Shown here piece by piece: positions 1 to 64,000 of a stretch of 64,000 bases of DNA. Source of the DNA: a virus. Each line of letters starts with the position of its first letter. Within the stretch, counting starts at the first letter, position 1. Made by a program: the position numbers and the translations under genes. The notes below the pieces were generated by a model. The model searched no databases. It saw only the letters and a program-made list of their open reading frames with translations, and was not told where the DNA came from. Location of the stretch: IMG/VR virus record IMGVR_UViG_3300050166_000025, positions 1-64,000 of that record; one strand, written 5' to 3'.

Positions 1-829
1 CTTTCCATAAATCCCAAGTATCTGATACGATTGAAAGAATTCCTGTTGGATATGTTTCCATCAAGTTTCGGAATGTTCCAACCTCATCTTCTTTAGATCC
101 AGCACACATAACTGAGTGTTCAGTTGCATTCACAGAACCTGCTACAAATCCTTCTTCATTATAGAATTTACGTGCTCCAAAGATTGCTGGTAAACTGTCA
201 GAACCAGAGAAACTTGTTAAGTGACCTAATCCCGAACTAATAACAGCATCAACTGAATCCATACCACGCATTGAGAAGTCATGTCCTTGCCAATCAATAA
301 ACCAACCGCGTTCAGCATCGGTTTTTTCTTGCCATTTAGTCAATACTTTTCTGTATGTGTGAGCGATTGTAGCTGACGTCATTGGCTTCCATAACAAATT
401 AGAGATAATTGTCTCTAAGTAATTCGTTATCCAATAGAAATCGGGATGCGTGTTGTAAATTGTTAATACTGGTACCTTGATTGGTACTAATGTTCCCTCT
501 TTAATTGCCTTAACATTGATAGGTAAATAGCCTAGGTCATGTAGAGCTTCAAAATGTGATACATCATAATCAGTACCTAAGTACATCGATAATTCACGTT
601 TCATTTCACCACAAACTTCATCTTTAGATTTACTAAAGAATTCGTTTTGAAATGCTTCGTGAATTTGTTGTACAACCATTTGCTGTCCAAATGAAACTAC
701 TTGTTCACATCCGATAGGAGCATACTTGTTACTACGAGGTGTGAAGTTTGAATATACTAAAGTAGTTCCTTTAGGATATTGTTTGTGATGGCCTGTTTTG
801 TAACCATCTGTTAAAAATAAAGGATTCAT
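1..829 (-). CDS. Nicotinamide phosphoribosyltransferase-like protein (NARP1 Namat-like), runs off the left edge of the window
   Basis: Not in the ORF track. Manual translation from ATG at 829 gives MNPLFLTDGYKTGHHKQYPKGTTLVYSNFTPRS, then HDFSMRG, ATEHSVMC and SIVSDTWD, all NAMPT-family motifs. Confidence 0.9.
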   Translation of the reverse strand, partial: MNPLFLTDGYKTGHHKQYPKGTTLVYSNFTPRSNKYAPIGCEQVVSFGQQMVVQQIHEAFQNEFFSKSKDEVCGEMKRELSMYLGTDYDVSHFEALHDLGYLPINVKAIKEGTLVPIKVPVLTIYNTHPDFYWITNYLETIISNLLWKPMTSATIAHTYRKVLTKWQEKTDAERGWFIDWQGHDFSMRGMDSVDAVISSGLGHLTSFSGSDSLPAIFGARKFYNEEGFVAGSVNATEHSVMCAGSKEDEVGTFRNLMETYPTGILSIVSDTWDLWK

Positions 830-841
830 ATATTTTTATAA

Positions 842-1690
842 TTAAAATACGTTAAACTGTTTCACTTTATCGGGAGCACCTTCAATTTCTTTATAAGAAT
901 TAGTGGTATAAATGCCTTCAAAACACTCTTCTAACTTAGAGTATCCTGCGCTGAAAATACCATGTGTTACGACTAAATAAATTTGAGCACTCGGTCTACC
1001 CCATTTGATTGCATTTGCTAATTCTACAAAAGTTCTGCCGCCATCACAGATATCGTCAATGATAATATATTTAATATCATTGTGCTGGTCTAGGGTTGGA
1101 ATTTCTGTTCGAAGAATATCTCCAGTTTTCATATCACGTACTTTATTAGCGGTGATGATTTTCTCAATGCCAAATTCTTTTGCAACATCAAAGATTTTCT
1201 TATAAGCTCCAGCATCAGGACTTACTAGACAAATTTGACTTTTATCTACGTTAATATCCTTTAGCGCATACTTAACCATGATATGATTAGGAACCTTCAT
1301 ATAATTATTTAAGCATGCTTCTAATACATCTGAATGTGGGTCTAATACTGCAACCTCTGCAAAATTCAATGAGTTAATAATTGGACAAATCACCTGCTTT
1401 AAGTAATTAACTCCTCCTTTTTGAAATTTACGGTCTGAGCGTGAACCTAAAAAATAAGGTGCATACAGAGTAATAGGTCGGTCTGTTAAATTACGAAGCG
1501 CTTGCGTTGCACAAATTAAGAGTTCAACATCTTTAAATGAACTTAAGCGTGTATTGATTTGAATTACATCAGTATATCTTTCAATTACGCTCCAATCGGT
1601 TAAGTCAACCGTTTGTTGTCCATCCGGAAACTGACTGATTTTATATTCAATCTGGGATTTTTCTGCGTTTACTAAGTCTAATTTTATCAT
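842..1690 (-). CDS. Ribose-phosphate pyrophosphokinase-like protein (NARP1 Adps-like)
   Basis: FPDGQ, PYFLGSRSDR, LDPHS, VSPDAGA, IIDDICDGGRT and VTHGIFS PRPP-synthetase motifs; adjacent to the NAMPT-like gene. Confidence 0.9.
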   Translation of the reverse strand: MIKLDLVNAEKSQIEYKISQFPDGQQTVDLTDWSVIERYTDVIQINTRLSSFKDVELLICATQALRNLTDRPITLYAPYFLGSRSDRKFQKGGVNYLKQVICPIINSLNFAEVAVLDPHSDVLEACLNNYMKVPNHIMVKYALKDINVDKSQICLVSPDAGAYKKIFDVAKEFGIEKIITANKVRDMKTGDILRTEIPTLDQHNDIKYIIIDDICDGGRTFVELANAIKWGRPSAQIYLVVTHGIFSAGYSKLEECFEGIYTTNSYKEIEGAPDKVKQFNVF

Positions 1691-1709
1691 CTTTTATTTT
1701 GTTTGATAA

Positions 1710-1719
1710 GCAAATATAA
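1710..1719 (-). promoter_or_regulatory. Early/host-RNAP promoter -7 element (TTATATTTGC)
   Basis: Matches the Bacteroidota TAnnTTTG consensus; a related motif occurs at five gene starts. Confidence 0.65.
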
Positions 1720-1721
1720 CT

Positions 1722-1749
1722 AAAAAACCCGAGAATAAAAAATCTCGGG
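1722..1749 (-). terminator. Intrinsic terminator hairpin
   Basis: CCCGAGA...TCTCGGG inverted repeat followed by a T-run on the minus strand. Confidence 0.5.
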
Positions 1750-1758
1750 CTAATTATT

Positions 1759-2670
1759 TTAAGCTAACTGCGCATATGTCTCAATCAACTCTGTGATTTT
1801 AGTAGTAAGAGCGCGCAGAGAGCTGTAATCTTTTTGCTTAACGTCTAGACCTAAAACTCGGTTTTTAAGAGCTAGCAATTCTTTTAACAATTCACCAACG
1901 GTACCTTTATCTAAAAGTTTTTGAGATTCCTTAGCGATTTGAAAGCTAATAATATCTTCTAATCTTTTACGAATAGAATTCATTCGAGCAACACATTCAT
2001 CATAGGTAGCAATGATAGTTGGGCTCGAAGTCTTTTCAAAGTCTTCCATTCCAGTTACAAATTTATCGTCAATCTTAACATAACGTAAACCGGAATGAGT
2101 CGGTAAATCAATACGGCTCTTATCAATGCCGTAAGATGCGCAAACTTCAAAGAATAATTCAGAATTATTAGGTACAAACTTACATTTTGTTTCAAATACA
2201 TTATTTGCATCTAGAGAATACAATGGAATGATACATTTGTAAGCGCTCACTGGATAGTTAATAAACTCAATTTCTAAGTTATGAATTTCTTCTACATTTT
2301 CATAGATAGGTTTGTAAGTTCTAGCAAATTTGAAAGCAAAAATCTCATCTTCTAAATTAGAGTATGTAAATTCTTCAGAATCTTCATCCCATTCTCTAGT
2401 TAAATTAATTTTAGCTTCAACTTCTTTATATTTCTCTACGGAAATAGTGGTTAAATCTTCAATATTGTCATAACCAATTAATTTACGGCCAGATGTTTTA
2501 TATGTAATAGTTTCTGGTTTCTCAGAAGTTACTACAAGTTCTCCACTTCTAAAGCCTCGTAATGGATCGCTAGTGGATTTACCATTTAATTCCATTGTTG
2601 TATTAAAACCGTTTTTAAATGTATAAAAACCTGTTTGAGAATCATAACCTACCTTAATTGATGTTTCCAT
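1759..2670 (-). CDS. Hypothetical protein
   Basis: Long ORF. Start moved to ATG 2670 (METSIK) because the early promoter motif at 2694-2703 overlaps the ORF-track start. Confidence 0.7.
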   Translation of the reverse strand: METSIKVGYDSQTGFYTFKNGFNTTMELNGKSTSDPLRGFRSGELVVTSEKPETITYKTSGRKLIGYDNIEDLTTISVEKYKEVEAKINLTREWDEDSEEFTYSNLEDEIFAFKFARTYKPIYENVEEIHNLEIEFINYPVSAYKCIIPLYSLDANNVFETKCKFVPNNSELFFEVCASYGIDKSRIDLPTHSGLRYVKIDDKFVTGMEDFEKTSSPTIIATYDECVARMNSIRKRLEDIISFQIAKESQKLLDKGTVGELLKELLALKNRVLGLDVKQKDYSSLRALTTKITELIETYAQLA

Positions 2671-2693
2671 TGCTTTTTGTTTTTGTTTGATAG

Positions 2694-2703
2694 GTAAATA
2701 TAA
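2694..2703 (-). promoter_or_regulatory. Early promoter element TTATATTTAC
   Basis: Recurrent motif upstream of a gene start. Confidence 0.6.
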
Positions 2704-2743
2704 CAATAATTCCCGAATAAAAAAAATATTTTAAAGATTATTT

Positions 2744-3319
2744 TCAATTATTTTTATAGAACCAAACATCTTGTGAATAATCATGTTGAAAAGTGGCCCC
2801 TAGCTCTTTGAAAAATTCATTTACTGCGTCATATACGCCTTGCCAATATTTTCTGCCCTCAACATAGTCGTGACCTGCAATGATACCACCAGCTTTAACC
2901 TTTGGAAACCAGGCTTTAATATCTGCCATCACATCTAAATAATCATGCGAAGCATCTATAAAAACAAAATCTAGACTGTTATCTGCGTATTTGCTAGCAG
3001 CATCAATGGAATTGAGCTGGACTGTATTAATTAAGTGCTTTACGGGTCTGACATTCAGCATAAAATCCTCATATAATGCCCTATTCACTACGATATCATG
3101 TTCTTGGTGCTCAATGGAGCCTTCCCACGTATCGACACAGTCAAATCTTATCCACTTTGCAGAGTTATTGATTTCCACGGCCATAAACGCAGCGCTTCGG
3201 CCTCTCCAGCTACCTACTTCTACAAATCTGGCGCCAGGCTTTGCTGATTCAACAATCTGCTTATAGAATTCAGAGTAATTAAACCAGTCTTCTCCAATAC
3301 TTTGATAAAAATGTTCCAT
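2744..3319 (-). CDS. Class I SAM-dependent methyltransferase (Methyltransf_24-like)
   Basis: VEVGSWRGRS, DFVFIDASH and GGIIAGHDY motifs. Confidence 0.85.
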   Translation of the reverse strand: MEHFYQSIGEDWFNYSEFYKQIVESAKPGARFVEVGSWRGRSAAFMAVEINNSAKWIRFDCVDTWEGSIEHQEHDIVVNRALYEDFMLNVRPVKHLINTVQLNSIDAASKYADNSLDFVFIDASHDYLDVMADIKAWFPKVKAGGIIAGHDYVEGRKYWQGVYDAVNEFFKELGATFQHDYSQDVWFYKNN

Positions 3320-3903
3320 TAAAATTGTTTAATTATATATTGCTGCCAAGGCTTTGTTGGCTTTTCATTCTTAAAATAATATGCCTGGTAAGGCTTATCA
3401 TTCTTGAATATTGTCTTCTTAAAACCGGCCGGAATCAGGGCTCCGTGAGCGCCTCTTTTACTACCAGTGAAATCTAATTCAATTAAGATATTGACTATAC
3501 CTTTACCGGCAAGTTCTTTCTCGTAGGCTTCTAACTCTTTCCAGGCTCCTCTATTCAGGTCTTTATGTTGCAGAGCGCAGTTAACGTACGAGAAGGTGGT
3601 TCTTAATAGAGTTGAGTCGCAGTTAAAATCAGCGGCCGGGGCCATGTGACCCTTATCCCACTCGTTCTGCTCATAGTCCTTTGAGTCTGAGGTGTGAATC
3701 CCGGGAACAGTGTAGAAATCTAAGCCCGTTCTATCATACCATCTTGGTGAAGTGTGAGAACACTTTACCTGATACTCGACCCTTAGTGGTTGCTCATAGT
3801 CCTCTGAATACTGAATTTGATATACGTCATTCTTAACCTGAACAGTTGCAGAGGAGATTAAGAGATAGAACAGTGAGAAAATAGATAAAAGTGGTGCCTT
3901 CAC
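3319..3903 (-). CDS. DNA/RNA non-specific endonuclease (Serratia NucA family) with signal peptide
   Basis: DKGHMAPA (DRGH motif), NCALQHKDLNRGAW, hydrophobic N-terminus; GTG start. Confidence 0.85.
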   Translation of the reverse strand: MKAPLLSIFSLFYLLISSATVQVKNDVYQIQYSEDYEQPLRVEYQVKCSHTSPRWYDRTGLDFYTVPGIHTSDSKDYEQNEWDKGHMAPAADFNCDSTLLRTTFSYVNCALQHKDLNRGAWKELEAYEKELAGKGIVNILIELDFTGSKRGAHGALIPAGFKKTIFKNDKPYQAYYFKNEKPTKPWQQYIIKQF

Positions 3904-3913
3904 TCTCTATTTA

Positions 3914-4654
3914 TTAAAGTTTCTCTCCGCAGTTTGGACAGAATTTCCAGCTTTGCTTCTTCATTCTTGTACCACAGGAAGAGCAGTAATTTCTAATCTC
4001 TTTTACCTCGATCGGGCGATGAGAGTCAGGTAAGATTTTCCATTCTGCGGTTTCACATGCAACCCATTCAAAATCTTGATTGGTTGTACTAAAATTTTGA
4101 GATGATTTAGCGCCCTTTTCAACTCTACCCGTTTCTATCTCATTACTAACCTGAGCGCTATACATTGCTGTAACGCCACCAGTAAACGTAGAAGTGGTGT
4201 AAGTATTACTAGCATAATTGGTATAGTTGGTGCCGGTTGTGAATATGCCCGTTGAAGGATTAATCCAAGAGTTAACGGAGATATTAGGTATGGTTCTCTT
4301 TTCTGGATAGAACATAACCTTTACAGAACCGTTGTTCTTGATTGATTCTAAAACCTGAGGCGTAGTACCTGCATCAACGGTGTAAGTATTAAACTTAAAC
4401 TTTGCGTTCTGGTCTATGTAACGATCTAAAAAGTATCGTTGTCCAGGTCTAAGGACCAGGCCCGATGTTGAAATTAACTGGTCATTAATCCAGATTTTAG
4501 CAAGTACCGAGACTTGATAAGGATTAAACAGTTCTATTTGAAATTCGTCACCATCTTTAAGATAGATGACATCGCCGTAAGATTTAAGACGATTGTTGTT
4601 GAGCGCAATATGCGCGGTTGGTTGGTTATTCATAGTGCTTATTTGTGTTTTCAA
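3914..4654 (-). CDS. Hypothetical protein with C-terminal zinc ribbon
   Basis: CSSCG...FCPNCG at the C-terminus; true start may be ATG 4633. Confidence 0.75.
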   Translation of the reverse strand: MKTQISTMNNQPTAHIALNNNRLKSYGDVIYLKDGDEFQIELFNPYQVSVLAKIWINDQLISTSGLVLRPGQRYFLDRYIDQNAKFKFNTYTVDAGTTPQVLESIKNNGSVKVMFYPEKRTIPNISVNSWINPSTGIFTTGTNYTNYASNTYTTSTFTGGVTAMYSAQVSNEIETGRVEKGAKSSQNFSTTNQDFEWVACETAEWKILPDSHRPIEVKEIRNYCSSCGTRMKKQSWKFCPNCGEKL

Positions 4655-4755
4655 AACCCTTTCACTGCCGTAGACAGTTCCAAAGTCATTATTGACTCAG
4701 GGCCTTTTAAAGTGTGGCACCACTTTTATTGTATTTCTCTATGAAGAGAAAAATG

Positions 4756-5048
4756 AGGAGAGTGAGGGATTCGAACCCCCGGTCCTGTTACAGACTTCGG
4801 TTTTCCTTACTACTATAGCTTTCGCTACCATTTAAAATGTTTGATAGTCTGGACTTTATCTCAACCATATCATTTCTGACTTAGGCCATCCCCGTCAAGT
4901 CTCTACACCTTCCTATCACTAGGCTTGGCTCGGGGTTGCCATTTTACAGGTTTCTCCGAATTTGAGGATGTTTGCAACATATCTTTTCAAATATGCAGCT
5001 CGATTTTAGAATTAAGACCGACGCGTTCGACCGCTCTGCCAACTCTCC
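4756..5048 (-). tRNA. trnS: tRNA-Ser(UGA), interrupted by a group I intron (exons 5048-5014 and 4805-4756)
   Basis: Spliced sequence GGAGAGTTGGCAGAGCGGTCGAACGCGTCGGTCTT|GAAAACCGAAGTCTGTAACAGGACCGGGGGTTCGAATCCCTCACTCTCCT has acceptor GGAGAGT/ACTCTCC, anticodon stem TCGGT/ACCGA, loop CTTGAAA, long variable arm and TTCGAAT T-loop. CCA is not encoded. Confidence 0.92.
4806..5013 (-). mobile_element. Group I self-splicing intron (IC3/trnL-like), 208 nt, no ORF
   Basis: 5' exon ends in U and the intron ends in G. Core elements AAATTCGGAGAAACC (P), AACCCCGAGCCAA (Q), GGTGTAGAGACTTGACGG (R), GAGATAAAGTCC (S); P1 has U.G at the splice site; P9 TAGC-GAAA-GCTA. Confidence 0.9.
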
Positions 5049-5071
5049 TAATATGTTAAAGAACTATAATC

Positions 5072-5079
5072 TATATATC
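5072..5079 (-). promoter_or_regulatory. Late promoter GATATATA
   Basis: Recurrent motif, upstream of the tRNA. Confidence 0.6.
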
Positions 5080-5094
5080 TGATAAATTACTTTA

Positions 5095-5123
5095 GTTATA
5101 CTGGAATAGACATTTTTGTTTCA
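5095..5123 (-). promoter_or_regulatory. Putative middle promoter TGAAAC-N17-TATAAC
   Basis: One of six instances with exact 17-nt spacing. Confidence 0.6.
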
Positions 5124-5126
5124 AAA

Positions 5127-5729
5127 TTATTTTACCTTTGTGTACCAACTCGTTAAAAAGTGCTCATATTTTAGATGTGGCAGGTCAATCTTGTGTATTT
5201 TACGGCTCTCAATGGTTTCACAATCACCGAAAACTTCTTCAACGGCATGTCTAACTCCAGGATGACCCCAATCATGACCCGACGCGATTGAACCGGTTTT
5301 AAGTTTTGGTAACCATTGACTTAATTCATCCACTACATGCTGATACTCGTGGTGCGTATCGAAGAAAATAAAGTCTACTTGATTATTCTGAAACCCACTA
5401 GCGGCGTGAATTGAATCAGATCTTACTATATTAACGAAGGGCAATGACAATCTCTCTGCGCCTACAAAGTGCTTAAACTGCTCAAGGGTATCAGTATTCT
5501 CTATCTCTTCGTGCTTTTCAAAATCAAAGTCCCAGGCCCACTTATCTATAACATGTAGCTGAATCTGCTTTCCGCTTTCTTGAATCCTATCTATTAGATA
5601 TGAAGTAGAGCGACCTTTAAATGCTCCTAGCTCTACGAAAATGGCTCCTTTTTGGGCATGATCCACTGCCATATCGTAGATGTCTGTGATTTCGTTATCA
5701 CACCATCCTGGGATTTGATTCCACTCCAT
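5127..5729 (-). CDS. Class I SAM-dependent methyltransferase (Methyltransf_24-like)
   Basis: VELGAFKGRS, DFIFFDTHH, SGHDW; paralog of 2744-3319. Confidence 0.85.
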   Translation of the reverse strand: MEWNQIPGWCDNEITDIYDMAVDHAQKGAIFVELGAFKGRSTSYLIDRIQESGKQIQLHVIDKWAWDFDFEKHEEIENTDTLEQFKHFVGAERLSLPFVNIVRSDSIHAASGFQNNQVDFIFFDTHHEYQHVVDELSQWLPKLKTGSIASGHDWGHPGVRHAVEEVFGDCETIESRKIHKIDLPHLKYEHFLTSWYTKVK

Positions 5730-6445
5730 TATACTTGAATATTAAAATTTATTACACAACGGTGCTCAGCTCCGTAAAAAGGCTCCACTGAATGAACAAT
5801 ATCGTAGGGCCAAATAATTAACATGCCTTTCTTTGGTCTAATAAAGTACTTCATACCTCTGATATGAAATGCAAAAACTCCAGCATAAGGATGGTCCGCG
5901 ATTGGTAAACCGTCGGATAGGTAATAACCGCCAGAGAACATTAAAGGCCCAGCCTCACCAGCACTCCATCTACAATGATTATGTGCGTTGTGACCCCGGC
6001 CACTAAATGGGTCGTAATACTGCATCCAGCTCTCTGTAATAACAGGTTCTCTCTTTGCCGCCACTTCCTGTCCTATGCCTACTAATAAATCCTTAAAGCC
6101 ATGAATGACCCTTCTTCTAATCTCTTTCACGTCAAACTCATCGCGGTTTAAGAAGTCATTCGGCGGTGTCCAGAAACGGCTTCCGATAGGCTGAAATTCA
6201 TTCTCCTCAACCCACTCATCCCGTCTATGATAATTTATATCGTAATTAGATTGTCTCTCTGTATCATACTGCTTTGGTAATTCCTGGCCCATTCTTTTCT
6301 GGGTCTCAGACAGGGTTTCAAAGCCAAGCTGATAGACCCGGTCATTTAGTGGGTCGTGCTCAAATATTTTTTGATACACTGGAATTGGTGCCAGGTAGAA
6401 TACACCTGGGGCATCGGTCTGGATTAATGGTTTTTCAAAATACAT
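5729..6445 (-). CDS. 2OG-Fe(II) oxygenase superfamily protein (TIGR02466-like)
   Basis: ESW...HNAHNH, GYYL, IWPYDIVHSV and RCVINFN motifs. Confidence 0.75.
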   Translation of the reverse strand: MYFEKPLIQTDAPGVFYLAPIPVYQKIFEHDPLNDRVYQLGFETLSETQKRMGQELPKQYDTERQSNYDINYHRRDEWVEENEFQPIGSRFWTPPNDFLNRDEFDVKEIRRRVIHGFKDLLVGIGQEVAAKREPVITESWMQYYDPFSGRGHNAHNHCRWSAGEAGPLMFSGGYYLSDGLPIADHPYAGVFAFHIRGMKYFIRPKKGMLIIWPYDIVHSVEPFYGAEHRCVINFNIQV

Positions 6446-7035
6446 TATAGTGCAATGTTTAATTTTTTCAGGGCAAAAGCCAATGCAATCCCCTCTGCGT
6501 TATCATAACATTCATAATTTGTTTGTCTGTGCCACATGGCTCTGAAAATAGGCTGTATATTTTCAAGGGCTCTGCTTAATTCTTCGGTCGGCACATCTTT
6601 TCTAAAACAGAACTCTGTCTCTCCGATCGCTTCTAATCTCTTATAATCTATCCCGTTCGCTTTACAATAATATATAAAGGGTTCAAAGTAATCTAGGTGC
6701 TCGTAGTCCTGTAAATAGTCTCCGTATGGCCAGTAACCCTTAAACCAGAACTGCTTACTCATATCAGCTTCCAAATTAGACAAGTCAATGTCTTCTAAGT
6801 ATCTAACATCTATATAATAAACGTCATCTTCAAACTTATCTATCATTCTTAGGCTGAAATACATCTTCTCAAAGTAAGAGAACTTTGGCTCAGTGTACTC
6901 TTCAACCCATTCAAAATCATAGTCTGGCTTGTCTGTTAGCAGGGCCACTCGGTGAGATGAAGCTTTTAAGCGTTCTACTTGCGAATCCAACATCTCTCTA
7001 TACTTTTCTCCGATCGCAATCAGTGCTATAATCAT
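6445..7035 (-). CDS. Putative GT-A glycosyltransferase-like protein
   Basis: IAIGEKY N-terminus, LLTD, YYIDV (degenerate DxD) and gene context. Confidence 0.45.
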   Translation of the reverse strand: MIIALIAIGEKYREMLDSQVERLKASSHRVALLTDKPDYDFEWVEEYTEPKFSYFEKMYFSLRMIDKFEDDVYYIDVRYLEDIDLSNLEADMSKQFWFKGYWPYGDYLQDYEHLDYFEPFIYYCKANGIDYKRLEAIGETEFCFRKDVPTEELSRALENIQPIFRAMWHRQTNYECYDNAEGIALAFALKKLNIAL

Positions 7036-7811
7036 ATATGTTTTAAGTAAATGTCCTTGTGTATCAACTCGTCTACTCTACTATTCAATACAGTACTTAC
7101 ATTTTGACAAGAAGGCATGTCAAAATGTGCATACTCGTTCTCTCTGCCTCTAATTACAATCGGTTCATACTGCTCGATATAATCTTCAAGACTGGATTGT
7201 GCAAAGCAGTACATTGCAAACTCTTCAATGCAATTTACTAGTCTATTTGCCTTATATATGTCAAATAGTTTTGTGGCAGCTTTGGCCCCTCTTGAGTAGA
7301 AGAAGCAGAAACATGGTAAAACGTGATTCTCATCGAGCTCCCAGCTATATCTTAATAGATTTGCTTGTTGTGATTCGATCCATGCGTGAATATTAGGGTC
7401 CAACTCTAGCCCAGTCTTGGCCACATGCTCCTGAAACTTTTGCTGATACTGAAAAGGGTAGGCGTATACGGGGCATTGAACTGGGCCTCTGGTTCTAATT
7501 AAGTCCCAGAACCTGGTATCGATGGGTCTTACAACTTTCACATCCCAGTCCAGGAATAAGTATTCATCCCACATCATCTCTGCCAAGGACAGGGCTAACA
7601 ATTTATGGGCGTACTGGTCATTGGGGGTGCTGAATTCAGGATGCGTTAGCTGTATGTCATTCATCACGATGGTTCTATACCCCATTGCTGCTAGTTTATC
7701 AGCGCTGGTCTTGCCCCAGACAAACACAAATTCATCGCCAAAGACTGGTCTCTCTGGAATTTCAGACCAGAAACGGCCTGGGTCTCCCCATAAAACTCTA
7801 ACTATTTTCAT
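7032..7811 (-). CDS. Putative nucleotide-diphospho-sugar transferase
   Basis: AHKL...EYLFLDWD DxD motif; EE motif near the C-terminus. Confidence 0.55.
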   Translation of the reverse strand: MKIVRVLWGDPGRFWSEIPERPVFGDEFVFVWGKTSADKLAAMGYRTIVMNDIQLTHPEFSTPNDQYAHKLLALSLAEMMWDEYLFLDWDVKVVRPIDTRFWDLIRTRGPVQCPVYAYPFQYQQKFQEHVAKTGLELDPNIHAWIESQQANLLRYSWELDENHVLPCFCFFYSRGAKAATKLFDIYKANRLVNCIEEFAMYCFAQSSLEDYIEQYEPIVIRGRENEYAHFDMPSCQNVSTVLNSRVDELIHKDIYLKHI

Positions 7812-8779
7812 AACTCTTTGGGTTTATACACACATAATCTGGGTTGTTCCAAAATCCATCTAGATTCGGGGAAAACATGCCATATCTCTTCGGCGAAACG
7901 CTGACAGTCGCGTTTCATAAACTCAGGGTCCTGGCCATATACAACCTTTGCTAACCAAACATGCTCCCATTCAAACTCATCCTTACACTTATCATGTTGA
8001 ATAGGATAGTACCAGGCCTCGGATAAGCCCTGGTCTCTTGTCTTAGGGCTGCCATAATCCGAGTCGCTTAGGAACACTTTATCTGTTAAAGTATCTATCC
8101 TATATTTCTTGTCTCTAAAACACTGACCTAGGGCGCCCTGGTCAGTGAGCAACCAGAACCATTCGGGAACAGTGTTCTCGGTGCTCACCATCGCACGATG
8201 AATCTCAGTGTAGTCTTTAATTATATCTAGGTTATTGACTCTTAGGAATGAAGTATTCGGTATCCAGGCATTCACGTTGTAGTTCTCCGGTAATTGATAG
8301 TGAGAGACCTCGGCCTCGAACTGTTCTCTTGTGAAATAATAATAGCCTCTGGGTATTTCCCAGTGACCAACTACAATGTCCGGTTTCGTCGTGAATTCGG
8401 GTAGAGTGTCTCTAACTATGAAGTCTTGATCCAGAAAAGTAAAGGGCTCTTCTTCAAATTGTAGACTGTGAATTTTACCAGAGGTCCAGAAATGTGCAGG
8501 GTCTACTTCAGTGTATGAATCTAATACTAGAGTGTTTATCTCATCGTATAGTCGGTCAATGCCAAGAGACGTATAGAATTGAAGTCCAACTTTATCGGTG
8601 TAAAGTTTGATAGGGCCGTTGTGCTTTTGCCATCTTAAGATAGAAAGAATCGTGTATAGAACCTGATAGTCTGGTTGGTTATACATATAATCCAGCTCTC
8701 GCTGAATCTTGAATCCATGACCTCTGAGCCGATGTCTCTCGTAAAAGGGTTTTGTCCAATTTACATGAACTGCTTTCAT
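7808..8779 (-). CDS. Putative glycosyltransferase (DUF6734-like)
   Basis: KLYTD, FWTSGK, FTFLDQD DxD motif, PNTSF and DQG. Confidence 0.55.
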   Translation of the reverse strand: MKAVHVNWTKPFYERHRLRGHGFKIQRELDYMYNQPDYQVLYTILSILRWQKHNGPIKLYTDKVGLQFYTSLGIDRLYDEINTLVLDSYTEVDPAHFWTSGKIHSLQFEEEPFTFLDQDFIVRDTLPEFTTKPDIVVGHWEIPRGYYYFTREQFEAEVSHYQLPENYNVNAWIPNTSFLRVNNLDIIKDYTEIHRAMVSTENTVPEWFWLLTDQGALGQCFRDKKYRIDTLTDKVFLSDSDYGSPKTRDQGLSEAWYYPIQHDKCKDEFEWEHVWLAKVVYGQDPEFMKRDCQRFAEEIWHVFPESRWILEQPRLCVYKPKEL

Positions 8780-8787
8780 ATTGATGA

Positions 8788-11586
8788 TTATCTAAGAACT
8801 CTAACGATAGGGGCTGTCGCTCCACTCGCATCATTGAATTTAGCGATTAATTCTTCTAAGGCTGTAACTAATGCAGTAATCTCTGTGCTATTTTTAACAG
8901 ATGCGGCGGCTGCAGCGGCTGGAGTTCCCGGTTTAGGTGCAGCTGTTGGAACAGGGGCTGGTTTATCATCACTGAAAGGATTTAATGAGCTAAGAAGATC
9001 TCCTACCTTACTAACTCCTTGACCAACTGCTTCCATTGCACCCGTAGAAGATTCTCCTGAGCTCTGAATAGTGGTCTTGGCCTCCTGAATCATGTCCGCT
9101 AATTTCTTGATAGCTCCAGTTAGTTGCTCTCCCATTTCCTCAATTGCGTTATCCGTCTTAGCAAGGTATGTTAAACCATTGAATATATCATTAGTTAACT
9201 TTAAGTTCTCTCTATCAAACTGATTTACCGCATCTTTGAATTTAACGAAGTGATTTACGTATCTTCCGTAACTGTCAACAAATTTGCTGAATCCGTTAGC
9301 GTTTTGTACTATATTCTTAATGTTGCTGGCTAAATTACCGGTCATTGTGACCATTTCCATGTCAATCGTCTTATTCTTTCCAGCTGCAGCGTATGCAGAG
9401 GTGAATGCATCTATAATTCCGGTGATTTTAGATTTTAAAGCAACAGGATCAATTGCGTTAGAAGATATGATTTTAGCGGTATTAACTAATCTATTTAAAG
9501 GATCTGCAAAATCTTCAACCAATGAAATACCCCTTTCAATATTTGATTTACCAAACCAGCCCCATGCGTCTTCTGCGTCCGGGCTTTTTCCTATATTGCC
9601 AAACACACCGCTGATTCCAGAAACTAAATTTTGTATGTTTCCTCTAACTCTATTAAATACTTCATTTGTTAGTGTTGTGTAACCTACGATTTTAGTGCCT
9701 TGATAAATTGGGAATTTAAGATCAGCCATTGACTGTACACCTTTAGCTATCTCAGCCACAGCATTACCCATCCCAGTGACCACGTTTATTCCATCAACTA
9801 CAGGAGACTGTCCATCTCCAAGTCCTAAGAAGTTTCTACCTCCAGGATATTTAAGACCTATCTCACCGAAAACATCAGCCAATCCATTGGTTAGCATACC
9901 GGCATTGACTTTAACCTTTTCAAATACATTAGAGTCTATCGTGTTATAGCCTACAATCTTAGTACCTTGATAAATTGGGAATCTTAAATTAGCCATCGAT
10001 TGAACTCCTTGTGCAATCGAAGATAAGGCGTTACCCATACCTAAAACTGCATCAATTCCATCGGCTACGGCCGATTGAGAACCTAATCCAACCATCGATA
10101 AGAAGTTTCTACCTCCTGGGAATTTAGAACCGATAGCTCCAAAAGAAGATGCTAGAACAGTAGTTACCTTTGAAATTTGATCTGGTAGAACATCATAATT
10201 GATTTTTAACTTTTGGAAAGCCTCTATTCCTTTTGCAATTGACATTAGGGCAACACCAGATAATAACATTACTGGTACAGTTGCGTACATTGATGCTATT
10301 GCAGCCGGATTTATTAAGAATGAATTGGCTAAAGAGTACATAAAATATTCCATCTTTGACATCATTCTACCACCACCGAATCCCAAGAAAGAATCTGTCA
10401 CGTGACCAGAATCATCCAACAATTGATTTAGTTTTCCACCATTAAATACATTTGCAAGAAGCATTGCTCCACCTGCGATTGCAGCAATTGCAACACCAGC
10501 AAGAATCATAGCTACTGCGCCAGGAATAATAAAGGCGGCAGCTGCGCCAGCAACTGCCATCACAGCTCCTACACCCGTTGTTAATGCCAGTATTTGACCA
10601 ATAGTTATCCAGCCGTTTGCGTCAGGTGAAATAGAAGAGGCAAATATGACAGCGGCTAAACTCAATAGAATTATAGGTATAGCTGTAAAAATCATGGCTG
10701 CTGCTCCATAGGCAATTTGATTCTTGACTAGTCCGGCTAATGCAAATATTATTCCAACTCCAGCGATAAGACCCATGATTTGCATCAATGTAGTCCATTT
10801 ATCTGGAATTGCGTCTAATATAATAGAAGCCAGTAATAAAGATAGACCGACCGTAACTATTGCGGCCGATGCCAGCATCAGCGCAATTGAAGTTTGTTTC
10901 ATTGATTTGGCAACACCCATTTTATCAAGAAGCATAAAGGTGCCTCCTAGGATTAGAAGAGTAACGGCAATCATCGGTATAGATTGAATACCATACGTAT
11001 ATAATGGAACTGCTAATACCATTGCAGCTCCTAATAATAAGATGGCGACGGCTGCCTTTTGCATGCCTTCCATTGCCATCTTAACTGATTCGCTAGCTAA
11101 TGGCTTTGTGACCATCTCTAATGTTTTGGCTATAATCCAAACTGAAATACCCCATAACGGAGCGGTAATAGAACCTATCAGCATTAGAGGTGCTGCAAGG
11201 GCCAAGTAGCCCGCAAACTTGAGAATAGCGGGGCCCATTTGAGATAGGGATTCAATTCCAAGGGCTATAGCTTGAAATTTCTCACTGTTGCTTTTTCCAT
11301 CACCTTGTAAATTATTCAGGGCCTTAACAATCTCTTGTAGACCCTTACCAATATTTGTTAGACCTTTTCCTCCGAAAAGTTTCATTGCCATTGAAGAGCC
11401 TAGACCAGGTGAAGAGGTCTTCTCTGCGTTTTTACCCTGAGCAGCAATAACCCTAATCAGTTCTTCAACCTTACCAAACAGAGCACCACCAGGACTAACT
11501 GCTTGCGCTGTTATTCTGGTGGCATCTGCGATTGCAATTTGGTTTTCGACTGAAAGTTTCTCGAAAGCGCTTCTAAAAATACTCAA
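8788..11586 (-). CDS. Tail tape measure-like protein
   Basis: 932 aa, Ala/Gly-rich and helical with multiple hydrophobic segments and internal repeats; lies downstream of tube and chaperone genes, under a late promoter. Confidence 0.65.
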   Translation of the reverse strand: MSIFRSAFEKLSVENQIAIADATRITAQAVSPGGALFGKVEELIRVIAAQGKNAEKTSSPGLGSSMAMKLFGGKGLTNIGKGLQEIVKALNNLQGDGKSNSEKFQAIALGIESLSQMGPAILKFAGYLALAAPLMLIGSITAPLWGISVWIIAKTLEMVTKPLASESVKMAMEGMQKAAVAILLLGAAMVLAVPLYTYGIQSIPMIAVTLLILGGTFMLLDKMGVAKSMKQTSIALMLASAAIVTVGLSLLLASIILDAIPDKWTTLMQIMGLIAGVGIIFALAGLVKNQIAYGAAAMIFTAIPIILLSLAAVIFASSISPDANGWITIGQILALTTGVGAVMAVAGAAAAFIIPGAVAMILAGVAIAAIAGGAMLLANVFNGGKLNQLLDDSGHVTDSFLGFGGGRMMSKMEYFMYSLANSFLINPAAIASMYATVPVMLLSGVALMSIAKGIEAFQKLKINYDVLPDQISKVTTVLASSFGAIGSKFPGGRNFLSMVGLGSQSAVADGIDAVLGMGNALSSIAQGVQSMANLRFPIYQGTKIVGYNTIDSNVFEKVKVNAGMLTNGLADVFGEIGLKYPGGRNFLGLGDGQSPVVDGINVVTGMGNAVAEIAKGVQSMADLKFPIYQGTKIVGYTTLTNEVFNRVRGNIQNLVSGISGVFGNIGKSPDAEDAWGWFGKSNIERGISLVEDFADPLNRLVNTAKIISSNAIDPVALKSKITGIIDAFTSAYAAAGKNKTIDMEMVTMTGNLASNIKNIVQNANGFSKFVDSYGRYVNHFVKFKDAVNQFDRENLKLTNDIFNGLTYLAKTDNAIEEMGEQLTGAIKKLADMIQEAKTTIQSSGESSTGAMEAVGQGVSKVGDLLSSLNPFSDDKPAPVPTAAPKPGTPAAAAAASVKNSTEITALVTALEELIAKFNDASGATAPIVRVLR

Positions 11587-11606
11587 GGTTTTCTAATTCT
11601 TTTTTG

Positions 11607-11614
11607 TATATATC
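11607..11614 (-). promoter_or_regulatory. Late promoter GATATATA
   Basis: Recurrent motif before structural genes. Confidence 0.65.
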
Positions 11615-11618
11615 ACTC

Positions 11619-11891
11619 TTAGAACTTTGGCATTGCAGGCATGCTAACTTTTGGCATATTTACTTTAGGAGTTTTTATACTGCTATGTGAATTTTTACCG
11701 TATTGTTCGTTTGCTTGCTGCTGCTCATTGTCTTGACCCTCTTTCTGTTTCTTCAGAACGTCTGACATGTCCTTTATAAAGTAATGATATTCATAATATT
11801 CAAGTGCATCAATCTCTGAAGGCTGTAACTTCAGATGATACATCATCCAAAACTTTGTTTTAAAGAAGTTCTGAAGAGAAATCTTGAACAA
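11619..11891 (-). CDS. gp51-like baseplate hub/tail assembly chaperone; start uncertain (TTG 11891, ATG 11846, or frameshift from the upstream gene)
   Basis: ISLQNFFKTKFWMMYHLKLQPSEIDALEYYEY resembles gp51-like proteins; overlaps the 3' end of the gp26-like gene. Confidence 0.55.
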   Translation of the reverse strand: MFKISLQNFFKTKFWMMYHLKLQPSEIDALEYYEYHYFIKDMSDVLKKQKEGQDNEQQQANEQYGKNSHSSIKTPKVNMPKVSMPAMPKF

Positions 11892-12804
11892 TGAAAAGAG
11901 ATTTGATTCCGTCACGAAAGCTGATAGGAACGAGTACCTCCTCATCCTCGTATGGAACCAACATTTCTGGTTGAACTCCAATTTTCATTTGTTCAGCTAA
12001 CTTATAAACTAGCATGTATTTCTTTGAGTCCCAGCTTTGAAAGTCAATTTCTCCTTTAAAGATAGAAGCCTCGTTGAAACCTCTCCAATCTTGTTGAATG
12101 TACGGTAAAATCTGTAAATAAGATTGATCCCATGGTTTCTTCTCAATCTGCTTAACTCTAATGTAATCCGTAATCACTTCCATGATTCCGATCGTCGGCG
12201 GTCTCATTGTGATTGTACCTAGTGTACGAGTTTGAATCTCATAGCTTCTAGTAGTTTCATCGTAGTACTTCTCGATCTCAGCCGGAACTTTAGATAATTG
12301 GAAAAATTTAGATGCAATTTCAGCGTCAAATTCCTCACCATCTTTAGTGGTAGCCTTAACTGTTAATTTGCTCTCTGGTTCAGGAAATGTTAAGTCTCTG
12401 ATTGAAAGTAAAATGAAGACTCTATCTTCTTCTACAATATCCTTATAGGATAAAACTTTAGCCTTAGATGTAAATCTAACGCAGCTCTTAATGATGTAAT
12501 TTAACTTTTCTTCAATATCTAATAGGTTTCCATCATCAACTGTTGAGAAATGTCTAATTTCCGCAACCTTTGCAGAACGAATAGAAATAGATGCTCCGGC
12601 TGGGTAGAATTTACCTGAAGATGGAAGATTTTCCATTTCAATGTTGTAATATCCTAAAATAGTATCAGCGTCTCCAGCCGTTTGTGTAGCGTATCTGTTC
12701 ATGTCTACCTTTCCAAGATTTGCTTCTTGACCCGGTGCTTTTTCAGCTGCCTCTACCATCTTTTTGTAATCTTCACTTAGATTTGGATTTTCTTGTTGAC
12801 TCAT
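11860..12804 (-). CDS. gp26-like baseplate hub/tail assembly chaperone
   Basis: LPSSGKFY, DRVFILLSIR, ITMRPPTI and C-terminal GIKSLF; located between tube and tape measure. Confidence 0.6.
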   Translation of the reverse strand: MSQQENPNLSEDYKKMVEAAEKAPGQEANLGKVDMNRYATQTAGDADTILGYYNIEMENLPSSGKFYPAGASISIRSAKVAEIRHFSTVDDGNLLDIEEKLNYIIKSCVRFTSKAKVLSYKDIVEEDRVFILLSIRDLTFPEPESKLTVKATTKDGEEFDAEIASKFFQLSKVPAEIEKYYDETTRSYEIQTRTLGTITMRPPTIGIMEVITDYIRVKQIEKKPWDQSYLQILPYIQQDWRGFNEASIFKGEIDFQSWDSKKYMLVYKLAEQMKIGVQPEMLVPYEDEEVLVPISFRDGIKSLFIVQDFSSELL

Positions 12805-13031
12805 TATTTCTTTGCTTTAAGTTGATTAATTCTGTCTGAGCTCCATGTTTTGTCTCCGTCTGGTCTCTTTTCAATTTCTTTACGTATTAATTCTCTAATA
12901 AAGGCCGAGATTGAGATCGGTCTTTCTTGATTCTCTAGAGCGTCATTTAGAATGATTCTATTTAAAATAAAAACTTCATCTTCGCTCAACAATACCTGTA
13001 ACTTCTTTGTTAATTTATCTGTGTTTGACAT
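12804..13031 (-). CDS. Small ribbon-helix-helix-like DNA-binding protein
   Basis: KLQVLLSEDE...ISISAFIRELIRKEI pattern. Confidence 0.5.
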   Translation of the reverse strand: MSNTDKLTKKLQVLLSEDEVFILNRIILNDALENQERPISISAFIRELIRKEIEKRPDGDKTWSSDRINQLKAKK

Positions 13032-13054
13032 GTGATATTATCTTGATAATATAT

Positions 13055-13063
13055 TATATATTC
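13055..13063 (-). promoter_or_regulatory. Late promoter variant GAATATATA
   Basis: Recurrent motif. Confidence 0.55.
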
Positions 13064-13067
13064 ATTG

Positions 13068-13095
13068 CAAAAAGAAGGGATGATAAAATCATCCC
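13068..13095 (-). terminator. Intrinsic terminator after the tail tube gene
   Basis: GGGATGAT/ATCATCCC stem plus T-rich tail on the minus strand. Confidence 0.7.
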
Positions 13096-13121
13096 TCCAA
13101 ATCTTATTAATTAAATCTAAT

Positions 13122-13676
13122 TTAAGCCAATACTTCTTTGTAAGTATCTGCTTTCCACTTAACTGCTAATACAGCAGGTTCAGTTGTACCGTAATCTAAA
13201 TCATTAGTGAACGGTAAGCCTGAAGTAATGTAGCAATCTTCTAGCGTAAGAGTTCTGTAAATATCACCGGCTCTGTTGAATTGAACGATCACCATTGTTC
13301 CAACGTAATCTTTCTTTAAACCCATTACACCTGTTAAAGGATCAAACTGCTTGTTGTACCATGCTCTAAGAGTCTTGTATAGGTATGCTTGATTTGAGTC
13401 ATTTAAGTTTAATGAGAATTCAATTTCAACGTCTAAGGTTGTTTCATCTGGCATGCCAGCGAAAGTTCTTTTAGAAAACTTATATTTTTGTTCTACTGGC
13501 GCTATTTCTTTGTATACATCTAAACCGCTAATTTTGTTAACGTGTTGAAGTAATAAAGATGAACCGGCTACTCCAGCTGGAGGTAATACAGTCACTTCAA
13601 AAAGGTTTGACTGTACTGGTTCGTACTGCATTCCTTTCTTAGCGGTCTGGTCTTGTGAATAATGTGGTAAAGCCAT
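13122..13676 (-). CDS. gp19: Tail tube protein (gp19-like)
   Basis: 184 aa immediately after the sheath; NLFEV, LRAWYNKQFDPLTG and LDY motifs typical of tube proteins. Confidence 0.8.
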   Translation of the reverse strand: MALPHYSQDQTAKKGMQYEPVQSNLFEVTVLPPAGVAGSSLLLQHVNKISGLDVYKEIAPVEQKYKFSKRTFAGMPDETTLDVEIEFSLNLNDSNQAYLYKTLRAWYNKQFDPLTGVMGLKKDYVGTMVIVQFNRAGDIYRTLTLEDCYITSGLPFTNDLDYGTTEPAVLAVKWKADTYKEVLA

Positions 13677-13707
13677 TTTATCTAATATTGTATTTTTTAT
13701 CTATTTA

Positions 13708-16299
13708 TTAAGAAAAGTTTCCAGTTTTGATTTCTCCAGTGTTTAATACTGTAGTTCTCTGTACAACAATCTCTAAACCTTTAACCGGCTCAACAAATGT
13801 ATCTAGGATACCGATATTGTTATCGATCACGTCGGTTGTATTATTAGTTTGATCCATTACGTTTTTGTAATCATAAACTCCACCGTCAGCCTTTAATGAA
13901 TTCATAAATGAATCGGCTAATGTTTTAATCTCTAATCTAGTCTGTGCAGTATTGAATTCATACACATAGTTCTTTAAGATTTTAGCTAAACCTTCTTCGA
14001 TGTAAATTAATACTTCTCTTACGTGAGCAGAAGAAAGTGCAGACTTAATAGATTGTTGAGCTGTTACATTACCAGTAATAACTAAACCAGCTCCTCTTTG
14101 GAAAACAATTGGGTTGATTCCGAATGGCTCTAAAACGTCTCTATCGTTTTTAGAGAAAGGATATTCTACTCCTACCACGTTTGTACCAGACACGACACCT
14201 CTTCTTGGACCCGCAACAATTGACCATGGTAAAGCATTAAATTGCTTATCGATATAGTTGTTGGATACGTAAGCTGCCGGCGGAACAATAATGTCCTTAC
14301 CATTTTCTCTTACAATAATACCCGGTCCATAATAGAAGGCGAAATTAGCTCCTTCGTTAATAGAAGGTAAAGAATATAATGCAGTTGGATTCAGGTCTAA
14401 ATTACCGCCTGTCGCGATGTATTGCGTGCTAAATGCACCGTTAGAATCTTTAAATGAAGGGTTAGTTGAAGATTTAAAATCTTGAACAGTCGGTGCATTT
14501 AAGATAGCTGATGCGTTTTGTCTTTCGTGAGCTAAGAAAGATAATTCTTTCTTGTTTAAGATCGAACCATTTTCGTAAGATGCAAAAGTATCTACTACAT
14601 ATCTGAAATCGATTAAGTCTTTATCTATTAAAGCTTGGAATAAATTGGTTCCTGTTAATTCTGATAAAGAACCTGCGATAGTTTTTTCAGCAACATTCGC
14701 TTTTCCTAACACAAAGGTTTTGTATACTGATGAAGCGTCTTCGAATGAAAGAATTACATAGCCATCGAATGTATCTGATACTTCAGCTGAACAAGTTACC
14801 GTATAAGTATGGACGTTTCCAATTACTGAAGCTTGAACTCTAGTTACTTTAGAAAGTCTACCAGCTGTTGCAGAATCTACGTAATTTCCTTTCTTAATAG
14901 GGAATACGATAGGTGATACTGGGCTAGTATAAGTTACAGTGAATGAACCTCCACCGATGTTAGCATAAACACCTTGAACACCACCGTTAAATAATGAAGT
15001 AGGAACAAATTTGCTAACTGAAATACCGTAAGTATTGATAGTTGCTGGTGCTGAAGTTGTATCGATTCCAGCGTATATTGAACTAATAGCTCCATCGGCT
15101 ACAACAATAGTAACGCCTGCAGTATATTCAACGTGAGTAACTTGAACATATTCGGTTGCAGCAGATGCTTTAACGAACATGTGACCTGTGTTGATTGAGC
15201 CAGTAGCATCAAAACCAACAATGTGTAATGTATCGTTTGCAACGTTAGTTGTATCTAAGTGGGTAGTTACTTCAACTCCACCGTTATTAGCCTTTGTGGG
15301 TAAAGTAACTGGTGTTGTTGTGATAGCTTGATCTACTATGTAAGATAGTAACTCGTAATTTTGATCTTCGTTATATGAATGACCTACAAAATCAACTTTA
15401 GTTCCTGCTGGATTTGTTACCGCATCTTCGTTAACCGCACAGAATAAACCTGTTCTTCTTGCTTCTTGATTAATAGATGTTTCAATGTAAACATTTTTAC
15501 CTTCTAAATCTTTAAAGCCTGGAATAACCGAGCCTGTGTACTTTGCAATTAAAGAAACTTGTCTTAAGTTAGAGAACTCATTGATTTTGTCTTTTAATAA
15601 ACCTTCTGCTGTAAAGTAAGCTCCATAAACTGGATCAGAAACTAAAGAAGCTGCATTAAATTCGCCTTTAAAAACAAACACATCAACCATAAAATCTGAT
15701 ACGTAATCAAATTCATTCATGAATGAAGGAACATTTCCATGACCGTACCATTCTCTTGCAGTGATCTCGAATTGAGGAACATCTTGTGCTTTTCTTAAGA
15801 TCACTGTGATAGGTTCTTGCTTAATGTTGATTAAGTTTAAAACTCTATCGTTATCTAAACCGATTGTGTTTAGGACTGCTTTATCTTCAGGGAACCAGAA
15901 CTTGTCTGTGTTGAAGAAAGAAGCAAATGCATTTTGATCTGAAAGAGATGAAATTGAATCAACTGAACCAGCTGTAACTGGTGATTGTGAGTTAATTGTA
16001 TCAGAACCAGAAATATCTGCAATGTTAAGAGCTAAGATCGCTCCTCTTCCTAATGCGTTTTGCGCAGAACGGTGAAAGAACATACCTTTCTTCTCTAGGT
16101 TTAAATCAATACCACCAAATAAAGAAGTGAATTCTTCAGCGGTTTGAACTAAAACTGGAGTGTTGTAAGGACCTTTTTTAGAGTGTCCAACTACCAATCT
16201 GATTGTTTGAGCATTAAAACTCGTAGTGATAGACTTATCAAATTCTAGTCTATAAACACCAGAGCTTTTAAAATTAGCTAATTGAGGACTAAGTGCCAT
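13708..16299 (-). CDS. gp18: Contractile tail sheath protein
   Basis: SSGVYRLEFD N-terminus, KGPYNTP, VPPAAYV, PWSIVAGPRRG, INPI and VYEFN sheath motifs. Confidence 0.92.
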   Translation of the reverse strand: MALSPQLANFKSSGVYRLEFDKSITTSFNAQTIRLVVGHSKKGPYNTPVLVQTAEEFTSLFGGIDLNLEKKGMFFHRSAQNALGRGAILALNIADISGSDTINSQSPVTAGSVDSISSLSDQNAFASFFNTDKFWFPEDKAVLNTIGLDNDRVLNLINIKQEPITVILRKAQDVPQFEITAREWYGHGNVPSFMNEFDYVSDFMVDVFVFKGEFNAASLVSDPVYGAYFTAEGLLKDKINEFSNLRQVSLIAKYTGSVIPGFKDLEGKNVYIETSINQEARRTGLFCAVNEDAVTNPAGTKVDFVGHSYNEDQNYELLSYIVDQAITTTPVTLPTKANNGGVEVTTHLDTTNVANDTLHIVGFDATGSINTGHMFVKASAATEYVQVTHVEYTAGVTIVVADGAISSIYAGIDTTSAPATINTYGISVSKFVPTSLFNGGVQGVYANIGGGSFTVTYTSPVSPIVFPIKKGNYVDSATAGRLSKVTRVQASVIGNVHTYTVTCSAEVSDTFDGYVILSFEDASSVYKTFVLGKANVAEKTIAGSLSELTGTNLFQALIDKDLIDFRYVVDTFASYENGSILNKKELSFLAHERQNASAILNAPTVQDFKSSTNPSFKDSNGAFSTQYIATGGNLDLNPTALYSLPSINEGANFAFYYGPGIIVRENGKDIIVPPAAYVSNNYIDKQFNALPWSIVAGPRRGVVSGTNVVGVEYPFSKNDRDVLEPFGINPIVFQRGAGLVITGNVTAQQSIKSALSSAHVREVLIYIEEGLAKILKNYVYEFNTAQTRLEIKTLADSFMNSLKADGGVYDYKNVMDQTNNTTDVIDNNIGILDTFVEPVKGLEIVVQRTTVLNTGEIKTGNFS

Positions 16300-16326
16300 A
16301 ATTTTAATTATTATTTTTTTATATTC

Positions 16327-16334
16327 TATATATC
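16327..16334 (-). promoter_or_regulatory. Late promoter GATATATA
   Basis: Recurrent motif before the sheath gene. Confidence 0.65.
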
Positions 16335-16355
16335 GATGTAAGTAGTGTAATTATA

Positions 16356-18182
16356 TTATACGAGATCATAAATGTCGTATTGTAGATCTCCCTGTGAATC
16401 ATTGTCCTTATAAAGAACCTCTTCCATATATTCATGTAGATCTTCATCTATGATGTCTAGTAATTCTTCAACATAATCAGCGTAATCTGTTGTGCCGAAA
16501 AACTCAGTGGAGTTAACTCCCGTCATCACTACGTCATCATGACCCATCTGGGCTCCATAACTTCCGTTCTTTAAAGTACCAAATAGAGATGCCTCGTTAA
16601 CCGTCTCAACCTCATTAATAAATAGTCTATTTGCCTCTATCAATTTCTTAAAGTTTTGGCAGAACACTGATTTATTATCTGACTTTAATTTTAGGCCCGG
16701 CTTCAGGGTCTTTGAATCATGTCTGTGCTTGAATCTTAGTACCATCTCATCTTCAAACTCATTTCTCTGAGGAAAGACGGTCTGCAAGTATTTTAATAGG
16801 ATCGTACCGTATGTGTTAAACTCAATCACCATCTTTACGCACTCTGGATTGAATACATCACATGATAAGGTATACAGTATCTTTGCAAAGTCTTCAATTA
16901 CGTGCTCATTTGATCTAAAGACGGCTATCTGATTCATTCTAAAGAAATCATATAGAGCGCCTGGATTTAATAGATTATCGATGTGTTTCTTGTCCATCGG
17001 CTCAACTTCAAATACGTTGATGACAGAGTAATCTCCGCCGTTACCCTCTGCAATGTCTACAGAAAATAGAAATCTTCTATCCTCACTCTTTGCGTCTTCT
17101 ACGTCAAACGTAGGATGAAAGCCTAAGAATCCTTTTACATCTATATGAATGTTCTCAAACTCTTCTAAATCGTGATGAATAAATTTCTTTGCTTTCTTTC
17201 TCATTTGTGCCATTGAGCCCGGTGAGAGTAATAGAGAGCTTGAACTTACGAATTCATTACCATATTGTCTATTAAATGCCTCTTCGGAGCCAAGATTTCT
17301 AAGTTCTCTCTGATACCATGCATCATCCCTATCAGGGTGTTGCCACCAGTCAATTCGCATTGGCGTATATGCATTGTCTCCTTTCTCAGCGGAAGACCAA
17401 ATCTCATAGAACTTATTGAATCCATTTGGAGTTGACGTAATATTAATACGAGAAATCTTTGACGAAGATAATGTAGGATAAACGTTTTCATAGAACACGT
17501 CTACGATATTTGGCGGAATGTGGGCAAATTCATCAAGGTAAAGATTGTGAATAGTAAAACCAATACCGGCTTTTGCTGTCGTTGATTGTCCTACAAGTCT
17601 ACATCCATTATCTGCCCTAACGTTCATTACGTCATACTTGATAATTCCTGGTTTCATGTAGAAAGGTAGGTGCTCAATTACAACTTTTGCCTTGTCAATA
17701 ATCTCCTTTGTGGTCTCAGCTTTATTGGCTAATAAGAGTGTGTTCTTATCGTAGTTAAAAACAATGAACCATGCATTAAAGATGGATGCAGTTACAGTCT
17801 TTCCCATTTGACGAGAAGCAAGAACAATATTGAATCTATTGTTCTGTAAATTACGCAACATATCTTTCTGATAGTCTCTTAGCACTACTTGTTGTATACC
17901 ATCATCGGTCATTACTACAGCGTACTTAGAAGCAAAGTAGATGATATCGTTTGCACATCTCGCAATCTCCTGAATCTCTTCGTCAGTGTATTCAAAAACA
18001 AGGTTACCCTTGCGCAAATGTTGTTTACCTTCATAGAAAGGTGAACTGACGTTTGGTTTGTAACCCTTATCAACTGCGATCATATAGTCCTTTACGTTCT
18101 TAGTAGACCATACGAGTTTAGCTGACTGCATTTCATTGGATTCCTTAGGAATCCAAACATTATCACTAGCGTTATCTGCCAT
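16356..18182 (-). CDS. gp17: Terminase large subunit
   Basis: LRDYQ, ASRQMGKT (Walker A), LYLDEFA (Walker B), STPNG, SVDIAEG and HDDVVM nuclease motifs. Confidence 0.95.
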   Translation of the reverse strand: MADNASDNVWIPKESNEMQSAKLVWSTKNVKDYMIAVDKGYKPNVSSPFYEGKQHLRKGNLVFEYTDEEIQEIARCANDIIYFASKYAVVMTDDGIQQVVLRDYQKDMLRNLQNNRFNIVLASRQMGKTVTASIFNAWFIVFNYDKNTLLLANKAETTKEIIDKAKVVIEHLPFYMKPGIIKYDVMNVRADNGCRLVGQSTTAKAGIGFTIHNLYLDEFAHIPPNIVDVFYENVYPTLSSSKISRINITSTPNGFNKFYEIWSSAEKGDNAYTPMRIDWWQHPDRDDAWYQRELRNLGSEEAFNRQYGNEFVSSSSLLLSPGSMAQMRKKAKKFIHHDLEEFENIHIDVKGFLGFHPTFDVEDAKSEDRRFLFSVDIAEGNGGDYSVINVFEVEPMDKKHIDNLLNPGALYDFFRMNQIAVFRSNEHVIEDFAKILYTLSCDVFNPECVKMVIEFNTYGTILLKYLQTVFPQRNEFEDEMVLRFKHRHDSKTLKPGLKLKSDNKSVFCQNFKKLIEANRLFINEVETVNEASLFGTLKNGSYGAQMGHDDVVMTGVNSTEFFGTTDYADYVEELLDIIDEDLHEYMEEVLYKDNDSQGDLQYDIYDLV

Positions 18183-18183
18183 A

Positions 18184-18849
18184 TTAATCCTCGTTTAATT
18201 CAAGATCTTCAGATTCAGTGTCCTCTATCTCTTCCTCTTCTTGTGAAGCCTTTCTGATTAGACGCATCAGGTCTTTAGTGCCTCTTTGTATATTACCGTT
18301 ATCGGTAGAACCACCTGAAGAGATGATCTCTTGCTTATCTACGTTCTTACGATACATTTCAATGTCTCTTGCAATACGTTTGGCACTCTCTTCGGTTGCC
18401 ATTAAATACATTGTTTGGGACTTGATTATATCGAGCATTGATTTCTGTAAGGTAGCAAGCACCTCGAACATTCGTGGCGCTAGTTCACCATCGTCGATAG
18501 TTTCCAATAGTCTCGTTAGCGCAGCCTCTCCAGCTTGTAACTGATACACTAGAGAAGACATTGTCATCTCATCTATTTCTCTCTTGGCTACAATATACTC
18601 GTCCTTCTCGATAATATCTGCATCGAGATAAAATTTCATTAGTGCATTGATTGTTTTCTTGGCTTTAGCGCTAGCACCTACTTTCATCTCATTGAATGAA
18701 ATAGGGGCTCTGTTTCTAGCCGGAGGTAAGACAGGATCTTTGGTTACTATATCTGTGATTGGCGTTTCGTCAGCGCCTATTAATTCATCTAACTCTCGAC
18801 GTATATCATCAGCTTGTTCTGATATACTTCTCTTCTTTTCTTCTGACAT
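18184..18849 (-). CDS. gp16: Terminase small subunit (gp16-like)
   Basis: PRMFEVLATL resembles T4 gp16 PRHMEVFATL; directly upstream of TerL. Confidence 0.65.
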   Translation of the reverse strand: MSEEKKRSISEQADDIRRELDELIGADETPITDIVTKDPVLPPARNRAPISFNEMKVGASAKAKKTINALMKFYLDADIIEKDEYIVAKREIDEMTMSSLVYQLQAGEAALTRLLETIDDGELAPRMFEVLATLQKSMLDIIKSQTMYLMATEESAKRIARDIEMYRKNVDKQEIISSGGSTDNGNIQRGTKDLMRLIRKASQEEEEIEDTESEDLELNED

Positions 18850-18871
18850 ATAATATGATATTATTTCAGAT

Positions 18872-18879
18872 TATATATC
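18872..18879 (-). promoter_or_regulatory. Late promoter GATATATA
   Basis: Recurrent motif. Confidence 0.65.
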
Positions 18880-18884
18880 GGGTT

Positions 18885-20825
18885 TTAGCGAGCGTTCTTG
18901 AATTTCTGGAATCCAATGCTTGGAATTGCATTATCGATGATTAGCGCTAACTGAGAATCTCTGACCATATACTGATTTAGCACGTTATGATGCTGCTCAA
19001 GCTCAATCGGTTTACTAAATAGTCTTAAGTTAGTTAAGAATAACTTACCGCCTCTAATTGCGTAATTAGTGTTTGAATCCCATACAAAGGCCTGTTGCAC
19101 ATCTTTTACTTCAGCAAACTCAACCTGTAAATTGTTATCTGCCGACTGTGGTAGACCAAAATTATTAGCTGGATCCAACGAGTAGATGTAAGCTGATAGT
19201 TGCTTAAATTGATTGCTACCATTTAAGATTAAACCATACCACTTATCTGTTCCGAATGTCAAGCCGTGCATGTATGAATATAGAACACCGTTGATCGACA
19301 CCTTCAACTCTTGTGGAGTGACAATAATTCTAAATCCTAGCATTGCATCATAGTCTCCAAATAAGATCTCTTCACCAGCGTAACCGGCTGGAAACTGTGG
19401 GTGAAACCAAACAGAGACAGCAAAGTTCTCGGAGTTAGATAACTTACTTGGTAATATGTAATCAATCGCAGTCTCATTTTTAGGAATCTGTGTTAAGTTG
19501 TAATAGTTTTTAGACACAACAGTCCATCTATTCTTTAACTCGTAGTCTATGATACTCAATTCTTTATGCATAAAATTTCTAATTCCATCTCGGTACGCAG
19601 TGGAAACTGTCTGATACTGCATTGGTTTAGTATCTTTCTCGTAAGTCTCTTGAATCTCAGCACCGAATACCTCATCTATTCCCGTAATTAGATTATCGGT
19701 TGCTAAATCAAACCCATCTGGGTTGATTGCAGTGTGGTCACTGTATTTAGTCAGCTTTATCTTCCAGTATGACTTAGAGTTGTTAAAACGATCACCAATT
19801 GCAACAGAGCTAATAGAATACATCTTATTCATGATAGGAATAAACATATAGTCTTTATTTCTCGGTGTTGTCTTGTAGCCGAAAGCTCTCTCGAATTCTT
19901 GTCTTACAATATGAATTTCAAATTCCTCAAAATCCATTCCAAATAGATCGTATGAAATAGTCGACTCTTGTGGAAACTCATTGTCAGGCACTAAGATTTT
20001 AATGTCTTCTTGTGCAACCACGTTAAATAGAGAATACTCCATTAATATGACATCCTTGCTTCTTTGATCCGGTTCGGTCTTGAAATATGTTACAGTGTGA
20101 CCAAATATGTCGCTCACCATATTAGAAAGCTGCAATTGTATCTGTTGCGCTTTATTTAAGTTATAAGGCTTAAATAGGTTTTCGTATTCACAATCTACTC
20201 TAATATTTGCACAACCAGAGTATAGGAAAGGGTCTGTGCAATCTAAACACAATTGAGGACAGGATTCTACAACACCATTATCTCTTTCGAGTGTATATGT
20301 AACTGAGATCAGGGTCAATGTATTGCCTGGAATTAATTGATTTACTTCCGCTTTAACGTCTAGGTATAAAGGACTTCTAGGATTAAAATTCATGGTGAAT
20401 AGGTCACCAAAATCATTCTGCTTATTTAACTCGTGAAACTCATTGTATGCGTTTCCATCCGTTGAATATCTAAATTCGTATGTAAAATTATTGTATTGGT
20501 CTAGCCATCTATAAAATTGAACGTTTGGAGCGGAAACAGGTGCGTTATCGATTAAAGCCAATCTGTTACTGTCAATGATTGAATCTACCTCGAGCACTAA
20601 ATTTCCAACGATGATCTTATCACCGTGATTAAATCTGCTAAAATTAGTAGCGGAGCCCGTAACTATTCGCGAACCGGCCGTTAGTGTAATCTTACCGACA
20701 GTCGTAGAGTCAGATAAGCCTGCGAGAACCTCCCAGTCTAAAATTCTCAATACATCCTTATATGGATCCTGGATTGATGCTATTAAAAAATCACCGTATT
20801 CAGTGGCTGTATTTCCTCTAATCAT
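18885..20825 (-). CDS. Neck/head-closure protein (gp14-like core) with extra beta-rich/LamG-like domains
   Basis: FGHTVTYFK...FGMDF...PRNKDYMFIP central region is like gp14; C-terminal FAVSVWF/DKWY pattern. Confidence 0.5.
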   Translation of the reverse strand: MIRGNTATEYGDFLIASIQDPYKDVLRILDWEVLAGLSDSTTVGKITLTAGSRIVTGSATNFSRFNHGDKIIVGNLVLEVDSIIDSNRLALIDNAPVSAPNVQFYRWLDQYNNFTYEFRYSTDGNAYNEFHELNKQNDFGDLFTMNFNPRSPLYLDVKAEVNQLIPGNTLTLISVTYTLERDNGVVESCPQLCLDCTDPFLYSGCANIRVDCEYENLFKPYNLNKAQQIQLQLSNMVSDIFGHTVTYFKTEPDQRSKDVILMEYSLFNVVAQEDIKILVPDNEFPQESTISYDLFGMDFEEFEIHIVRQEFERAFGYKTTPRNKDYMFIPIMNKMYSISSVAIGDRFNNSKSYWKIKLTKYSDHTAINPDGFDLATDNLITGIDEVFGAEIQETYEKDTKPMQYQTVSTAYRDGIRNFMHKELSIIDYELKNRWTVVSKNYYNLTQIPKNETAIDYILPSKLSNSENFAVSVWFHPQFPAGYAGEEILFGDYDAMLGFRIIVTPQELKVSINGVLYSYMHGLTFGTDKWYGLILNGSNQFKQLSAYIYSLDPANNFGLPQSADNNLQVEFAEVKDVQQAFVWDSNTNYAIRGGKLFLTNLRLFSKPIELEQHHNVLNQYMVRDSQLALIIDNAIPSIGFQKFKNAR

Positions 20826-21250
20826 TATTCTACGATATCTGTTTTTGCTTTAGCAACTTCATCCTCTGGTTTATACACCTCACCGGCAATCCAAGAGGCT
20901 ATAAAACCTGTAAGTGCGATGAAATAGATAGCCAAGTCATTAAGATTTGCTCCAAATTGAATTCCAACGGCGCCAGCGATAGCCCACACCAACACAACAA
21001 AATAGATCATGATCTCTCTTCTAGAAGAGGGTCCTGGTTGTAAAACTCCTGTCTTTAAGCTGGGTCTTTTTGATTCTGCCCAAACATAAGTTGCGACATA
21101 AGTTGTAAGTGAACCAAAATAAGCTGCTAATTGACTAAAGCTAACCAACTTGTATGCTCCGAAGATACCGGCCGCAATCCACAGTAAAACTGTAATGTAT
21201 ACGAGTTCTTCTCTTTTACCGAAATTGGATACAATTTCCTTGATGTTCAT
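20825..21250 (-). CDS. Multi-pass membrane protein (holin candidate)
   Basis: Several hydrophobic segments in two internally repeated halves (KREELVY...LAAYF / RREIMIY...LAIYF); late promoter. Confidence 0.55.
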   Translation of the reverse strand: MNIKEIVSNFGKREELVYITVLLWIAAGIFGAYKLVSFSQLAAYFGSLTTYVATYVWAESKRPSLKTGVLQPGPSSRREIMIYFVVLVWAIAGAVGIQFGANLNDLAIYFIALTGFIASWIAGEVYKPEDEVAKAKTDIVE

Positions 21251-21269
21251 TAACTATTAGTCTTTTTTG

Positions 21270-21277
21270 TATATATC
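21270..21277 (-). promoter_or_regulatory. Late promoter GATATATA
   Basis: Recurrent motif. Confidence 0.65.
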
Positions 21278-21289
21278 TACAAAAAAGAT

Positions 21290-21940
21290 TTAATAGTCGG
21301 TCACTAATAAGATTTCAGGGTTATCTCCCTCGAATTTAGGGTCCAGTATATCTAATAGAGAAGCCACTACTTCAACTTCTTCCTGTTCGAAAGAGGCTTC
21401 ATTCAACCAGTTATCCAGCTTATATGTAACGGTTGCTAGCTCATTTCGCTGATATGGAATCCCTTTTTCTAGTAGATTCAACTCTGTCAAGACCCTGGTA
21501 ATAGATGCTAGGCTCTCTTCGTCATCAAAAATCTCATATAGTTTAATAGTTGCGTGAAGAATTTTATAACTGAAATTGATTCTCTTCTCTCCTCCGTTTG
21601 GATCTACAACCAGTCTAGAGTAGCGTCTAGTTTTGTCAAGTGTCAATTTAATCCACTTTAACTTAGACATGTTAGATAGGATACTATTAATAAAATAGAT
21701 TGAATTTGCGTCCTTGTGTAAGAACTCTGAACCTATTGACTTAAAACGGTTTAATTCGTTAGGGTATGTTTTCTCAACATAGCTCTTTAAGTAATAAGGA
21801 GAAACCAGGACGGACTGCTCATTTATTTCAATAAAGTCCAGCTGGTTTTTAACACCGGTCCATATTCTATTGTCGTAATAATTGTAACGATATAAAACTA
21901 CGTCTATTACGTCAACTGTATTTAGTGCAGAAAATCCCAT
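21290..21940 (-). CDS. Hypothetical protein
   Basis: 216-aa ORF coupled to its upstream neighbour. Confidence 0.7.
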   Translation of the reverse strand: MGFSALNTVDVIDVVLYRYNYYDNRIWTGVKNQLDFIEINEQSVLVSPYYLKSYVEKTYPNELNRFKSIGSEFLHKDANSIYFINSILSNMSKLKWIKLTLDKTRRYSRLVVDPNGGEKRINFSYKILHATIKLYEIFDDEESLASITRVLTELNLLEKGIPYQRNELATVTYKLDNWLNEASFEQEEVEVVASLLDILDPKFEGDNPEILLVTDY

Positions 21941-22362
21941 CAGTAAACTTTAATTGCTTTTTCTATTTTCTTAAGCTCTATTTCTAGATCTTGCTGTGCA
22001 AATTGTTGTAATTCTTTGAATTCTCGCTTTCCTATCTCGTGCTTCTTCATAAAAAATTCAACAACTTCATCACTTGGTATGTATTCTTTTTTGTCAGCCG
22101 CTGTAAGCTTCTTTGTTTTAGTGTAGAACCACATTGGCACTGAAGTAAATCTCTGTGCTACCATCGACCAACTATCTACAACAAAGGCGCCATTGATACC
22201 GTTTATGTTGAACATCTGGGCATTTGCTGGAAATTTAATACTGAAAAAGCGATTAATCATAAAGTGATGTCGCTTCTTAGTGTGCAATTTAATGTTCTGA
22301 TACTCCTTAGGCTTTGTAAACATTATCTTTACAAAGTCAAATAGTTTTGTTTCGTCTAGCAT
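21940..22362 (-). CDS. Probable clamp loader small subunit (gp62-like)
   Basis: LFDFVK...FMINRFFS...AQMFN resembles the gp62 family; near gp44. Confidence 0.5.
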   Translation of the reverse strand: MLDETKLFDFVKIMFTKPKEYQNIKLHTKKRHHFMINRFFSIKFPANAQMFNINGINGAFVVDSWSMVAQRFTSVPMWFYTKTKKLTAADKKEYIPSDEVVEFFMKKHEIGKREFKELQQFAQQDLEIELKKIEKAIKVY

Positions 22363-22538
22363 GCTGGCTCTTTAATCAAATCCTCAAATGCAGAATTGTA
22401 TGCATCTAGTTTATTATACCCTTCTTTCACTAATTGTTTTGCAGCAACTACAACCTTGGTACGCATTCCATACGCACTCGCCTCTATCAAGATCTCTTCA
22501 ATCTGTTCAGCCACTGATAAAAAATTAGAATAGTTCAT
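22356..22538 (-). CDS. Hypothetical protein
   Basis: 60-aa ORF overlapping both neighbours. Confidence 0.55.
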   Translation of the reverse strand: MNYSNFLSVAEQIEEILIEASAYGMRTKVVVAAKQLVKEGYNKLDAYNSAFEDLIKEPAC

Positions 22539-23742
22539 TTAGGTCTCTGGTTAATGGCGTATCTTTAGTGCTATCGTCTAGGCCAGCAAATGGATCAAAT
22601 TGAGTTGGCACGTCTGATTTTAATTCTAACCACTTATTGCCTTCTAAGATTTTCTCCATCTGGGTTAATCTAGTAACCTCTGGCTCAGTCTCAATGTTTC
22701 TATCGATTGCCAGTTGCATTTGTGTTTGAATTGCTTCTGGTATAGTGTTATAGTGTAACAACATAATGTCCAGGTTTTGATTAAATCTTAATTTAATCTG
22801 TTCACGACTAGAGTTACCAATGATACGATATACTATATCTGCGATCTTATCTACTTGTGCTTCCGAGAACATGTGATCAATTGCAAACCTTGACTCTTCT
22901 TTAAGATACTGTTCTAGAATCTTGTCAGCCTGCTTTAAGCTAATGTTATATGTTCTACCACCCTTTGACCAGGTTACAACAGATTTGATGTTATCTGACT
23001 TGTCACCCGTTAGAATCTTTTGGAAGATAAAAGTATCGCAATTGATCTCTTCGATTTCAATGCCATTCTTTTTGATCCAATCATTCACATCGGCCCTTGT
23101 TTTCTCCATCAGGGCTGTCTTGCTAGCTAAGTTGAATAGTAAGTCTTCGTCTGAAGACGATTCATCTACAGGCATCGCCATCATCTTGTTAAAGCCTTCG
23201 AACACGATTAATCTTTTCTTGGTGTTGTAATACCATAGAGTATATCCGTCGGTGGCCTTGGAGTAGTCGACTAGTTGAATCAAGTCTCTATCGCCAGTCC
23301 ATACAATACAGCTCTTGCCGTTCGAGTTTAAGTAAGTTGACCATGCGAACAGTAAGTCATCGGCCTCTGCACCATTTACTTGTTGAATGATAACGCCTTT
23401 CTTACCTAAGACAGCCTTAAACTCATCGTAGATTTGATAAACACCTTCCCAATCCACTGAATCATCTTGTGTTCGGGTTCCTTTGTATTCAGCATCCGGA
23501 AACAAGTCTTTACGCCAAGACTTAGAGTCGATAGTTAACACGACTTTATCTAAGAAAGGCTGCATCTTTCTAATTTCTGACGCAAAGTCAATGCATAGCT
23601 TGCGTAAAAACTGACCTCTGCTCTTTTCATCGCCCAGTAACTTGCCCTTTGAAGGCTTTGGCATTACAAAGAGTCTGCTATAAATAAAATAGTTTCCATC
23701 TATTAGCAATGTGTGTTTACCTAATTTCATATCTTCTTCCAT
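22525..23742 (-). CDS. rnh: 5'-3' exonuclease / T4 RNase H (FEN family)
   Basis: LLIDGN, YKGTR, EADD, GDRD and GDKSDNI motifs. Confidence 0.9.
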   Translation of the reverse strand: MEEDMKLGKHTLLIDGNYFIYSRLFVMPKPSKGKLLGDEKSRGQFLRKLCIDFASEIRKMQPFLDKVVLTIDSKSWRKDLFPDAEYKGTRTQDDSVDWEGVYQIYDEFKAVLGKKGVIIQQVNGAEADDLLFAWSTYLNSNGKSCIVWTGDRDLIQLVDYSKATDGYTLWYYNTKKRLIVFEGFNKMMAMPVDESSSDEDLLFNLASKTALMEKTRADVNDWIKKNGIEIEEINCDTFIFQKILTGDKSDNIKSVVTWSKGGRTYNISLKQADKILEQYLKEESRFAIDHMFSEAQVDKIADIVYRIIGNSSREQIKLRFNQNLDIMLLHYNTIPEAIQTQMQLAIDRNIETEPEVTRLTQMEKILEGNKWLELKSDVPTQFDPFAGLDDSTKDTPLTRDLNELF

Positions 23743-23752
23743 GATTTGTTAT

Positions 23753-23762
23753 GTAAATATAA
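23753..23762 (-). promoter_or_regulatory. Early promoter element TTATATTTAC
   Basis: Recurrent motif. Confidence 0.6.
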
Positions 23763-23803
23763 CCAATTTTTCTGACATTTAATAATTATATTTACTTTAT
23801 TTT

Positions 23804-24754
23804 TTATGAGCGGATAATTTCCTGAAGTTTATACGCACATGACAGCATCGTGATGATTGGGTCAATTACATTAACTCGTTGAGCTTGATGTTCTGCGACC
23901 GTAATTACAATTTGAGGAATGCACTTGACGTGATTCGGCTTCTCGGCCTGGATATACTCGATGAAATCACTACCTAGAGTCTGTAAAACATCATCTACTC
24001 GGTTTGAGTATTCGCTAACCAGAACCTTATAGTTCTTTACTGGATCTGTCTCATTAAAGATCAGATCAAACACATCTTTATAGACTGAATTGAAGCGCTT
24101 TACATCTTCGATTCCAATGTTGACTGTGCCTTGCGACTTATAACCCTGTAATTTGTTTAGTGTAGATCTTAAATCTGGAAAGTTTCTCTTTACAAACTCA
24201 ACTAAGGCCGGTTTTTCAATACTCATGCCTTCCTTGCCACAAATATCATACACTCGCTTGATGTACTTCTTTGTCAATTCAGTCTCTTCTTCTTTATCAA
24301 AATCAAAATTAATCAATTCAAAACGAGACAAGATTGGATCGGGTAACTTATTGATGTAATTACAGGTTGCAATAAATCTAGAATTGGCAGCAAACTGCTC
24401 CATAGTTGCGCGTAGAGCCTTAAAGAATTGATCTGAGACACCATCTACCTCATCTAATATCACTACTTTGAATTTGTTGCGATCATCTAGGATTGACATC
24501 GTGGAGCAAAAATCAGTGATTCTGGTTCTAATTACTTCAACGGAAGTATCGGTCGAGGCATTGATGTATAGGTAAGGCAGCTCAAACTGATTAATGATAG
24601 CCTTTGCGGTCGAAGTTTTACCAGTTCCAGGAGAACCAGCAAATAACATATTCTGTGTTAAACCATCTTTGAATTTGCTCATGACTCTATCTGGTAAGAT
24701 TAGATCACTTAAATTTTTAGGACGATACTTTTCTGTAAAGAGTGCTTGAATCAT
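23804..24754 (-). CDS. gp44: Clamp loader AAA+ subunit
   Basis: EKYRP, GSPGTGKT, INAS, ILDEVD, SRF and FPDLR RFC motifs. Confidence 0.93.
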   Translation of the reverse strand: MIQALFTEKYRPKNLSDLILPDRVMSKFKDGLTQNMLFAGSPGTGKTSTAKAIINQFELPYLYINASTDTSVEVIRTRITDFCSTMSILDDRNKFKVVILDEVDGVSDQFFKALRATMEQFAANSRFIATCNYINKLPDPILSRFELINFDFDKEEETELTKKYIKRVYDICGKEGMSIEKPALVEFVKRNFPDLRSTLNKLQGYKSQGTVNIGIEDVKRFNSVYKDVFDLIFNETDPVKNYKVLVSEYSNRVDDVLQTLGSDFIEYIQAEKPNHVKCIPQIVITVAEHQAQRVNVIDPIITMLSCAYKLQEIIRS

Positions 24755-24780
24755 ATTCTATCTGTGCTTTTAATGTAGAG

Positions 24781-24809
24781 GTTATACCAGAATAGATTAA
24801 AATGTTTCA
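24781..24809 (-). promoter_or_regulatory. Putative middle promoter TGAAAC-N17-TATAAC
   Basis: Exact-spacing motif before gp44. Confidence 0.6.
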
Positions 24810-25338
24810 GATACATATTAATATGGCAATCAAGAAAAAGTATCCTGAGATTAAGAGAACCGGCGGTCCTTACCCTAAGAATCGTTTTGGAATTCATTAC
24901 TCTACCTTATCAAGGGCCCAGCGAAGACTCTTAATGGACTATCCGTTGTTGAAGGAACGCTGCCAGAGTGATCAATTTGTTCAGATTCTATTTGAGCAAC
25001 ACAGTTATACTTTTAGATCTCATAACGTATTCAATAAACTTTTCTATGATTGGTCGACCGGTGAAGTGGTTCAGCGTGAGGAGTTGACTGAGAATTATCA
25101 AACCATAGATTGGCAGTGCGCTATCTCGGGTTTGCCTATTAGAGCTAAGATGGGTGAGTTTAATCTAGAGAACTTTGTGCACCCTAAATACCACGATGTC
25201 TTATTGGCTCCGATGGTCGATAGTCGCATCTTGAAATCTTCGGTGGAGTTTCGCAAGAAATGCAAAGAACTCCTGCTGAATCAACAACAGGAGTTCCTTA
25301 AAATGGCTAAAAAGAATTCTAAAAAGAATCTAGATTAA
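24802..25338 (+). CDS. Hypothetical protein (plus strand; start may be ATG 24823)
   Basis: Fills the gap between minus-strand genes; contains CAISG...HP. Confidence 0.65.
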   Translation: MFQIHINMAIKKKYPEIKRTGGPYPKNRFGIHYSTLSRAQRRLLMDYPLLKERCQSDQFVQILFEQHSYTFRSHNVFNKLFYDWSTGEVVQREELTENYQTIDWQCAISGLPIRAKMGEFNLENFVHPKYHDVLLAPMVDSRILKSSVEFRKKCKELLLNQQQEFLKMAKKNSKKNLD

Positions 25339-26579
25339 CCTAGTAGCGTTCTAAACTTGTCTGCTATCGAGATAGCGTTAGATTCGTTTATTTTATTGGA
25401 AGATGATTGTCTATCAATCATCATTTTATATTTGGCGTAAAGAGCTGAATTGTTTTCAAGCTGCCAATTTTCTTTAGTTGAAATTTCTGATGCAAGTTCG
25501 TTTAAACCCAGTTCAGTTGCGCTAAACATTAAAGATTCTTTAGGTGATGCATTCTTCTTTAATTCAGCCTTTAAATCTTTGACGCTATTTTGTAATTCTG
25601 CGATATCTTCTTTAGATTTTTGAATTGAATCCTTTAATTTTGCAACTTTTTCTGGATCAGTTTCAGACTTTAATTCTTCTTTAGCTTTTTCAACAGAAGC
25701 TCTTTCATCAGCTATGTTCTTATTATAAGATTTGATGTCTGCTTCCAATTCAGTGTTGGCATCTTTTTTAGGTTCTTCCTTTGTAGGTTCCTCTTTTTTA
25801 GGCTCCTCTCTTTTAGGTTCTTCTGCTTTTTTAGCAGCTTCTTTTTCTTTTTCTTTGTTTTGTAGTTCTTTAATTGCGGATTGTTCTTCGGCGAATCTTC
25901 TATTTAATTCCTTAAAAGAATCAGCTAATTCTTTTTTCTTAGTAGGATTGTCTTCTTGGCCAGAAGCTCTCTTAACTAATTCCATTTTTCCTTTAATCTT
26001 TTCCGAACTTAGCACTTTTCCAATATACTCTCCTCTTTCTCTAGCTTTAGTGTCTACCTCAGATTGTAAATCTTTGATTGCAGCATCCATGTTAGATTTT
26101 TTTGCCTTTAGAGCATCTCTTTTGGGTGCATCTTCTGCCTTTCCTCCCAATAAATCAATAGCCAGTTGAATGTCTAGCGCATTCATTTTCATTTTATTGA
26201 TTTTTTTTTGCATTCCTCTATATTTAGGAGCATAAAAAATCCAATCTGCCATTTTGCTGCCAGCCTCGCCGGCTGTTAATTCAAAAATAGCTTGATCTTC
26301 ATTTAATTCTTCTTCATTCAATTCTTTACTCTCAAACTCATCAAGAGAATTCATTGCTTCCTTAACCTGAACAGATAAGGTTGCTAGCTGTGACATTATA
26401 CTGTCTACGTCTTTTATGATGTCGCTTTTTTCAGCTGAGATTTCTGATTTGACAGTTGTGGATTGTGTAGTTGTTGTAGGATTAGCAGGTGCTGGAGCAG
26501 TCTGTGCCATCTCTGCATTCTCTTTAACTGATTCTGTAATTGATTTATACCAACTCTCGAATGTCATATTGTTTTCCAT
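25335..26579 (-). CDS. Coiled-coil head/internal protein with capsid-targeting-like N-terminus
   Basis: MTFESWYKSITES, ELNEEELNE and INES putative protease sites; EEPK repeats; directly after MCP under a late promoter. Confidence 0.55.
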   Translation of the reverse strand: MENNMTFESWYKSITESVKENAEMAQTAPAPANPTTTTQSTTVKSEISAEKSDIIKDVDSIMSQLATLSVQVKEAMNSLDEFESKELNEEELNEDQAIFELTAGEAGSKMADWIFYAPKYRGMQKKINKMKMNALDIQLAIDLLGGKAEDAPKRDALKAKKSNMDAAIKDLQSEVDTKARERGEYIGKVLSSEKIKGKMELVKRASGQEDNPTKKKELADSFKELNRRFAEEQSAIKELQNKEKEKEAAKKAEEPKREEPKKEEPTKEEPKKDANTELEADIKSYNKNIADERASVEKAKEELKSETDPEKVAKLKDSIQKSKEDIAELQNSVKDLKAELKKNASPKESLMFSATELGLNELASEISTKENWQLENNSALYAKYKMMIDRQSSSNKINESNAISIADKFRTLLG

Positions 26580-26608
26580 TGTGTAGTACTATTATTTAAC
26601 TTATTGTC

Positions 26609-26617
26609 TATATATTC
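26609..26617 (-). promoter_or_regulatory. Late promoter variant GAATATATA
   Basis: Recurrent motif. Confidence 0.55.
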
Positions 26618-26631
26618 ATTCCTTTCTACCT

Positions 26632-26662
26632 AAAAAAGAAAAGGTCTCCGAAGAGACCTTTT
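26632..26662 (-). terminator. Intrinsic terminator after MCP with C-UUCG-G tetraloop
   Basis: AAAAGGTCTC-TTCG-GAGACCTTTT followed by CTTTTTT on the minus strand. Confidence 0.85.
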
Positions 26663-26695
26663 CAATATAAAACTACTATTCTAGTTATCTTAAAA

Positions 26696-28174
26696 TTAAG
26701 ATAAAGAGATTAAGTTAGTCCACTGTGTAGAACCAGCAACTGGTGAAACAGCTAACTTAACATATTGAGTTTCTGGGTGGAAACCTGCTTCAACTAAAGC
26801 AAATCTAGACTTAACAGCAACCTTTGGAGCCATTGTACCTTCTGCGATAGTTTGAACTGATTCAGCCATTAAGTAAGGCATGAATACTAAACCAGGACCA
26901 TTACCATCACCTTTTCTACCAACTAAGATAGTCATGTTGTTCCACTTCCACTTAGGGTTAGTGTAAACTTGAACACCTGCGATAGAACCTACTGGGTAGA
27001 TTGCACCAGCAGCTTGAGAAACTGTGTTAGCAAATGGATTTGGTACGTAACCTGCAACTGATTGTAAAGCTGTAGCAACTTGTGGTCCTACAACCGCAAA
27101 GTTACCTGCACCTCTTCTACCTCTGTTAGCGATTAAGTTAGCGCCAGCTAAGATACCAGTTAAGATTTTTCTGTGCTCAGAACCTTCAGTTTTACCACCT
27201 TGGAAATCTGCTGCACCGTATAATTTAACATCTAAAGCACCTGAAGAAATTTCACCAGCAGTAACTGCTTTAGAAATGTTAGAAGTACCTAATGAATCGA
27301 TGTTAGCGATGATTAAGTCGTTAATAGTTTGAGTTAATTCGTTAACTAAAACAGCTTCAACTTGAGCAACAGCATCAACACCAAATTGCTTTAAGTCTTG
27401 AACTTGCTCTCTAGTTACTGCAGCAGCAACTTGAATAGTCTTAGCTTCAACAGCCTTAGAGAATAAAGAAAGACCCATTAACTTGTCTGGAGTTCTTTCA
27501 CCTTCTTCTCTTGAGTAAGCTTCAGTGTTAGACTTGCCAGAGAATCCTGGAATGTGATCTTCTAATGCTTTAACTAATTCAACAATAGCAGCAGTACCTG
27601 AATCTTGAGCACCTTCAGCAGCTTGTTGAACTGTGTAACCAGCTTCTAAAGTACCGTTAACTTTGTAAATAGCTTTACCGTCGATTCTAGAAGTACCAAC
27701 TTTCACGAATAATAAACCGTGGTTAGGAGTACCTGCTTGATCTGACTCGTATGATTGGTATGCAGACTTGATGTATGTTGGAGCAACACCGTTATCGATT
27801 CTACCACCTTCGTAAACGAAGTCTAAGTAAGATAATAAGCCCATTGGACCAGCCATTGGAATTACTGGAACTAAATCTAAAGCGATAGTTTGAGCAGCAA
27901 CTTGCATTGCTAAAGGTAATAAAGTTGGAGCTTTGTCACCAGAACCTACTGAAGCTGGGTTAGAACCAAATCCTGAAGGGAAAGATACAGCACCCATACC
28001 TCTTAAGTTCATAGTTGGGTCTAATCTCATAATGTTTGCATCTTCGTAAAGCTTGTGATTGTGGCAATACTCAGACATCCATGCTAATTTACCAGCATCA
28101 GAGATACCAGTTGCTGATTCGATAATCGGAGCCCATGTTGCTCTGATTTCAGCTTCGTTAATTAATTGTGCCAT
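26696..28174 (-). CDS. gp23: Major capsid protein
   Basis: WAPIIE, LVPVIPMAGPMG, EQVQDLK, RRGAGNF, LVFMPY and KSRFAL gp23-family motifs; strongly biased codons. Confidence 0.93.
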   Translation of the reverse strand: MAQLINEAEIRATWAPIIESATGISDAGKLAWMSEYCHNHKLYEDANIMRLDPTMNLRGMGAVSFPSGFGSNPASVGSGDKAPTLLPLAMQVAAQTIALDLVPVIPMAGPMGLLSYLDFVYEGGRIDNGVAPTYIKSAYQSYESDQAGTPNHGLLFVKVGTSRIDGKAIYKVNGTLEAGYTVQQAAEGAQDSGTAAIVELVKALEDHIPGFSGKSNTEAYSREEGERTPDKLMGLSLFSKAVEAKTIQVAAAVTREQVQDLKQFGVDAVAQVEAVLVNELTQTINDLIIANIDSLGTSNISKAVTAGEISSGALDVKLYGAADFQGGKTEGSEHRKILTGILAGANLIANRGRRGAGNFAVVGPQVATALQSVAGYVPNPFANTVSQAAGAIYPVGSIAGVQVYTNPKWKWNNMTILVGRKGDGNGPGLVFMPYLMAESVQTIAEGTMAPKVAVKSRFALVEAGFHPETQYVKLAVSPVAGSTQWTNLISLS

Positions 28175-28286
28175 TTTTGTAAAATGTTCTTTTTATGTTT
28201 ATTGTTTTGCTACTATGTTGTAGCTACTCGACATATTTCGGATTTTTGCTTCTTATCCAAGAGTCGATTAAGTTATTCTGTTACTC

Positions 28287-28294
28287 TATATATC
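28287..28294 (-). promoter_or_regulatory. Late promoter GATATATA
   Basis: Recurrent motif before MCP. Confidence 0.65.
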
Positions 28295-28323
28295 TTTTTA
28301 AAAAATGTGTTTTTTAAAAAAAA

Positions 28324-30186
28324 TTACTTTTTGAATCTTTTGTTTAACGCTTCTGCTACACCGTCCATGTTGTATGGTAACTGTTGAGTCTCTACTTCGG
28401 TTGATTCGTTGATGATTTCAACTTTTTCCATCACTGGAGCAACTTCTCTAAAGTCTCTTGTTTGCCAGAAGTTTCTTACTTGATATTCTGTTTCTAATCT
28501 GTGATACTTAGATTGTGCTATTAACTGACTTCTCTTAGATTCAGATAATGTGTTCCAAGTTTCTTTGTATTCTTTTGGCATTGCCGCTAACACGTAAGGC
28601 TCGTTGCTCTCTGTATTTACTGCACCTGCTAAAGATGAGTTCCATAACGCATAGATTTGAGATTCTGTTAAGAAACCTTTACCAGTTACTGCATCTACTA
28701 CTGCAACTTTTTCCGTATCTGTTAAAGTTTCGAACTCTTCTTTCTTTGCTTCAGAAATAAATCTGAAGAAGTGTGGCTCTTCTACTTTCTTTGCGGTTGC
28801 TGATTCTAATAAAGCCTCTAACTTAGCAGAGATTTCGTTCTTGTAAGCTTCCATTCTGTCAACTGACTCAACTACAACTTTACCAGCTTCGCCTTCTTCA
28901 GCTTTTTCGCCATCTACAGTCTTAACTTTATCTTCAGCTTCTCCGTCCTTAGCAACTTCTTTACCAGCTTCTTCTTCTCCTTCTAAATCCTTTTCTAATT
29001 CTTTAGAATCATCATGAGCTGATTGGTCTACTGCTTTATCATCGAATTCGATTTTACCTGAAACATCTTCAGTTTTACCATCTAAGTTGTCTGCTTCGGT
29101 TCCAACTACATCATCAGCTTCAACTAATAGATTAGTGTTAACTGTTTCTGCAACGTACTCGGCGTATTCTGTAACTTGTTGTAAGTTCTCCTTTAAGTAG
29201 TTCATATACTTAACTACATTTTCATGAGACATTGCACCTTCGTTATGAGATTCTGCTAAGTAGTTAGCATATTTCTTAATAGATTCAACTCCTTCAGCAA
29301 TATGCTCAGAGTATTGAATTGATTGGTCTAATTTCTCCGCTAATGAGTCTGCGAATTGAATTCCTTGATCTGCTTTCTCTGCAACGTGCTCTGAATAAGC
29401 AATTGCATCGTTTAACTTTTCAGCAAGGTAAGAAGAATACTCCTTTAAGTTTTCGACCTGAGCTGACATTGACTCGTTGTCGTTTTGCTTAGCAAGAGAT
29501 TCTTTGATTGCTTTGATTTCTTCTGCTAAATACTTAGAGTAATTTTGGAAGTCTTCAGAGCTAATGAATCTTGATGTTTCCATTTTTTCTGCTTCTTTTA
29601 TTTGAGTTTGATTTGTATTATCGTTAGTGTTATCGTAACCTACTTCATAGATTTGAATGTCTGAGTCGTTTTCGAAACCGTAAGCCTCGTTAACTCTTTT
29701 AAGCTCTGCGTTTGCAAAACCTGGATCTGCTACTAGATCGTATGTGAAAAGTTGTTTGATTTTAACTTTACCGTTAGATTCAACTGTACCAGCTGCTCTA
29801 GATGAAATGTGTAAAGGAACTCCTGCATCAACTAGGGCTTTCGCCTGCTTGCCTGCATCAGTATCTAATAGTCTAATTTTACCTAGAATCTGCTTGCTAG
29901 CTTTGTCGTATCTTAATTCTTCGATGATGTGTGAAACATTCTTTAAAGAAACTTCAAAGTTTTGAGGGTGATCTAATTCACCTAATAACTTAGATGATTG
30001 AATTTTAGCTTGAAGAGCCTCAACCTGTGGAAGATATTCATCTTCAGTGTAAATTCTATTGTTACGGTTCAATTTATCAATTTCACCGAAAACGCCTTCA
30101 AGAACATAAGCCCCAGAATTGTCCTGTGCAAAAGATAATGTATTACCGCTTCTCTCTAGAATTAAAAGCTTATGATTTGTATTCAT
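28324..30186 (-). CDS. gp21: Prohead protease (gp21) fused to an acidic scaffold domain (gp22-like)
   Basis: NRNNRIY, LGELDHP, VSH, ISSRAAG and YDLVADP protease motifs, then a long acidic helical region with YSEHxAE repeats. Confidence 0.9.
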   Translation of the reverse strand: MNTNHKLLILERSGNTLSFAQDNSGAYVLEGVFGEIDKLNRNNRIYTEDEYLPQVEALQAKIQSSKLLGELDHPQNFEVSLKNVSHIIEELRYDKASKQILGKIRLLDTDAGKQAKALVDAGVPLHISSRAAGTVESNGKVKIKQLFTYDLVADPGFANAELKRVNEAYGFENDSDIQIYEVGYDNTNDNTNQTQIKEAEKMETSRFISSEDFQNYSKYLAEEIKAIKESLAKQNDNESMSAQVENLKEYSSYLAEKLNDAIAYSEHVAEKADQGIQFADSLAEKLDQSIQYSEHIAEGVESIKKYANYLAESHNEGAMSHENVVKYMNYLKENLQQVTEYAEYVAETVNTNLLVEADDVVGTEADNLDGKTEDVSGKIEFDDKAVDQSAHDDSKELEKDLEGEEEAGKEVAKDGEAEDKVKTVDGEKAEEGEAGKVVVESVDRMEAYKNEISAKLEALLESATAKKVEEPHFFRFISEAKKEEFETLTDTEKVAVVDAVTGKGFLTESQIYALWNSSLAGAVNTESNEPYVLAAMPKEYKETWNTLSESKRSQLIAQSKYHRLETEYQVRNFWQTRDFREVAPVMEKVEIINESTEVETQQLPYNMDGVAEALNKRFKK

Positions 30187-30207
30187 ATATTTTGATACTA
30201 TTTTAAT

Positions 30208-30215
30208 TATATATC
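30208..30215 (-). promoter_or_regulatory. Late promoter GATATATA
   Basis: Recurrent motif. Confidence 0.65.
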
Positions 30216-30243
30216 CTTTTTCTTAATCTACTTTTTCAAAAAA

Positions 30244-30615
30244 TTATAACTTAGAGATATCTGCTCCTAAATCGCCACCGCCAATATCTCCTAAACCATC
30301 GTCTTCTGATTCTTTTTCTTTCTGTTCTTTGTCTGTTTCCTCTTGATTCTTCTCTTCTTGATATTTGTTGAAGTATGTAACCAGTTGACTCATGTCTTCT
30401 GGCGTAAAATCATTCTGACCGTATGTTTGAAAGAAATAATCTTTAAATTGTTCTTCTGTTTCCGATGCAGTAATTGCTCCTAAAATTTCAACAGCTTTAA
30501 TAACTTCACCGGATTCTATTGTTACGTCTTCAACGTATGTTTTAGAATCGGGAGCCTTTACTGGATTTTCAGCTTCGAAAATAAATTGCTCGAATGTTTT
30601 AATATAGCTTTTCAT
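30244..30615 (-). CDS. Prohead core/internal protein with capsid-targeting motif
   Basis: N-terminal IKTFEQFIFE resembles the T4 CTS MKTYQEFIAE; between portal and protease. Confidence 0.6.
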   Translation of the reverse strand: MKSYIKTFEQFIFEAENPVKAPDSKTYVEDVTIESGEVIKAVEILGAITASETEEQFKDYFFQTYGQNDFTPEDMSQLVTYFNKYQEEKNQEETDKEQKEKESEDDGLGDIGGGDLGADISKL

Positions 30616-30633
30616 TTATGTCTTTATTATTGT

Positions 30634-31095
30634 TTAATATGCTAATTTTACGTTGTCTTCTCCGTATACCATTGCAAGAATGTTTGTAAATTCTTCGATC
30701 ATTCCTCTAACATCTTTAGGAGAAATTTCTTTGTTAGCATATATTTGATCTGACTTATCTAATTTAAAACCATACTTCTTAGCCCATTGTTTCATGAGTT
30801 TAAGTTCTTCAGGGTGCATCATTGTAATATATCTAACAACGGCAGTTGCGTCAATATATTCAACTGTCATGTTATCTTCGCTTGCTGGTCTATCTCTAAC
30901 TATTTTGTCAAACAAAATCTCTATTTGCGTGCCATTATGTAGTGTTGCTGCCAATAGAGATGGATATCTAGTAGAATCTGAATTCTTCAACCCTGTTTCT
31001 TTCGCAATAAATTTATTAGCGGTTGCAACCTCATCTCTAGTATAGGTTGTATTCAACTCTGTTATAAATTCTTCAAATAGTTTAATATTTTTCAT
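30634..31095 (-). CDS. Internal head protein with capsid-targeting motif
   Basis: N-terminal MKNIKLFEEFITE. Confidence 0.6.
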   Translation of the reverse strand: MKNIKLFEEFITELNTTYTRDEVATANKFIAKETGLKNSDSTRYPSLLAATLHNGTQIEILFDKIVRDRPASEDNMTVEYIDATAVVRYITMMHPEELKLMKQWAKKYGFKLDKSDQIYANKEISPKDVRGMIEEFTNILAMVYGEDNVKLAY

Positions 31096-31114
31096 TTTTT
31101 ATACTTGTTTTTAA

Positions 31115-32740
31115 TTATATTCCTCCTAGTCCTCCTCCTAGTCCTCCACCTAATCCTCCCATCATATCGCTAGGTGGTTCTTTAGCTTTCTCGGCTGCGG
31201 CTCTTGCTTTAGCAGCTTCGTTTGCCGCTTTATCATCTGGAGAAAGTTTAAGATACTTATCAACTAAGAAGTCCATATCGAAGAAGTGTTCTTCTTCCAT
31301 CGTCATTGGATTAGTGATCATTAAATCGTCTTTCATTTTAGAGATAAAGTCTAATCGTTTCTCCATGATCTCCATCATTTTCATCTCGGCGAACATGTTC
31401 TCCTCATTGTATCTTAATGCGATTTGAGTTTTAAATGCTGGATCCTCCTTGAATTCAGGAAACTTCATACACATTTGCAACCATAGCGGCTTTACTAAGA
31501 TCTCTTGAAAAGAACTTCTTAAACGATTCACAAATTTACCAAACTTAATCTCGTCTCTGATCATTCCATCGGCAGCCATGTTATTTTCTCCGCCACCATC
31601 TTCGTACATGAATCTATTAAATGGAATCTTTGATACGTGCTTTAGTTTATCAGAGAAGTATTTTAAGGCTTCAGTATCGTTGATTTCTGGGCCTTCACCA
31701 CCAAGAGTTTCAATTTCAGGCTGCTCACCATCTTTTGAAGGTAACCAATATTCCTTATTGAACTGCAGCATTGGCTTACCATTCGTCTTAAGAACGCCTG
31801 AGTCCCAATCAAAGTCAACTACTTCCTTGTAGTTATTCATTAATTGAGCTAGCGATTGTTTTGCTCTAGTCTTAGATTTACCACCAACTGGAATAATAAA
31901 CTTCATTCGGTATGAAGCATTTGTAACTGCCCAGATCACTCTGGTATGCTCCATAACTCTCATTAAGTTGAATGCTCTAATTAAACGTTCAACGTATGAA
32001 ATTCTAGAAGCTGTTGTAATTGAAGAGTAAGAGATGTAGATGATTTGAGCATCATACATTTTGCGCTCTTTGATTGGATCATCCTTAAATTGAATCCAAA
32101 CTTTCTTACCATCTTCTTTATTGTATGCTGGAACTAGTGTAACTGGATCAATCTCTTTGAAACCAATAATCTCTGTCATTTCAGGATTATAGATAATTTC
32201 AAAAGCTAGATAACCGTCAATTAACCATTTACGGAAATAGAACCAAACTGATTGATCCTGCGCAAAGCCAAAGTATTGATAGATATTTCTATAGGCTTTA
32301 TTTAAGTATTCTGTAACATCGCTTGACACTTCTAATCCGATTAGAGAAGGTGATGCGACGAAATTTTTCTCATCGAATACAATAGTCTCATCACATAGAA
32401 TGTCTAGAATGTCTTCAATCTCATCATATAGAGAGAATTGTCTTAACTCTTCTCTCTTTGACTTATAGTTCATGTCGAAGAACGGAATGTTCTTTCTCAT
32501 GTTTGTATCTGCCATTGAAAGGGCTGCAAATGCGCCGTAGATGTCATCTGAATCGACACCCATTAGGTTCATTTGACCATAACCATACTGATCTTCTGCT
32601 GGTCCAATCGCTTGAGATTGTCTCAATACCAAGTCATCGTAGTACATTCCAAAAGACGACAACTTCTTAAGTGTATCACTTAAGTTAAATTGTCTCTTAC
32701 CGGTACTAAATGGTCCGTTTCTCTCTACGAATCCTGCCAT
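31115..32740 (-). CDS. gp20: Portal protein
   Basis: FRKWLIDG, YWLP, IETLGG, IPFNRF and RDEIKFGKFVNRLR gp20 motifs. Confidence 0.93.
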   Translation of the reverse strand: MAGFVERNGPFSTGKRQFNLSDTLKKLSSFGMYYDDLVLRQSQAIGPAEDQYGYGQMNLMGVDSDDIYGAFAALSMADTNMRKNIPFFDMNYKSKREELRQFSLYDEIEDILDILCDETIVFDEKNFVASPSLIGLEVSSDVTEYLNKAYRNIYQYFGFAQDQSVWFYFRKWLIDGYLAFEIIYNPEMTEIIGFKEIDPVTLVPAYNKEDGKKVWIQFKDDPIKERKMYDAQIIYISYSSITTASRISYVERLIRAFNLMRVMEHTRVIWAVTNASYRMKFIIPVGGKSKTRAKQSLAQLMNNYKEVVDFDWDSGVLKTNGKPMLQFNKEYWLPSKDGEQPEIETLGGEGPEINDTEALKYFSDKLKHVSKIPFNRFMYEDGGGENNMAADGMIRDEIKFGKFVNRLRSSFQEILVKPLWLQMCMKFPEFKEDPAFKTQIALRYNEENMFAEMKMMEIMEKRLDFISKMKDDLMITNPMTMEEEHFFDMDFLVDKYLKLSPDDKAANEAAKARAAAEKAKEPPSDMMGGLGGGLGGGLGGI

Positions 32741-32772
32741 AATTTATGGGTTAAAGTTTTTATTATATTGAT

Positions 32773-32781
32773 TATATATTC
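32773..32781 (-). promoter_or_regulatory. Late promoter variant GAATATATA
   Basis: Recurrent motif before the portal gene. Confidence 0.55.
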
Positions 32782-32783
32782 TT

Positions 32784-33407
32784 TTAAAATTTCAGCCTGT
32801 TAATATTATACTCTGTGAACATTCTTCTTACCGCTGATGCCGTGGAACCATGAATATGTATGAAATCGCATAATGCTATTCTAGCCCAACTTTCATAGCT
32901 CACCACAGCTTGATTCTTCTTTAGATTAGTTTTATATCTTCTAATTGCAAATCCAAATCCAAACTTATCCAGAAATTTTTTAACTTCTTCATACCTAAAT
33001 ATCAAAGGATTTTGTAATGCAGCGTTACCGCTTTTAATTCCTTTGGTTAGGCTTTCTATTTTAATATGATATGCCCCGTAAAATGTGTCCAACAATTGTT
33101 CTTTTATTTTAATAGGTAGCAGATTCAAATTAATTCCACAGTCAGTTTTTTTATCTATTGGATATAGTGCTAAAACAGTTGGTTTAATGTCAAACCATTC
33201 CAGATCGTCTTTACCTAATGGTGTCCTATAATCAAAAACATAGATTTTGCCCGGAGAAAAAGGCTTAGGGGTAAATTCAACGTCCTTTATTTTTCTGGAT
33301 TTTAAACCATCTTCAAACCATTGATTTGATTCTACTCTGGCCAACTTTTTACTACCAGCCGTCTTTACTAAATCGTCTATCTGCTTCTTAAGTCTAATGT
33401 AGGCCAT
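32784..33407 (-). CDS. gp2: DNA end protector protein (gp2-like)
   Basis: PGKIYVFDY, LEWFDIKP, GINLNLLP and IRRY match the gp2 pattern. Confidence 0.7.
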   Translation of the reverse strand: MAYIRLKKQIDDLVKTAGSKKLARVESNQWFEDGLKSRKIKDVEFTPKPFSPGKIYVFDYRTPLGKDDLEWFDIKPTVLALYPIDKKTDCGINLNLLPIKIKEQLLDTFYGAYHIKIESLTKGIKSGNAALQNPLIFRYEEVKKFLDKFGFGFAIRRYKTNLKKNQAVVSYESWARIALCDFIHIHGSTASAVRRMFTEYNINRLKF

Positions 33408-33879
33408 TGATTGAATCTTCTGTTAGCACTATAAAGTGCCAGTTTCTGTTAGCACAGTATGCTTTTGCTGCTGTGTATTTATCCATGTTTCTAACGTATG
33501 CCTCAGCAAGAAACTTATAAGACTCAAGAGCCTTTCTAGAAGTCTTGGTTGGCATTACAGGCTTTTGAATCTGTGCTTTAGGTTTTATTTCAACTAAAAA
33601 TTCTTTTAACTTACCATCGTCTTGTATCACTTTCATATAGAAGTCTGGAAAGTAGTTATGTGTTCTTTGATCCTGTCTCGATAAGTATTCAATTTGAACA
33701 GGCTCACTCGACCACAATAACACCTTCTCGTTAGAATCACACCAGATCATAAACTTTCTTTCCCAAGACGAGCGATATATGATTGGACTAGGTCCTACAT
33801 ATTTTGCTGGATTGTTGGGATTAAAGTAACCCTGATTAAAACCAGAGTTCTTGGTGGGTTTAACGTTTTTAATTGACAT
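33394..33879 (-). CDS. gp4: Head completion nuclease (gp4, TnsA-like)
   Basis: YRSSWERKFM, WSSE, YFPDF, VEIKP and VLTED. Confidence 0.88.
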   Translation of the reverse strand: MSIKNVKPTKNSGFNQGYFNPNNPAKYVGPSPIIYRSSWERKFMIWCDSNEKVLLWSSEPVQIEYLSRQDQRTHNYFPDFYMKVIQDDGKLKEFLVEIKPKAQIQKPVMPTKTSRKALESYKFLAEAYVRNMDKYTAAKAYCANRNWHFIVLTEDSINGLH

Positions 33880-34289
33880 TATATTGTGTAAATACCGCCA
33901 CCTTCTTCTCCATCTCTACCTCTTCCTGCTCTATCAATTGAGAGTGTGCCTTTATATTTTTCTGGGTGAATAGCATTCCAGCCCTTTGCATAACCTTTCT
34001 TTGCGATTTCTGTAAAGTATGCAAAGGCGTTAGTGTAGATTGGGTTAAAATTACGCCAATACTTTAGTAGATCTAAGATAGCAAACTGAAGACAGTCTTC
34101 TCTATCTTTTTCGTCAACATATTTCATTTTCATGATCGCTTTCTGTGCTAAGAGAATCAGCATCTTTTCAGCGTCTCTCGTTAACTTGTCTTGTTCTTTT
34201 GAAGCAACAATTGCAGCGTAGAAATCTGCGTTGTTCAAATAGTTCTTTTTTCTGGGTGCCTTTGGCTTTTCTGACTTTTCTGGATTCAC
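33879..34289 (-). CDS. gp55: Late-transcription sigma factor (gp55-like)
   Basis: YLNNADF...NFNP...NAFAYFT resembles T4 gp55 YVNNKEL...NFD...NPHAYIT. Confidence 0.8.
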   Translation of the reverse strand: MNPEKSEKPKAPRKKNYLNNADFYAAIVASKEQDKLTRDAEKMLILLAQKAIMKMKYVDEKDREDCLQFAILDLLKYWRNFNPIYTNAFAYFTEIAKKGYAKGWNAIHPEKYKGTLSIDRAGRGRDGEEGGGIYTI

Positions 34290-34310
34290 TGTTTATCTTC
34301 TTTTTGATTA

Positions 34311-34338
34311 ATTATACACAGAATCTTTGATTTGTTTA
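34311..34338 (-). promoter_or_regulatory. Putative middle promoter TAAAC-N17-TATAAT
   Basis: Exact-spacing motif before gp55. Confidence 0.6.
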
Positions 34339-34345
34339 TTAAAGA

Positions 34346-34370
34346 CAAAAGGGACACTAGGTCCCTTTTG
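34346..34370. terminator. Intrinsic terminator hairpin
   Basis: CAAAAGGGAC-ACTAG-GTCCCTTTTG perfect stem. Confidence 0.75.
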
Positions 34371-34390
34371 TAACTATAAAATATAGAAGA

Positions 34391-35152
34391 TTATGCTTTT
34401 AATTCAGCAATCTTAGATTCCCAAACTTTGATCTCTGAGTTAATTAAATCATCAGCTGCTTTGATTTCAGCAATTGATTTATCGTGATTTGCAATAACTT
34501 CTCTCTGATCTTTTAAGAATGAGATGATGTCTTGACATTCTGCAACCTGCTCGTTTACTTTAGCAATTTCAGCAGCTGCACCTTCTAATAATTCTGCTAA
34601 GAATGAAGTAGCATCTTCATCAGTTGCCAAATGAACGTATTCTAATGCTGCATTAGCGTTCTTTGCTTCAAAGAATTTAGCAATGCTGTTAGCTTTATTA
34701 TATCTTGCAACGAAAACTTTCTCTTCGACTTTCATTAAGTCAACTGTTACATTATTTCCTTCGAAAGAAGCAACAAAATCTAAGATTGTAAAGTTTTCTA
34801 ACATTGATGGAATTGCTTCAAATAACTCAGCTTGCGCTAAATTTTCATATCTGATTCCACCTGCTGCAAAAATGTGATTAGCAAAAGACTCGTCTAGGAT
34901 TTCAGTATTACCCCATGTGAATTTATTTTCAGCTAAGTTGTAATTGAATCTAGAAGTGCCTAAATACCATCTAACGTTTTCGTTTGTAAATTCAAAAGAT
35001 TCGAAAGCGCTGATTGCCTTTGCAAATTCAGAAGATTCAATCTTTTCTAATTCAGTGATTTGGTTGCCTGTCATTTCAAAAACTCTGCCATTTAAGTAAA
35101 ATTGGCTAGAGGATTCCGTTACTGATACAGGGGCTAAAATGTTAATTTTCAT
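34391..35152 (-). CDS. Hypothetical late (probably virion) protein
   Basis: Own late promoter and terminator, highly biased codons, C-terminal coiled coil. Confidence 0.65.
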   Translation of the reverse strand: MKINILAPVSVTESSSQFYLNGRVFEMTGNQITELEKIESSEFAKAISAFESFEFTNENVRWYLGTSRFNYNLAENKFTWGNTEILDESFANHIFAAGGIRYENLAQAELFEAIPSMLENFTILDFVASFEGNNVTVDLMKVEEKVFVARYNKANSIAKFFEAKNANAALEYVHLATDEDATSFLAELLEGAAAEIAKVNEQVAECQDIISFLKDQREVIANHDKSIAEIKAADDLINSEIKVWESKIAELKA

Positions 35153-35177
35153 TTGTTATCCGTTTTTATTCTTTTGT

Positions 35178-35185
35178 TATATATC
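35178..35185 (-). promoter_or_regulatory. Late promoter GATATATA
   Basis: Recurrent motif. Confidence 0.65.
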
Positions 35186-35191
35186 CTCTTA

Positions 35192-35992
35192 TTATATGGT
35201 ATTTTTTCCAATTATGTTTACATCATCTGTTGACCTGCCTCGCATGAATTGTTCTGACATTTGATCAGTCACCGTTGAAATGATTTCAAACATTCTATTT
35301 CCTGCATGAATCTCTGTGTCAAATTCAAAAACTGGCATAAAGGAGTTCACCTCGATTGGAAAAGTAACCTTATATTTACCCTTATCATCGAACGTAAACT
35401 CAATGGGTCTCTCTTGTGTAAAATCCTCTGGCAATGCGTAGTATGAAGCCAATTTATATGTGCCTTCATTTAAGTGTCCTACTTCAACATTAAAATAGTT
35501 AGATTTGTATAGCTTCTTAATGATCATCTCGGTGATTTTAAGAGCATCTAACTGTGAAGATACTAGAATCTCTACATCAAAGGATAGGGTGATCGGGATC
35601 ATCATGAATTCAGACGTGTAGCCTTCCATGGCTCCTTGATCATTCATCTTTGTGTAGTTACCTCTAACTCTTCTATTAACCAGCTTAGAGGAGTCTATCT
35701 GCATAGAACTTAAATTTGCCACACCTCTTGGAATCTTATCGTAATTACCGTCAGCCATTGCCGGATCCGGTAGGCAGTCTACCCCATCGACCGTTGAGAA
35801 TAGAAAATGATCACGTAAAAATTGATCGTCACCCGTGATTGAATAGTAGAATGGAACGTCGATAGCGGTCCTAGTATTATTGTCTAGTTGACGATAAAAG
35901 AAGACTTTATTGTTTAAGTCTGCTAGAAGACCGATGATAATGTGTCTAACTACACTATCGTCCTGATTATACTTTACGTTATACGACGCCAT
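35192..35992 (-). CDS. Tail terminator / sheath stabiliser (gp15-like)
   Basis: VRHIIIGL..LNN, IDVPFYY, IPRG, PITLSF and DALKITE pattern. Confidence 0.6.
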   Translation of the reverse strand: MASYNVKYNQDDSVVRHIIIGLLADLNNKVFFYRQLDNNTRTAIDVPFYYSITGDDQFLRDHFLFSTVDGVDCLPDPAMADGNYDKIPRGVANLSSMQIDSSKLVNRRVRGNYTKMNDQGAMEGYTSEFMMIPITLSFDVEILVSSQLDALKITEMIIKKLYKSNYFNVEVGHLNEGTYKLASYYALPEDFTQERPIEFTFDDKGKYKVTFPIEVNSFMPVFEFDTEIHAGNRMFEIISTVTDQMSEQFMRGRSTDDVNIIGKNTI

Positions 35993-36003
35993 ATTTTACT
36001 TTA

Positions 36004-37677
36004 TTATTCAATAACTTCTATTTCAAATTTAGAGAATCCATTTTCTCTAAAAATCTGTAACTTCTTATCAAAGATCTCGTGTGGCAAGGTCGAATGATTG
36101 ATAACAAATGTATTTATCTTGCTTTCTTTTATTACTTGACTCAAGATCTTTAAGATGTTATAGATACCGTCCTGATCCACTGAACTCAATAGCTCATCTA
36201 GGAACAGGAGATTCAATTGTGGAAATCTTAATTTCATGATCTTGATGATGGCAATGATAATTACAAAGTCTGCCTTCTTACGTTCTCCAGTTGACAAGGT
36301 CATTGCATTAATTTCTTGTCCTAAGTGTGTAATAACACAATCAAACTTGTCATTGAACTTTAATTGAAACGGTAAGTGCATTGTCTGACTCATTGCTGAA
36401 ATATTAGCGTTCAGACCTGGCAAAATTGTTTTGATGGCTAGGTTCTTAACTCCATCTTCTCCTAGAATCTCTTCTATTGCTTCAAGGAATACGTATTCCT
36501 TGGACGATTTGTCTTTTTGTTGGCCGGTCTGGTTCTCTTTCTGTTCGAAATCATCTATAATTTGTTTTAAGTGGTCAAACTGACCGTTATTTTCTAAACT
36601 ACTCTTAATTGATAACAATTCATTCTTTAAGTTTCTAATGCTTGAGTTTAACATTGAAACCTTATCTAACACTTGTGTCTCTTTGGTCTTTAAATCACGC
36701 AGAGCCATCTTAACCTGATCTATTTCGGTTGCAACTTGCTCTATTTCAGCCGGCATTTCTGTTGCCTTGGTATTTAATTCTTCTTTTCTATGCTGGTGGA
36801 AATCACCCGTTAGAGGAGCTTCACACGTTGGACATGTACCCTGCTCATAAAGTGCCAATTTCTTTTTTAATTGATCTAGCTCATACTTTAAGATATTATG
36901 AGAGCCAGACTTCTTTTCATAAGAGCTAGTTTCTTTACCAATGGCCTCTTTAATTTTGTCACGAGCATCTTCTAACTTTTTCTTGTTTTCATCCATGTGG
37001 ATTAAACGATCTTTAAGATCCTGTATGCTATCTTTATTTTTCTGATCTGACTCAGCTAAGAGCTCATTTAACTTCATTTGAACTGAAGTCATGCTCTCAT
37101 TAATTTGACGAAGATCTCTCTCAAAAGAATCCAAATCCTGCTTTAGGTTCTTTCTTTCATTCTTAACCGCTAATTGCATATCATTTAAGATTGAGAAACC
37201 AAACATCTTATCGATGATCTGTTTCTTGTCGTTGCCTGACATTGTTAAGAAAGACTTAAAGTCATTCACAGATAAGATGATAATATTCTTAAATACGTGA
37301 TATGGTATACCGTAAATCTCTTCTTCTAAATAGTCTTGAACTGACTTCTTACCTGCTTTATCAAACTCTATGCCGTTCAATAAGACTTTAAAATGAGCTG
37401 GCGCTAGGCCTCTTTCAATCTCAACCTCAATACTCTTGCACTGCAACTTAACCCTGACCATTAGGTTTTTATTGATACGATTAGGTAGTTCACTCATCTT
37501 AACGCCATCTAGTTTACCATACAGCGCAAAGACGATTGCATTTGCAATTGTTGTTTTACCATCGCCATTCTTACCAAGTGTCAAAAACAGCTCAGCCTTA
37601 TCGTCTTCAAATGATAAGGTCTGAACTTTGTTACCGTAAGATGCAAAGTTTTTAAATTCGATTGATCTAATTCGCAT
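36004..37677 (-). CDS. gp46: Recombination endonuclease ATPase subunit (Rad50/SbcC)
   Basis: FKNFASYGN, GKNGDGKT, CPTC zinc hook, LSTGE and LFLDE. Confidence 0.93.
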   Translation of the reverse strand: MRIRSIEFKNFASYGNKVQTLSFEDDKAELFLTLGKNGDGKTTIANAIVFALYGKLDGVKMSELPNRINKNLMVRVKLQCKSIEVEIERGLAPAHFKVLLNGIEFDKAGKKSVQDYLEEEIYGIPYHVFKNIIILSVNDFKSFLTMSGNDKKQIIDKMFGFSILNDMQLAVKNERKNLKQDLDSFERDLRQINESMTSVQMKLNELLAESDQKNKDSIQDLKDRLIHMDENKKKLEDARDKIKEAIGKETSSYEKKSGSHNILKYELDQLKKKLALYEQGTCPTCEAPLTGDFHQHRKEELNTKATEMPAEIEQVATEIDQVKMALRDLKTKETQVLDKVSMLNSSIRNLKNELLSIKSSLENNGQFDHLKQIIDDFEQKENQTGQQKDKSSKEYVFLEAIEEILGEDGVKNLAIKTILPGLNANISAMSQTMHLPFQLKFNDKFDCVITHLGQEINAMTLSTGERKKADFVIIIAIIKIMKLRFPQLNLLFLDELLSSVDQDGIYNILKILSQVIKESKINTFVINHSTLPHEIFDKKLQIFRENGFSKFEIEVIE

Positions 37678-37678
37678 A

Positions 37679-38794
37679 TTATTGTTCTAAATCGTAGCTA
37701 TAAGCAACGTTGTCGTGTATCTGTTTTAGTCTGGACTTTAACTTTTGTTTCATTTCTTCGTCATGACCCAGCCCTTCAATATACATATTACACAAATGGA
37801 GTATATTGTAGTTCTTATACATGTCCTCGATCTGATCCATGTCATATAGATCCTTATCGACTAGAGACTCGTCTTCGTAAATACTGGGCTCAATTTTTCT
37901 AGACTCTTTCTGAACCTTATTAATCAGCTTTGATAGAGCAGAACTGGTTGCAATACTAGAAGGCACGTATAAGTCTACGAAGTTGTTTTGAATCTGCTTC
38001 TTGAACTCTCCAAGTTGCACCATGTACAGGCTCTTTAAATTAAATTTAAGGAACTTAGGTGATACATCATTCTGAAAGAAAGTCTCCTCCATCGTCTCTA
38101 AATCAACGAGGTCAAAGCCTTTAACGTTACCTGAATCTGAACGTGTCAATTCATAGGGAGTTCCAACCAAGCGTAACTTTCCTTTGCGTTGACGATAGTG
38201 AATGTGACCAGAATAAACTGCGTCAAATCCCTTATAGTTTTCAGTATCTGTTCCATGATGATTCTGTACCTTTGCGTTTAGATGAACTCCAGAAACCTCA
38301 GAGTGACAGAACACAATATTGGAGTTGGAATACTTTGCAAGAGTTTCGACCTCGTGCTCAGCATCTCTTCTCCATGGCATTAATAGAACTTGCTTATCGT
38401 GCCACTTAAACTGCTTAGGCTTCTTATAGATGCCAACGTTAGGGATCCACTTTAGAGCGTCAATTGAAGTTACATCATTTGACTTCTTTGCCCAGATATC
38501 GTGATTGCCACATATAATATGAACTGGCAAGATTTTTCCAAGTCTTTCAAATAGATCGATTGCATAGTGTAGAACTTTAAGATTAACGCTCTGTCTATTA
38601 TCGAACACGTCTCCAACTTGAACAAGGACATCACCTGGTTTTGCATGTTCCAATAATGTTGGAATCATTACCTTCTCAAAGAATTCTGTTTGAATGTCTA
38701 GCCACTCAATTGAGTTGGATCTAACTCCAAAGTGAACATCTCCTAGAACCCAGATTCTTTTTACAGGTTGCTTTAGTACTTTTTCTTCAATCAT
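37679..38794 (-). CDS. gp47: Recombination endonuclease nuclease subunit (Mre11/SbcD)
   Basis: GDVHFG, GDVFD, GNHD and SGHIH metallophosphoesterase motifs. Confidence 0.93.
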   Translation of the reverse strand: MIEEKVLKQPVKRIWVLGDVHFGVRSNSIEWLDIQTEFFEKVMIPTLLEHAKPGDVLVQVGDVFDNRQSVNLKVLHYAIDLFERLGKILPVHIICGNHDIWAKKSNDVTSIDALKWIPNVGIYKKPKQFKWHDKQVLLMPWRRDAEHEVETLAKYSNSNIVFCHSEVSGVHLNAKVQNHHGTDTENYKGFDAVYSGHIHYRQRKGKLRLVGTPYELTRSDSGNVKGFDLVDLETMEETFFQNDVSPKFLKFNLKSLYMVQLGEFKKQIQNNFVDLYVPSSIATSSALSKLINKVQKESRKIEPSIYEDESLVDKDLYDMDQIEDMYKNYNILHLCNMYIEGLGHDEEMKQKLKSRLKQIHDNVAYSYDLEQ

Positions 38795-39234
38795 TAGAAT
38801 AAACGATTAATTTTTTTACGCTTTAAGATTTCAGTTCTATCATCAAGGGCTTGAATCAGGTCCTCTTTAAATTTGTTACTTAACGATGAATAGAACTTGG
38901 TTGGATTAACGTTAAAGTAATCTGCTGTCTCTGCAAAGATTTCAATCAATGAATACTTGTCATCTAACTCAGCTGCAATAAATTCATAGACTTCGTTAAT
39001 GTCAAGCTTCTTTAACTTTTTAGCCTCTGCTAAATCATCTAGGTCATTGAATGATTTGAATCTAGACACAACTACCAGATCGTGAATATCTCTTCTGATC
39101 ATATCTAATTGAATCTTGTCTTCTTCATCAGTATTGTCTGCGTACTGTGGAGAGATTTGAAACGAGATGCTCGAATCTAATTCAAACGCCTGATCATGAA
39201 ACGTATTGTCAAATATTTTATCTCTTTTTTCCAT
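38794..39234 (-). CDS. Hypothetical protein, possibly gp33-like late coactivator
   Basis: C-terminal SLIEIFAETADYFNVNPTKFYSSLSNKFKEDLI loosely resembles gp33. Confidence 0.35.
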   Translation of the reverse strand: MEKRDKIFDNTFHDQAFELDSSISFQISPQYADNTDEEDKIQLDMIRRDIHDLVVVSRFKSFNDLDDLAEAKKLKKLDINEVYEFIAAELDDKYSLIEIFAETADYFNVNPTKFYSSLSNKFKEDLIQALDDRTEILKRKKINRLF

Positions 39235-39245
39235 GGGGTTATTGT

Positions 39246-40553
39246 TTATAGTTCATGGATGTTTGAATTACTGAGTTCATCAGTTTCTGTCAATCGCATG
39301 TATTGATAATTAATGTTTAATTTACACTTAACTCCTCGGCCTTCGCCATCTCTAATTTTTAAGATCTTTAACCAGTACTCATAACTGGCTCTCATAATAT
39401 CGTCTTGAATAATACCTAGCATGACGTCGGCTGTGTGTGAAAGACCGGCTGATTCAGCTACGTCTGACATTGAAATATCTGAAGAGTTATAACCGCTTCT
39501 TGTAATCTGAGTTGCTGTTACAATCAACCACTTGTTTCTGACACCCATTGCTCTTAAATCTTCGGCAATCTGCTTAATCTTTAAGTAAGTATTTTCTGAG
39601 TTAGGGTTTCTATAATTTGATAAGATGTTAATGTAATCAATTACAATTTTACCTAATTTGATTTTACGCTCTTCTTCGATCTGCTTTAGGTAGGCTTCAA
39701 TATCTGGCACAGTTGCTTGAGAAGTTGGAAACTGCTTAACGAATAGTTGACCTGGAGGAGTTAACCCGTCGCCAACAGTTTCCAGCTTTCTTTTCAACCA
39801 ATCAGTATTCTTTGCTTTATCATCGTACTCATTCATTGTTACCGAAAGAACATTAGAACCAATACGCTTCATGAATTTGTGAGCTGACATTTCAGCAGTA
39901 ATAACCGCTGTGTTTGTTCCCATCTTTACTGCGCTAGCAGCTTCATTTGCAAGATAGATTGATTTACCAATGTTCTGTTCACCAACATAAACCACTAGAG
40001 TTCCATCTTTATCGTATCCACCGCCTAGAGCTCTATCTAAGAAGTTGTAGCCTGATGAAGTTTTAGTAACTCCTTCTTGAACGTGGTCAGTTGGATTAAA
40101 GAAGTCTAATCCGATGTCTGAATTAAAGGTCAGAGAGTTCCTGTCGTTAATTAAACCTTTAACCTTAGTAATAATACTATCGACGTTATCTGGATTCACC
40201 TGAGTTGTCTTGATGAACTCGATGGTGTCAATCAGAGTTGTATCGAAGTTACGCCATTTAATCCAGGACTCGGCTGTTGTAGTTAACCATTCCTCATCAT
40301 ATTGTGTTAAGTCAGAATGATACACGACATCAATAATGTCGGGATCAACTTCGGTTTTTGCACGTTGAACTAGCAACTTCATCTGCTCTAGAGATGGAGA
40401 TTCATGAAACTTATCATGAAATTTAGTTGCCAGATAGTGCATAGCGTCTATCTCTTCACTAGTATAAAAGCCTTTCTTAATTGCTTCTAAATACTTTGGT
40501 TTTTGTAGAGATAGTTTAAAGAATATTTTCTCGAAGTCTTGTCCGAATTTCAT
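39246..40553 (-). CDS. gp41: Replicative DnaB-like helicase
   Basis: GEQNIGKS, TAEM, IVIDY, TATQITR, AESAG and KIRDG. Confidence 0.93.
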   Translation of the reverse strand: MKFGQDFEKIFFKLSLQKPKYLEAIKKGFYTSEEIDAMHYLATKFHDKFHESPSLEQMKLLVQRAKTEVDPDIIDVVYHSDLTQYDEEWLTTTAESWIKWRNFDTTLIDTIEFIKTTQVNPDNVDSIITKVKGLINDRNSLTFNSDIGLDFFNPTDHVQEGVTKTSSGYNFLDRALGGGYDKDGTLVVYVGEQNIGKSIYLANEAASAVKMGTNTAVITAEMSAHKFMKRIGSNVLSVTMNEYDDKAKNTDWLKRKLETVGDGLTPPGQLFVKQFPTSQATVPDIEAYLKQIEEERKIKLGKIVIDYINILSNYRNPNSENTYLKIKQIAEDLRAMGVRNKWLIVTATQITRSGYNSSDISMSDVAESAGLSHTADVMLGIIQDDIMRASYEYWLKILKIRDGEGRGVKCKLNINYQYMRLTETDELSNSNIHEL

Positions 40554-40888
40554 GCGAATGGATTTAAAATTATTCTATACGTTTCTTTGCCTTCTGTTTC
40601 ACATGTGCACTCAATTAATCCTAATTCAATTGCATGTTTTAATCCAGCTTCTATGTTTGACTCTGGAAATCCAGCCGCTTCATACTTGATTAGAGCGTGT
40701 TTAGAAAAAGTGTCCTTATATCTTTCTGAATTTCTTCTGGCACGTTGCACATAGATATACACTATGTCAAACGCATCTGGGTATTGCTCAAATTCCTGCT
40801 CTATACCCAAGATATATTTGATAGGTAACATATCTTCTGATAGTTGATGAACGTTACTCATTTTAATCTTCTTCGTTAATGATGTCAT
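40550..40888 (-). CDS. Hypothetical, winged-helix-like protein (start probably MSNVHQ, near 40861)
   Basis: ORF between uvsX and gp41; GLKHAIELGLIE...YRI pattern. Confidence 0.55.
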   Translation of the reverse strand: MTSLTKKIKMSNVHQLSEDMLPIKYILGIEQEFEQYPDAFDIVYIYVQRARRNSERYKDTFSKHALIKYEAAGFPESNIEAGLKHAIELGLIECTCETEGKETYRIILNPFA

Positions 40889-41978
40889 CGATAGTAAAAT
40901 CGTTCACATCAGTGTTGTAGTTAAAGATAGGTTTGATGTGTTCATCAATCTGCTGTAATACTTCTTTAGTGAATACTTTTTCAGTAAAGAATTCTGCGTT
41001 AGTAATAGGTGTGTCTAAGTGCTTACATACCCATGTTCTTGCTGTATCCTTTAAAACTTTCTCCTTTGTTTTTGGGTCGATAGTTCCTCTTGCTACACCG
41101 CAAATATCCCATGTTGCATACTGCTCCAATCCAACATAACGATTCATACCTTTGCTAAAGTCAAGGTGAAACTTAATAGGATGTGGTTTTGCAAATCGAT
41201 TCTTAGCAGGTTTAGCCGTTACAATAATACCTACTCTTTCTGCTCCATCCTTTAACTGTGCTTTTGTAAGCATCAATACAATAGAAGCTGCGTACTCTGG
41301 GCCTGTTCCGCCACCGGCTACATGAACTGGCATAAAATCCTGTGACAAATAAGTGTGGTTAGTAAACAAGAAAGGAATCTTTAAGTCTGCTAAAGGAGTC
41401 ATGATGATTCTAAAGATTGACTTAAGCACTTTAGAGCGAGTCATATCTGCTTTATCTGAACCGTTTGCAGCATCATCAATTTCTTTCTGTGTTGCTAAGT
41501 TACCAGCCGAATCTAAAAGAATCATTACCTTTGGTAATTCTGCTCCATTTCTTTTAGCATCTTGCATCTTCTTAGTAATAGTAGTAACCGAAGTTCTAAA
41601 CTCCTGCACTGTATTTACTGGTTGATAATTGACTTTAGAAATATCGATGCCGAACTTCTTCATTAGGTCTTTATCGATAGCTGCTTCAGAATCATAGTAG
41701 ATGACACTGTAACCCATGTCAATTGCTTCTCTTACTGTATTCAACATTAAGAAAGTCTTGCCTGTTCCTGAAGGGCCAGCTACTGAGACCGCTCTGTTGT
41801 TTGGCCATCCTTTAAAAAGAGAACCCGATACGCATGCATTTAGGTGATAATTACCCGTATCAATATATTCTGTGATTTCACTAAAGTCTGATAGCTCCAT
41901 GATAGAGCCCATTGGATTTAATGCAGCTAATTCACTGTTTAAATCATCAAACGTGAAAGATTTGTTACTTTTTGCCAT
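40863..41978 (-). CDS. uvsX: RecA-like recombinase UvsX
   Basis: IDTG, GPSGTGKT, YDSE, LDSAGNL, TNHTY, GGGTG and KNRF. Confidence 0.92.
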   Translation of the reverse strand: MAKSNKSFTFDDLNSELAALNPMGSIMELSDFSEITEYIDTGNYHLNACVSGSLFKGWPNNRAVSVAGPSGTGKTFLMLNTVREAIDMGYSVIYYDSEAAIDKDLMKKFGIDISKVNYQPVNTVQEFRTSVTTITKKMQDAKRNGAELPKVMILLDSAGNLATQKEIDDAANGSDKADMTRSKVLKSIFRIIMTPLADLKIPFLFTNHTYLSQDFMPVHVAGGGTGPEYAASIVLMLTKAQLKDGAERVGIIVTAKPAKNRFAKPHPIKFHLDFSKGMNRYVGLEQYATWDICGVARGTIDPKTKEKVLKDTARTWVCKHLDTPITNAEFFTEKVFTKEVLQQIDEHIKPIFNYNTDVNDFTIDDIINEED

Positions 41979-42171
41979 TTCCTTGTGTTGTTTTTTGTTC
42001 TAATTCTCTTAAATCTTGCAGCTCTTTAGTTGCTAGATTAATTTCAGATTCTAACATAGCCATTCTAGTTTGTAAAACCTTGACTCTATTTAAAATCTCT
42101 TGATATTTCTCGACAAATTCTAATTGAATTTGATCTAAATTATCTAATAAGTGTTCCGAATTCGTTTGCAT
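41965..42171 (-). CDS. Small coiled-coil hypothetical protein
   Basis: 68-aa ORF coupled to both neighbours. Confidence 0.6.
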   Translation of the reverse strand: MQTNSEHLLDNLDQIQLEFVEKYQEILNRVKVLQTRMAMLESEINLATKELQDLRELEQKTTQGNGKK

Positions 42172-43364
42172 TAAAATAGTGTTGATGAATAGATTAAATT
42201 TCTATTTAAAGTTTGTAGACCTACGCAGCCTAATACTCGATTCAATGGATCAATGATACATTTTTCAAATTGAGTTTCATAGTCCATTGCTGGAGCAAAC
42301 TCATAGGGGTGATCTCCTGGCAAGTAGCCAAACATCTCGCATACAGCATGTTCACAGTGATATAGTTTTAACTTTTCACCGTTATTAATCATTCTGTATT
42401 TAGACTTATACTTTGAATTGTTATTCATTAAGTAGTTGTAAAAACCAGCAGCTTTAACGTTAGGTGGACATTTAAGACCATACTCAAAACGACTATGATC
42501 ATCTATGATATACTTTTCAATGTTATTGGTTCTCTTATTGAATGAAATCTCGTCTACGCTTACCATCTTAAACTCTTTCTTGACTTTCTTTAAGAATGTC
42601 ACAATGGTGGTTAGTGTTTCTGGTGTAGGTTTCTTTTCAAAAAGAATCTGCAAAGCTTCTGCTAGTTTTTTTCTGGCGAATGTTGGTGTAGAAGATTGAA
42701 TGGTATCATATCCAACTGTTTTAATCTTCTTTAGCATTTTATGTCTTTCGCTCTTGCTCAACTTATCATCCCATGCTAGATTCTGCAGATACTTTTTCTT
42801 TGCCATCCAGATTCCTGAGTACGCAATCGATTCCATTTCAAAAACTAAGAAGGAATCTGTATTTGTATTTTCAGCGTACTTATCAAGTGCCTTAACAATA
42901 TAGTCTTTAATTCTAAGATCATATATCGCTAAGATGAATGTTACAATGTCCATCTTTTCACCTAACCATTCGATAGATTCATACATTTCCTGAAATTGAA
43001 CGTAGTTTGAATCTGTATCAATATAAATTACAGCCGGTTTATAAACTGGTTTATTTACCTTGATATTAAACTTCTTATGAATCTCTGTGTCCTTTATGAA
43101 AAAGTCTTGAAAATACTTGTTTAGAATCTTTTCTGAATATAAGATAGCGTTTTGTCCTTGTAATGTAATAGACTCTGCGATATCGATATTAAAGAAGTGA
43201 AACCACTTATTTCCAAATGCACCATAAATTGAGTTAAGCATAACTTTAACGGCTTGTTCGTATGCAGTAAACTTAGCAGACTCTACTTCATAGAAATCTG
43301 CTAAGTGTTTCATCTCTTCAAGCGTTAATTCTTCTTCTGGCTTATTTAGAAGTTGTTCTATCAT
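42171..43364 (-). CDS. gp43: Family B DNA polymerase, C-terminal subunit (43B-like)
   Basis: KVMLNSIYG (motif B), YIDTDS (motif C) and KKKY. Confidence 0.92.
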   Translation of the reverse strand: MIEQLLNKPEEELTLEEMKHLADFYEVESAKFTAYEQAVKVMLNSIYGAFGNKWFHFFNIDIAESITLQGQNAILYSEKILNKYFQDFFIKDTEIHKKFNIKVNKPVYKPAVIYIDTDSNYVQFQEMYESIEWLGEKMDIVTFILAIYDLRIKDYIVKALDKYAENTNTDSFLVFEMESIAYSGIWMAKKKYLQNLAWDDKLSKSERHKMLKKIKTVGYDTIQSSTPTFARKKLAEALQILFEKKPTPETLTTIVTFLKKVKKEFKMVSVDEISFNKRTNNIEKYIIDDHSRFEYGLKCPPNVKAAGFYNYLMNNNSKYKSKYRMINNGEKLKLYHCEHAVCEMFGYLPGDHPYEFAPAMDYETQFEKCIIDPLNRVLGCVGLQTLNRNLIYSSTLF

Positions 43365-44110
43365 TAATCAGCTGATTGACAAGTTGCAATTGTTAGAAGA
43401 GTATTTGAATCCTTTGAGCGTAATACTACTCGGTTAGAGAATACGTTTGCCGCATAATCTTCTTTATCAAATAGATTTAAGTATTTCTTGTAGATCACTG
43501 CATTGGATTTAGCAGCACCCGTAGTGTTGATTAATTTACTGTAAGACTTACCTTTAATACGAACACCTTCTTTAGAAGAAGAGATTGTAAAGGTTTCATC
43601 TTTATCTAAACCAAATAAAGATTTGATTTTAGTAACCTCGTTGTGAGTAATGTCGAAGTTAACGTCAGCTCCTTCTAGAGAGAAGATGTTCTGTAATTGT
43701 GCTTCAGTTAAGTCTTTGAAGCCAAGAGATGGCTCTGAACAAGCTAAAGTAATCTCTAACTCGTCATTAAAAATCTTAAAGCTAGAAGCTACAAAATCTT
43801 CATCATTTTCTAAGAATTCAATTTCAGCTTGAATAGAATCATACTCAAATTGACGGAATGCATCAATTAATTTATTTGCATCAAAGAATGCAACTTTAAG
43901 CTCCTTTGTGGTTTCAATCTTATTAGCTAGTGCAAAGATTTCATTTACTGGAACTTGGTGATGCTTAACTGCGTCACGCTGAGGCAAATAAGCCGAAGAG
44001 ATAATACGATCATCCTTAATCTTGAAGTAGATGAATGAATCGATAACCTTGAGACGATTGACGAACGTGATGAATGAGTTCTGATCAACCTTAGAGATTG
44101 TTACTTTCAT
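43364..44110 (-). CDS. Probable sliding clamp (gp45-like)
   Basis: 248 aa, alternating alpha/beta pattern, adjacent to the polymerase, middle-type promoter. Confidence 0.55.
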   Translation of the reverse strand: MKVTISKVDQNSFITFVNRLKVIDSFIYFKIKDDRIISSAYLPQRDAVKHHQVPVNEIFALANKIETTKELKVAFFDANKLIDAFRQFEYDSIQAEIEFLENDEDFVASSFKIFNDELEITLACSEPSLGFKDLTEAQLQNIFSLEGADVNFDITHNEVTKIKSLFGLDKDETFTISSSKEGVRIKGKSYSKLINTTGAAKSNAVIYKKYLNLFDKEDYAANVFSNRVVLRSKDSNTLLTIATCQSAD

Positions 44111-44134
44111 ATTTATTTTTTGTTACGTTTAGTT

Positions 44135-44163
44135 ATTCTATATGAAAGATGCAGTTTGTTTCA
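44135..44163 (-). promoter_or_regulatory. Putative middle promoter TGAAAC-N17-TAGAAT
   Basis: Exact-spacing motif. Confidence 0.55.
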
Positions 44164-44167
44164 AAAC

Positions 44168-44256
44168 AAAAAAAGGGCAGGAATAGTAGCGAACGTTTTC
44201 CTGCCCAAGCCGTTAACTAAGAACGGTCCTAAAATGTGGCCGTCTTTCAGGCCACC
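44168..44256. ncRNA. Three-hairpin element after nrdA with 23S rRNA H69-region similarity; the last hairpin is a minus-strand terminator
   Basis: Plus strand GCCGTTAACTAAGAACGGTCCTAA (44209-44232) and GTAGCGAA (44186-44193) versus 23S GCCGTAACTATAACGGTCCTAAGGTAGCGAA; stems GGGCAGGAA/TTCCTGCCC and GTGGCC/GGCCAC. Confidence 0.6.
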
Positions 44257-44263
44257 GGATCTT

Positions 44264-45919
44264 TTATGCCTCGCAGCTTGCGCAATCCAATATATCTCTT
44301 GCGAATGACTGCGCTGAACTCTGGCTAAATTGATAATATAGAGTCTTAACTCCTGACTCATGTGCTCTAAGATATAATTGATTAATATCTTTTGCTGGCA
44401 CACTTGGGTGAATCATTAAATTCAGAGACTGTGATTGGTCAATAAATTGTTGTCTTTGACCAGCTTGTAAGATAATTTCACTTGGAGAGATCTCAACGAA
44501 TGACTTAAATACCCTTTTAGTTGGAAAGTCTAAGTGCTGAACTGAACCATCTCTTTTCAAGATTCCTTCCCAAACATCGGGAGTATTCAAATCATATTTA
44601 ATTAGCTCTTTAATTAAGAAAGGATTCTTATAGATGGTCTTTGATTTCGCCAAGTCTTTTACAAAATAGTTAGACTTAATAGGCTCGATTCCCATTGACA
44701 CTTGCCCATGAATAAAAGAGCTTGATTTAGTTGGAGCGATTGCAATCAAGGTAGTGTTTGCAAATCCTTCTCTTAAAGAACGGTATCCCTTCTCATCATG
44801 TAACCATTTTGAAGCCAGTTCTGTCTTCTCTTTAAGAGTTTTAAAGATTTGGAAGTTTAACTGTTTTGCCTCTAGTGAATCAAACTCAATTAGCTTTGAT
44901 TGGAATAGAGAATGGTACCCTAAGACTCCAACTCCAAGAGCTCTGTGCTGCTCTGCGAACCGGTGTGCTCTTGACATACCTGGTAGATTATATGATTTCT
45001 TAACGAATTCATCCATTACTGCGTTTAAGAACATTGTATAGATCTCGATAGCGTCAGTGTCCTTTAATTCATCCCAATGTAAAAGATTGATAGAACCTAA
45101 ACAGCATACGAACGAATTGAATGAGTCGGTCGGTAATTGAATCTCTGAGCACAGGTTACTTGCTGTAATGTCAAGTCCTAGAGCCTTATATGGTGAATTA
45201 TTATTAGAGTTGTCCTTGAACATAATGTAAGGAAAACCAAACTCGTTTCTTCTCTGAATAATCTTAGCCCAGATCTTGCGCTTATCAGCATCACCGGCTT
45301 TCATTTCTTCTATCCACTTATCAGTAACTGTAACACCATACTGTAAGTTTTGAATTGGATTTCCATCCGAACCAATATCTAAAAATTCTAGGATATCACT
45401 GTGCTCTACCGGTAACCAGGCTGCGCATGCTCCTCTTCTTGCTTCTGATTGTTTACATACGTCAACTGTTGTATCGTACATTCTAGCGTAGTGAACTGGG
45501 CCATCTGCTGTTCCGCCTGTTGAAATCTTCGTGCCTCTTGCTCTAATATTACCTAAGAAGATGGAGGTTCCTCCACCATACTTTGACATCATTCCAATTT
45601 CTCTAGAACCATTTAAGATACTATCTAATGTGTCATCGACATTAGAACCGTAGCAGCTGATTGGAAGACCTTTGTCTTTGCCAAAATTAATCCAAACTGG
45701 TGTTGAGAGACTGTAAAATCCTCTAGCCATATAGTCTTCAAACTTCTTTGCAAAGCCTTCAACCTTTAAGTATTTTTCTGCTCTATTTGCAATGTCTTTA
45801 ATTCTTTGTTCAGGCGTTTCTGTAATATAACCCCTTGATAAAAAAGTACGGCTCTCTTCATTTAACCAATAATATCTTTCTCTTGTGCCCTCCATAGGAT
45901 CGTTGCCGTTCATTTGCAT
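44264..45919 (-). CDS. nrdA: Ribonucleotide reductase class Ia alpha subunit (no ATP cone)
   Basis: STPV, PISC, GGG, SNLCSEI, APTKSSS, DQSQS, KTLYY and C-terminal CASC. Confidence 0.95.
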   Translation of the reverse strand: MQMNGNDPMEGTRERYYWLNEESRTFLSRGYITETPEQRIKDIANRAEKYLKVEGFAKKFEDYMARGFYSLSTPVWINFGKDKGLPISCYGSNVDDTLDSILNGSREIGMMSKYGGGTSIFLGNIRARGTKISTGGTADGPVHYARMYDTTVDVCKQSEARRGACAAWLPVEHSDILEFLDIGSDGNPIQNLQYGVTVTDKWIEEMKAGDADKRKIWAKIIQRRNEFGFPYIMFKDNSNNNSPYKALGLDITASNLCSEIQLPTDSFNSFVCCLGSINLLHWDELKDTDAIEIYTMFLNAVMDEFVKKSYNLPGMSRAHRFAEQHRALGVGVLGYHSLFQSKLIEFDSLEAKQLNFQIFKTLKEKTELASKWLHDEKGYRSLREGFANTTLIAIAPTKSSSFIHGQVSMGIEPIKSNYFVKDLAKSKTIYKNPFLIKELIKYDLNTPDVWEGILKRDGSVQHLDFPTKRVFKSFVEISPSEIILQAGQRQQFIDQSQSLNLMIHPSVPAKDINQLYLRAHESGVKTLYYQFSQSSAQSFARDILDCASCEA

Positions 45920-45946
45920 ATATTTAATTGTTTTTAAAATTTAGGA

Positions 45947-46927
45947 TTAAAATAAATCGTCTTCTGTAATACTCTTACTCTTCTTATTGTAATCAACTGA
46001 TTTTTTGTAAAAGAAATCTCCCTCCTTAGTTGAAAGAATCTCAACATCAAACCATAGAGTCTTCTCAAGTTCTTGAAAGTCAACCTCGAATACTGGCTCC
46101 ATTCCAATTCTCTGTAAAGAATTATTGAATCTATTTTGAATAAAGTTTTTGATTGTGTCTTTCGAAAGAAAATCAAGTTCTCCTTCTTCAAAGATCCAGT
46201 CTAAGATTTTGCATTCTGAAGCATACGCTTTTTTGCAAGCAGAGTCAATCAGTTCTTCGAATTCTTTATCGAACCACTCTGGATTTTCAGCCTTGATAAT
46301 ATTAATCAGCTCGGAGCCAAAATTACCGTGAATCTCTTCTTCCTTTGAAGTGGCTTCAACCACGTTAGAGATACCCTTAAAGACGTTCTTCTCCTTGTTG
46401 AATGACATCATAATCAAGAACTGACTAAATAAGCTAACGTGTTCGATGAACAGAGAGAATAAAAGAACGCTCTTGGTGTACATCTTATTGTCCTTGCTTC
46501 TAGTACCGTCTAGGTATTTAGATAGGTATGCAATTCTATCTTTGATTGCTGGAATCTCTACTACGTTCTGGAATTCTTCTTCAAGTCCTAGAACTCTTAA
46601 TAGCTGTGCGTAAGCATCTTTGTGTCTTACTTCCGATTCAGCAAAGGTCATGCCTACATCGCCGATTTCAGTGATTGGCATTCTCTTATAAAGATCTGCC
46701 CAGAAAGTTTTAACGTTAACTTCAATTTGTGCAATGGCTAGCATCGCTCTTTTAATTACTTCTCTTTCTTGATCAGTGATTTTTGTCTTAAAATCATCGA
46801 TATCAGTGGTAAAGTTAAATTCAGTGTGAATCCAGTATGAGTGTCTAATTGCGTCTTTATAAGCTAGAAGTGACGGGTACTCGTATGGTAGAATGTTAAC
46901 TCTTTTTTCAAAAATATTATTGTTCAT
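45947..46927 (-). CDS. nrdB: Ribonucleotide reductase class Ia beta subunit
   Basis: ESEVRHKDAY, EHVSLFSQF, EEEIH and DFF...Y C-terminus. Confidence 0.95.
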   Translation of the reverse strand: MNNNIFEKRVNILPYEYPSLLAYKDAIRHSYWIHTEFNFTTDIDDFKTKITDQEREVIKRAMLAIAQIEVNVKTFWADLYKRMPITEIGDVGMTFAESEVRHKDAYAQLLRVLGLEEEFQNVVEIPAIKDRIAYLSKYLDGTRSKDNKMYTKSVLLFSLFIEHVSLFSQFLIMMSFNKEKNVFKGISNVVEATSKEEEIHGNFGSELINIIKAENPEWFDKEFEELIDSACKKAYASECKILDWIFEEGELDFLSKDTIKNFIQNRFNNSLQRIGMEPVFEVDFQELEKTLWFDVEILSTKEGDFFYKKSVDYNKKSKSITEDDLF

Positions 46928-46970
46928 TTTTGTCTTTTTTTATAAAACTAGATTAAATATGCTAACTTGT

Positions 46971-46979
46971 TATATATTC
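46971..46979 (-). promoter_or_regulatory. Late-type promoter variant GAATATATA before nrdB
   Basis: Recurrent motif. Confidence 0.45.
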
Positions 46980-46983
46980 GAAC

Positions 46984-48414
46984 TTAGTTTTTAGGGGCTA
47001 AATTTGCTTTCTCTATTTCAGCAATTTTTTTTCTTAATAAATCTGCTTTAGTGTAATAAGTATACGAGAGCTTCTTATAATGCTTTCTTTGGTCATATAG
47101 ATCAGATAATATTTTTTTCAAAATAGATTCTTCCTTTGAATAAACTACACCGTTTTCACAAACAATTACGTTCTTATCTTTGCGTCTTTCTGCTATTTTA
47201 TCCGGCGTTACTTTTTCAACAAAGGCATCGGGCGAGATATTAAATTGTCTCATAATCGAAGGATATAGAGATGCAAAGTCAAAGGCTGTAACTCCTTCGT
47301 AGAATCCAACTAAAGGCTCTTTTACAAAGGCTCCAGCGTACTGCGTATCTTTCTTATTGTCTTCTCTTGGTTCTGTTCCAATACGTTTGCCGTCTTCGGT
47401 TAATTTTCTAGCGATAAGAGCTTCGGTTACTGCCACCGGGCTCGCTGCTTTATATAGAGGCATCTTTGCAATCGAGGCTAGAGTCAATAAGACTTCCATT
47501 GACTTTAACTTTTTATCAATGTAATAGACTAGAATTGAATCGACAACGTTATAGTAGATGTATTTTGTAAAGTTATCTCTATATAAATCCTGTAAAGATC
47601 CTGTGTATTTAATCTTATTTGTTTTAAGTACTTGACCGGCCACAAAATCTAGAGCGTTAGACTCTTTTACTTTTACAGAGCGATCATACTTATCGTATAA
47701 CTGCATGTAGTCTAGAATGCCCATGTGAAGAGGACGTGAGTCTTCGGAATCCAATGAACCAGTTTTAGCGGCTTCAGTGATATCGATCTGTAATCTTTTG
47801 CATCGATTTACAATATATTGCCAGTCATAGTTGATAAAGTTCCAACCTGTCATCATTGGAAAGCGAGTCATAAACTTATTGACAAATGTATACACCATAT
47901 CATATTCTGTCTTGAATTTGATATACTGAAAGGACCATTCATCATTAAATTGCTTAAAATACTCGTTCGTATCATCTTCAATCTTCTTGATCTTATCGGC
48001 TTCCATGTCCTCTAAACCCAATACAATTACTTTCTTAGAAGGAGTGACGATTGAAAATGCTAAGATTCTTGATTTAGCCTCCTCTGCTTTTGGAAAACCA
48101 TCGACGATTTCAGTTTCAATATCGACAAAGTAGGTCTTTGGCATATTGTACTCGTAGATTTCTGCTTTATCTGCCTCAGGTAAACCATCCATGAAATAAA
48201 CCAATGAGAACTTATTAAACTGTCTGGACGGAGACATTTTTACAGAACGACCATCCCAGTTCTTAAACTTCTCACTAGTGTCACGCTCTTTCGCATCACA
48301 CACATGCCAATTCTTAAACTGCGCGATCGGGTAACGTTTAAAGGCTACTTCGCCTTCTTTATTGTAATACGATACGATAATTTCCTTATCTCTTTGTTCT
48401 ATATCTAATAGCAT
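46984..48414 (-). CDS. gp43: Family B DNA polymerase, N-terminal subunit (exonuclease + motif A; 43A-like)
   Basis: DIETE (ExoI), GWNFINYD (ExoII), YNVVD (ExoIII), GAFVKEP and DFASLYPS; ends in the fingers helix. Start set at MLLDIEQ (48414). Confidence 0.92.
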   Translation of the reverse strand: MLLDIEQRDKEIIVSYYNKEGEVAFKRYPIAQFKNWHVCDAKERDTSEKFKNWDGRSVKMSPSRQFNKFSLVYFMDGLPEADKAEIYEYNMPKTYFVDIETEIVDGFPKAEEAKSRILAFSIVTPSKKVIVLGLEDMEADKIKKIEDDTNEYFKQFNDEWSFQYIKFKTEYDMVYTFVNKFMTRFPMMTGWNFINYDWQYIVNRCKRLQIDITEAAKTGSLDSEDSRPLHMGILDYMQLYDKYDRSVKVKESNALDFVAGQVLKTNKIKYTGSLQDLYRDNFTKYIYYNVVDSILVYYIDKKLKSMEVLLTLASIAKMPLYKAASPVAVTEALIARKLTEDGKRIGTEPREDNKKDTQYAGAFVKEPLVGFYEGVTAFDFASLYPSIMRQFNISPDAFVEKVTPDKIAERRKDKNVIVCENGVVYSKEESILKKILSDLYDQRKHYKKLSYTYYTKADLLRKKIAEIEKANLAPKN

Positions 48415-48415
48415 A

Positions 48416-48883
48416 TTAGTATCCTCTTGCTTGACGTGCCTTATTTTCTGCAGCTTTTGTGAAATAGAAATTATAAGCTGTCTTTGCATCTAAGCCAATA
48501 GAAGCTGCGTAATTAATAAAGAAGTGAAGAATGTCAATCCATTCCATGTAAAGTTCTTTCTTATCTCCTTCTGACAAGTCTGCAACCTTTAATGTGTCAT
48601 ACTTGGCAAAGTCTTTCTTCCAATATTTCCAAACTGCATTACCACTACCATCTTTAATACCGCCTAAAGCATCTGTCATCTCGTGAATTTCATCAATCAC
48701 AGCGTGCGTATTTACATGCCAAAAATTCATGACTTCTCTGATTGTCATATCTTCAAACTTAATACCATACGTATTCTCCTGCATCTCTTTCTGATGCTGC
48801 ATGATATCTGCTAGGTGTGTTGTTGATTGGTCATAGAAGTCATTTACTTCCAGGTCTTTGCATTCATTATCTATATTTGCCAT
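48416..48883 (-). CDS. gp56: dCTPase/dUTPase (T4 gp56 family)
   Basis: NEC, IDEIHE, AVWKYWK, EWIDILHF and ENKARQARGY align with T4 gp56 (AVWKKWK, ELVDIFHF, NFERQDNGY). Confidence 0.85.
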   Translation of the reverse strand: MANIDNECKDLEVNDFYDQSTTHLADIMQHQKEMQENTYGIKFEDMTIREVMNFWHVNTHAVIDEIHEMTDALGGIKDGSGNAVWKYWKKDFAKYDTLKVADLSEGDKKELYMEWIDILHFFINYAASIGLDAKTAYNFYFTKAAENKARQARGY

Positions 48884-48899
48884 ATCTTTTTATTTTTAA

Positions 48900-48927
48900 G
48901 TTATATGATGAGACTGCCTTTTGTTTA
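48900..48927 (-). promoter_or_regulatory. Putative middle promoter TAAAC-N17-TATAAC
   Basis: Exact-spacing motif. Confidence 0.6.
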
Positions 48928-48964
48928 AGGAAAAATCAGAATTTTTATCCAATGGTTAGATATA

Positions 48965-48992
48965 AAGAAAATGGCCTCGATAAGAGGCCATT
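48965..48992 (-). terminator. Intrinsic terminator
   Basis: AATGGCCTC/GAGGCCATT stem plus T-run on the minus strand. Confidence 0.65.
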
Positions 48993-48995
48993 CAA

Positions 48996-50228
48996 TTAAA
49001 ATAAAGCGCTTGGCTTAGGCGTTTCAGCTTCAATGCTGGGTGTTCTTTTCTTGGTTGCAATTGCATCTAAATGCATTTGGCGATACACTACGTCATTGCC
49101 ACAGTGTGCTTTTGCAATTTCAAAGCATCGTTGACGTCGTAGTTCTCTGGCTGTATGATCATTTGCCAATTCTGCTAATTGATCTGCTGTATCGGCTAGG
49201 TTTGAACGATCACTGTATACTGCAAAGTCTTTCATCTTTGCAAACAAGGTTCCATTTAGATGGGTGCAATTATCCGCCCAATGCTTATCAAAAACTGGAA
49301 TGGTTCCACATGCAATGATTTCGCACATTGCAAACTCCATATTATTGCCGTAAGCCTCAGCATCTAAATTGTAGAAGTCAGCACCAAACATAGAAGTTGA
49401 AAGCTCTTCAATTCCTTCAAGTCTGTTGTAAGGTCCGTAGATCCAAACTTTATCAGCAGTTTGCTCAGCTGGTTCCGGGTTCTTATTGTTGACCTCGTAA
49501 ATATTTGGTCTGTATGAATTTTGACGATCCGTTAAGTCTGAATAGAATAGGTCTAATGAGCCAATGGAGCGTTCAATGCCTCTCATCTCTCCAATCACAT
49601 TGACCCTTTCAAGTTCTGCTTGCATATCTACAATTCGCTGTGGATCCTTAAAGCCTGCAAATCTGCCAAAATATGAGATGCGTCTCTTCTGCTCTTCAAC
49701 TGGCTTCCAATATTGTCTTAAGGAGTCAAAGTCAAAACCCAGACCCATCTTAATGACTGGCACGTTTGGATTAAACTCTTTCATCTTCTTTGCAAATGGA
49801 GACGATAGGGAGTGCGTGAATGAAGCGTCCATTTGACCCATAGTTTCCCATATCATTGAGTTTCTAATCAACGACTGCGCTTTGTGGTCATTCTGGTGTG
49901 ATAATTTGATTGGCTTAGTAACTCCGCAAACTAGATGGTCGTAGAAAGCCTTTTGATAAGGCTCTGAATGTCCTTTCTTTGACGGAAGAGATTGATAATA
50001 TACAATGTCGTACTCTTCGTTCAACTTTCTTGAAAGAGCTTCTATCTCATTATTACCAAACTCAATGATGTCATTTTCCTGTGCGTCCTTCCGGCCCCAT
50101 TTCTTATCTGAGCCAGCATAGATATCGCATTGCATATCATTATTACGATACCATTTCTGCTCTTCTAATGCGTACCTGGTAACGCCGCAACCCTCGATAC
50201 CTCTACCTAAAATAATAGCTGCTTTCAT
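48996..50228 (-). CDS. agt: DNA alpha-glucosyltransferase (T4 AGT-like, GT-B fold)
   Basis: GRGIEGCGVTRYALE (T4: ARGLEGCGVTKFSLE), QNDH, GR...K, GIERS and ACGTIPVF. Confidence 0.85.
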   Translation of the reverse strand: MKAAIILGRGIEGCGVTRYALEEQKWYRNNDMQCDIYAGSDKKWGRKDAQENDIIEFGNNEIEALSRKLNEEYDIVYYQSLPSKKGHSEPYQKAFYDHLVCGVTKPIKLSHQNDHKAQSLIRNSMIWETMGQMDASFTHSLSSPFAKKMKEFNPNVPVIKMGLGFDFDSLRQYWKPVEEQKRRISYFGRFAGFKDPQRIVDMQAELERVNVIGEMRGIERSIGSLDLFYSDLTDRQNSYRPNIYEVNNKNPEPAEQTADKVWIYGPYNRLEGIEELSTSMFGADFYNLDAEAYGNNMEFAMCEIIACGTIPVFDKHWADNCTHLNGTLFAKMKDFAVYSDRSNLADTADQLAELANDHTARELRRQRCFEIAKAHCGNDVVYRQMHLDAIATKKRTPSIEAETPKPSALF

Positions 50229-50497
50229 TATACTTGTTTTTCGTTAATGTAATTTTCAAGACCTTGAATGTATGCGACCGCATCTAATAGATTGTCACGC
50301 TTGTGATTGTAGCTTTCACGAGAAAATTTAAGTGCTACTAGAGCCATGAACATTTCACGACCGGTGACAGAGAGACCTGTCATACCATTAAAAATCATTG
50401 CTGCTCTGTCCATGCCTTCGGAGAAAGGGCCATATTGACGATCTGCTTCTTCTGAACGATTGTTAACGATTGAATTTGCTTCTTCTAAAATTGTCAT
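50228..50497 (-). CDS. DUF6378-like all-helical protein
   Basis: ILEEA..IV..R...YG...LK.SR...H..DN..D..AY pattern. Confidence 0.7.
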   Translation of the reverse strand: MTILEEANSIVNNRSEEADRQYGPFSEGMDRAAMIFNGMTGLSVTGREMFMALVALKFSRESYNHKRDNLLDAVAYIQGLENYINEKQV

Positions 50498-50513
50498 TCT
50501 ATAATATTTAAGA

Positions 50514-50541
50514 GTTATACAGTATATATGTCTTTTGTTTC
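50514..50541 (-). promoter_or_regulatory. Putative middle promoter GAAAC-N17-TATAAC
   Basis: Exact-spacing motif, overlapping the 3' end of the upstream gene. Confidence 0.55.
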
Positions 50542-50877
50542 TAAATAACTTTTAATTAGATTGATAGTTTGAGGTTCTGCGCCTGGATCGTTCCATACTC
50601 TATTCAGCCCACTTGGATGTGGAACTTTAAGATGATTAACCCCATTTCTTATCAGCCAATCGCTCGGCTGATTTCCAAGAGCTATCACTTTATCATACCC
50701 TATGAGCTGTTCTGCTTTCAGTGTAACCTCTTTCATTTTCAAAGAGGCTGTGTGATAGTCTACTAAGTTATACCAATCATATTGTGTTTCGCCTAGCCAT
50801 CGCTTGACTTTAATTCTAGTAATGGATTTAGATTCTGAGACTTTACCGGGAGAGTGGCCAACTATAACTACTCTCAT
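50515..50877 (-). CDS. Minimal uracil-DNA glycosylase superfamily protein
   Basis: VVIVGHSPG, VIALG and PHPSGLNR motifs. Confidence 0.7.
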   Translation of the reverse strand: MRVVIVGHSPGKVSESKSITRIKVKRWLGETQYDWYNLVDYHTASLKMKEVTLKAEQLIGYDKVIALGNQPSDWLIRNGVNHLKVPHPSGLNRVWNDPGAEPQTINLIKSYLETKDIYTV

Positions 50878-51098
50878 AACGGTGCTTCTTCATTAACCCA
50901 TTCCACCTTTCCTTTGGCCACACCCATAATTTTTACAAAACTATCGTTGCCTTTGGTTGCGATCTTCTTAGTTTTTTCAATTGCCTCATCCATTGTCCAT
51001 GCCATTACACAACATGAAAAATCCTGCTTCACGTTCCAGTATGGAAGTCTAAGCAGCTCGTCTTTGTATTGTAAATAATAAACTAAAAAAGGTTCCAT
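50874..51098 (-). CDS. Hypothetical protein
   Basis: 74-aa coupled ORF. Confidence 0.6.
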   Translation of the reverse strand: MEPFLVYYLQYKDELLRLPYWNVKQDFSCCVMAWTMDEAIEKTKKIATKGNDSFVKIMGVAKGKVEWVNEEAPL

Positions 51099-51105
51099 GT
51101 TAAAT

Positions 51106-51588
51106 TTATCTTAATCCTCTAGTGCTTTTTCTACCTAATTGAATTGCTATTTCGGATGGAGTTTGACCCAAGCCGGCTTCTCTTTTATACCACCAATATA
51201 GGTCTTCAATGCTTCCAGAACTGAAGTCTGACTCCATCGCTCGATCCCATAGGCAAACTCCAAATTCAAGGGCCAACTCTGCCTTTAAATGGTCTATAAT
51301 TTTAAGCTCTTCTTCATGAGCTTTTTCCATCAGTTTCAAAGCCTTGATTCTTTTCATTCTAGCAGCATCTTCAGCCGCTCTTCGTCGATTCCATTCTTCA
51401 GAGCCTCGATAATTCTTATATGCTTCATCGTATGACATGTTGGCCTCTTGTCGAGTATGTTCTGCCTCTAGAAACATATAAGAGTAATCAAAGTCACCGT
51501 GAAGGATTTTAAGCAGAAGTGGTGCATTTGCCGGAAGAGGTCTTCTGGGTCTGCCCTTAGTATACCACCTGTATTTATTATAAGCCAT
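51106..51588 (-). CDS. Hypothetical protein
   Basis: 160-aa ORF. Confidence 0.65.
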   Translation of the reverse strand: MAYNKYRWYTKGRPRRPLPANAPLLLKILHGDFDYSYMFLEAEHTRQEANMSYDEAYKNYRGSEEWNRRRAAEDAARMKRIKALKLMEKAHEEELKIIDHLKAELALEFGVCLWDRAMESDFSSGSIEDLYWWYKREAGLGQTPSEIAIQLGRKSTRGLR

Positions 51589-51596
51589 GTGAAAGA

Positions 51597-51758
51597 TTAT
51601 TCTTCTAGCGCATCAATCTTGTCCTCTAATCTAACCATAAGGGCCTCAACAGATTCTACCATCGAAGACCAGCCCTTGGCCTTGTACTGCTCCAATCTGA
51701 TTGAAGCTTCTTCTAATTGAGTTAATAACATCTCAACCTTTAATTCATTTCTAGTCAT
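51597..51758 (-). CDS. Small hypothetical protein (53 aa, not in the ORF track)
   Basis: MTRNELKVEMLLTQLEEASIRLEQYKAKGWSSMVESVEALMVRLEDKIDALEE fills the gap between neighbours. Confidence 0.65.
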   Translation of the reverse strand: MTRNELKVEMLLTQLEEASIRLEQYKAKGWSSMVESVEALMVRLEDKIDALEE

Positions 51759-51770
51759 AACCTTTATTAT

Positions 51771-51992
51771 TTATAGTTCTACAATTTCTTCAAGTACTCC
51801 ATCATAATAAATTACATTCAACCCCAATGCGGGTAAGTCTACGTTATAGTATTCTTGATTGTAATTAGTCAGTGTAACATCTAACCAAGTGGATTCGATT
51901 CCGTTCTTTTCGCAAAAAGCATCGAATCTAACGGCATCCATTTTAGGTGCCTGTTCGTAAATTTCTTTCTTCGTAATCGCTATAGTGCTCAT
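51771..51992 (-). CDS. Hypothetical early protein
   Basis: First gene after the early promoter at 52018. Confidence 0.65.
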   Translation of the reverse strand: MSTIAITKKEIYEQAPKMDAVRFDAFCEKNGIESTWLDVTLTNYNQEYYNVDLPALGLNVIYYDGVLEEIVEL

Positions 51993-52017
51993 CTTTTTAT
52001 TTGTTTGTTATTATGTA

Positions 52018-52027
52018 GTAAATATAA
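52018..52027 (-). promoter_or_regulatory. Early promoter element TTATATTTAC
   Basis: Recurrent motif with upstream TTTGTCGG. Confidence 0.6.
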
Positions 52028-52117
52028 TATAAAAAACCGACAAATAAAAATATTTTTCTGTTTATTTTTGAATAAATATCTCGTTATTAATCAAACAAAC
52101 AAAAATACTATAAGGAA

Positions 52118-52252
52118 ATGGCAAAAGCTGCAAATCCAATGGGTGGCGCTCTTAAAAAAGTTAAAAGAAGAGGTAAAGCTGCAAAAACAAAAACTTCATC
52201 GAGCAGAGGTTCTAAGAACTACGCAAAGAAGTATAGAGGCCAAGGCCGCTAA
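52118..52252 (+). CDS. Small highly basic protein ending KKYRGQGR (44 aa, not in the ORF track)
   Basis: MAKAANPMGGALKKVKRRGKAAKTKTSSSRGSKNYAKKYRGQGR; GAATAAATA upstream and a terminator downstream. Confidence 0.75.
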   Translation: MAKAANPMGGALKKVKRRGKAAKTKTSSSRGSKNYAKKYRGQGR

Positions 52253-52257
52253 AATAC

Positions 52258-52282
52258 AAAAAGGACCGAAAGGTCCTTTTTT
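52258..52282. terminator. Bidirectional intrinsic terminator
   Basis: AAAAAGGACC-GAAA-GGTCCTTTTT between convergent genes. Confidence 0.85.
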
Positions 52283-52302
52283 AGTTTAAACGATGATACG
52301 CG

Positions 52303-53013
52303 TTAAACTTTTAAATACTTTAAGATTGAATCTTCTATTAAATCATCTGTGATATTGAAACTATATCCTGCACTGCCTTCTTGGTTCTTACTGAAACCTC
52401 CTTTACCAAACTTATGATCTAACCATGTTTGTAATTCAGATGTAGCATCAACTCCTTCTAAAGCATCTACGTCTTTAATTGTGGCTGGCACAAATTGAAC
52501 TACTCCAGAATTGTAAGTGATTAGGAAACTCACTTCCTGTTTAACTGCCTTTAGTTTATATTTAGCCTTAAATGAAACTGATTCATTTATGTTAGCAAAG
52601 CTCTCGTAGGTTTTAATCATTTGCATAAGTCTCTTTCTTTTCTTTTTCTCTTGTTTATATACTTCTTCTGCATCTCCTTGTCCTGAAGCTTTATCTCCAG
52701 AACCAACTCCACCGTTTGACAAATTTGGTAACTGTATTTTGCCCATTCCCGCGCCGGGCATTGAAGCACCTTGCGGAGATGTGTAGCTTGCTGCAAAGGC
52801 TAAGCCCTCTTCTGTCTTTTCGGGAGCCTCATCAGGAAGACCTTCATGCGGAGTTGAAGCAAAATCTTTTAACTCCTTCGTTGTCATACCAACTACAAGA
52901 TCCTTTACCTTGTCCCTGTATTCTGAAGAAACATTCTCTATTGACATACTGCCAGTTTTAACTGCGTATGCAATTCCCATTAATCTCTGTTGTGATTTTG
53001 AAGTAGCTGGCAT
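52303..53013 (-). CDS. DUF3008-like N-terminal domain, internal capsid-targeting motif and C-terminal domain
   Basis: MPATSKSQQRLMG...ELKDFAST.HEGLP; internal MIKTYESFANINES. Confidence 0.65.
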   Translation of the reverse strand: MPATSKSQQRLMGIAYAVKTGSMSIENVSSEYRDKVKDLVVGMTTKELKDFASTPHEGLPDEAPEKTEEGLAFAASYTSPQGASMPGAGMGKIQLPNLSNGGVGSGDKASGQGDAEEVYKQEKKKRKRLMQMIKTYESFANINESVSFKAKYKLKAVKQEVSFLITYNSGVVQFVPATIKDVDALEGVDATSELQTWLDHKFGKGGFSKNQEGSAGYSFNITDDLIEDSILKYLKV

Positions 53014-53024
53014 ATTATTAATTT

Positions 53025-54227
53025 TTATTTTGAGTCAAATGATAAGTAAAAACCCGATCTAATTTCAACATTATTTTCGCCTACTTCTCTTTCATATTTT
53101 CCAACTATTTCAGTGTTGTTTTTACGAAGCAGCGCAGCATTTTGCATACCTCCTAATTTTTTAGAGAATTTATTAGAATCTACGTCATCTGCAAAACCAA
53201 TATTAATTACAAAATCCATTGGAATTCTAGCAATTAATTGATTTTCATTAGATGATTCCTCATCCCATTCTTCTCCACTTAAAGTTGCAACAATATAGAC
53301 AATAGATTCTTTATCCTTAACTTGCTTCATCACCTCTTGCTCGATGATTTTAGCACCTTCTTTATCAGCCCATTTAGACCATTCTTTGTTAATATTTTCT
53401 AAAGTTGATTTTGCATCTCCTTCAAATTTAACGTGTTCTACGTGTTTTTTAAATGCAAATAAAACCTTGCCCGGTATACCTTTGGCTCCATAAGAACTTG
53501 TTAATTGATACGCTTTTTCATTTAATTCATTTTCAACAAAGTCAGCGAAAGATTCATAAATAAATGTTTCGTTTGCTTTTTTTGTTCTCTGTTGGTGTAA
53601 CTTTTGTTGCAGAGCTCTTAATCTCTTGCCTTCTTCTTCTTTCTTATCAACTGCTTTTAATCTTGCTAATTGATTTTTCTTATATTGGGCTTTTTGTCTT
53701 TCGGCGTCTGTCATTGGTCTATAACCTGACTCATCAACCTCTTCTGTTTCTTTAATTAGATCTGAAAGATGCATGCCATTTTCTTTTCCAGTTTTAGTGT
53801 CCTTTAACTTGGCTTTGCCGCCTGAGATGCTAACAACCGTAAAAGTTTGAGTTGGATCTTCTCCAATAAATTTTCTTGAAACTGTATCTCCTACTTTGAT
53901 TTCAGAGTTGGATTCATTTGTAGTTTGAGAATTCTCCTTTGACATAATGATATGATTTAGTATTTTTTGTCCGTGTTTAGATAATGAAACCTGATCCTCT
54001 GTGACGTTAAAGTATCCTGCATTTCTTCTTAACCATCTAGAATCGTCTGCTGACATCTCCTTTAAGATAGCTTTAAAATCTGCTTTAGTAATCATGCCAT
54101 CTTTAATGGCTTCAATCACTCTATTTCTAACGTTTGCATGCTTACCGGCTGTTTTAGCAGGATATGCTTCAGTATATTGTCTCTTTAAAGTAATTTTAGA
54201 TTCGTTTAAGAAATCATCAAAATTCAT
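53025..54227 (-). CDS. Multidomain putative internal head (poly)protein
   Basis: MNFDDFLNE; linkers TTNESNSE, IKETEEVDE and YESFADFVENELNE; SH3/KOW-like IKVGDTV module. Confidence 0.6.
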   Translation of the reverse strand: MNFDDFLNESKITLKRQYTEAYPAKTAGKHANVRNRVIEAIKDGMITKADFKAILKEMSADDSRWLRRNAGYFNVTEDQVSLSKHGQKILNHIIMSKENSQTTNESNSEIKVGDTVSRKFIGEDPTQTFTVVSISGGKAKLKDTKTGKENGMHLSDLIKETEEVDESGYRPMTDAERQKAQYKKNQLARLKAVDKKEEEGKRLRALQQKLHQQRTKKANETFIYESFADFVENELNEKAYQLTSSYGAKGIPGKVLFAFKKHVEHVKFEGDAKSTLENINKEWSKWADKEGAKIIEQEVMKQVKDKESIVYIVATLSGEEWDEESSNENQLIARIPMDFVINIGFADDVDSNKFSKKLGGMQNAALLRKNNTEIVGKYEREVGENNVEIRSGFYLSFDSK

Positions 54228-54250
54228 TTCTTTATTCTATTTTTATAATG

Positions 54251-54258
54251 TATATATC
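54251..54258 (-). promoter_or_regulatory. Late promoter GATATATA
   Basis: Recurrent motif. Confidence 0.65.
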
Positions 54259-54259
54259 G

Positions 54260-55738
54260 CTATTTCATTTTAAATCCTAGCTTACCATTATCTGGGCTAT
54301 ATACTGACTGATTCGGTGCCTCGAAAGTAAATTTAACTCCCTCATTTGAGAAAGACTTAAGATGTAATAACATCTCCTGTTTCTTTGGAGCAAAGTCTAA
54401 ATACAATTGCTTGACTTCTAGCTTTGAGAGTAATTCTGTTAAAGCTGTCTGATAAACTTGATTTTGATTTAAAATATCTGTCACGTGATAGCAAAGTGGT
54501 CCAACTACTGCGCCATATACTTTTTTATCTTTTACCCTTGACCATTCTACTTTATTTCCTGAAGGTGCTCTACCTATTGTTTTATAGAAATCGGCAAAGA
54601 TAGTCATAAATTGATCTGGATTCTTCGCTAGAATTTCAGTGATGTATTGGTTTAAACTGTCTACTGTCACGTCGGCAATTCCTGTAATCTGTTGTAATTT
54701 AACGTATCCTGGCATTTGAAGATACTTTGCAATCTCTAAGTATCCTGAAGAAACTTTATTACCGTCAACTATTTGAAATATTTTATACAGTTGTTCTTGC
54801 GCATCTGTTGTTAACTGATCGGCCTTGATATTTTTAATGATTCCTGAAAGAGTAGGTGCAGCACCCGATTTATATTTAGAAGAAACTCCATACCCGTCAA
54901 TGTAAAAATCAACCAGCGGATTATTACCGGAAGGAAACTCAATTCCATCTACATATTTAGTAACTCCTAGCATATAGATTGCTCCTAGAATTTCACCAAA
55001 ATCTTTACCGACTGTATTTAGATCAGACGTATCGAAGTGTGTAATTAAGTGAGCTGTTTTGTTTGAATATTTAATGACTTCATCGAGAGTCTTAATAAAG
55101 CCCGGAGATTCAAAATTATATTTTGAACGATGTGATGCAACATCATCTACCATTGCATGTAATAAATCTACTATTACTTGCTGATCACTGAATTTATTGA
55201 TCACCGCTTGTTTTGTCAAACTTACAAGTTGACTCTGCTGTAAATAAGAATTGGGCAAACCTAGTCCCGTTGGAGTTAGTGCCTTTGAATTAAAAGAACC
55301 AACCGCAACATCATCGTTTACAATGTTAAACTCTAACCCTGCTGGAAATTCTAATCCTTTAATGGTGACTGCGTCCTCTAACTTTACTCTGTATGTGTAA
55401 TATTTTCCAGAGTACGATCCATTTCCGTAATTACCGGGTTCAACGGTTTCAACTGAATAGTTATTCAATTCCTTTTTAAGAATAGCATTTATATTGTTAA
55501 CTGTGTCAGACACAGTTTTACCCATCATATATCGTAGATGTTTAGGCCTTCTACCCGATTCAGATTTTCCATCATATCCAGCTTTATCTAAAACTGGTCT
55601 TATAAAATCTATTAGCTTTCCAGCGTCTGCTTGCTTAGATTCGTTGATCGCTTTGTTAAGCGCCATTTCAAATCTGGCTCTAATATCTCCTGGTGTAATT
55701 GCCATTCTCTTATTTGTTAAATTCTTTGAATTGTTCAA
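54260..55738 (-). CDS. Hypothetical protein with PD-(D/E)xK-like nuclease motif (start probably 55705)
   Basis: DFGEILG...FP...PLVDF...VSSK; N-terminal AINES putative cleavage site. Confidence 0.5.
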   Translation of the reverse strand: MNNSKNLTNKRMAITPGDIRARFEMALNKAINESKQADAGKLIDFIRPVLDKAGYDGKSESGRRPKHLRYMMGKTVSDTVNNINAILKKELNNYSVETVEPGNYGNGSYSGKYYTYRVKLEDAVTIKGLEFPAGLEFNIVNDDVAVGSFNSKALTPTGLGLPNSYLQQSQLVSLTKQAVINKFSDQQVIVDLLHAMVDDVASHRSKYNFESPGFIKTLDEVIKYSNKTAHLITHFDTSDLNTVGKDFGEILGAIYMLGVTKYVDGIEFPSGNNPLVDFYIDGYGVSSKYKSGAAPTLSGIIKNIKADQLTTDAQEQLYKIFQIVDGNKVSSGYLEIAKYLQMPGYVKLQQITGIADVTVDSLNQYITEILAKNPDQFMTIFADFYKTIGRAPSGNKVEWSRVKDKKVYGAVVGPLCYHVTDILNQNQVYQTALTELLSKLEVKQLYLDFAPKKQEMLLHLKSFSNEGVKFTFEAPNQSVYSPDNGKLGFKMK

Positions 55739-57575
55739 ATGTTAATATCTCTGATTCCTCAAAGGTTTCAACTGCTTCAACCAGGCTTAAAGATTTCTCT
55801 AGCTTTTCTTTCAACTCATTAAACATAGGGTGCAACGAGGACGGAGTCATCTTATTGAATTCTTTAGTGTCTCCTGACTCTAATGCTGCTCTAACTTTAG
55901 TGGCCGAGATATCGTCATCTCCTCTTTGAATCTCATGCAGTTCAAATTCTGGAAGAACTCCTAACTCCTCACGATACTTATCATTATTAACCATGTATCC
56001 ATAGGCTTTCATTCTATCGGTGCCTGTGCCCCATAAAACAGGTTCATACTTAGGTCTTAACTCGTTGAACATTACGTCAATTGCAGCAGATGGAACAACT
56101 ATCACATCCTTTAAGAACTTAAATTCTTTTTGAACGTGATTGAACATTTCAATCTGTGTTTCAGTGTCGTACGGTCTCTTGATTGCATCTTCTTTCTTTG
56201 CTTTTGCAGCCTTTACTAAGAATACAACCACTGGAAAACCATTTTTCTTGTATAATGTTTCTAAGACTTTGACGTGGCCTAGTGTAAATGGCTGAAATCT
56301 TCCAACGAAGATATTAACCTTCTCTTTTCCTTGCTCGGCATGAGCAACTTTAAGAGCCTCATTCAGGTTAGACTTAGTGGTCTTAATCTTATTATGAAGC
56401 ATATATGTGTTAAAATTATGGATAGCATTCTCATCTGTTACTTCAGAATAGATGTGCTCCTCAATTTTATCTATAATCTCGTTTAACTGGTCTATCATTG
56501 TTTGATTCATCAATGAAGACTCCTTAATTTTTCTCTTGTTGAATGAGCCTAAAATTATCTTAAACAACTCGGCTAACATTGGATTCTCAACGTAATTCAG
56601 TGTCTTTTCGTTCTCAATCCATTTTGTATTCAACTCGAACACCTCTGATTTTGCAAATTCTGCCGGCTGAAAATTAACGCCAACATACTTTGTGGCATTC
56701 TCTTTTACATAATCATTATACATTACTGAAATTAACTGAATGTATCTTTTATCGGCGGCCGCTTCTGTCAATTCAACCGCATCAATGCTGTAATTAGAAA
56801 AGAATTCTAAAATATCTACCATTGTTAATTGGTACATGTGACTGCCTTCTCTCGGCTCACTATTAGATTCGGCCTTTAGGTCATCTAACTTAAATGATTT
56901 GATTTGAGTAGAGTCAATAAAGCTAATCACTAATCCATCAATCGGCTTTACTAAATCTTCGTTTAAAACTGATTTATATGCAGAAGGATTAAACATCTTA
57001 TATACGTACTGTGTAAATGATTCGTTTGCAAATCTTGTAGTGTAAGCCTCATTTGAAGTGGCTAATAGATTTACTAGTAAATTTCGCTGTGATTCATCTA
57101 GAATACCCTCAAACACTACAGAGGGAGCCTGAACCTCTAGTTTAGTAGCCCATTCAGTTAAGATGACAGGGTCTGTTAGGACTTTCTTAACTTTTCCAGT
57201 ATTGCTTAACACTTGAATGTGTGAAAGAATCATTGAGTTATACGGAGTCTGATCATATTGAATTGAAGAAACTGAAGTCTCTGGTAAATAATCAAAGCCA
57301 AATTTCCAATCAGTTGGCATGTCTAGCTTAGTATTCTTTACTAGGGCTTGAAAATGCTTGATTCCTGTCTCGTATAATGATGTTAAAGTTCTATCTACCA
57401 TTGACATTGGCTCCGAGTTACCAGATTTAAAGTATTCAAAGCCTTCTAAACCTCTTCTAACGTGAAAAGAGGCCGCAGCAATCTTTTCAGTTACTACCAC
57501 CTTTTGTTTCAACATTTCATTGAAAGCGTTTGAATTTGTTGCTTGATAAAAGTCTTTAAGTCTTTGTAGTGCCAT
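55710..57575 (-). CDS. Degenerate ligase-like N-terminal domain fused to a HIGH-family cytidylyl/adenylyltransferase domain
   Basis: VTEKIAA (degenerate KxDG), DGLVI and FKL; GRFQPFTLGH, GTDR and ISATKVR; LNE linker; C-terminal LTFEQF. Confidence 0.7.
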   Translation of the reverse strand: MALQRLKDFYQATNSNAFNEMLKQKVVVTEKIAAASFHVRRGLEGFEYFKSGNSEPMSMVDRTLTSLYETGIKHFQALVKNTKLDMPTDWKFGFDYLPETSVSSIQYDQTPYNSMILSHIQVLSNTGKVKKVLTDPVILTEWATKLEVQAPSVVFEGILDESQRNLLVNLLATSNEAYTTRFANESFTQYVYKMFNPSAYKSVLNEDLVKPIDGLVISFIDSTQIKSFKLDDLKAESNSEPREGSHMYQLTMVDILEFFSNYSIDAVELTEAAADKRYIQLISVMYNDYVKENATKYVGVNFQPAEFAKSEVFELNTKWIENEKTLNYVENPMLAELFKIILGSFNKRKIKESSLMNQTMIDQLNEIIDKIEEHIYSEVTDENAIHNFNTYMLHNKIKTTKSNLNEALKVAHAEQGKEKVNIFVGRFQPFTLGHVKVLETLYKKNGFPVVVFLVKAAKAKKEDAIKRPYDTETQIEMFNHVQKEFKFLKDVIVVPSAAIDVMFNELRPKYEPVLWGTGTDRMKAYGYMVNNDKYREELGVLPEFELHEIQRGDDDISATKVRAALESGDTKEFNKMTPSSLHPMFNELKEKLEKSLSLVEAVETFEESEILTFEQFKEFNK

Positions 57576-57595
57576 TTCTTTCTGTTTGATTATAT

Positions 57596-57605
57596 GTAAA
57601 TATAA
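57596..57605 (-). promoter_or_regulatory. Early promoter element TTATATTTAC
   Basis: Recurrent motif with upstream TTTGTC. Confidence 0.55.
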
Positions 57606-57628
57606 CTAATTTTGTTGACAAATAAAAA

Positions 57629-58912
57629 TTATCTGCCATATTTTATTATTCCCATCAGTTGATTAATGGCTGCAAACGTCCCAGTAAGCTTAAACAGCTT
57701 TCCTTTATATTGGAATACTAGGCCTTCAGATGGAACAATAGACTGGATTCCTCCAATTCTATCAAGTCTCTGTAGTTCTTTTTCAACCTTTGCTAACTGG
57801 CTTAGGTCTCCATTCTGTTTGATTTTATCTGCTTCAGTTTTAATCTGAGTGTGAAGTCTCTGCATCTCCTTATCAGGATTTGCCACTAAAAGATTTGAAA
57901 CGTTCTTTAAGACAACCGAACCCAACTCTAAGAAAATGTTCTCAAAAGGTTCGATGTTCTCTTTAAACTTCTTTTTAGCGTCCTCTTTATCGAAACGTTG
58001 AAACTCTTTGTATTCAGCGTCAGACATTTTCTTTGCCAGGTCTCTAATGTTAAGAGTCTTCTTATCATCAAAAGCCCATCTCTGAACTAAACCTGCCTTA
58101 TCGATTTCGTCTAGGTTCTTAAAGTCCTTGTCGATCAATTCTTTCCACCACATTGAATGGTATTTTGAAACCGGATCAGTGTCCTGTAAATGGTATCTGT
58201 TCTGTAAATCTGCTACTTTTTTCATGAAGTAGCCTTTCTTCTCTTCAAAATCGATTGCCTTGCCAATTTGTAATTCTTGAGGAGGAATAATCTGGAATAC
58301 AGATTGTATGTCTTTATTTACGCCTTTAATTGCGTTTGCAATTTGAGAAGCCAATTTAGAGTCTGCTCCAGTTTGATTTCCTTCACCGTCAGTATGAATC
58401 ATTCCATGGAATTGAATAACGTCTTTCTCATAGGAGATAACGTTTGCATTGCCTGAGTAGATTAGCTCCATGTTCATGAAAGATTTGCCTTCGTTGAATT
58501 CAGCCTGATCTTTCTTTGACAAGTGTTGCAGGGCTGATGTCAAGTCTTTTGCTGCGAAAGTAAATGTATCTTTAACTGCAGGCGATGGATGGTCTTGAAA
58601 CATCTGTGTAATTGTCGCTAAGTCAATAGGAGTTTTCATCTGCCCTTTGTTTCGTGCAAATAAGACTTGTCCGCCTTTCATTGTTACAAATAGATTTTGA
58701 CCATCTGTTTTTTCGGTTGGAGCCTCTTCAAAATTAAGACGACCTTGTAATGCAGCATCAACGATATGCTTGATTTCTCCAAATGTTAGAGTGTCATCGT
58801 CAAAGGGGTGCATCATGTGACCAGCTGCTCCACCTTCTAAAACTAGTGTTGGGAACTTATTGTTCCATTTTTCTAATAAGAAATCTTGAAATTTTAAAAG
58901 AGGTGTTTTCAT
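57629..58912 (-). CDS. RNA/DNA ligase-like nucleotidyltransferase (DUF6267-like) with capsid-targeting leader
   Basis: LKFQDFLLE leader; GGAAGHMMHP; TEKTDG (motif I), ARN, EGLVF (IV) and FKLTG (V). Confidence 0.65.
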   Translation of the reverse strand: MKTPLLKFQDFLLEKWNNKFPTLVLEGGAAGHMMHPFDDDTLTFGEIKHIVDAALQGRLNFEEAPTEKTDGQNLFVTMKGGQVLFARNKGQMKTPIDLATITQMFQDHPSPAVKDTFTFAAKDLTSALQHLSKKDQAEFNEGKSFMNMELIYSGNANVISYEKDVIQFHGMIHTDGEGNQTGADSKLASQIANAIKGVNKDIQSVFQIIPPQELQIGKAIDFEEKKGYFMKKVADLQNRYHLQDTDPVSKYHSMWWKELIDKDFKNLDEIDKAGLVQRWAFDDKKTLNIRDLAKKMSDAEYKEFQRFDKEDAKKKFKENIEPFENIFLELGSVVLKNVSNLLVANPDKEMQRLHTQIKTEADKIKQNGDLSQLAKVEKELQRLDRIGGIQSIVPSEGLVFQYKGKLFKLTGTFAAINQLMGIIKYGR

Positions 58913-58920
58913 ATTAATGT

Positions 58921-58946
58921 AAAAAGACCTGGAATTATCCAGGTCT
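58921..58946 (-). terminator. Intrinsic terminator
   Basis: AGACCTGGA/TCCAGGTCT stem plus T-run on the minus strand. Confidence 0.7.
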
Positions 58947-58966
58947 ATTATTTATCTTTATTTATA

Positions 58967-61585
58967 TTATCCTAAGCTTGAAGTTAGCATTCCAACTGCT
59001 TCTCCATAATTAGAGCCGGCAACTTTTAGAATACCATCTACTACTTCTTGAGCTTTAGCTTCATCGAAGTCTGCTTCAAAAGCTTGCTTTAAAACTTTGA
59101 ATGCGTATTCTTTAAATTGCTCATCAGAAGTAATATCCTCCTCGTTGATTTCAACTTCCACTTCTTCTGTTAAATTAGTATCTGAGATGCTAACTTTATA
59201 AGTTTTACCATTGAATTCAAATTCTTTTTTGCCTTCTTGCTTAGCTTTAGCTGCAGCGTATACAAAGGCATTGCCTTCAGAAACTACTAATTCTAAATCC
59301 TTGTCTTTATCTGCAATAGCATCATTTAATTCTGATTCTAATGAATTTTTCTTAGCAGTTAATTCTTTTAACTTAGCTAATAGTGGTGCTTTAGCATCTC
59401 CTTCGGCTTTCTTCCAAGAGTCAACTGTTGATTTCATCTCCGCTGTTACTTTAGTCCACTCGTTTTGAATTTTATTGATTGAACGAGCTTCATCGATAGA
59501 TTCTACCGATTCTTTAATTGATTTAAGATTCTTAACGATAGTGTCAACTGAATCATTATATTTACCATAAGCAACTCCAGATTTAACGGCCATATTAACT
59601 ACTTGACCATCATCATAAATGTTATATGAGCCTCCTGCAAATTCTTCTCCATCAACATCTAAATCAAATGAATCTTCTTCTAAAGTTCTCTGATTGACAG
59701 TACACTTGCAATTGTCTTTCTTTGAAATAGCTTTTGCATAAACTTCTGCTACTTTTTTAGTTTCAGCTTTAGAAAGACCCATAGGTTCTTTTTTACCCCA
59801 TAGAGACCAAACCGTATCGGCTTCATTTAAATCTTCACCTTCTTTAATTGCATGTTTTGCCTCCTCTTTATCCCACTTTGATTTTGGCATAGTGCCAACT
59901 CTTTCAATCTTTTCGTCGTCTAATAATTTATCTACGTTTTTATCTGCCCATGATTTAGCAGCCTTATAGTCTTTGAATGTGTCTATTAATTTTTTACCCT
60001 TTTCGAGCTCAACGTAAGCAACGTACTCTTCAGATTCATTAACTTCAACTGATTCAAATGCTTTGTCTTTTTTAGGGGCTGGAAGAATATCACCTACCTT
60101 TGGTAATTTATCGTATTGTTTTAGCCAATTTTCTTCGAGCATCACACCAAACATCATGCGAAATCTTTTATCATCAAGCTTTGATACGTCTGGGAAAGAT
60201 GAATGAATAACTTTATCAACGCTGACAACATAAATTTCATCAGCTTTTTTATCAATTGCGTAAGTTACTAGAGTCTTATCGAAATCTTTAGAACCAAACA
60301 TGCCTTCAAAAACTTCAACTGATTCTGGAATCATTCCTAATTTTTTAACAGCGATTGAAAATCTGTCTTCTAATTTTTCAAAAGCAGATTTAATAGCTTC
60401 TAATTCTTTAGTCCACTCTTTATTTCCTTTTGTAGCATGTAATAAATTACCAATTTGAACTTGTAATTTATTCATAAGGTCAGCTGTTTTGTCATGGATA
60501 TCGATGTCTTCATTTACTTCGATTGCTTCCTCTATTTTATCGCCTTTGATTCTACGATAAACAATGCCGTAAACATCTCCATTGCCAAAATCAACGTCAC
60601 ATTGATCGCTACTGCATTTTACTACTTTACCTTTCTTGTCATTCTTTACCATTGTTAGTTCATCACCAACTTTAGGTTTATTGGCTTCGTTCACTTCTAA
60701 AGATTCTGCTAAACCATATTTGTTAATAGTTTGCTTAACGAAGTTAGCTGCATCTTTTACAGAGTAATCCATGTCTTTTGCTAATTTCTTTAAGAAGTTT
60801 TCAATCATTTTCTCTTCATAAGAAAAACCCTCTGAGACTTCAACTGATTCTTTAACGGGCTTTAATTCTTTATCGTCGTATACATCAGCCATGTACCACT
60901 TACCATCTCTCTCATCGAATAAGTAAACGTATTCTGAATTAGATTCGTTACCAGCATCCTTTAAATATTTTGAGATAGATTTAACATCAGACTTCATTGT
61001 CATATCTCTGTCCTTCTCATCTCTATCTCTACCATAGAATAAAGTGATACCTCTATCAGGCTTATCAAAATCTTGTGGTTTATCTCCAATTTGTTTCTCT
61101 AAAGATGAAATACCGTACTTTCCTAAATCTAATAATTTATTAAGTGTTTTTGAATCTTTATAGTGCTTTAGTAAAGGAATTCTTGTGTTTGGGTTACCGT
61201 CCCAGTGAACATACACCGATGTGATTTTTCCGGCCTTGTCAATCTTACCAATTTGAGAACGAGTTGCTTCAGTAACTAAAGACTCGTTTGTAGACTGAAC
61301 TTTCTTGCCTTCTTCATCTTCGTGCTTTTTAGGCTCGCCCATTTTAACTTTAGCAGCTTCAATATCCTCAGCTCTATCTTCGTTAAAAATTTTAGCAACT
61401 AGGGCTGTTCTTTTCTCCTCGTCTAATTCATCAAACGAAGTAACTCCCTCTTCTTCAAGAGTTTGACCAATCTTAGCTAAAAGTTGCTCTCTTTTTGTCT
61501 TGTTTTCTTCGTGCATCTTAATCGAAGCCTGTTGGTTCTTAACCTCAGTAAAGCTCTTAAAAGATGAAATTCTTTGTACTGACAT
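58967..61585 (-). CDS. 872-aa putative capsid-internal polyprotein
   Basis: Eleven recurring E-S/A-V/L/I-E-V-x-E-like linkers separate unrelated small modules; own late promoter and terminator. Confidence 0.7.
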   Translation of the reverse strand: MSVQRISSFKSFTEVKNQQASIKMHEENKTKREQLLAKIGQTLEEEGVTSFDELDEEKRTALVAKIFNEDRAEDIEAAKVKMGEPKKHEDEEGKKVQSTNESLVTEATRSQIGKIDKAGKITSVYVHWDGNPNTRIPLLKHYKDSKTLNKLLDLGKYGISSLEKQIGDKPQDFDKPDRGITLFYGRDRDEKDRDMTMKSDVKSISKYLKDAGNESNSEYVYLFDERDGKWYMADVYDDKELKPVKESVEVSEGFSYEEKMIENFLKKLAKDMDYSVKDAANFVKQTINKYGLAESLEVNEANKPKVGDELTMVKNDKKGKVVKCSSDQCDVDFGNGDVYGIVYRRIKGDKIEEAIEVNEDIDIHDKTADLMNKLQVQIGNLLHATKGNKEWTKELEAIKSAFEKLEDRFSIAVKKLGMIPESVEVFEGMFGSKDFDKTLVTYAIDKKADEIYVVSVDKVIHSSFPDVSKLDDKRFRMMFGVMLEENWLKQYDKLPKVGDILPAPKKDKAFESVEVNESEEYVAYVELEKGKKLIDTFKDYKAAKSWADKNVDKLLDDEKIERVGTMPKSKWDKEEAKHAIKEGEDLNEADTVWSLWGKKEPMGLSKAETKKVAEVYAKAISKKDNCKCTVNQRTLEEDSFDLDVDGEEFAGGSYNIYDDGQVVNMAVKSGVAYGKYNDSVDTIVKNLKSIKESVESIDEARSINKIQNEWTKVTAEMKSTVDSWKKAEGDAKAPLLAKLKELTAKKNSLESELNDAIADKDKDLELVVSEGNAFVYAAAKAKQEGKKEFEFNGKTYKVSISDTNLTEEVEVEINEEDITSDEQFKEYAFKVLKQAFEADFDEAKAQEVVDGILKVAGSNYGEAVGMLTSSLG
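60042..60850. repeat. 14-bp direct repeat ACTTCAACTGATTC x3 encoding the ESVEV linker (60042-60055, 60312-60325, 60837-60850)
   Basis: Exact copies read from the sequence; degenerate copies near 60516 and 60693. Confidence 0.8.
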
Positions 61586-61631
61586 AGTGTTCTTTTTTGT
61601 TTTTAATATAAGTGTATTATAATCTTGTTTT

Positions 61632-61639
61632 TATATATC
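61632..61639 (-). promoter_or_regulatory. Late promoter GATATATA
   Basis: Recurrent motif before the polyprotein gene. Confidence 0.65.
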
Positions 61640-61643
61640 TAAC

Positions 61644-61986
61644 TTATTCACTTTCAAACGTAACTTTCTTTATTTCATAAGTGAATTGCTCTTGTTTGTA
61701 GATTTGCTGTCTCGCTATGCCATGTTTATATAGATAGTTTTCCCATTCTAGAGTGCATAGATTGTCAACAAAATCAACAATTAAGACATCGGTTTTTGAC
61801 TCATGCTGTCTTAGCCCTCTACCAATCGACTGTCTAATAATCACTTCTGATTTAAAAGACTCTGTGAAAAAGACACTGTGTATTTTTTTGATTGAGATTC
61901 CTGTTGAAAACGTTCCGTCAATATGAGGCAACGATAACAACCGCTGCCTCTTCCGCATTTATGTTTTTATGAGCTGTTGGCTTCAT
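61644..61986 (-). CDS. uvsW: UvsW helicase C-terminal fragment, interrupted by a 4-nt insertion (needs +1 recoding)
   Basis: ATG 61986 gives MKPTAHKNINAEEAAVVIVASY, then TGA C, then +1 frame GTFSTGISIK...RQSIGRGLR...VDFVD (motifs V and VI). Confidence 0.75.
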
Positions 61987-62002
61987 GTTCCTTTATCTTT
62001 TT

Positions 62003-62953
62003 TTATAGTTTATTAAATTTGTAACCTTCTGTGTTTATTGCGGCCTGACTTTTTTTACGGCTCGTAAGCTGTTGAGCTGGCAATCCTGTATTTGCAAATT
62101 GTCTTATCAGAGTTATATTGAAATTGAATTCATTGACTATTGCATGTAAACCTTCTCTATACAAAATATTGCCGTCTCTATCTATGATTTCGTATTTATC
62201 TCCTGGCTTTTTCTTTCTATTTCTCATTTTTTCAATGAATTCTGGATCTTGCCAATGCTTTTTTATTGTGCTTCCCGCCTTTTCTCTTTTAGCAGGATCT
62301 TTGTTGACATCATTCATTTTATTTTTAAATGAAATACGTTCTTCTTCACTCATATTTTCATATCTCTTGATGCCTCTTTCGCTAGCAACATTCGGATTAT
62401 TCTTAAAGTATTCTTTCATCTGTTCAGACTTTATTAATTTAAGTTCATCTGTCCAATTCTCTTTATTGATCTCGCATCTTTTTTCGTACTGTTCTTCGCT
62501 TAAATTGTCCCATCCCTTTTTTGATCTTCGGCCCTGTTCTTCGGATGACAATTTTTTCATAGATTCAGATCTTTTTTTACAAAAAGAATCATATTTTTCC
62601 TTGTCGTTTTTAAGTGTTTCCCATCCCTTCTTCGCTGCAGCCGAAACCAAATCAGAATCTTTATAAACTTTAGAGTTCATAAAATTAAGAGTGCGTTGAT
62701 ACGCCCTATTATTGTAAGCTTTAAATAAGATTTCATGAGCCTTAATGTGATCTTCATATTTCAACCTTATCATATTCCAACTTTCAGTAATGTATTCAGG
62801 ATACTTTGACCTTGGCAATATATGATGAACTTCCGAATATGATTCGTTATCGTATGTGTAATTTAATAAAAAATCAATGTATTCTTCTAAATGAAGAGGT
62901 GAATCTGGAAAACCTTCTGTTGATATAAAGATATTGTAAATTTCGTCTTTCAT
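62003..62953 (-). mobile_element. Free-standing HNH homing endonuclease (Mob-like) inserted in uvsW
   Basis: EVHHILPRS...NMIRL...HIKAH HNH motif; basic S..K..W repeats; own late promoter at 62958-62966. Confidence 0.85.
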
Positions 62954-62957
62954 ATAC

Positions 62958-62966
62958 TATATATTC
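62958..62966 (-). promoter_or_regulatory. Late promoter variant GAATATATA for the HNH gene
   Basis: Motif ends 4 nt upstream of the HNH ATG. Confidence 0.5.
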
Positions 62967-62989
62967 GTCAAACTTTACGATAATACCAG

Positions 62990-64000
62990 TTATAGTTCTT
63001 TTATTTTTTGAATGATCCATTCATCATCTATATCATCGTCTAGTGTAATATCCTTTGCAAACTTAAAGCTGCCGTCCGATAGTGGCACCTTTGCGTACTG
63101 TAGTACCTTTATTATTTTTTCGCCAAACTCGATGATAGTATGGTCGTCTTGAGAATTTTCCATTTTCTTCTTATGCTCTTCTCTAATGTCCTTATCGGTA
63201 CCGCCGTCAACGTAATATACTTTCTTATTGCTCTTCTCTCTAAGCGCCTCGTATAGTTTTCTACCGTGTTCGATTCGGTGAAAAAGTACCAGAGAATTCC
63301 TTGGTACTCTGGAAATGACTGAGACAATGAAATCAAGCCTTGCCTGATTATTGACCACATAGTTTTGCTCCAGTTGAAAGACGTCTTTATTTTCATAACG
63401 GTTTAATGCTAAATCTTGGAATGCTTGTTTTGTTGTTTCTGGGGCATAATTCATTTCAATCACTTTCACTTTGCATCCTGCAATATAGCCTTCTTTTTGC
63501 AAGAAAGCTGCTTTTACCTCTGTGATAACCGGTCCGGTTTGCGACATTAGGGTTAATTTGTCTAGGGTTCCTTCCTTTGGAATGGTTCCTGTCAAGCCAA
63601 ATTTATAGCTTGCATTTCTACACTTACCTAAGATTTCTTTAATAGATGCTGATTTCATCTTGTGACACTCGTCAATTATAACTGCGTCAAACTCGTCGAA
63701 GTAGGCTACGTCTTTCTTAACCAGAGACTGGTATGTACCTATTACTACGTTTGAGTTGGGCTTAATAGTTTGTCCTGAAAATATTTGTTGAATTTTGATT
63801 CTAACCCCGTTTCGCCAGTTAAAATCTTGAAAGTCCTCAGTCGCTTGTACAACCAGTGAAACGTTAGGCACAATGAAAAGAATCTTAGCTGCCTTTTGAT
63901 GCTCTAACATATAGGCAACCGTCATGAATGAAATCATTGTTTTACCAGCGGAAGTTGCTAGTTCCGATAAGGACCTTTTGAATTTTAGGATATTAAAGGC
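62990..64000 (-). CDS. uvsW: UvsW SF2 helicase N-terminal part (starts beyond the window) with a non-helicase C-terminal tail
   Basis: ATSAGKT (Walker A, near 63940-63960), IVPN, TYQS, DECH, GLTGT and YYVDG; homology stops at KKMEN. Confidence 0.9.
   Translation of the reverse strand, partial: AFNILKFKRSLSELATSAGKTMISFMTVAYMLEHQKAAKILFIVPNVSLVVQATEDFQDFNWRNGVRIKIQQIFSGQTIKPNSNVVIGTYQSLVKKDVAYFDEFDAVIIDECHKMKSASIKEILGKCRNASYKFGLTGTIPKEGTLDKLTLMSQTGPVITEVKAAFLQKEGYIAGCKVKVIEMNYAPETTKQAFQDLALNRYENKDVFQLEQNYVVNNQARLDFIVSVISRVPRNSLVLFHRIEHGRKLYEALREKSNKKVYYVDGGTDKDIREEHKKKMENSQDDHTIIEFGEKIIKVLQYAKVPLSDGSFKFAKDITLDDDIDDEWIIQKIKEL

Follow-up and report, generated by a model that had tools for sequence, protein, structure and literature searches.

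Probably a new kind of phage RNA: a conserved 3'-end element of aquatic phages with predicted pairing to host ribosomal RNA

Background

Several described systems resemble parts of the element reported here. The bacterial small RNAs derived from 3' UTRs (CpxQ, SroC, DapZ) follow a stop codon, use the gene's own terminator with its U-tract and carry a conserved single-stranded 'seed' upstream. The phage element has the same layout. Its conserved bases, however, are antisense to 23S rRNA, whereas theirs are antisense to mRNAs, and it has a second conserved block in the terminator loop. It is also phage-borne, single-copy and found behind changing genes.

The plant-virus BTE and the calicivirus TURBS are likewise viral, lie near the end of an ORF or in a 3' UTR, and present invariant unpaired bases complementary to rRNA. 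These elements are eukaryotic, target the 18S rRNA of the small subunit and have demonstrated effects on translation; the phage element is complementary to H69-H70 of the large subunit, which would be its target. To our knowledge, and in the literature searched, no counterpart of BTE or TURBS has been described in bacteria or phages. H69 and its flank form the central intersubunit bridge and have roles in decoding, termination and recycling; when the 50S subunit assembles, they are among its last parts to settle. We know of no bacterial or phage RNA that base-pairs with the H69-H70 region.

The geometry of the element also has precedents. In group II introns, EBS2 and EBS1 pair with IBS2 and IBS1 as two unpaired segments of which the upstream one reads the upstream target, and the specifier and discriminator of the T-box recognize tRNA at two sites in the same parallel order. 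The element is only about 90 nt long and has neither a ribozyme core nor an expression platform, so the likeness is a geometric analogy only. Finally, the I-CeuI site, the R2 target and H69 of the 23S gene contain the same letters on the opposite strand. The element is their complement, with blocks that are separated and permuted rather than forming a contiguous endonuclease site. The boundary between the blocks (G1929/G1930) falls at the place where I-CeuI cuts and where R2 nicks 28S rRNA between AAGG and TAGC. Many sequence-specific elements exploit this spot since it is invariant.

Locus and architecture of the element

The window analyzed here is a stretch of 64,000 nucleotides, positions 1 to 64,000 of IMG/VR record IMGVR_UViG_3300050166_000025. 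The record is a contig of an uncultured T4-like phage with a length of 151,111 bp, a GC content of 36.7% and a CheckV completeness of about 47%. In the ORF list all genes surrounding the element are on the minus strand (Table 1). The spacer between nrdA and the 248-aa ORF is 153 nt long and houses the element, which spans 44168-44255 on the minus strand directly after nrdA and has three hairpins (P1, P2 and P3). Reading along the minus strand, P1 is followed by the single-stranded run UUUUAGGACCG and then by P2. Segment 1 is mainly unpaired, and its final 3 nt begin P2.

Table 1. Features of the nrdA locus and of the RNA element (positions in the window)
Feature	Position	Strand	Basis
DNA polymerase B, N-terminal part	46984-48489	minus	
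nrdB	45947-46927	minus	
nrdA, class I ribonucleotide reductase large subunit	44264-45919	minus	Pfam Ribonuc_red_lgC E=3e-93
nrdA stop codon TAA	44264..44266	minus	ORF list
P1 hairpin: 6-bp stem GUGGCC/GGCCAC, 8-nt loop with UGAA	44236..44255	minus	MFE fold
Segment 1, UUAGGACCG, between P1 and P2	44224..44232	minus	reverse complement of 23S C1920-A1928
P2 hairpin: CCGUU/AACGG, loop CUUAGUU	44210..44226	minus	fold; complement of H69
P3 hairpin: 9-bp stem GGGCAGGAA/UUCCUGCCC, 14-nt loop	44175..44206	minus	fold
Segment 2, UUCGCUAC, inside the P3 loop	44186..44193	minus	reverse complement of 23S G1930-A1937
U-tract, 7 U	44168..44174	minus	sequence; completes Rho-independent terminator
Sigma-70-like promoter match TTGAAA, 18 nt, TAGAAT (putative)	44135..44164	minus	10/12 consensus matches
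248-aa ORF, next downstream of the spacer	43364-44110	minus	
DNA polymerase B, C-terminal part	42171-43364	minus	

The initial annotation had described this spacer as a non-coding element resembling permuted 23S rRNA, and the letters that it gave are correct. On the plus strand, GCCGTTAACTAAGAACGGTCCTAA is found at 44209-44232 and AACGGTCCTAA from 44222 onward, and GTAGCGAA occupies 44186-44193 in the loop of the GC-rich hairpin at 44175-44206. The same annotation took this hairpin to be a minus-strand terminator. The stem of P3 has 9 bp, 6 of them G-C, and is followed on the minus strand by a run of 7 T, which makes it an intrinsic terminator, and P3 doubles as the terminator stem. A U-tract also follows P3 in the type A relatives (see below). 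A simple terminator scanner skipped P3 since its 14-nt loop exceeds the scanner's limit of 8.

The promoter match in the spacer is a consensus match only; it lies outside of the RNA element and putatively serves the next gene. Two ORFs overlap the element (44120-44308 on the plus strand and 44161-44403 on the minus strand). A protein-coding explanation was rejected because the relatives show indels of 1-2 nt, compensatory stem changes and frozen loops, which is not a codon-wise pattern.

Conservation among nrdA-linked relatives

Relatives were retrieved by a search of viral contigs with the NrdA protein, which is blind to the element. This gave 80 loci with NrdA proteins 84-95% identical. Sufficient sequence downstream of nrdA is available in 74 of these loci, and in 44 of them the element directly follows the stop codon. 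These 44 elements comprise 34 distinct sequences, and their stems vary widely. Nevertheless, UUAGGACCG is invariant in 43 of the 44 and UUCGCUAC in all 44. The nrdA-linked set is the only unbiased sample, since instances found by pattern were chosen for possessing both blocks. A relaxed pattern allowing up to 2 substitutions per block found one further exact copy elsewhere in the same loci (in locus L006); the remaining matches each have 2-4 substitutions in total.

The window contains exactly one match to a covariance model (R1) built from 14 sequences, and the nrdA-linked loci contain 48. In the R1 alignment, 96.2% of cells are standard-paired, compared to 77% in shuffles and less than 50% when the partners are slid. 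Both sides have changed in a compensatory manner at 18 of the 20 helix pairs. In P1, compensatory changes occur at 6 of 6 pairs among 40 distinct relatives, with G-U pairs on the minus strand. P3 has compensatory changes at 9 of 9 pairs and 99.4% of its cells are paired. P2 covaries at only 3 of 5 pairs; its loop keeps TAGTT in at least 80%, with UUUGUU, CUAGAU, ACUGGU and others among the variants.

The sole invariant unpaired blocks of this covarying family are the two that match rRNA. The claim of a real non-coding element was therefore borne out, as homologues exist and the bases matching rRNA are the frozen ones. The claim of a retained H69 hairpin fared less well. The hairpin is present in the window, but P2 is the least conserved part of the element and is absent or replaced in many family members. 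The core thus consists of the two segments complementary to 1920-1928 and 1930-1937, with the H69-like hairpin optional.

Complementarity to 23S rRNA

Two 23S genes (L204 and L247), both verified with Rfam, served as references. Both read GCCGTAACTATAACGGTCCTAAGGTAGCGAAATTCC and agree with the 23S sequence that the initial annotation had quoted. That annotation noted an 11-nt match, which was rejected as evidence by itself. The window and one 23S gene have 72 different 11-mers in common, so such a match is expected by chance and the finding depends on the comparison with relatives.

The blocks UUAGGACCG and UUCGCUAC are exact reverse complements of the adjacent 23S stretches 1920-1928 and 1930-1937. 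Both are invariant, and the rRNA that they complement is itself conserved. The chance of an invariant 9-mer and an invariant 8-mer both falling on one 23S strand within 12 nt is about 8e-6. Positions are given in E. coli numbering, whose anchors (pseudouridines 1911, 1915 and 1917, and m5U1939) agree with the sequence. C1920-A1928 is the 3' strand of H69 plus the junction, and G1930-A1937 is the start of H70.

The bases next to the segments also fit the rRNA. The base following segment 2 is always U or C and lies opposite G1929. The two bases preceding segment 1 are usually U or C, and in the window they are two U that could wobble with G1929 and G1930. These flanking pyrimidines would fit pairing or wobble with G1929/G1930. 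Since both segments claim G1929/G1930, they cannot both fully pair with one target molecule.

P2 extends the antisense register through H69, and its loop UAGUU is complementary to the H69 loop (A1912-A1916). The linker and P2 have a predicted duplex energy of -31.9 kcal/mol at the H69 site compared to -22.6 +/- 2.2 for shuffles. In some relatives the complementarity to H69 is nearly perfect, and L057, when reverse-complemented, matches the 23S sequence GCCGUAACUAUAACGGUCCUAA at all but one base over 22 nt. Taken over its length, the element has conserved unpaired bases antisense to 23S 1912-1937, which covers the loop and 3' strand of H69, the junction and the 5' strand of H70. The order is permuted, in that the upstream block of the element matches the upstream stretch of rRNA. 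A simple captured antisense fragment is excluded for this reason.

A partner elsewhere in the phage fragment is not expected. The complement of segment 1, GGTCCTAA, does not occur outside of the element in the 151-kb record, and the only other copy of GTAGCGAA is inside the group I intron of a tRNA-Leu gene. This group I intron is the only Rfam match in the window and is located away from the element. The partner is, we infer, 23S rRNA.

Strand of the RNA

The helices have 15 G-U pairs on the gene (minus) strand against 1 A-C. This favors the gene strand, since its G-U pairs would be A-C mismatches on the other. Many G-U pairs are also found in the type B helices described below. Among the matches listed, 109 of the 126 instances with enough flank follow a same-strand ORF of 80 aa or more at a distance of up to 60 nt, and a convergent ORF is found on the other side in 11 of the same 126. 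The G-U excess, the U-tract and the placement after a same-strand stop codon are three independent lines that put the functional RNA on the gene strand and make it antisense to H69-H70 rather than a mimic of H69. This agrees with the statement in the initial annotation that the nrdA 3' UTR would be antisense to H69-H70. A comparison of MFE between strands favors sense in type A and antisense in type B, and within the window the plus strand folds slightly better; the G-U and A-C counts on defined helices were used instead.

Two types of the element

Viral contigs were searched for the two blocks at a distance of 15-45 nt from each other. This gave at least 120 matches, and so did a reversed control pattern in viral contigs. 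Raw counts are meaningless in collections so large, and it is helix content that separates real instances from chance. In 596 Gb of bacterial genomes the same pattern gave at least 120 matches, which are chance occurrences or 23S genes with a second TTCGCTAC and lack a flanking helix. Among the viral matches listed, the helix enclosing UUCGCUAC has a mean length of 7.1 bp and reaches at least 6 bp in 70 of 115. The listed matches to the reversed control have a mean of 3.6 bp (at least 6 bp in 7 of 98) and the listed bacterial matches a mean of 3.5 bp (11 of 107). The flanking helix is specific to the phage instances.

The instances fall into two types. Type A, to which the element in the window belongs, has P1, segment 1, P2 and a terminator with segment 2 in its loop. 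In variants of this type, segment 1 is in a 7-nt hairpin loop (ACGG-AUUAGGA-CCGU) and P2 is swapped for an unrelated hairpin. Type B has no U-tract. Its first hairpin loop holds CCUUAGGAC, with or without an inserted P2 (CGCA-CUAGU-UGCG), which is missing from the short form. A short hairpin with the loop GGCUGCU comes next, followed by a two-part hairpin that displays AUUCGCUACC, and the element ends in the conserved tail AAGUGAGCA.

Three type B helices covary, with 90% of cells paired compared to 73% in shuffles, and both sides have changed at 10 pairs. In thermodynamic folding, type B is not superior to shuffled sequence. A pseudoknot between the GGCUGCU loop and the 3' tail is tentatively hinted at by a few long-form sequences; the contiguous-run statistic equals that of shuffled tails, and the short subset has no covariation for it. 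The contigs and loci carrying the element range from 26 to 52% GC. Such breadth over scaffolds and GC content would fit a partner that is independent of the host and universally conserved. The two rRNA-complementary blocks are the core common to types A and B.

Copy number and neighboring genes

The exact pattern occurs just once in each of nine large contigs with the element, four of which are at least 91% complete. One relative of 294 kb has nrdA without the element and a single copy behind an unrelated 228-aa ORF. The exact pattern is missing from a complete 197-kb relative, and the lineage can therefore do without the element. Five fragments that lack it at nrdA have none in their available sequence. 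Locus L006 has two copies 0.8 kb apart, and L011 has a degenerate second copy with P3 only.

The genes upstream of the element are diverse and include ribonucleotide reductase, a desaturase, nucleases, a tail tube gene and many unknowns. Downstream, a small dsbA-like 'transcriptional regulator' (phrog_639) is found in 19 of 125 among the matches listed, and about a dozen instances have a homologue of the window's 248-aa ORF. No other neighbors recur; the dsbA-like gene follows type B elements, and the 248-aa ORF follows those of type A that are linked to nrdA. With both sides diverse, there is no constant neighboring gene that could be a protein partner.

The element is usually single-copy per genome, moves between genes and is not bound to nrdA. 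Its placement after nrdA in the initial annotation is accordingly right for the window but does not extend to the family, which sits behind differing genes elsewhere. That there is one copy, and that it relocates, speaks against a regulatory device for nrdA and for an RNA with a function of its own. Most likely this RNA uses the 3' end of whatever transcript precedes it. Single copy and relocation behind unrelated genes would also indirectly support a species resembling the 3'-UTR-derived small RNAs.

Proposed mode of action

The sequence data show that the element exists, and they show its structure, strand, conservation and complementarity. We propose a phage non-coding RNA that is embedded in the 3' end of an mRNA and pairs with the 23S rRNA of the host, and in our judgment this proposal is about evenly balanced between right and wrong. 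The element would be an RNA module in the 3' end of the nrdA transcript, made up of P1, P2 and P3, with P3 and the U-tract terminating transcription. Its conserved information lies in the unpaired bases, not in the stems: UUAGGACCG, UUCGCUAC(Y) and, less strictly, UAGUU. It may act as a small RNA embedded in the 3' UTR or as a tail of the mRNA. Through its two presented segments it would pair with the H69-H70 strand of host 23S rRNA, which is universally invariant, and the segments would read neighboring stretches of this target in parallel order.

H69 and H70 of the mature ribosome already engage 1920-1924 and 1931-1937 in base pairs, so strand invasion would be required for the RNA to pair with a finished 50S subunit. 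Position 1915 is m3-pseudouridine in many bacteria, and this base is incapable of a Watson-Crick pair. This modification would block the contact with the P2 loop, and the target strand is largely paired; the likelier target would therefore be nascent or immature 23S rRNA or the free 50S subunit, where the H69-H70 strand is unlocked. The poor conservation and frequent absence of the P2/H69 part counts against the proposal.

Pairing may tether the large subunit to phage RNA, occlude the subunit interface, block subunit joining or late 50S assembly, or stabilize the RNA. A ribosome terminating at the nearby stop codon would open the P1 helix of type A elements or lie over segment 1 of type B elements, and it is a speculation that folding of the element is coupled to translation in this manner. 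Somewhat less probable than the pairing is the more specific possibility that aquatic T4-like phages carry a dedicated, usually single-copy RNA that hybridizes to 1920-1937 and captures or blocks the large subunit. Such an RNA would be independent of the host since its target is invariant, and it would be the first natural riboregulator of a bacterial ribosome that is directed against rRNA.

Alternative explanations

The strongest alternative is that the invariant loops are sites for a phage protein, a universal host protein or an RNA other than rRNA, with the complementarity to 23S being a coincidence or a relic. Conserved hairpin loops are classic for protein binding, and simultaneous pairing with rRNA is awkward because the segments overlap on two rRNA bases and the mature target is structured. 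On the other hand, coincidence must account for two independent invariant blocks at adjacent rRNA positions, for which the chance was given above, and for a third, weaker block (the P2 loop) that keeps the same antisense register. Invariance over very different GC and gene contents would be hard for a co-evolving phage protein, and a conserved neighboring gene is absent. This alternative is possible but unlikely.

A purely cis-acting 3' end is more doubtful still. The element would be a terminator with extra hairpins that guards the mRNA from 3' exonucleases or tunes read-through, with no partner in trans. P3 with its U-tract is a canonical intrinsic terminator, the element is always close behind a stop codon, and the degenerate copy in L011 consists of P3 only, all of which would be expected of such a device. 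However, a stabilizer or terminator requires its stems, yet here it is the stems that drift and the loops that stay fixed. The U-tract is lacking in type B, and one copy behind unrelated genes does not fit when genomes need many terminators.

It is very improbable that the opposite (plus-strand) RNA is the functional one. This RNA would have an H69 look-alike, then CCUAA, and GUAGCGAA in a second loop, and could be a decoy for RluD, RlmH, RRF or a nuclease. The initial annotation had given an H69 mimic or decoy on the other strand as its alternative. Some relatives do have a near-exact H69 on the plus strand (L057 is one base off), A-rich stretches before P1 form a weak plus-strand terminator-like site, and the plus-strand fold in the window is slightly better. 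The mimic is nevertheless contradicted by the count of G-U against A-C, with many more G-U in type B, by the U-tract and by the fixed orientation relative to the upstream gene, the neighboring genes all being on the minus strand. The H69-like hairpin is moreover dispensable, and the permuted order does not rebuild local rRNA structure.

The least probable alternative, a DNA-level feature such as a remnant or target of an rDNA mobile element (an I-CeuI-type homing site, an L1931 intron or an R2-like element), can draw on the matched rRNA stretch being the I-CeuI site and including the R2 nick and on the phage carrying a group I intron, but much speaks against it: the site is not contiguous (AATG follows CCTAA instead of GGTAGCGA), its second half lies on the wrong side at a distance of 30 nt, selection has acted on an RNA to judge by the compensatory stem changes and G-U pairs, and no endonuclease gene is consistently adjacent.

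Specific known systems were also compared and rejected. An I-CeuI-type target is contiguous over about 19-26 bp across the junction of CCTAA and GGTAGCGA; the window reads CGGTCCTAAAATG and has GTAGCGAA 30 nt upstream. H/ACA or C/D guides and RNase P external guide sequences use a colinear antisense reading or read both DNA strands, whereas here one strand is read in parallel order. The group I internal guide sequence and the IS110 bridge RNA have the same mismatch in geometry.

Novelty and significance

Rfam 15 gives no assignment for the element in the window; the best model is sbrA, which scores 19 bits where the threshold is 45 (E=1.2) and matches the terminator shape only, and 14 other family members have no matches. 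Blastn of the locus and of the element (types A and B) against the isolate phages in INPHARED found no similar element. Literature on the motif strings and on 23S complementarity returned only I-CeuI, R2 and oligonucleotide uses and did not describe the element. A survey of structured-RNA candidates in IMG/VR contains thousands that are unnamed, many of them overlapping terminators (PMC10690425). Its text names no motif related to 23S rRNA, and the present family may be among its unnamed motifs. The element represents a real and widespread phage RNA family that, from these searches, is previously undescribed.

With regard to the preferred reading, in which the RNA pairs with host 23S rRNA, frozen anti-H69/H70 bases on drifting scaffolds would point to an unrecognized route from phages to host ribosomes. 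The target is identical in E. coli and all other bacteria, so the question is directly testable. If the pairing is true, nature would have supplied with this element a compact design for ligands that recognize the ribosome interface by sequence. Should it be refuted, a well-supported, undescribed structured phage RNA would still need an explanation.

The gene content of this phage further includes a bS21 homologue and an S1-domain protein. The phage is already equipped with components of the translation machinery, and any tie between these and the element is putative only.

Genomic neighbourhood of the element

The family B DNA polymerase of this phage is split into two ORFs, which are separated by nrdB, nrdA, the RNA element and a 248-aa ORF. 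On the Pfam profile the matches of the two ORFs adjoin, at positions 29-137 and 154-238. The 248-aa ORF (43364-44110, minus strand) is the next gene after the element and has no sequence match in Pfam, PHROG or PDB. Among its nearest proteins by language model is a cluster labelled as sliding clamp (score 0.94; gp45-slide_C in 16% of members); the ORF may encode a T4 gp45-type clamp, which is only a lead. About a dozen relatives have the element followed by a homologue of this ORF (50-66% identity). The predicted promoter is directly 3' of the element's terminator and upstream of the ORF, and many relatives carry the box GATATATAAT at the equivalent place.

Coordinates of features in the window, elsewhere in the phage record (G000:C1) and in two related loci (L006 and L011)
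Feature	Location	Strand	Remarks
Intron-split class II tRNA	window 4760-5040	-	reads as tRNA-Leu(UAA); group I intron in anticodon loop
Family B (T4 gp43-like) DNA polymerase, two ORFs	window 42171-48489	-	Pfam profile; N-terminal ORF 46984-48489, C-terminal ORF 42171-43364
Sigma-70-like promoter match	window 44135-44164	-	TTGAAA, 18 nt, TAGAAT; consensus match, rated good
406-aa protein, at least 2 S1 domains	G000:C1:95165-95623	-	outside window
Ribosomal protein bS21 homologue	G000:C1:115503-115658	-	35 bits, above Pfam cut-off; outside window
Two full element copies	L006:1660-1708 and 2445-2491
Second, degenerate element copy	L011:2251-2355		retains P3 terminator only, UUCGCUAC in loop

Loci with the second architecture of the element, which is without the U-tract (type B), often have a small gene of ~85 aa directly downstream (L084, L101, L107, L129, L151, L175 and others). 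This gene is assigned to phrog_639/phrog_12534 ('transcriptional regulator') with a weak match to Pfam Phage_DsbA, and a TTGACA-type promoter box is frequent between it and the element.

The two copies in L006 flank a small gene of ~63 aa. Together with the extra copy in L011, they suggest a past duplication or cassette exchange at the element. The bacterial locus from an Aliicoccus MAG (L213:3030-3119) carries a tandem repeat (period ~51 nt) in which TTAGGACCG, TTCGCTAC and GTAGCGA all occur; the architecture of the phage element is absent.

Interrupted tRNA gene

The interrupted tRNA reads as tRNA-Leu(UAA), and its intron matches the group I family (Rfam RF00028, 53.4 bits, 5023-4830). ARAGORN found 0 tRNAs in the window, missing this one because the intron interrupts it. 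The 3' part of the intron holds GGUAGCGAAA, the single occurrence of GTAGCGAA outside the element in the 151-kb record.

Follow-up and report, generated by a model that had tools for sequence, protein, structure and literature searches.

The locus raises the question of why a phage should carry, in one uninterrupted reading frame, a string of small and apparently unrelated modules separated by a recurring acidic linker. The window analysed was a 64,000-nucleotide stretch of viral DNA belonging to a 151-kb contig. A preliminary description of this DNA had reported such an architecture for an 872-residue product, and it was recovered here as 11 modules (45-146 aa) and 10 linkers. An origin of the ORF as an artefact of fused genes was considered and rejected, because the reading frame is uninterrupted and has been retained in over 400 homologs.

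The gene, its leader and its expression signals

The coding sequence, its flanking signals and two ORFs with a related leader were placed as follows.

58967..61585, minus strand: polyprotein coding sequence (P0001), 872 aa, without internal stops; the range includes the stop codon
61632..61639, minus strand: late-promoter-type box GATATATA, 46 nt 5' of the ATG
61544..61585, minus strand: T4-like capsid-targeting leader MSVQRISSFKSFTE, residues 1-14, with a predicted cut after E14
58925..58946, minus strand: intrinsic-terminator-like hairpin and T run, directly 3' of the polyprotein stop codon
30244..31095, minus strand: two small ORFs with a polyprotein-type leader (MKSYIKTFEQFIFE, MKNIKLFEEFITE), between the portal and protease genes

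The box and the hairpin are in keeping with the earlier claim that the gene has a late promoter and terminator of its own. Sixteen of the 17 RATATATA copies in the window are on the coding (minus) strand, and the box is common to the portal, protease, MCP, orf414 and polyprotein genes, lying upstream of each. The start of the protein, previously described as CTS-like, is likewise T4-like and is common to ORFs in the head-gene cluster. As read from NC_000866, the T4 leaders are MKTYQEFIAE for IPIII and IPII, and MKTFKEFTS...ITE for IPI. A strict N-terminal pattern, M..F[EK]xF..E, was found in only five ORFs of the contig, three of them in the head-gene cluster, and a looser leader scan added about five further ORFs. 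The leader start ..SF..F..E was kept in all 65 syntenic orthologs. The protease tail, orf414 and the MCP were noted as candidate binding partners of the leader. The polyprotein gene is located about 29 kb from the head-gene cluster, between a uvsW-like helicase and orf427, and its neighbours are nucleic-acid enzymes (the helicase, ligase-like orf427 and a cytidylyltransferase-like ORF).

Downstream of the leader, the chain was divided into the following modules.

61268..61543, minus strand: M1, residues 15-106; acidic, with predicted helices, conserved; ends NESLVTE, with an extra FNE site at 69
60830..61267, minus strand: M2, residues 107-252; compact alpha/beta domain of the uncharacterised phage family phrog_1987; ends KESVEVSE
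60686..60829, minus strand: M3, residues 253-300; ends AESLEVNE; elsewhere in the order in P0002, P0004, P0005 and P0006
60509..60685, minus strand: M4, residues 301-359; ends EEAIEVNE; two copies in P0004; weak phrog_3728 match
60305..60508, minus strand: M5, residues 360-427; ends PESVEVFE
60035..60304, minus strand: M6, residues 428-517; ends FESVEVNE
59822..60034, minus strand: M7, residues 518-588; ends KEGEDLNE
59489..59821, minus strand: M8, residues 589-699; ends KESVESIDE
59276..59488, minus strand: M9, residues 700-770; helical hairpin, widespread in the polyprotein family; ends LELVVSE
59141..59275, minus strand: M10, residues 771-815; ends EVEVEINE; often repeated in homologs
58970..59140, minus strand: M11, residues 816-872; C-terminal, conserved, very acidic, helical

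M1 is N-terminal in every homolog and is possibly a long propeptide. M4 was also found behind a leader in the short proteins P0342 (158 aa) and P0344 (211 aa), both of which are free of the other modules of the chain, and M8 occurs alone behind a CTS-like leader in P0331. All modules are acidic (pI 4.2-6.2, versus 8.9-9.5 for the basic T4 proteins IPI-III).

Pfam and PHROG scans of the whole protein and of each module returned no family of known function, the only significant match being that of M2 to phrog_1987. The conflict domains of polyvalent proteins (among them zincin-like MPTase, ART, DdrB-ParB, PBECR, ArdA/ArdC and methylases) gave no Pfam or PHROG match at E <=0.5, a search that remote versions of these domains can escape. 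Modelling of the entire chain gave no fixed overall shape: AlphaFold2, given the whole protein but no alignment, produced an uninformative model (mean pLDDT 40, pTM 0.24), and the ESM Atlas model was poor (pTM 0.25) and yielded no useful structural neighbours of residues 428-699 or 700-872. As no module has a recognised function or a solved fold, the word 'effector' is a guess.

The joints and their putative cut motif

All 11 of the linker strings listed in the preliminary description were present in the ORF. The 10 linkers end in hydrophobic-x-Glu, mostly as ES(V/L)EV-N-E followed by A or G, and cuts are predicted after residues 69, 106, 252, 300, 359, 427, 517, 588, 699, 770 and 815. The minimal pattern [LIVMF]xE was not significant, being found 33 times in the protein, 12 times at joints and 21 times elsewhere; owing to these 21 further copies, it cannot define the cuts by itself. 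The extended motif E[SAE][VLI]E[VLI]xE, however, was found five times in the ORF, versus a maximum of two in 20,000 shuffles of the protein, and in its strict form only once in the rest of the contig.

A position matrix was trained on the joints of homologs, with P0001 left out. At a score of >=6 it picked exactly the 10 inter-module linkers and no site inside a module, and at >=7.5 it gave 10 sites in the 872 residues, whereas the density elsewhere among the contig's ORFs was about 0.5 per 1000 aa. The logo drawn from 358 distinct joint contexts showed V, I or L at P3 (86%), E at P1 (95%) and G or A at P1' (78%), and [LIVMF]xE was present in 326 of the 358, versus a background of 3.8% per position. 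The linker codons vary synonymously, which indicates that conservation acts on the protein; three linkers nevertheless have 14 identical bases in common (GAATCAGTTGAAGT). Many linkers contain two cut motifs, 6-7 residues apart.

When T4 proteins were scored with the joint matrix, the top positions were IPI E19, IPII E10, IPIII E10 and gp23 E65, which we take to be T4 gp21 cleavage sites, and sites in gp22 and gp68 also scored high. The suggestion that the linkers are sites of the gp21 type is thus in keeping with the specificity seen on T4 proteins. A 10-residue leader of IPIII and a 65-residue propeptide of gp23 have been described (PMC9026906, PMC5694885), and in T4 exchanging the P1 Glu for Asp prevents processing (PMC9026906).

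Head genes and the presumed processing enzyme

Two head genes of the window bear on processing.

28324..30186, minus strand: prohead protease with an S77 (T4 gp21-family) domain and a long coiled-coil/acidic tail; phrog_207, PF03420
26696..28174, minus strand: MCP, T4 gp23-like, with candidate propeptide sites LINE-7 and KLYE-44

Assignment of the protease was based on its match to PF03420 (42.9 bits, cut-off 27) and on a BLASTP alignment with T4 gp21 (E = 1e-10) in which the ELDHP (His) and SSR (Ser) motifs align. The S77 domain spans about residues 1-190, and joint-type sites were found within the protease itself at 167 and 594. It is presumed to be the processing enzyme of the polyprotein. 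The MCP had been said to carry similar sites; LINE-7 and KLYE-44 are indeed there as candidates, but both score low on the joint matrix. Given these low scores, and given that the extended ESVEVNE form is almost private to the polyprotein gene, the linker may encode more than a minimal protease site.

A module family that also stands alone

M2 was matched to phrog_1987 with E = 8.4e-20, the match covering positions 2-122 of the 128 in the profile. With M2 alone as query, a word-indexed search yielded next to no hits; an exhaustive HMMER search gave a family of 2107 representatives. In the family alignment T2 and the H-W-D-G and R-D-R motifs are conserved, with invariant and nearly invariant columns, among them the nearly invariant polar H, D and RDR residues. 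The sampled family included 60 stand-alone members starting M-[AGS]-T-R-S and 21 with a short leader whose xxE directly abuts the module. In embedded copies, hydrophobic-x-E lies immediately before the [AGS]TRS start residue in 174 of 174 cases. The family of stand-alone genes that the preliminary description had mentioned therefore exists, and the predicted cut would recreate its native N-terminus. The module start given in that description, 61267, agrees with ours; the end given there, 60851, does not, as M2 was found to run to 60830.

Modelled alone, M2 gave a confident structure (pLDDT 91.8, pTM 0.86; linker tail 57). No meaningful fold match was obtained, the best Foldseek hit against the PDB having E = 0.028 and the best VIA-align hit among 48,161 chains a Z of 4.1, and the search of BFVD returned uncharacterised phage proteins only. 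Leaderless, stand-alone relatives of M2 are encoded by unrelated phages infecting Caulobacter, Cronobacter and Campylobacter. This distribution, together with a folded domain bearing near-invariant polar residues, indicates that M2 has a function of its own.

Module order and content among relatives

Each module was compared by BLAST with 120 homologs. This per-module analysis was used in place of full-length BLAST, the HSP ends of which were blurred because the alignments run on through similar linkers. The module alignments begin and stop at linkers, and order and content differ among the 120 homologs, in which modules change places, are doubled, are missing or have been replaced, exactly at the joints. 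The order in P0002, for example, is M1-M2-M4-M5-M3-M6-M8-M9-M10-M11 and that in P0012 is M1-M10-M2-M9-M6-M5-M11, and in P0003 M8 is 59% identical and its flanking modules 95-100%. The smallest genes (205-223 aa) encode M1-M10-M11 or M1-M11-M11, and the apparent minimal chassis is M1 plus M11 (and M10).

In 65 related contigs the gene occupies one fixed slot, between the uvsW-like helicase and orf427, and its product has 167-1016 aa and 1-11 sites; length is correlated with the number of sites (r = 0.74). Fixed module content in orthologs, which had been named beforehand as an argument against the cargo reading, was not seen, as positional orthologs vary. Among 197 sampled proteins, tens of recurrent module families and about 90 singletons were counted, both counts being rough since automatic clustering merged M1, M2, M9 and M10 via under-cut segments. 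All relatives carrying the polyprotein gene are metagenomic, and a search of the phage collection gave no cultured relative with the gene. Judged by these comparisons, each module evolves as a unit of its own, and shuffling takes place exactly at the linkers.

Interpretation and alternatives

As a cut motif is present at every joint and modules are swapped exactly there, the gene of this T4-related jumbo phage is probably expressed late and probably encodes a cargo polyprotein targeted to the capsid, to be packed, cut and delivered with the DNA. The T4-type leader of 14 residues would direct the precursor (99 kDa) to the core of the prohead during assembly, perhaps aided by the conserved M1 region. 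The gp21-family prohead protease would then cut after the Glu of every hydrophobic-x-Glu joint, stripping the leader and releasing some ten small, folded products (5-17 kDa), each with a defined N-terminus, which would remain in the head and enter the host together with the DNA. The joints would double as evolutionary seams for module insertion, loss, duplication, reordering and replacement, and through exchange at these joints a single fixed locus could work as an expandable cargo slot. Packaging, cleavage, retention in the head, injection and the roles of the modules (anti-defence or takeover) are what we infer from sequence.

It was also possible that the protein enters the prohead core as an auxiliary scaffold or filler and is cut in the manner of T4 gp22, gp67 and gp68, its pieces being expelled or serving as bulk or counter-ions, so that nothing functional is delivered. 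This would account for a conserved chassis (N-terminal M1, C-terminal M9-M11) around a variable middle, as though only bulk counted, and for an acidic composition like that of scaffold proteins; the core proteins of T4 are cleared after multiple cuts (PMC5694885), and the paired cut motifs of many linkers suit degradation. However, M2 is a well-folded 17-kDa domain with near-invariant polar residues and leaderless stand-alone relatives, retention of its native N-terminus in every embedded copy is not expected of filler, and scaffold-like proteins (the protease tail and orf414) are already present in the head cluster. A filler role is accordingly regarded as unlikely.

We attach still lower probability to an uncleaved, beads-on-a-string virion or cytoplasmic protein in which the acidic linkers are flexible spacers and recombination seams only. 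The bases common to three linkers could promote recombination, the extended motif is almost absent from other genes, and a spacer function agrees with the lack of a fixed overall shape in the whole-chain models. Against this, the 358 joints conserve a hydrophobic P3, a P1 Glu and a small P1', which is the gp21 pattern and not that of a generic spacer; the linker codons vary; xxE also abuts single modules behind short leaders, where an inter-domain linker would be needless; and the joint matrix picks out what we understand to be T4 cleavage sites. Finally, cutting of the polyprotein might take place in the cytoplasm of the host, through another protease or through the prohead protease acting outside capsids, to give equimolar small late proteins that are not packaged. 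The position of the gene among nucleic-acid enzymes, away from the head genes, is consistent with such a role, but the leader agrees with the T4 CTS and with those of head-cluster ORFs, the gene has the late box common to head genes, and gp21-type proteases, as established for T4, turn active within the assembled prohead. Cytoplasmic processing was therefore judged very improbable.

If the cargo polyprotein reading holds, the T4 principle of CTS and gp21 would be extended from one cargo per gene to a magazine in one gene, with the protease site acting both as release mechanism and as cargo-exchange seam. This would explain how large phages diversify their injected proteins, and leader plus joints would form a sequence rule for spotting injected proteins in metagenomes. 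Dozens of small families (such as M2, with more than 2000 representative clusters) would become candidates for early host manipulation or anti-defence. More tentatively, and at rather less than even probability, T4-related jumbo phages of marine and other Bacteroidota may share a general plug-in system for virion cargo, in which any small protein could be captured into a leader-tagged polyprotein via a gp21-type junction, the prohead protease would restore its native N-terminus in the capsid, and the fast-changing module set would constitute a large untapped pool of first-minute anti-defence or takeover factors, delivered ahead of all phage gene expression. Our literature search found no paper describing such polyproteins. 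The arrangement also suggests a natural design for loading several proteins into phage capsids at fixed stoichiometry.

Comparison with known systems

The closest parallel is with the T4 internal proteins IPI, IPII and IPIII and with Alt. Common to both systems are a gp21-family protease and a short leader at the N-terminus, of the MK..(F/Y)xEFxxE type and closing with hydrophobic-x-Glu; late expression is probably a further common point, predicted here from the late-promoter box. The T4 proteins are small (IPI has 95 aa before processing) and their set varies among related phages (PMC3012670, PMC9026906), and a variable set of small putative cargo modules is found here too. A T4 gene, however, encodes one leader and one cargo, whereas here one leader precedes about ten modules with internal cut sites; T4 cargo is basic and the modules acidic; and here the putative cargo varies because modules are shuffled within a single ORF whose locus is fixed. 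The T4 prohead-core proteins gp22, gp67 and gp68 are acidic and are cut by gp21 at several L/I-x-Glu sites (PMC5694885), and so resemble the polyprotein in acidity and in multiple hydrophobic-x-Glu sites. They are, however, conserved head-cluster genes whose fragments are mostly cleared, whereas the polyprotein gene lies elsewhere, varies in content and encodes folded modules whose relatives include stand-alone proteins.

Head and ejection proteins of phiKZ, 201phi2-1 and SPN3US are processed by a related protease with x-x-Glu cleavage and several cuts per precursor, and SPN3US gp53 and gp54 begin ...ARESVE (PMC5694885). Their N-terminal propeptides of more than 100 residues are comparable to the leader plus M1. 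In these giant phages, however, the extra cuts fall in discarded propeptides and one mature protein results, whereas here every inter-site segment is a conserved module, several of which also occur as single genes. Polyvalent proteins have 2-15 unrelated domains, predicted delivery with the DNA, possible proteolytic release and domain shuffling (Iyer et al. 2017, PMC5512222). Many unrelated domains per polypeptide and mosaic architectures among relatives are also features of the present family, but polyvalent proteins are defined by known conflict domains, often with an embedded peptidase, none of which was found by the Pfam and PHROG scans, and the present chain differs in its very small modules, its conserved putative trans-protease site at the joints and its T4-type leader. 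RNA-virus polyproteins are similar in that a viral protease divides a single translation product, at conserved junction motifs, into individual functional proteins; their proteases and domains are unrelated, however, and the processing proposed here would occur in a DNA phage capsid, with products that are cargo and not replication machinery.

Modular organization of the polyprotein ORF

The window covers the first 64 kb of a 151-kb IMG/VR contig with an estimated completeness of about 47%. The phage's major capsid protein (MCP) is T4 gp23-like, with closest relatives in huge uncultured phages (LR756500, 52% identity), Lak phages and Tenacibaculum phages PTm1/PTm5. The polyprotein ORF P0001 (58967-61585, minus strand) is a stop-free frame of 872 aa, in which all linker strings listed in the preliminary description were found. 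The modular chain was confirmed; all of its modules (M1-M11) are acidic, and Pfam and PHROG scans matched none of them to a family of known function.

Segments of the polyprotein P0001 (residues)
Leader: N-terminal 14 residues
M1: 15-106
M2: 107-252
M3: 253-300
M4: 301-359
M5: 360-427
M6: 428-517
M7: 518-588
M8: 589-699
M9: 700-770
M10: 771-815
M11: 816-872

A search of 5.8 billion proteins yielded over 423 homologs between 479 and 1526 aa long, each of them metagenomic, together with 129 shorter ones. When individual modules were compared with these homologs by BLAST, alignment ends coincided with the linkers, and module order and content varied. Homolog P0002 reads M1-M2-M4-M5-M3-M6-M8-M9-M10-M11 and P0012 reads M1-M10-M2-M9-M6-M5-M11, while M4 is duplicated in P0004; in P0003, M8 is 59% identical and every other shared module 84-100%. 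M4 and M8 were also seen behind leaders resembling the T4 capsid targeting sequence (CTS) in the short proteins P0342, P0344 and P0331, which lack the other modules of the chain. When 197 family members were split at matrix-scored joints (described below), their pieces fell into 148 clusters, of which 38 had at least three members and 91 were singletons; these counts are rough because some pieces were under-cut.

A protein-level motif at the joints

The minimal motif, [LIVMF]-x-E, is frequent in P0001: of its 33 copies, 12 are located at joints. The extended form E[SAE][VLI]E[VLI]xE is present five times, a number reached in none of 20,000 shuffles of the protein, and its strict form occurs only once in the rest of the contig; the extended linker is all but confined to the polyprotein gene. 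A position matrix trained on homolog joints, with P0001 left out, picked at a score of at least 6 exactly the 10 inter-module linkers and no site inside a module. At a score of at least 7.5 it found 10 sites in the 872 aa of P0001, against about 0.5 per 1000 aa in the contig's other ORFs. Across 358 distinct module-start contexts, P3 was V/I/L (86%), P2 mostly N/T/E/S, P1, before the predicted cut, E (95%) and P1', after it, G/A (78%); [LIVMF]xE stood at 326 of these joints, compared with 3.8% per position in the background. As linker codons differ synonymously, the constraint acts on the protein, yet 14 identical bases are common to three linkers. Seven of the 10 linkers have a second hydrophobic-x-E 6 or 7 residues upstream (for example VKE/SVEVSE/, slashes marking predicted cuts), and cleavage at both sites would release a short spacer peptide.

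The M2 family and its N-terminus

The preliminary description had pointed to a family of stand-alone proteins beginning M-[AGS]-T-R-S and had proposed that cleavage would recreate their N-terminus in one module. This family exists, and comprised 2107 representative clusters in an exhaustive HMMER search, with no Pfam entry. The match of M2 (60830-61267, minus strand) to phrog_1987 begins at profile position 2, and Caulobacter phage CcrColossus gp083 and Cronobacter phage GAP32_348 both start MATRSN...HWDGY. In the sample analyzed, 60 stand-alone proteins start M/[AGS]TRS, 21 carry a short leader whose hydrophobic-x-E abuts the module (such as MKLKSLISESLLTE/ATRSQ and ..KLFEEFINEKPINE/GTRSQ), and in 174 of 174 embedded copies hydrophobic-x-E abuts the same residue. 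A cut after the Glu preceding M2 would therefore recreate the stand-alone N-terminus as it is after Met removal, in agreement with the proposal. In the family alignment (A1), Thr at position 2 is nearly invariant and H-W-D-G and R-D-R motifs are present; that the family so strictly requires a free N-terminus is a hint that this end has a function. A model built from an alignment of stand-alone members showed a compact alpha/beta domain (pLDDT 91.8, pTM 0.86; linker tail 57). Foldseek against PDB, VIA-align and BFVD found no meaningful relative for it among solved or annotated structures.

Capsid-targeting leader and prohead protease

A T4-like capsid-targeting leader starts about ten ORFs of the contig, and only five have the strict N-terminal form M..F[EK]xF..E. 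These are the polyprotein ORF, two small ORFs between the portal and protease genes (MKSYIKTFEQFIFE, MKNIKLFEEFITE), orf414, which adjoins the MCP gene, and a 182-aa ORF outside the window (contig 106752-107300), where the leader is followed by an acidic stretch, the linker EEAVEVSE/G and one 60-aa module. This last ORF amounts to a miniature polyprotein with a single module. A looser scan added orf427, 53025-54227 and three ORFs outside the window, including one with MKTFNEYLAE. The T4 leaders, read from NC_000866, are MKTYQEFIAE (internal proteins IPII and IPIII) and MKTFKEFTS...ITE (IPI).

Leader-bearing ORFs besides the polyprotein gene and orf427
Window: 25335-26579
Window: 30244-30615
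Window: 30634-31095
Window: 53025-54227
Contig: 68197-68565
Contig: 106277-106747
Contig: 106752-107300
Contig: 119142-120095

The 620-aa product of ORF 28324-30186 (minus strand) matched Peptidase_S77, the T4 gp21 family, with 42.9 bits (cut-off 27) and aligned to gp21 across the His and Ser motifs. Behind its S77 domain runs a long coiled-coil/acidic tail in which YLAE/YSEH motifs recur, and residues 167 and 594 are joint-type sites; the sequence suggests a self-processing fusion of protease and scaffold.

A matrix trained only on polyprotein-family joints was also applied to T4 proteins (NC_000866). The top score in each fell on IPI E19 (9.4), IPII E10, IPIII E10 and gp23 E65, the gp21 cleavage sites of these proteins. 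The IPIII leader has 10 residues and the gp23 propeptide 65 (PMC9026906, PMC5694885). Sites in gp22, gp68 and the gp21 C-terminus likewise scored high. The weak points of this cross-check are that the gp24 cleavage site was not picked, and that the candidate sites in the phage's own MCP (LINE-7, KLYE-44) scored low.

Interpretation and related systems

As far as sequence analysis reaches, it supports the earlier proposal of a cargo polyprotein that would be packaged and then cut, with modules predicted to stay in the DNA-filled head and to be injected; P0001 is provisionally classed with the T4 CTS/gp21 cargo system. It differs from that system in that one leader precedes many cargo modules and that shuffling occurs at the cut sites; its modules are also acidic, unlike the T4 internal proteins. 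The main rival, that the chain is a scaffold-like filler which is cut and then discarded, is unlikely, as the M2 domain is conserved and occurs independently, with its N-terminus exactly preserved. An uncleaved beads-on-a-string protein is less probable again, and a cytoplasmic polyprotein slightly more doubtful than that, both being a poorer fit to the joint logo and the leader.

Among known systems, giant-phage head proteins have long propeptides and multi-site processing, each with a single mature product (PMC5694885). For polyvalent proteins (PMC5512222), too, joint delivery of many domains has been proposed, but searches of P0001 turned up neither their hallmark domains nor an embedded peptidase. 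A full-text literature search found no description of protease-jointed cargo polyproteins, although one may exist outside the literature searched.

A variable gene in a fixed locus

In 8 close and 74 distant contigs, a polyprotein homolog sits between a uvsW-like helicase gene and orf427/cytidylyltransferase-like genes. Among the 65 contigs having both flanks, the gene in this slot encodes 167-1016 aa (median 557) and 1-11 high-scoring joints, joint number correlating with length (r = 0.74); every start has the same leader type (for example MNKLQDFNSF, MEKLKSFEQF and ..ISSFKSFTE). Module content is thus not fixed across orthologs, in agreement with the preliminary reading. Its smallest versions, of 205-223 aa, consist of M1-M10-M11 or M1-M11-M11, and the simplest reading is a small conserved chassis with inserted cargo modules.

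Genes flanking the polyprotein ORF in the window
55710-57575, minus strand: 621-aa ORF, uncharacterized N-terminal part, C-terminal cytidylyltransferase-like domain (PF01467)
57629-58912, minus strand: orf427, conserved downstream neighbor, CTS-like start MKTPLLKFQDFLLE
61644-63937, minus strand: uvsW-like helicase, split by an HNH endonuclease gene (62003-62953)

The helicase was uninterrupted in all related contigs examined. A KTDG string in orf427 resembles ligase motif I; the protein had no sequence match in Pfam, PHROG or PDB, and may, from its start, be another capsid-targeted protein. The 621-aa ORF may be another cleavable multi-module protein, since it contains four joint-type sites (after residues 156, 206, 271 and 406).

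A GATATATA box, a candidate late promoter, was found 46 nt upstream of the polyprotein ATG, and a hairpin terminator lies directly past its stop codon. The window holds 17 copies of RATATATA against 9.9 expected, 16 of them on the coding strand, and copies precede the portal, protease, MCP, orf414 and other genes (for example at 30208-30215, 32773-32780, 28287-28294 and 26609-26616). The motif scan also drew attention to a GTG-start ORF of tandem EPRQRQEPVEL-like repeats outside the window (contig 131981-132310, minus strand), perhaps an artifactual reading frame across repetitive DNA.

Follow-up and report, generated by a model that had tools for sequence, protein, structure and literature searches.

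Efficient programmed bypassing during translation has so far rested almost entirely on gene 60 of phage T4 and its homologues among topoisomerase genes. Gene 39, mobA and gene 60 of T4 reportedly form a mobile element with a 50-nt translational bypass (Bonocora et al. 2011). Protection by the gap against the element's own nuclease has been shown for T4 MobA/gene 60. The programmed +1 frameshift of prfB (RF2) occurs at CUU UGA C. Aeromonas phage Aeh1 carries a split gene in the order nrdA-a, mobE, nrdA-b, for which we know of no reported recoding. “Fractured genes” have been described in which the halves of a split intein flank a free-standing homing endonuclease (Dassa et al. 2009, PMC2677866). 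According to one proposal, forward bypassing in gene 60 is driven by pairing of mRNA as it leaves the ribosome (bioRxiv 10.1101/2024.12.09.627546), and MobA inserts are known to end at the landing codon (bioRxiv 10.1101/2022.08.31.505936).

Here, we analyze a stretch of 64,000 nucleotides (the window) from a metagenome-assembled viral contig, IMG/VR record IMGVR_UViG_3300050166_000025. On sequence comparison, a mobile cassette of ~1.24 kb (~63157/63154 to 61917) splits a UvsW-like helicase gene within motif V. The cassette comprises, in this order, a C-terminal extension of the upstream half, a Mob-like HNH gene, an N-terminal extension of the downstream half with a replacement host segment (“homR”), an RNA hairpin, and a TGAC gap. 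All genes at the split locus are read on the minus strand. The observed architecture is as follows:

63158 to 64000, minus strand: UvsW-like SF2 helicase, N-terminal part with motifs I-IV (Pfam ResIII, 6.7e-24; DEAD, 8.6e-14)
62990 to 63157, minus strand: insert-encoded C-terminal extension of the N-half, predicted half-Hint-like mini-domain
62003 to 62953, minus strand: free-standing Mob-like HNH homing endonuclease gene, 316 aa, with an EVHHILPRS motif (phrog_12434, 2.3e-21)
61957 to 61986, minus strand: start of the C-half ORF at ATG 61986, with the unique insert-encoded N-terminal extension MKPTAHKNIN
61921 to 61956, minus strand: homR, insert-encoded AEEAAVVIVASY, the motif V strand in frame 0
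61925 to 61950, minus strand: conserved mRNA hairpin of 11 bp (5' arm 61950-61940, loop 61939-61936, 3' arm 61935-61925)
61917 to 61923, minus strand: putative recoding site, take-off Tyr codon TAT (61923-61921) plus the 4-nt gap TGAC (61920-61917; UGA + C)
61644 to 61916, minus strand: helicase C-part in the +1 frame, GTFSTG..., motifs V-VI with QSIGRGLR, to TAA 61646-61644 (phrog_9690 DNA helicase, 6e-27)

The interrupted gene meets the test for a UvsW-like SF2 helicase. Motifs I, II (DExH), III, and IV lie in the N-part, whose ORF extends past the window end (64000) as the upstream host-gene part relative to the insert, and the C-part holds motifs V (ASYGxFSTG) and VI (QxxGRxxR), colinear with intact homologues. 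This identity also follows from the Pfam ResIII/DEAD and PHROG DNA helicase matches. Apart from the insert, the split gene is colinear with intact alleles of 500 aa, and tblastn matches annotated uvsW genes. About 80 relatives (70-84% amino acid identity) have an unbroken gene reading ...KKKME[A/N]G[DE][ED]VVIVASYGTFSTG... The closest intact allele, L004, is 84% identical to the N-part and 90% identical to the C-part at the amino acid level; DNA identity to it ends after ATG GAA (63163-63158) and restarts precisely at GGA 61916. The Asn codon AAT (63157-63155) may be of either host or insert origin. The earlier note, made from this sequence alone, had helicase homology end at KKMEN, followed by a stop at 62990, and we find KKKME(N), a 54-aa extension, and TAA at 62992-62990. 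Compared with L004, the insert terminates exactly at TGAC. This matches MobA inserts, which end at the landing codon, and thus supports the parallel with T4 mobA/gene 60 that had been drawn; the boundary mapping agrees with the layout of that element (bioRxiv 10.1101/2022.08.31.505936, section 6).

The Mob-like HNH gene previously noticed between the uvsW halves (ORF 62953-62003) is corroborated by PHROG and tblastn matches. It also matches phrog_655 (homing endonuclease), and in tblastn it scores best against MobD-like HNH genes from T4-like coliphages (E 5e-7, at 23% identity). HNH homologues at 59-61% occupy the same position in three related alleles (L084-L086), while three others (L101, L110, and L123) have lost the HNH gene and still have the extension, leader, hairpin, and gap intact. 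The late promoter that had been ascribed to the gene finds no support, with nothing above chance in a sigma-70-type scan and no match to TATAAATA. Downstream, the ATG at 61986, with GATAAAGGAAC upstream, does open a reading frame as had been noted, of 22 codons (MKPT...VVIVASY) ending at TGA. Starts of the form M(A)KP... are kept in all split alleles, with third-position changes. The homR segment stands in for the deleted host segment (A)GDDIVIVASY (11 codons) and is 61% identical in DNA sequence to the 33 parental nt in L004.

The leader ORF ends ...GTT ATC GTT GCC TCA TAT, then TGA (61920-61918) and C (61917); GGA ACG TTT TCA ACA GGA (G T F S T G) is the +1 frame from 61916. Measured against the ~80 intact relatives, the extra bases that make the stop and the frame change number exactly four, as originally read. 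Across independent metagenomes of two collections, TAT TGAC GGN recurs in 23 distinct split alleles of uvsW, whose helicase C-parts are as little as 45% identical. The four bases are not an assembly artefact. The observed conservation is complete (entropy 0), and an unbiased scan allowing any 4-mer returned TGAC in 14 of 14 matches. TGAC is always accompanied by the hairpin and the split architecture, and none of the ~80 intact alleles contains it. The final gap base is C in 23/23 alleles; Asp codons in those genes are GAC in 30% of cases and GAT in 70%. Invariance of the TAT itself is not significant given codon bias (78% TAT).

An alternative genetic code was rejected: TGA is a normal stop in this genome (long-ORF stops are TAA 83, TGA 10, and TAG 4), no tRNA genes were found in it, and recoding of TGA would leave the frame broken. 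A group I/II intron or other known RNA was also rejected, as an Rfam search of positions 61000-64000 at E<=10 gave only chance snoRNA-like matches. A second occurrence of TATTGACGG (minus strand, ~140701) lies in frame within a collagen-like Gly-X-Y repeat protein and is unrelated.

We observe that the register of codon-position entropy changes exactly across TGAC, from 0.40/0.05/1.03 in frame 0 (homR, 23 alleles) to 0.87/0.50/1.57 in the +1 frame of the C-part. Judged from these substitution patterns, the two flanks of the gap are under protein-level selection in different frames. On the 5' side, MKP...ASY is retained with third-position changes. On the 3' side, conventional starts are often missing: ATG, GTG, and TTG are all absent from the Gly frame in 12 of 35 frame-broken alleles, and this frame is open for just 1-5 codons in many of them. 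Initiation at ATG 61958 without recoding, named earlier as an outcome that would refute the recoding model, fails generally; this ATG is a by-product of frame-0 AAT-G, its position shifts between alleles, and it is missing in most lineages. Relaxed selection on the C-half, the sign of a pseudogene, is likewise not seen, since third-position periodicity is strong and motifs V-VI are intact in C-parts down to 45% identity.

The hairpin of the window has a predicted stability of -18.5 kcal/mol (z -3.4). Hairpins are found in all split alleles of the stop type, at -14 to -22 kcal/mol versus a mean of -7.3 in 37 intact alleles; they have 9-14 bp and a fixed register, ending 3-4 nt upstream of the stop. 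Compensatory double changes are observed at at least six stem positions, together with many G.U pairs; on the opposite strand, these would appear as C.A mismatches. This covariation indicates a structure of the sense-strand RNA. Pairs were counted with a 3'-anchored script, and the covariance-model alignment A3, which contained reverse-strand and intact-allele matches, was excluded. The hairpin persists in weaker form in L194, a split allele without any gap, and given this allele it could serve some other function. Purine runs resembling Shine-Dalgarno (SD) motifs precede the hairpin in 18 of 31 alleles, so that a model of the initiation type stays possible.

Related lineages have other gaps at the same spot, of 1, 7, and 11 nt. 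Besides TGAC, the types are TCG[TGAATGAT]TCG; CTT[TTGA]CTG or CTA; TAT[TAGG]TGC; TAY[TGAG]GAC or AAC; and TTT-T. In each sister type, the triplet before Gly is cognate or near-cognate to the take-off codon. Sister types carry TGA or TAG, with the TGA of the Leu-type only in the +1 frame, and TTGAC is common to Tyr-type and Leu-type gaps at the DNA level. Six of seven gap types have a length of 3n+1, as expected if the ribosome shifts by +1 and translates the spacer. The exception is the 11-nt type, which rules out a simple +1 shift as the explanation of every type; this type has a GTGA start/stop overlap and is compatible with translational coupling too. The cassette is observed to be mobile, with a patchy distribution on the helicase tree, where an intact allele is the sister of the window's gene (99/90) and at least five changes are required for the TGAC label. 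We found no cultured phage with this design, either as a near-DNA match or as a close relative of the C-part, and literature on UvsW with bypassing, frameshifting, or homing endonucleases does not describe the site. Neither the hairpin nor the Hint-like extension was noticed in the earlier note, nor were the other gap types of sister lineages.

The likeness to T4 mobA/gene 60 extends to most of the layout. In both, a conserved gene of DNA metabolism is interrupted by a Mob-family HNH homing endonuclease, ORF1 gains an in-frame C-terminal extension (~44 aa there, 54 aa here), ORF2 gains an N-terminal extension with a replacement copy of deleted host codons (homR), and a stop directly follows the take-off codon (TAT TGA here, so that this test is met). 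Both also have relatives that keep the recoding cassette without the nuclease, and others without the gap. The two systems differ in the host gene, which is uvsW here and a topoisomerase gene there, and in the gap, which is 4 nt (1-11 nt in sister types) against 50 nt in T4 and 20 nt in the shortest MobA clade; the test of a ~50-nt coding gap is therefore not met by the window's locus. The take-off codon is part of the stem-loop in T4, but here the whole stem-loop lies 5' of that codon. Matched take-off and landing codons are not met in the window (UAU/GAC), but are in sister types (UCG/UCG and CUU/CUR). No sequence similarity to T4-like phages is detectable for the extension of the N-half.

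The comparison with the prfB shifty stop, also made earlier, proved weak. In both, the slow step is a UGA-C stop in the A site, and the full protein is obtained only by a forward move into the +1 frame, but UAU cannot re-pair at +1 (AUU), and there is no SD element at the prfB spacing, ~3 nt upstream, where the 3' arm of the 9-14 bp hairpin takes its place. There is also no autoregulatory logic, and the 11-nt gap of the sister type is not a +1 event. In Aeh1, likewise, an essential gene is interrupted by a Mob-type HNH gene, and its two polypeptide products reassemble; the downstream half in the window additionally has a frame-breaking gap.

The 54-aa extension of the N-half (SQDDHTIIEFG...KEL, 63154-62993, then TAA 62992-62990) is conserved in all split alleles (alignment A4). 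Its AF2 model has four strands plus a helix at pLDDT 92.5, and in a wide VIA-align search 28 of the 34 chains at Z>=2 were inteins or Hint domains (best Z 4.8). On this model, the extension is folded like half a Hint (intein) domain. We found no Pfam, PHROG, or PDB sequence match for it, including in a PDB sequence-profile search, nothing at E<=1 in Foldseek, and no tblastn match in T4-like or cultured phages. A functional intein was rejected, with no Pfam intein match and the nucleophiles missing: alignment A4 has no conserved Cys/Ser nucleophile at the junction, and the split-intein test is not met, as blocks A, F, and G, the terminal Asn, and the +1 nucleophile are all absent. Only a half-Hint-like fold of ~50 aa is present, with a partner leader of ~10 aa. 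Protein splicing is therefore not expected, and the two helicase halves presumably stay non-covalent. The locus resembles the fractured genes (PMC2677866) in that metagenomic phage DNA-metabolism genes are halved with a free-standing endonuclease gene between, here with a Hint-like sub-fold. It differs in lacking intein blocks and nucleophiles, and in its ~50-aa extension and ~10-aa partner.

The central claim of the earlier note, that a Mob-like HNH cassette splits uvsW and leaves a downstream half in need of recoding, is upheld by the conserved gap, the frame switch, the missing starts, and the hairpin. We consider a programmed forward hop or +1 shift across TGAC the best reading and a probable one, without peptide or reporter data. 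The helicase would be made as two polypeptides. Translation of the second would start at ATG 61986 in frame 0, proceed through MKPT...VVIVASY, and reach UGA in the weak context UGA-C. At this point, the 5' arm and loop of the hairpin would already be outside the ribosome, with the 3' arm still within the exit channel, and refolding of the hairpin could drag the mRNA forward. Peptidyl-tRNA-Tyr would then re-pair 4 nt downstream on the near-cognate GAC, giving ...ASY-GTFSTG; alternatively, the ribosome would shift +1, giving ...ASY-D-GTFSTG. After this inferred skip, translation would continue through motifs V-VI. Which product is made (ASYG or ASYDG) is likewise an inference; the tryptic peptide expected from the hop is NINAEEAAVVIVASYGTFSTGISIK, and from the +1 shift the same with ...ASYDGTF... 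Neither textbook mechanism fits cleanly, because UAU take-off and GAC landing are unmatched (2/3 positions), unlike in gene 60, and re-pairing at +1 (AUU) is poor. By analogy with T4 MobA/gene 60, we infer that the gap probably keeps the cassette allele uncut by its own HNH; docking of the halves via the Hint-like extension is also inferred, and probable.

Other readings of the gap must be weighed against this one. All sequences are metagenomic contigs, the window included, and the earlier note had itself allowed for an assembly error. An error of sequencing or assembly is a reading that we regard as refuted, since the same 4 nt are repeated in 23 distinct alleles from independent samples, always with the hairpin and the split. 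There is no direct evidence for translation. It remains possible, if improbable, that the 22-aa leader is released at UGA and the C-part is restarted at a non-canonical codon, by termination-reinitiation or by hairpin-bridged internal initiation. The start would be AUU in UAUUGA, or GUG in the 11-nt type, and the outcome a three-piece helicase or a C-part minus the VVIVASY strand. In its favor, every TGAC allele has an AUU overlapping the stop, a classical GTGA overlap is seen in the 11-nt type, and the SD-like motifs just 5' of the hairpin recall the sites of T4 genes 38 and 25, which have hairpin-bridged ribosome-binding sites. Yet AUU starts are rare, ACT replaces ATT in two alleles (L219/L220), the Gly frame is open for one codon in two others (L222/L223), and the T-run type has no candidate start. 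Selection on the frame-0 VASY strand right up to the gap would also make little sense in a free 22-aa peptide.

It is slightly less likely still, in our judgment, that no functional protein is made from the C-half at all, the gap and hairpin acting at the DNA level (endonuclease immunity or recognition, or a repair scar) in a split helicase that is inactive or decaying. The TTGAC shared by Tyr- and Leu-type gaps would suit a DNA-level role, expression data are lacking, and a second uvsW is not excluded on a contig that is only ~47% complete. However, the periodicity and intact motifs of even the most divergent C-parts speak against decay, the G.U pairs indicate RNA rather than duplex DNA, and the three HNH-less alleles retain the extension, leader, hairpin, and gap.

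A mobile cassette of the gene 60 kind thus occupies a different gene from that of T4, and its putative signal is much simpler, consisting of a hairpin on the 5' side, a stop codon, and a gap of 4 nt. The graded natural series of gaps (1, 4, 7, and 11 nt) and dozens of covarying variants make a compact, testable model. This model bears on mRNA refolding behind the ribosome as a driver of forward slippage, on how strictly the landing codon must match, and on the co-evolution of homing endonucleases with recoding signals as immunity devices. It also has a consequence for annotation, as gene callers will call a truncated gene plus an orphan “DNA helicase” ORF of 100 aa; PHROG already has a family of 109-aa helicase fragments (phrog_17901). 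We tentatively suggest, as a broader conjecture that could be right but that we do not yet favor, that these loci form a natural family of minimal sites for bypassing or hopping over 1-11 nt, each built from an exit-side hairpin and a stop with a cognate or near-cognate landing. Homing cassettes of the Mob-HNH (and GIY-YIG) type would carry them for self-immunity within a conserved helicase motif, with the halves joined by a splicing-dead, intein-derived half-Hint docking module. If this is true, ribosome hopping would accompany homing endonucleases repeatedly and in evolvable form, and would not be just an oddity of T4 gene 60.

In the window, the helicase gene uvsW is divided into the following parts:

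Entering the window at 64000, minus strand: N-part of the UvsW-like helicase, motifs I-IV (Pfam ResIII, 6.7e-24)
After ...REEHKKKMEN, to TAA 62992-62990, minus strand: N-half extension, 54 residues absent from every intact homologue
62953-62003, minus strand: HNH ORF, 316 aa, with an EVHHILPRS motif and matches to PHROG HNH and homing-endonuclease families
ATG 61986, 16 bases past the HNH ORF stop, minus strand: start of the C-half, 22 codons MKPTAHKNINAEEAAVVIVASY
61950-61940, 61939-61936 and 61935-61925, minus strand: 5' arm, loop and 3' arm of a hairpin (-18.5 kcal/mol, z-score -3.4)
TGA 61920-61918 plus C 61917, minus strand: TGAC gap, directly 3' of the 22-codon stretch
GGA ACG TTT TCA ACA GGA (GTFSTG) down to 61644, minus strand, +1 frame: helicase C-part, with the remainder of motif V and motif VI

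The earlier note had placed the split, the HNH gene, the TGAC and the frame change at these coordinates, and a re-reading of the sequence agrees throughout. Among cultured phages, tblastn matches the HNH ORF best to MobD-like HNH genes from T4-like coliphages. The source contig (IMG/VR, 151 kb, about 47% complete, GC 36.7%) has no tRNA genes, and TGA is an ordinary stop in the long ORFs of this genome (TAA 83, TGA 10, TAG 4). Immediately downstream of uvsW (58967-61585, minus strand) is an 872-aa acidic ORF with recurring ESVEVNE-like motifs, with homologues at the same position in two relatives (L085 and L101).

About 80 relatives at 70-84% identity carry a single uninterrupted uvsW of roughly 500 aa, with the junction sequence ...KKKME[A/N]G[DE][ED]VVIVASYGTFSTG..., and the gene is also intact in the closest GenBank relative, LR756500.1. 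Three loci with HNH homologues (59-61% identity) show the same split, extension and ...VVIVASY TGA C GGA. Scanning for Ala-Ser-Tyr-TGAC-Gly-Thr-(Phe/Leu) recovered 21 helicase loci in viral contigs and further ones in metagenomes; combined, these represent 23 distinct split alleles, in helicases down to 45% identity with that of the window. A scan with NNNN at these four positions still gave TGAC in all 14 matches. An assembly error, which the earlier note had itself named as a refutation, is therefore excluded for practical purposes. The genome's only other TATTGACGG lies in frame inside a collagen-like 1100-aa ORF outside the window (about 138505-141804 of the whole contig, minus strand; long Gly-X-Y repeats, GTSGVNGTSGIDG...) and is unrelated to recoding.

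All four gap bases are invariant among the 23 TGAC alleles. The last is always C, although these genes use GAC for only 30% of their Asp codons; constraint thus acts on this base at the nucleotide level, whether as fourth base of a weak UGA-C stop or within a landing triplet. That the preceding TAT never varies is uninformative, since it accounts for 78% of their Tyr codons. In the same alleles, the five codons before the gap have codon-position entropies of 0.40/0.05/1.03 in frame 0, and the 30 codons after it have 0.87/0.50/1.57 in the +1 frame, indicating that both sides are translated, each in its own frame.

Split alleles were also gathered independently of the gap, via an alignment of the N-half extension (A4). 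They reveal sister gaps at the same spot.

Sister junctions (take-off codon and gap; landing triplet)
TAT or TAC, TGAGGAC, and TAT, TGAGAAC; TAY to GAC or AAC
TAT, TAGGTGC; TAT to TGC, middle position G.U
CTT, TTGACTG or TTGACTA; CTT to CTG or CTA
TCG, TGAATGATTCG; TCG to TCG, exact, 8-nt gap
One extra T in a T5 run (ACC TTT TTC TAC), in alleles with GIY-YIG cargo (L181-L184, L229); TTT to TTT
No gap: L194, L203, L188-190, L198, L206

All gapped types have, directly before the Gly codon, a triplet cognate or near-cognate with the take-off codon. Six of the seven gap types are 3n+1, the length expected if the spacer is translated (as D, ED, EN or RC) in a +1 shift. The 11-nt type, which contains a GTGA start/stop overlap, does not fit 3n+1, and a +1 shift alone therefore cannot cover all types. 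Judging from the junction sequences, forward movement with P-site re-pairing can account for every one. Whether the window product is ASYG (hop) or ASYDG (+1 shift) stays open. The T5-run break, found in two diverged lineages and several samples, lies 6 nt further on and has no hairpin; it would be repaired exactly if tRNA-Phe slipped by +1 on UUU-U. In most gapless alleles (L188-L190, L198, L206), motif V itself is altered (IVASSNCFSTG, IVASSATFSTG or IVASSQTFATG versus ASYGTFSTG), which may be an alternative escape from a resident HNH or GIY-YIG nuclease.

Wherever the gap contains a stop, the 26-32 nt preceding the Tyr codon form a stem-loop of 9-14 bp, a conserved feature missing from the earlier note. 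The distance from its 3' arm to the stop is 3-4 nt, or 1 nt for the 11-nt gap. Free energies range from -14 to -22 kcal/mol across 25 distinct sequences (the 23 junction alleles, with two pairs told apart only by sequence upstream of the classification window), and the same stretch averages -7.3 kcal/mol in 37 intact alleles. Counted by 3' position, pairs are 100% canonical, with both-sided compensatory changes at six or more stem positions (e.g., G-C/C-G, A-U/G-C/C-G and C-G/U-A). The stem is made from codon choices: a synonymous GCC to GCG change (Ala of VAS) is matched by GAG to GAC (Glu to Asp) in the 5' arm. Because its numerous G.U pairs would be C.A mismatches on the opposite strand, the hairpin is a sense-strand RNA structure.

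Once UAU has reached the P site, placing UGA-C in the A site, the hairpin 3' arm would fill roughly 12 nt inside the mRNA exit channel, the 5' arm and loop being already outside the ribosome, so that refolding would be possible only with forward sliding of the mRNA. UGA-C is a slowly terminating stop, and slow termination could supply the time window. mRNA refolding has recently been argued to be the driving force for gene 60 bypassing (bioRxiv 10.1101/2024.12.09.627546). By analogy to MobA only, and without cleavage data, the gap would also block the cassette's own HNH.

We consider it probable that ribosomal recoding, by hop or +1 shift, makes the C-half, and the interpretation of the earlier note is supported in its core. 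Reinitiation or internal initiation is a rival reading, which we regard as improbable. Among the 35 frame-broken alleles, 12 lack any ATG, GTG or TTG in the Gly frame from the preceding stop to the Gly codon, and in many of the 35 this frame is open for only 1-5 codons. ATG 61958, which the earlier note had offered as an escape without recoding, is a by-product of AAT-G in frame 0, is displaced in the relative L084 and is absent from most lineages. That split uvsW is a non-functional remnant, a reading set against the third-position periodicity of the C-part, seems slightly less probable still.

Aligned to L004, the intact allele nearest to it (C-part 90% identical), the window loses DNA identity immediately past ATG GAA (63158) and regains it exactly at GGA 61916. 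The insert is thus about 1.24 kb, with TGAC at its end, and 33 nt of host sequence (AGDDIVIVASY) are replaced by its own copy, AEEAAVVIVASY (61% DNA identity). Some alleles (L101, L110, L123) have no nuclease gene, yet retain the extension, leader, hairpin and TGAC; others have an unrelated ORF of about 280 aa at the nuclease site. In L094, L097, L105 and L194, the cargo between the helicase halves is not a nuclease but an ORF of about 270-300 aa (MS.QWGKIDRAN.SPIW..., with Gly-rich repeats, GTGY...SF.GGGGTGA). The C-part tree, whose 91 columns limit resolution, places the window and an intact allele as sisters (99/90), and the TGAC label needs at least five changes on it; the cassette therefore moved between helicase lineages or was lost repeatedly. 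In L085 and L086 (IMGVR_UViG_3300024273_001641 and _001578), uvsW with the HNH/TGAC cassette also holds a bona fide intein in motif II (about 1824-3250 of L085, ...FDAVVVDE/CLHPDSLIIMTDG... to ...NHNYFANDLNVSN/CHKAKS, with an internal 327-aa ORF), and thus two different selfish elements. A further relative, L062 (IMGVR_UViG_3300008999_000229), known from a single short contig, has an in-frame TGA (4847-4849) for the GGA Gly of MEA-G-EE in an otherwise intact uvsW, exactly at the cassette's left boundary; close relatives have GGA. A nonsense mutation, an error in sequencing and recoding of TGA as Gly are all possible.

AlphaFold2 (alignment A4) models the N-half extension as a confident mini-domain of four strands and one helix (pLDDT 92.5). 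A Foldseek search with this model gave no significant match. Among 48,161 chains compared with VIA-align, 28 of the 34 at Z ≥ 2 are inteins, bacterial intein-like or hedgehog Hint domains (best Z 4.8; Npu DnaE N-intein residues 55-99, Z 4.7). These values are low, as expected at 50 residues, and the fold assignment is based on enrichment, not on any single match. The extension has no conserved catalytic residues and no C-intein partner, and was not found in any cultured phage of the GenBank collection. We infer that it is a splicing-dead half-Hint, which may dock the short MKP... leader.

The MobA element of T4-like topoisomerase genes comprises a C-terminal extension of about 44 aa, MobA, an N-terminal extension with a replacement copy of host codons (homR, about 15 aa) and a bypass cassette, ends at the landing codon, and has relatives that lost nuclease or bypass (bioRxiv 10.1101/2022.08.31.505936). 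The uvsW cassette has the same layout (extension, HNH, leader with homR, gap at the insert end), and both systems include nuclease-less members. We class the uvsW cassette as a mobile recoding cassette of the MobA/gene 60 type. It differs in its host gene, in the minimal length of its gap, in having its stem-loop 5' of the take-off codon instead of at it, and in a landing triplet that is only near-cognate. A literature search found no paper on recoding in uvsW. The "DNA helicase" family phrog_17901 of the PHROG library, only 109 positions long, matches the C-part (5e-14); thus, orphan C-half uvsW ORFs may already sit unrecognised in annotated phage genomes.
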